A stretch of 7,432 nucleotides of DNA from Candidatus Diapherotrites archaeon CG08_land_8_20_14_0_20_30_16. Its GTDB lineage: Archaea > Iainarchaeota > Iainarchaeia > Iainarchaeales > 0-14-0-20-30-16. Below are positions 1 through 7,432 of this stretch, piece after piece. The notes under the pieces were generated by a model. That model ran no database searches and was not told the DNA's origin. It saw only the letters and a list, made by a program, of their open reading frames with translations. The number at the start of each line of letters is the position of its first letter. Positions within the stretch are counted from its first letter, which is position 1. The translations under genes were made by a program, and so were the position numbers. The stretch is taken from positions 1 through 7,432 of the forward strand of contig PEXK01000042.1 in the NCBI GenBank assembly GCA_002779075.1, in the 5' to 3' direction.

Positions 1-3000
1 GGTGCTTGGATAATAATCAAATAATATATTATCTTTTTTGTCTTCAATTATTGGTGCACTATAATTTAATTGATCCATATAACGATTCCCTACGCCTATT
101 CTATTATTAATAGGTTGTGTTTGATAAAATGGGTTTGTGCCATAAGATGTACCAGTTCCTAAATTGGAAGTTGGGAAAAAGCTACTAGCTAGGTTTGAGC
201 CACCAGTTGTATTCAAAAGATTACTATAAGCATCATAAGTAAATGGGTTTTGCGCATTAAAAGTATTTGTGCCAAACATATTATTGTTAAATCCTAAAGG
301 ATAACCATTTACGCCACTGTTAGCACCTAACATAGGATTGTACATTCCACCTAACATGCTCATTCCCATGTTATATGGTGTTACACCTAAAATTATTGGA
401 TTCATTAATGCTGTAGTTGCATCTAATATCTGACCCTGAGGAGAGATTATTTGCAGGCATTTTTTCAAATCGCTTACTGTTATTACCTGTTCATTGCTTG
501 CGCTAATTTCTTGCAAACCATTATTAGTTGGGAAATAAGCCCTTAGTGTAAAAATTGCTTTTGCCTGCCCAGATATTACTGTTGGGGTTTCAACAAAACT
601 AAGATTTATTGTGTTTTGTTTGGGCTTTACTTCTTTCAAAACCAAAACACCATTTTCATCAATTGTCTGCTTGTTAAAATTGTAAACTCCTAATTTCAAA
701 CCATCCCATTCAACAAAAATACTAGCATTATATAATTGCACCTGCTTTCCTTTGTACATACATGTATTATTTAATTTCAATGACTCCCCTTTAAGAGATA
801 ACTCATTTGAAAATGTTAAAGCCAAACAATTTGGTGCATCCAAAGAATCAAACATTTTTACATAAACTGTCAAGGGTATTTGAACATTCCAGCTTTTATC
901 TATTTCTTCTGCACTAACAACAATATCAATATTTGTTTTGAATGTTTTTGGTTCTAGCAGAGCCAATCCTAAAGGAGTTAATTGACTAAAAATATTCAAA
1001 TCCAAATTTGTATCAAACTCAGTATTAACACTGATATTGGGAAATTTGATATCTACAAAATCCAAAAATGCACCCGAAGAGAACCCTATTTTAGTTACTT
1101 TTAATTTGTAAGGCATGGGTGTCTTTAGCAAAAGACTTTGTGTTGTGTTTTCTTTTTCTGCTTTATCTAATATAATAGATACTTCTGCTTTTTCAGGAAC
1201 TAAAACATTTTCTGTAATTTTCACAGTAGTTGTTACTTCATTATATCCTGAAGCATTAACTTTTATTTTCAAAACATCACCAGAATTTGGCTTTTCTATT
1301 TCTAAGGGTAGTTTTCCTTCGCCATCAGTTTTTCCAGATTTCAATAAAACATCATTCAAATAAACATTTACCAAAGCATCGCTTATAGGTGTTCTATCTT
1401 CTACATCAGTTACAACTACTGCACCTAAATTCAAAACATAAGGTACAATAATTCCCGGCACATATTCTGCAATCAAACTCTTTGGAGCATCAACAGTCAT
1501 TTTAATTTCTTTTGTAAATAATTTCTCCTTACTGTCAGAAATTAAATCAAACACTAATAAAGAGTCGCCTGGCTTTGTTGCACTAAAACCAACTGTTCCT
1601 AAAATTTCTGTTGCTGGTGTAAAATTAGGTATTAATAAAATAAACTTCCCTGACTTTTTTTCAACAATCTGGGGCTTAGCATTTACACTTATTGATGCAT
1701 TGCTCAAATCAATACCATTTTTAGTTGAGATCTCCACAGTAACATTTTTATATATTGTTTTTGTTGCAGAAACTATTTTAAAAGAAAAAATTGTTGGTGC
1801 ATTATAAAGAGGATACATGTCATCAAATACTTGAGTAACATTTCCTAAATTATCTGATGCACTCATATCAATACAGGCAACATTTACGCAAATTAAATTT
1901 CCTGATTTGAAAGATAAATAAGAAGTATCTGCATAGAATCCTAATTTTTCTGAAACATTTTCATTCTGTCCTAATAAATCATCTTGGGGTGCCCTTAAAA
2001 TTGATGTTCCTGATTTCAAACTAGCTCTGTAACCTAATTTGAATAATTTGCTTTTAGGTTCTGATGCAACATTAAATAATACTTTAACTAAAGATGAACC
2101 ACTATTTACTTTTGATATTTGCAATGAAGACCACAAAGCATTATCTGTAGTTTTTGAAAGCATATCATCTGCAAATCCCAAAGGAGCAGTGTAGGTAATG
2201 CCTTTGGTTTCTAAACCATTCAAAACCTCAGCTTTTTTTATTGATATATTATTCTCTTGCACTGTTTTACCATCACCAACAAAGAACACCTGCCCTAAAC
2301 TAAATGGTTTACCTATAGGCACACCTAATAAAAACAAACCATAATATTCGCCATTGGGAACAACATTATATGGCAAAGTATTAATTTCAGAACCATCAGA
2401 ATTGTAAACACCTATGAAATCTACGCTTAAAGTAGAGGGATCATTAACAAAATAAGTTGTTAAAACAGGTGTTTGATTTGAAATTATATTCAAAGCTAAA
2501 GAATATGATGTGCCTTTATCATTTGATGCTTTTGCATAAACTGTTTTATCTGCACTCACACCATAAAAATGTGCAATTCCAGAATCATCAGTCTGGCTTG
2601 GAACACCAATTGATTTTTCAGTAAATGCATTATACAATTCTACATTTATTTCTTTCAGTGCAGATCCTGATTTATCTAAAACAATAACATCTACATTTCC
2701 TTTTCCTACAACCATTTGCACTTCCAATTTATTTTCGTATCTTGGATCTAAAATAATTGGTTTTGATGTTTGAGAATATTCCCCCTTAACTACTTTCGCA
2801 TTATATGATTTTCCAGATTCTAATCTATCAAAAAATGCAATTCCATCGCTTCCTGTTAATTTTTGTGTTAACAAATTGCCTTCTTTAAAAAGTTGGACAG
2901 TTGCTTGTGCAATAGGTTCATTATTTGCTGTAACATATACTTTCAAAATAGGTGCTGATTTTACTGCTTCTAAATGCACTTCTAAAGGGGTTTCTGAAAT

Positions 3001-4227
3001 TCCTACATTTGGATTATCATAAATCATATATTGAAGAGAATCAATTACTACTCTATAGGGCCCAACTTCAGGAACTCCTCTTATGAATATTCCATTTGCA
3101 TCTTCTTTCAATGTCTCGTTGAAATATTGTAAATCACCTTTGTAAACAGAGACTTGTGCTTCTTTTACTGGTTTACCTGCAAAATCCAGAATTAATAAAT
3201 TTATTTTTCCAATATTTGCTTTTTTCAAAGTCAAAATACAATCTGTTGGTGTGTTTTCAGTTAACAATTTGTTACACTCGCTTGTCAAATCATCTTTTGT
3301 TGATAAAAAAGAAAAATCCCCTATTCCAGAATCATATGCAGTAATGTAATAACTCCCAATTGGCAAAGCCAATTCTGCTAATCCAGTATCTGGTGTTATA
3401 CTTGATCCTTGTGAAACATCTTCTTGATCATAAGCGTTTACTGTAATATTAGATAAAAATAATCCTGTTTCATCTTGAACAATAACTCTTAATTTGCCTG
3501 TTTTCTTTGCTTCCGAAACAATTAAATCCAGGCTATCAACACCAACAGAAATTGATTTACTTATTTCAGGATCATATGAAACAATAGATAAATTTCCACA
3601 ATCATTTGGCAGATCAGTTAAATCAACAAACCCGCTTGTAACAGTTACTTTTTTAACATAATTTGTTTTATCACAACTCAAATCTAATTCGATAATATCA
3701 GAAAATAATGCTTTCGAATCTGCATCTGTATATAAGTGCAAAGTTTTTGAGCCTAACAAATTAGTTTTATCTTTCAAATTTACTGTTATTGGATCTTCCG
3801 AAGTTATCACAAAAGAGCTTTGTTCCAAAATATATTTGTCAGAAGAAATAATTAAATTTACTTGTGCATCTTTAGGCAAAGAAACTAATATTTCACCATC
3901 ACTATTTGTTGTTTCTGTTAAGACTTCGTCTGCATAAGATAATGAAACTACTAAATTAGGAACTATTGCGTTATTTGTTACATCCACAAACTTCATATTA
4001 ACACTTAAGTTGGGAGGTACCAAAACACCACAAAAATAAAGAATCAATAAAACAATTACTGCAAGAATAACCAAAAAAATCAAAGCCATTATTGGAAAAG
4101 ATGGGATATTTTTACTTTGCAGCCATTCATCAATTTTATAAAGAAAATGTACTCCTTTTGAATCAAACCAATCTAAACTAGCATAGTATTTTTCTTCTAA
4201 CTTATAATATAAGTCTGATAAACCCAT
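1..4227 (-). CDS. Giant N-terminally membrane-anchored surface (adhesin-like) protein; 5' end complete, 3' end runs off the window (at least 1409 aa)
   Basis: Absent from the supplied ORF track. ATG at 4227-4225, GGTG (4234-4231) 3 nt upstream, in-frame upstream stop TAG at 4240-4238. I read all 1409 plus-strand frame-1 triplets from 1 to 4227 and found no TTA, CTA or TCA, so there is no minus-strand stop. Translation begins MGLSDLYYKLEEKYYASLDWFDSKGVHFLYKIDEWLQSKNIPSFPIMALIFLVILAVIVLLILYFCGVLVPPNLSVNMKFVDV and ends at the edge with ...NRYMDQLNYSAPIIEDKKDNILFDYYPST. Composition is protein-like (D/E/G/V/T/S rich), unlike the K/F/I/N-rich off-frames. It contains one TM helix and repeated beta-sandwich-type modules. 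Confidence 0.9.
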   Translation of the reverse strand, partial: MGLSDLYYKLEEKYYASLDWFDSKGVHFLYKIDEWLQSKNIPSFPIMALIFLVILAVIVLLILYFCGVLVPPNLSVNMKFVDVTNNAIVPNLVVSLSYADEVLTETTNSDGEILVSLPKDAQVNLIISSDKYILEQSSFVITSEDPITVNLKDKTNLLGSKTLHLYTDADSKALFSDIIELDLSCDKTNYVKKVTVTSGFVDLTDLPNDCGNLSIVSYDPEISKSISVGVDSLDLIVSEAKKTGKLRVIVQDETGLFLSNITVNAYDQEDVSQGSSITPDTGLAELALPIGSYYITAYDSGIGDFSFLSTKDDLTSECNKLLTENTPTDCILTLKKANIGKINLLILDFAGKPVKEAQVSVYKGDLQYFNETLKEDANGIFIRGVPEVGPYRVVIDSLQYMIYDNPNVGISETPLEVHLEAVKSAPILKVYVTANNEPIAQATVQLFKEGNLLTQKLTGSDGIAFFDRLESGKSYNAKVVKGEYSQTSKPIILDPRYENKLEVQMVVGKGNVDVIVLDKSGSALKEINVELYNAFTEKSIGVPSQTDDSGIAHFYGVSADKTVYAKASNDKGTSYSLALNIISNQTPVLTTYFVNDPSTLSVDFIGVYNSDGSEINTLPYNVVPNGEYYGLFLLGVPIGKPFSLGQVFFVGDGKTVQENNISIKKAEVLNGLETKGITYTAPLGFADDMLSKTTDNALWSSLQISKVNSGSSLVKVLFNVASEPKSKLFKLGYRASLKSGTSILRAPQDDLLGQNENVSEKLGFYADTSYLSFKSGNLICVNVACIDMSASDNLGNVTQVFDDMYPLYNAPTIFSFKIVSATKTIYKNVTVEISTKNGIDLSNASISVNAKPQIVEKKSGKFILLIPNFTPATEILGTVGFSATKPGDSLLVFDLISDSKEKLFTKEIKMTVDAPKSLIAEYVPGIIVPYVLNLGAVVVTDVEDRTPISDALVNVYLNDVLLKSGKTDGEGKLPLEIEKPNSGDVLKIKVNASGYNEVTTTVKITENVLVPEKAEVSIILDKAEKENTTQSLLLKTPMPYKLKVTKIGFSSGAFLDFVDIKFPNISVNTEFDTNLDLNIFSQLTPLGLALLEPKTFKTNIDIVVSAEEIDKSWNVQIPLTVYVKMFDSLDAPNCLALTFSNELSLKGESLKLNNTCMYKGKQVQLYNASIFVEWDGLKLGVYNFNKQTIDENGVLVLKEVKPKQNTINLSFVETPTVISGQAKAIFTLRAYFPTNNGLQEISASNEQVITVSDLKKCLQIISPQGQILDATTALMNPIILGVTPYNMGMSMLGGMYNPMLGANSGVNGYPLGFNNNMFGTNTFNAQNPFTYDAYSNLLNTTGGSNLASSFFPTSNLGTGTSYGTNPFYQTQPINNRIGVGNRYMDQLNYSAPIIEDKKDNILFDYYPST
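103..420 (-). other. Nearly charge-free N/G/Y/F/M/P/T-rich low-complexity tract of the giant protein (aa 1270-1375)
   Basis: ATTALMNPIILGVTPYNMGMSMLGGMYNPMLGANSGVNGYPLGFNNNMFGTNTFNAQNPFTYDAYSNLLNTTGGSNLASSFFPTSNLGTGTSYGTNPFYQTQPINN. By my count there are 18 Asn and 14 Gly in 106 residues. There is no K, R or E and a single D, while the rest of the protein is K/D/E rich. The tract contains four NP[F/M/I] motifs. Confidence 0.8.
1213..1431 (-). other. Additional isolated carboxypeptidase-regulatory-like module (aa ~933-1005)
   Basis: LGAVVVTDVEDRTPISDALVNVYLNDVLLKSGKTDGEGKLPLEIEKPNSGDVLKIKVNASGYNEVTTTVKI shows the same V-x-D..P-I-x-x-A-x-V, T-D-x-x-G and G-Y pattern as the N-proximal array. 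Confidence 0.5.
2443..4014 (-). other. Array of divergent ~80-100 aa carboxypeptidase-regulatory-like (transthyretin-like beta-sandwich) modules within the giant protein (aa ~72-595)
   Basis: Recurring pattern: h-x-h-x-V-x-D-x-x-G/N-x-P/h-h-x-x-A-x-V-x-h-Y/F, then T-x-x-D/S-G-x-h-x-h, then G-x-Y-x-h-x-h. Examples: KLRVIVQDETGLFLSNITVNAYD..ITPDTGLAELALPIGSYYITAYDSG; KINLLILDFAGKPVKEAQVSVYKG..KEDANGIFIRGVPEVGPYRVVI; ILKVYVTANNEPIAQATVQLFKEG..LTGSDGIAFFDRLESGKSYNAKVV; NVDVIVLDKSGSALKEINVELYN..QTDDSGIAHFYGVSADKTVYAKA. The repeats are visible only at protein level; the DNA copies have diverged. Fold assignment is from motif memory, not a search. Confidence 0.55.
4018..4092 (-). other. Single transmembrane anchor of the giant protein (aa ~46-70)
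   Basis: Uninterrupted hydrophobic run IMALIFLVILAVIVLLILYFCGVLV followed by PP. It lies 45 residues from the N-terminus and has no small-x-small cleavage motif after it. This fits an uncleaved signal-anchor better than a classical signal peptide. Confidence 0.75.
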
Positions 4228-4320
4228 TAGCACCACTATCTATTTATAGATACATAAAGTATATAAATCCTTTTACTCAAAGAATAACAATCTTTTTATA
4301 TATAAAAGGTTTTATAAATA
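4228..4320 (-). promoter_or_regulatory. Putative RBS plus AT-rich promoter region of the giant gene
   Basis: Minus strand reads ...GGATTTATATACTTTATGTATCTATAAATAGATAGTGGTGCTAATG. GGTG (4234-4231) is complementary to the conserved CACC of the 16S 3' tail. Several TATA-like boxes lie 15-90 nt upstream, including the near-palindrome CTTTTTATATATAAAAGG (4292-4309, one mismatch). I cannot choose between bacterial -35/-10 and archaeal BRE/TATA readings in sequence this AT-rich. Confidence 0.3.
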
Positions 4321-4524
4321 AAGTTTATGATATAAGGAGAAGTAGGTTTAAAATACTTTCCATTATGAATTTAGCATGCTTAACATTACCTCTAAAAAAA
4401 AGATAAAAAAATTTGCTTTGAAAATAAAATATGCTAAAACAGTTTTGCAGCAGACAAAAGGATTAATGTTTTTGTTTAAGGGGGAGTTTGATTTTGGTTT
4501 GATATTTCCTTTCAAACAAAAAAA

Positions 4525-4593
4525 CAGATTTTTGAATTCAATACACATGTTCTTTGTTTTCTTTCCAATCTGCGCAGTTTTTTTGAATTCCAA
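4525..4593. repeat. Two copies of an imperfect ~17-nt repeat with a palindromic GAATTC core, 51 bp apart
   Basis: CAGATTTTTGAATTCAA at 4525-4541 contains the perfect 10-bp palindrome TTGAATTCAA (4532-4541). CAGTTTTTTTGAATTCCAA is at 4575-4593. The shared core TTTTTGAATTC sits at 4529-4539 and 4580-4590. The sequence facts are direct; function is unknown. Confidence 0.5.
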
Positions 4594-4756
4594 AAAAAGA
4601 GTTGTTGATAAAAAAATATTGAAACCATTCACACCAATTTATATACCAAAAAAAGACTGTTCTTTTTTAATAGAGCTTCCAATAAAATATTCTAAAAAAA
4701 TAAAAACAGGAGATAAAATATATTGGCAGGAAAAATAAACAAAAGAAAAATAAATA

Positions 4757-6316
4757 TTATTTTCCTACTAATTTAATTCCCAATTCTACCAGTTTTTCAT
4801 CCTCAACAGGCGATGGTGAGTTTTCCATTAGACCTTCTGCTGCTTTGTTTTTTGGAAAAGCAATAACCTCTCTAATAGCTTCTGCACCTATCAAAAGCAT
4901 TATCAATCTGTCTAAACCTATTGCTAATCCACCGTGAGGTGGAATTCCAGAATTAAATGCGTCCAAGAAAAAACCAAAATTATTTTTTACTTCTTTATCC
5001 TTTAACCCTAAAAGACCAAAAATTTTCTTTTGCATTTCATAATCATGGATTCTAATGCTTCCACCACCTAATTCCACACCATTTAAAACAACATCATATG
5101 CTCTACTTTTCATTTGGTCTAGTGGCAGATTAATATCATTTGGTTGTGTAAATGGGTGATGTGTTGGCATATATCTTCTCTCTGTTTCGCTATATTCAAA
5201 CATAGGAAAATCATAAACCCACAAAAATTTATCCTCGCCTTTATTTAAATCCAACAATTTAGCAATTTCAGTTCTAGCATTACCTAATTTTAAATAAGGC
5301 CCATAAACAAATTCTGATTTCGGTTTGTCTATAAAAACCAAAACCTCACTGCCTTTTGATTCATATAAAACATCTTTCTGAGATTTCAAATAATCTATTA
5401 CTAAATTATTTGTCTTTATTAAAAAATATACTTTATTTTTGTCTGTTTTAAATTCTAAATCAAATCTCAAATCTGGTTTATCAGAACCATATTTTTTTAA
5501 TGCCACATCGTATGTTAATTTGACAAATGGAGTTTTTATTTTTACCCCTTTAAATTTTTCCCAAATTTCTTTTAATAATCCTTCAATAACTTGCATTATA
5601 TCTTCTTCATTAATAAAAGACATCTCTAAATCTATTTGTGTAAATTCTGGTTGTCTATCTGCTCTCAAATCCTCATCTCTAAAACATTTTGCAATTTGAA
5701 AATATCTATTGAAACCAGATATCATCAAAATCTGTTTGTATAATTGTGGGCTTTGTGGTAATGCGTAAAACAACCCCTTGTTAATCCTAGAAGGCACCAA
5801 ATAATCCCTTGCGCCTTCAGGAGTACTCTTTCCCAAAATAGGGGTTTCAATTTCATTAAATCCCAACTCATAAAGATAATCTCTAATAGTCTTTGTGATT
5901 TGGGATCTTAGAATAATATTCTGTTGTGGTTTTTCGGTTCTCAAATATAAATATCTATATTTTTGTGTTGTTTCTTCAGTTGGTTTTAGTTCATTAATAT
6001 TAGAATTTGTAAAAGGCAAATTAGTTGCAATAGAATTTATAATTAATTCTTTTGCCTGCAATTCATATTTTGTATTGTCATCTTTTTTGTGTTTCAATAT
6101 GCCTTTACATGTGATACAAGATTCTATTGTCAATTTTTTAGCCTGTTCATTTAATTCAGGAGTTGTTAATACTACTTGTATTTTTCCAGACAAATCTCTT
6201 ATTTCTATAAACCCTATTTTTCCCATCAATCTCAAAGTATTTACCCAACCATTAATTGTAACTTCTTTTTCTAAATTTTCTTTTTTATTTGTTATATCTT
6301 TAATAGTATAATTCAT
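4757..6316 (-). CDS. aspS: Aspartyl-tRNA synthetase, bacterial type, with shortened insertion (GAD-like) domain
   Basis: N-terminal OB-fold anticodon-binding pattern (VTINGWVNTLRLMGKIGFIEIRDLSGKIQVV). Class II signatures are near-identical to bacterial AspRS as I remember it for E. coli: STPEGARDYLVPSR, FYALPQSPQLYKQ, FRDEDLRADRQPEFTQIDLEMSF, YGSDKPDLR, HHPFTQP, GGGSIRIH, PPHGGLAIGLDRL, AFPK. Stop TAA at 4759-4757. I prefer the ATG at 6316 over the track's GTG at 6325, because GGAAGTGA (6329-6322) lies 5 nt upstream of it as an RBS. Using the GTG adds only 3 residues. Confidence 0.93.
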   Translation of the reverse strand: MNYTIKDITNKKENLEKEVTINGWVNTLRLMGKIGFIEIRDLSGKIQVVLTTPELNEQAKKLTIESCITCKGILKHKKDDNTKYELQAKELIINSIATNLPFTNSNINELKPTEETTQKYRYLYLRTEKPQQNIILRSQITKTIRDYLYELGFNEIETPILGKSTPEGARDYLVPSRINKGLFYALPQSPQLYKQILMISGFNRYFQIAKCFRDEDLRADRQPEFTQIDLEMSFINEEDIMQVIEGLLKEIWEKFKGVKIKTPFVKLTYDVALKKYGSDKPDLRFDLEFKTDKNKVYFLIKTNNLVIDYLKSQKDVLYESKGSEVLVFIDKPKSEFVYGPYLKLGNARTEIAKLLDLNKGEDKFLWVYDFPMFEYSETERRYMPTHHPFTQPNDINLPLDQMKSRAYDVVLNGVELGGGSIRIHDYEMQKKIFGLLGLKDKEVKNNFGFFLDAFNSGIPPHGGLAIGLDRLIMLLIGAEAIREVIAFPKNKAAEGLMENSPSPVEDEKLVELGIKLVGK

Positions 6317-6321
6317 ATAAT

Positions 6322-6329
6322 TCACTTCC
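6322..6329 (-). promoter_or_regulatory. Shine-Dalgarno-like element for aspS
   Basis: Minus strand reads AGAAGGAAGTGAATTATATG. GGAAGTGA resembles GGAGGTGA and ends 5 nt before the ATG at 6316-6314. Confidence 0.5.
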
Positions 6330-6382
6330 TTCTATTTAGTCTTAAATTCTGCAACCATCGTTTTGTTTTTTCAGATATTGGT

Positions 6383-6655
6383 TTATATCCTTGTTTTTTT
6401 TTTCTTAGGTACATTTCGGATCAGTATCCTAGATAACTGTTCTTTAAGTCTCCCTCTTTCTTTTAATAACTTATTTCTACGTTTTTGAACATCAAGCAAC
6501 CTATCATTTAATTCTTTCTTTACTTTTTTTGTTTCTGCTTTTTCAATTGCAGCAAATAAAGATAATAATTCTTTTTCTAAAGCTTCTAAAGAACTATTCA
6601 CTGTCAATAATTTTGTAGTCACAGTTCTTGCTTCAGGAAGCTCATTTTCCAACAT
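6383..6655 (-). CDS. Hypothetical 90-aa coiled-coil protein with basic C-terminal tail
   Basis: ATG at 6655, TAA at 6385-6383. Same strand as its neighbours, with short gaps (35 nt to the upstream gene, 57-66 nt to aspS). Heptad-like charged and leucine pattern (LEALEKELLSLFAAIEKAETKKVKKELNDRLLDVQKRRNKLLKERGRLKEQLSRIL), ending in RNVPKKKKTRI. I do not recognise a family. Confidence 0.6.
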   Translation of the reverse strand: MLENELPEARTVTTKLLTVNSSLEALEKELLSLFAAIEKAETKKVKKELNDRLLDVQKRRNKLLKERGRLKEQLSRILIRNVPKKKKTRI

Positions 6656-6690
6656 AAAAACTCTCTTAAAACAATTAAAAACTAAAACAT

Positions 6691-7272
6691 TTATAAATTG
6701 GGTCTCAATATTCTCAAAAATTCTGCGGATAGTTTCTGTTTTTTACCATTAATAATCAAACAACTATTGTTCTCTGTATATTCTGGCAGATATTTCCACA
6801 CATTTTCAAGTCTGTTATGTTTAATCTCTTTTATGTACTTTGTAAACAAAGGATAAAATATCCTTGGATCATCTGCATTTCTTGCTTGTTTGTCCAGTTT
6901 GCAGAAATCAAATTTCTCGCCATAAAATTTAAACTCTGGAAACAACCTGCATATCAATGGCCTGGAATTATAGATTGCACATTGTTTATTTTTAAGAAAA
7001 ACACAATGATTGCTTTTCTGCTTTAATGCTAAACACAAAAACAAGAAATACCTCTTCTTATCTAGGACTATTCCCAAAAAATCAGTTTTCATATTTGGTT
7101 GATAGGGAAATAATTCAAAATAATAATCAAGATATTGATTTACAAACTCTCTATAGTTTAGGTGTAGGTTTCGTGCAATAGCTTTTGCTTCATTTGGAAA
7201 TAAGTATATTTTGTATTTCCTGCAGCACAAATCACAGCCATTGCATAAATTTTCAGTTATCATAAATATCAT
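6691..7272 (-). CDS. YkgJ/UPF0153-family cysteine-cluster (CxxCxxCC, putative Zn/Fe-chelating) protein
   Basis: N-terminal C-x2-C-x2-CC motif (CNGCDLCC, aa 10-17). Second cluster HCVFLKNKQCAIYNSRPLICRLFP (C90, C98, C108) matches the family pattern C-x-F-L...C-x-I-Y..RP..CR.FP as I recall it. 193 aa; ATG at 7272, TAA at 6693-6691. A second in-frame ATG at 7263 is a possible alternative start. Confidence 0.82.
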   Translation of the reverse strand: MIFMITENLCNGCDLCCRKYKIYLFPNEAKAIARNLHLNYREFVNQYLDYYFELFPYQPNMKTDFLGIVLDKKRYFLFLCLALKQKSNHCVFLKNKQCAIYNSRPLICRLFPEFKFYGEKFDFCKLDKQARNADDPRIFYPLFTKYIKEIKHNRLENVWKYLPEYTENNSCLIINGKKQKLSAEFLRILRPNL

Positions 7273-7319
7273 TATTATACTCTTATTTTCTCTAAATCTT
7301 TAATAATATTTTTTGATAT

Positions 7320-7341
7320 AAATTCTAATAAAATTCTAATA
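7320..7341. repeat. Perfect 11-bp tandem duplication AAATTCTAATA x2 upstream of the cysteine-cluster gene
   Basis: 7320-7330 and 7331-7341 are identical. The pair is flanked by direct TTTTGAT copies at 7311-7317 and 7343-7349, giving an A-B-B-A layout. It lies 48-69 nt upstream of the ATG at 7272. Confidence 0.6.
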
Positions 7342-7432
7342 ATTTTGATTCAATACTAGAAGACAATCTATATTTCTTTGCTAATTTTAAAAATAAAATA
7401 TAAATTATTCTTTTGTTTATGCCTAGATTTTC

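Follow-up and report, generated by a model that had tools for sequence, protein, structure and literature searches.

The minus strand of a contig from an AT-rich, small-genome DPANN archaeon (Candidatus Diapherotrites) carries the 5′ part of a gene for a giant surface protein. By sequence comparison, this protein is an "A-type" member of a DPANN-specific superfamily (Diapherotrites and Micrarchaeota) of giant, single-pass, N-anchored proteins, which we define here by a conserved N-terminal module (N-module) and which has no database name. We infer that it is an N-anchored stalk-and-head protein at the surface that may serve in contact with cells or surfaces, and we give this reading a probability of roughly 0.55. 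DPANN archaea are abundant, mostly uncultured, and thought to live attached to other cells; to our knowledge, few lineages are known at the level of the molecules that make this contact. A literature search found no description of the N-module giants.

The window, meaning the whole stretch of DNA analyzed, is the source contig in full (7,432 bp). Translation of its minus strand from position 4227 to position 1 yields 1,409 stop-free codons (protein start MGLSDLYYKLEEKYY), and the other five frames contain 49 to 158 stops each across the same 4,227 nt. Given a stop probability of 0.089 per codon, taken from the base composition of the strand, the log10 probability of 1,409 stop-free codons is −57. 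An earlier note on this DNA had claimed such a frame, starting from an ATG at 4227, and a longest off-frame ORF of 138 aa, and we recover both; the 138-aa ORF lies antisense to the AspRS gene. The AspRS ORF spans 522 aa in the window, and gene callers use an ATG three codons in (519 aa). The note also described the giant gene as missing from the ORF track. It is indeed absent from that list, but as a tool artifact, because the ORF lister leaves out any ORF that the end of a sequence cuts short, and the same 1,409 aa are already in GenBank as "hypothetical protein COT14_02630, partial" (P0001).

Judged against orthologues, the start codon is the ATG at 4227-4225, because the orthologues also begin M-G-L-S-D, each with its own GGTG 3 to 8 nt upstream of the ATG. 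The few codons separating this ATG from the upstream TAG (Table 1) include two in-frame GTGs. At the other end, the frame continues beyond the window: contig L007 (99.99% identity over all 7,432 nt) takes it to at least 2,089 codons and contig L008 (100% over 7,403 nt) to at least 2,065, and both remain open. In the metagenome collection, neither a 38-mer searched for exactly nor a degenerate pattern matched anything that would continue the frame past the end of L007. The window holds the first ~60% of a protein of roughly 2,300 to 2,400 residues.

Independent assemblies, drawn from at least eight samples or runs, agree on the sequence, either fully or nearly so; SNPs among the near-identical contigs comprise one D>E change and are too few to judge selection. 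We recovered 12 homologues of 1,712 to 2,554 aa (11 full-length, at 2,187 to 2,554 aa, and one partial) that align along the whole length and are 24 to 57% identical along the aligned length. Purifying selection, set beforehand as a check that the frame could have failed, was found among them, with a dN/dS of about 0.4 (0.38 to 0.48). The claims of a real coding gene, of a true protein larger than the visible 1,409 aa, and of an AT-rich, streamlined host genome are thus all borne out.

Table 1. Features of the giant gene and its surroundings, in window coordinates
Feature	Positions	Strand	Basis or remark
5′ part of the A-type giant surface-protein gene, codons 1-1409	1..4227	-	stop-free; open at position 1
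N/G/M/P/S/Y-rich low-complexity linker, first 119 residues (1291-1409)	1..357	-	goes on to about residue 1460
Chassis, residues 70-1290, about 13-14 tandem divergent beta-sandwich domains (CarboxypepD_reg / MG / Ig-like)	358..4020	-	Pfam, AF2, Foldseek
Single TM helix/signal-anchor IMALIFLVILAVIVLLILYFCGVL, residues 46-69	4021..4092	-	Kyte-Doolittle 19-mer mean up to 3.4
N-module, residues 1-45, probably cytoplasmic tail	4093..4227	-	Y..E...Y...D......P.Y...D......PSF, ultra-conserved
GGTG Shine-Dalgarno-like motif, 3 nt upstream of the ATG (4227-4225)	4231..4234	-	in orthologues, GGTG lies 7-8 nt ahead of the ATG
In-frame TAG that bounds the N-terminus, four codons upstream of the ATG	4240..4242	-	sequence
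Candidate archaeal TATA box TTTATATA, 33-40 nt upstream of the ATG	4260..4267	-	proposed from sequence alone
DUF192 gene, divergent from the giant gene	4376..4738	+	PF02643, E 3e-10; conserved neighbor of the A-type giant in the clade

The protein begins with the N-module, whose motif falls at Y9, E13, Y17, D21, P28, Y30, D34, and P41-S42-F43. Across 155 proteins, its Y, E, Y, D, P, Y, and PSF positions are 93 to 100% conserved, and the module has the lowest pN/pS of all protein parts; it has no match in Pfam, NCBIfam, or the PDB. The hydrophobic helix that follows is the sole strong hydrophobic segment in 2,089 aa by the Kyte-Doolittle scale. One TM segment is present in 65 of 71 long superfamily members, and none of the 71 has a C-terminal anchor. 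The tail before the helix is net negative (5 K/R, 7 D/E), and small residues (G/A/S) right after it form a possible signal-peptidase site.

The chassis, of ~1,200 aa, matches Pfam CarboxypepD_reg (PF13620) in four stretches (E 2.7e-24; 85.7 bits versus a cutoff of 32.3) and bMG3 (E 7e-12; 45.6 bits versus 34.9), and CarboxypepD_reg, Big_1, and MG-like domains are the kinds matched in the ectodomain. Its AF2 model is confident (pLDDT 81) and all-beta with only three short helices, and its top Foldseek matches in the PDB are chains of MG domains. Cysteines 185/210, 780/785, 1134/1156, and 1257 are invariant; the pairs are invariant within the family and conserved in 32 to 47 of 48 non-A paralogue representatives. 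At 23 against an expected 22, N-glycosylation sequons show no enrichment. The earlier note had read the protein as an N-terminally anchored, repeat-rich ectoprotein. The anchoring holds, with one helix and no other anchor, and the remainder does look extracellular, given its beta-sandwich domains and invariant cysteine pairs. "Repeat-rich" is valid only for the fold, because positions 1 to 4227 contain no repeats at either the DNA or the protein level.

Beyond the chassis lies the linker, which is specific to A-type proteins, poorly conserved, and gappy, with the highest pN/pS; its pLDDT of about 25 in the model of an orthologue indicates disorder. A disulfide that would bridge the linker, Cys1257-Cys1463, is among those predicted. 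C-terminal to it, the orthologues have a cysteine-containing head of ~900 aa, the model of which is poor (pLDDT 55), matches only generic beta-sandwiches, and includes long beta-hairpins and helices. Binding domains (lectin, cadherin, laminin-G, or similar) were found in no part of the protein.

An exhaustive profile search of cluster representatives placed the N-module in at least 1,128 protein clusters (50% identity) from Diapherotrites and Micrarchaeota, at residue 1 in nearly all of them and almost exclusively on very large proteins. This exhaustive search was needed, as a word-indexed search with the same profile returned only 18 short contig-edge fragments. Paralogues align over residues 1 to about 1280 only, and their heads differ: a collinear chassis match was found in 52 of 71 long N-module proteins and any match to the A-type head in 19 of 143 representatives. 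The heads are kept as orthologous types across species at 20 to 50% identity and are not hypervariable. A profile of the C-terminal head found two further proteins only, and a search for related loci with seven closer sequences reached two genomes only. One head domain also occurs as a separate protein with a Sec signal.

N-module giants occur in co-oriented clusters of two to five (L010 to L015, L018, and L019), and one conserved cluster comprises at least 10,000 codons. In the orthologous loci L010, L011, L013, and L019, a B-type giant lies directly downstream of the A-type gene, followed in L010 and L019 by a gene of ~840 aa, and L019 repeats the arrangement of the DUF192 gene with an A-type giant. 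Beside the giants of L012, L014, L015, and L018, in one clade, is a conserved type-IV-pilin-like gene (class III signal) whose product of 355 to 605 aa carries a K/R-G-F-T/H-L-F-T/S-A-L motif. An exosortase-family gene (TIGR04178, E 8e-9) abuts the giant cluster of L014, whereas the other loci that we fetched contained no such gene. Scanning the window for Rfam families and tRNAs gave no matches.

From these features, we propose that the protein would enter the membrane via Sec as a type II signal-anchor; the N-module would stay in the cytoplasm and all else would lie outside. The extreme conservation of the module implies docking to a conserved partner, which might lie in the cytoplasm or membrane and act in targeting, insertion, or anchoring. 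The chassis would form a stalk of conserved length, about 45 to 55 nm if fully extended, that together with a flexible tether could present the type-specific head beyond the cell envelope. There, the head may bind an external target, for example a polymer, a surface, or the envelope of another cell (host or partner), and the paralogous giants of one locus may act jointly as a contact apparatus. The point at which paralogue alignments end and the rarity of A-head matches suggest a stalk with a variable head; the low complexity, poor conservation, and predicted disorder of the linker are consistent with a flexible tether; and the co-oriented clusters, with a pilin-like gene in four loci, point to joint function. 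For the contact role, other DPANN giants implicated in host contact (SPEARE; Mia14 surface proteins) offer a precedent by analogy.

Several observations pull the other way. No binding domain was detected and the head model is poor, the conservation of the heads is contrary to the expectation of an arms race with a host, N-glycosylation sequons are not enriched, and the net negative tail and the possible signal-peptidase site make the assumed topology less certain. The earlier note had seen such proteins as candidates for attachment to surfaces or host cells. We regard an attachment role as plausible and put it no more firmly because the distal head has no assignable binding domain or fold.

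More tentatively, the N-module and TM helix together might constitute a new archaeal sorting or anchoring signal for giants, read by a partner (possibly machinery devoted to inserting or processing them, to which the small exosortase- or pilin-like neighbors of some clusters may be related), and the two to five paralogous giants of a locus might form one hetero-oligomeric organelle that contacts partner cells in Diapherotrites and Micrarchaeota; this extension we consider doubtful. Should the module prove to be a signal devoted to targeting or anchoring, no N-terminal signal of this kind would have been described before for giant archaeal surface proteins. Archaeosortase-type sorting came into consideration because the PSF-TM element is invariant and one exosortase-family gene is adjacent. 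The findings do not support it: that gene is absent from the other fetched loci, the similarity of the module to Loki-CTERM and Heimdall-CTERM (NCBIfam) is at noise level (E 1.6 to 3.9), and PSF would, in the predicted topology, face the wrong side of the membrane. The giant also lacks the C-terminal tripartite signal (motif, TM helix, and basic tail) of archaeosortase/exosortase substrates such as PGF-, PEF-, and PEP-CTERM proteins, given that neither the full-length homologues nor the 71 long representatives have a C-terminal TM and that PSF and TM are N-terminal instead. Nor is it type IV pilin-like (class III signal), having a 45-aa acidic leader that ends in PSF and not a short basic leader with a K/R-G/A site.

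The giants could instead be structural, serving not as adhesins but as wall or canopy struts of fixed length that hold an outer layer of heads and determine how wide a pseudo-periplasm is, comparable to archaeal S-layer stalks (tetrabrachion, SlaB) or the NOMO spacer of the endoplasmic reticulum. Paralogues, also from different phyla, strictly keep the length of the chassis and the order of its domains, as for a ruler or spacer; the heads are conserved per type, with several types kept side by side, which fits a hetero-oligomer; and there are weak Pfam cross-hits to the NOMO1-like, FAM171, and EMC7 beta-sandwich families. However, building a wall from several giants of ~250 kDa each would be expensive for an organism with a ~1-Mb genome, and sequons are not enriched, whereas heavy glycosylation is usual for S-layer proteins of archaea. 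Moreover, the experimentally identified S-layer protein of Micrarchaeota, SLP_Mh, is a different one, a 101-kDa protein with TIGR01564/01567 domains that is the most abundant protein (10.1101/2021.04.28.441871), whereas the window protein family has no S-layer model match. Membership in the TIGR01564/TIGR01567 families was rejected on the lack of any NCBIfam match for the full-length orthologue P0002 or the paralogues. Overall, we judge a structural role unlikely, if still worth weighing.

If the N-module and hydrophobic segment were instead a cleavable signal peptide of ~70 aa for giant cargo, the mature protein would be free, or else other subunits (the pilin-like protein, for example) would hold it at the surface. 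The N-terminal extension is located exactly as in bacterial extended signal peptides and occurs almost solely on very large proteins, G/A/S residues follow the hydrophobic segment, and the separate Sec-signal protein made of one head domain suggests that free heads are tolerated. Against this, the hydrophobic segment has 23 to 24 residues, which is the length of a TM helix and not of a signal-peptide H-region (7 to 15), the protein has no alternative anchor, and a leader that is removed has no obvious need for near-invariant Y/E/D/P across 45 positions. We find release of the protein rather improbable.

A contact-dependent effector, in which an N-terminal delivery scaffold carries exchangeable C-terminal effectors that harm or open the partner cell, would formally match the conserved N-terminal ~1,280 aa and divergent C-termini of adjacent paralogues, as in polymorphic toxins; the head model has long beta-hairpins and helices, and SPEARE proteins of another DPANN lineage bear a toxin-like domain. 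The heads are nevertheless ~900 aa in length and fall into orthologous types conserved across species, with no shuffled cassettes; no toxin, nuclease, protease, or immunity families were detected; and no pore-former or toxin folds were matched. We therefore reject a polymorphic toxin/CDI identity and hold an effector role of any such kind to be very improbable. The top Foldseek matches in the PDB (ECAM, A2ML1, C3/C5, TEP1, and CD109, with E down to 2.5e-20) and the bMG3 match would suit a membrane-bound protease trap like alpha-2-macroglobulin or thioester proteins, as in bacterial ECAM/YfhM, but TM-scores of 0.07 to 0.15 limit the resemblance to the repeated MG/Ig-like domains, the CxEQ thioester motif is found in 0 of 13 family members (the 2,089-aa sequence and 12 homologues), there is no alpha-helical TED, CUB, or receptor-binding domain, and no A2M, TED, or A2M_recep Pfam matches were obtained; with neither thioester nor TED domain, membership in this family is ruled out. 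A chance frame, pseudogene, or assembly artifact, to which the cut at the contig end and the fragmented giant gene of L020, a related low-coverage contig, might point, is refuted by the length of the frame (P about 1e-57), its agreement in at least eight samples or runs, full-length homologues, purifying selection, and a confident AF2 model.

The stalk-and-head giants form a large and costly family that is unannotated beyond "carboxypeptidase regulatory-like domain." They now come with practical handles: a short, near-invariant N-terminal signature with which any metagenome can be searched for them; a conserved stalk, modeled with confidence; and defined head types A to D that are suited to expression and binding tests.

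Several known systems share part of this architecture. ECAM is membrane anchored through an N-terminal anchor, and the chassis resembles the A2M/complement/TEP family (ECAM 5a42, A2ML1, C5) in being a chain of MG-type beta-sandwich domains; it differs in lacking the thioester, TED, CUB, and receptor-binding domains, and with a global TM-score of ≤0.15 the resemblance is one of single domains. The archaeal envelope proteins tetrabrachion and SlaB have a C-terminal anchor and coiled-coil stalks. Like these and SLP_Mh, the window protein is a membrane-anchored, elongated, beta-rich protein of the archaeal envelope; unlike tetrabrachion and SlaB, it is N-anchored, and it matches no S-layer model. 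ESPR (type V secreted proteins), YSIRK-G/S, and KxYKxGKxW are conserved blocks that lie N-terminal to the hydrophobic core of an export signal, preferentially on very large surface proteins. The N-module is longer (~45 aa), acidic and aromatic where these are basic, followed by a segment of TM length, and without sequence similarity to them.

Bacterial giant adhesins are long tandem beta-sandwich rods that project a distal region and are often encoded by several consecutive giant genes; they are attached by Sec/LPXTG, by type 1 secretion retention modules, or by comparable anchors, and most have near-identical sequence repeats. The window protein shares with them a tandem beta-sandwich rod and clustered paralogous giants, whereas it is archaeal, has an N-terminal TM after a unique module, and is built of divergent domains with no sequence repeats. 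Examples of such giant Ig-like-repeat adhesins are SiiE, Embp, the 7,651-aa adhesin of Mobiluncus, and Giant1-5 of Apilactobacillus (PMC9302970, PMC10619420, PMC12863079).

Within DPANN archaea, the comparison is with the SPEARE proteins of Nanohaloarchaeota, single-pass, mostly extracytoplasmic proteins of 3,300 to 8,500 aa with a proposed role in host contact (Hamm et al. 2019, PMC6642349). Several SPEARE paralogues together occupy a few percent of a very small genome, and their intracellular portion is the most conserved; they are mostly anchored near the C-terminus and carry laminin-G, serine-protease, toxin-like, and restriction-endonuclease domains (PMC6642349). Our searches found no sequence similarity between the window protein and SPEARE proteins. 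Both are giant, single-pass, mostly extracytoplasmic DPANN proteins that are most conserved in their intracellular part; the window protein is set apart by its N-terminal anchor, by the absence of the SPEARE domains, and by a conserved, probably cytoplasmic part that is a 45-aa module and not an enzyme.

On the minus strand, the frame that opens with the ATG at 4227 runs to the window edge at position 1 as 1409 codons with zero stops, as an earlier note had claimed from the sequence alone; the other five frames of the same 4227 nt contain 49 to 158 stops each. Given the strand base composition, one stop per ~11 codons is expected and the probability of 1409 open codons is ~1e-57. An in-frame TAG lies four codons 5' of the ATG and a GGTG lies 3 nt 5' of it. 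Because orthologues begin with an identical M-G-L-S-D, each with its own GGTG 7 to 8 nt 5' of the start, we regard the start codon at 4227 as fixed. The earlier note also described the gene as missing from the ORF track. It is indeed not in that list, but only because the lister omits ORFs that run off the sequence end; this is an artefact, and the gene is publicly annotated, with the identical 1409 residues recorded as "hypothetical protein COT14_02630, partial" of Candidatus Diapherotrites archaeon (CG08_land_8...). The window is the entire deposited contig.

Longer assemblies of the population were retrieved through exact matches to the protein encoded by the neighbouring CxxCxxCC gene. Contigs L007 and L008 match the window at 99.99% identity over 7432 nt and 100% identity over 7403 nt, respectively. 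In L007 the frame runs on to 2089 codons with no stop yet, so the encoded protein (the giant) is larger than 1409 aa, as predicted; further search found no sequence beyond the end of L007. The extended 2089-aa protein has 12 homologues at 24 to 53% identity, 11 full length (2187 to 2554 aa) and one partial (1712 aa), and from its closest orthologues (2307 to 2428 aa) we estimate a complete length of about 2300 to 2430 residues. Codon alignments with four orthologues gave dN/dS of 0.38 to 0.48, the true values probably being lower because dS is near saturation. This is a real gene under purifying selection, with constraint strongest in the N-terminal module (N-module) and transmembrane segment (TM; pN/pS, 0.19 to 0.45) and weakest in the linker (0.64 to 0.85).

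The giant has a single N-terminal TM; its ectodomain is long, is built of beta-sandwich domains, and carries conserved cysteine pairs. Residues 75 to 1274, modelled by AlphaFold2 with the family alignment as input, are entirely beta with only three short helices (mean pLDDT, 81) and form a string of about 13 to 14 beta-sandwich domains, the geometry between which is not fixed by the model, given its pTM of 0.44. The earlier description of the protein as repeat-rich holds at the fold level, as divergent beta-sandwich copies, but no DNA or protein sequence repeats were found in the giant. Cys 185/210, 780/785, 1134/1156, and 1257 are invariant across the family alignment and kept in 32 to 47 of 48 non-orthologous paralogue representatives, which fits putative extracellular disulfides. 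The linker, a disordered tether restricted to the A-type subfamily to which the giant belongs, is poorly conserved, gappy in the family alignment, and predicted to be disordered in an orthologue model (pLDDT about 25). Invariant Cys1257 (window nt 457-459) and Cys1463 flank it, suggesting that a disulfide may close a loop of about 200 residues; paralogues without the linker keep Cys1257 as well. The head has zero Pfam, NCBIfam, or PDB sequence matches. The head could be modelled only poorly (pLDDT 55), and a Foldseek comparison against PDB and viral models returned only PapD/MSP/Ig-like sandwiches with TM-scores below 0.1.

Features of the giant, the window, and related loci
Feature	Location	Strand	Remarks
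N-module	residues 1-45		conserved
Hydrophobic segment	residues 46-69		sole strongly hydrophobic stretch in 2089 residues
Chassis	residues 70-1290		Pfam CarboxypepD_reg (E 2.7e-24, four stretches), bMG3, Big_1-like matches
Linker	residues ~1290-1460		N/G/M/P/S/Y-rich
Head	past window, ~900 aa		additional conserved cysteines
Aspartyl-tRNA synthetase (AspRS)	4757-6316	-	TIGR00459 aspS_bact E 1e-174
Lysine-rich ORF, 90 aa	6383-6655	-	one-nucleotide homopolymer indel at ~6394-6403
89-aa ORF	4363-4632	-	antisense shadow of DUF192 gene
138-aa ORF	5895-6311	+	antisense shadow of AspRS gene
~840-aa protein	L010 12802-15315 (837 aa); L019 18369-20900 (843 aa)		ordinary Sec signal, Gly-rich N-terminal region
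~90-aa gene pair	L010 15457-16006; L019 21041-21580		adjacent or overlapping, toxin-antitoxin-like layout
Prepilin-like genes	L012 6975-8792; L014 8833-9900; L015 4066-5571; L018 8779-9873
Exosortase/archaeosortase-family gene	L014 2-247	+	TIGR04178 E 8e-9; pacearchaeosortase similarity weaker

Neighbouring giant genes in orthologous loci begin with the same N-module. An exhaustive profile search of 1.84 billion cluster representatives returned 1128 N-module proteins at E<=1e-3 (892 at E<=1e-10) of up to 3251 aa, nearly all with the module at the extreme N-terminus. Named carriers are all Candidatus Diapherotrites, Micrarchaeota, or unclassified archaea, and their annotations read "hypothetical" or "carboxypeptidase regulatory-like domain-containing"; the module matches nothing in Pfam, NCBIfam, or PDB sequences, and no published description of the family was found in the literature searched. 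Across 155 proteins, Y9, E13, Y17, D21, P28, Y30, D34, and P41-S42-F43 are 89 to 100% conserved, while ectodomain identity drops to about 25%. The window chassis HMM (residues ~75-1300) matches collinearly in 52 of the 71 representatives that exceed 1500 aa, and BLASTP alignment of adjacent paralogues is confined to residues 1 to about 1280. Heads are type specific: only 19 of 143 representatives have any A-type head match. The superfamily is defined by an almost invariant N-module and a shared stalk of 1200 aa that carries exchangeable heads. Superficially, the invariant P-S-F plus TM resembles PGF/PEF-CTERM signals. One N-module giant (L020 5189-14339; coverage, 1.5×) is split into at least 8 consecutive ORFs (109, 621, 73, 75, 513... 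aa), probably by sequencing frameshifts, a pseudogene being less likely.

The paralogues are clustered. In the window's clade (L010, L011, L013, and L019), AspRS and the divergent DUF192 gene are followed by the A-type giant, the B-type giant, the gene of a ~840-aa Sec-signal protein, and a pair of ~90-aa genes; in a more distant clade (L012, L014, L015, and L018), the order is D-type giant, 355- to 605-aa protein, and A-, B-, and C-type giants, all on one strand, and L014 and L015 also have a small multi-TM protein after the A-type giant. The ~840-aa proteins share homology with the C-terminal ~400 aa of other species' B-type giants, so a head can also occur as a secreted protein of its own, through gene fission or fusion of a head domain. 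The ~90-aa pair, neither member of which matches Pfam, is conserved behind the giant cluster in two species. The 355- to 605-aa proteins, mutual homologues immediately 5' of the A-type giant, open with a class III (type IV prepilin-like) signal, K/R-G-F-T/H-L-F-T/S-A-L, and match no Pfam family, with only a noise-level ComGF match. The exosortase/archaeosortase-family gene lies 88 nt 5' of an N-module giant, co-oriented, and no counterpart was found in the remaining loci retrieved. In two relatives, CARDB-domain giants of 1702 to 2175 aa that lack the N-module and have ordinary Sec signals sit 5' of the A-type gene (L013 1-9528; L019 967-6075); a second, unrelated giant surface-protein class therefore shares the neighbourhood.

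Elsewhere in the window, AspRS is bacterial-type (the archaeal-type model scores only 9e-63); at 519 aa versus ~590 for the bacterial-type model, its insertion domain appears shortened. The GTG start of the listed 522-aa ORF is probably wrong, gene callers taking an ATG three codons in. The lysine-rich product, probably coiled, has no family match, nor do the 89- and 138-aa ORFs. Between the window and L008 on one side and L002 and L007 on the other, the indel, which is a true polymorphism or else an error of assembly, turns the 90-aa ORF into a 110-aa ORF. L001 (SRR6261447) lacks 11 intergenic nt at 7320-7330, 5' of the CxxCxxCC gene, and L003 (JGI sample 3300004238) has 8 substitutions clustered within 4755-4879, at the AspRS 3' end; both indicate population micro-diversity.

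We favor, at a probability of about 0.55, the reading of the giant as a stalk-and-head contact protein. Type II (N-in) insertion would leave the N-module in the cytoplasm, where it would serve for docking or targeting; the chassis would form a stalk of conserved length, the head would be the binding end, and paralogous giants may work jointly. Ig-like domains are about 3.5 to 4 nm long, so 13 to 14 of them would span about 45 to 55 nm if extended. The earlier note's overall interpretation was essentially right, although the function of the giant is inferred. A structural spacer or wall is a possible but distinctly weaker reading: the strictly conserved chassis length and the conserved head types would suit it, but Micrarchaeota already own an abundant 101-kDa S-layer protein distinct from the giant (10.1101/2021.04.28.441871). 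Somewhat less likely, the N-terminal region would be a long cleavable signal peptide and the protein released; nearly all long representatives have exactly one TM, right after the N-module, and none has a C-terminal anchor. An effector-delivery or polymorphic-toxin-like system is improbable, an alpha-2-macroglobulin-like protease trap hardly credible, and a chance ORF or artefact can be dismissed given the open frame and its constraint.

By fold, the chassis best matches the MG-domain chains of alpha-2-macroglobulin and complement (ECAM E 2.5e-20), hydin-like ciliary proteins, PrgB, and GhpA; at TM-scores of 0.07 to 0.15, the likeness is only at the domain level. Membership in the thioester-protein (alpha-2-macroglobulin) family fails on the thioester motif and TED domain. 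Bacterial extended signal regions include ESPR, YSIRK, and KxYKxGKxW, of which the N-module is a positional analogue with no sequence similarity. The giant Ig-repeat adhesins of bacteria offer another analogue, and giant surface proteins as such are already known from ultra-small symbiont-like prokaryotes; we do not regard this as a categorically new system. The novelty lies in assigning the giant to a large, unnamed DPANN superfamily with conserved multi-giant loci. Biologically, the giant is closest to the SPEARE proteins of Nanohaloarchaeota, which likewise cross the membrane once, lie mostly outside the cytoplasm, occur in several copies, and are best conserved in their intracellular part (PMC6642349), but differ in anchor position and domain content.
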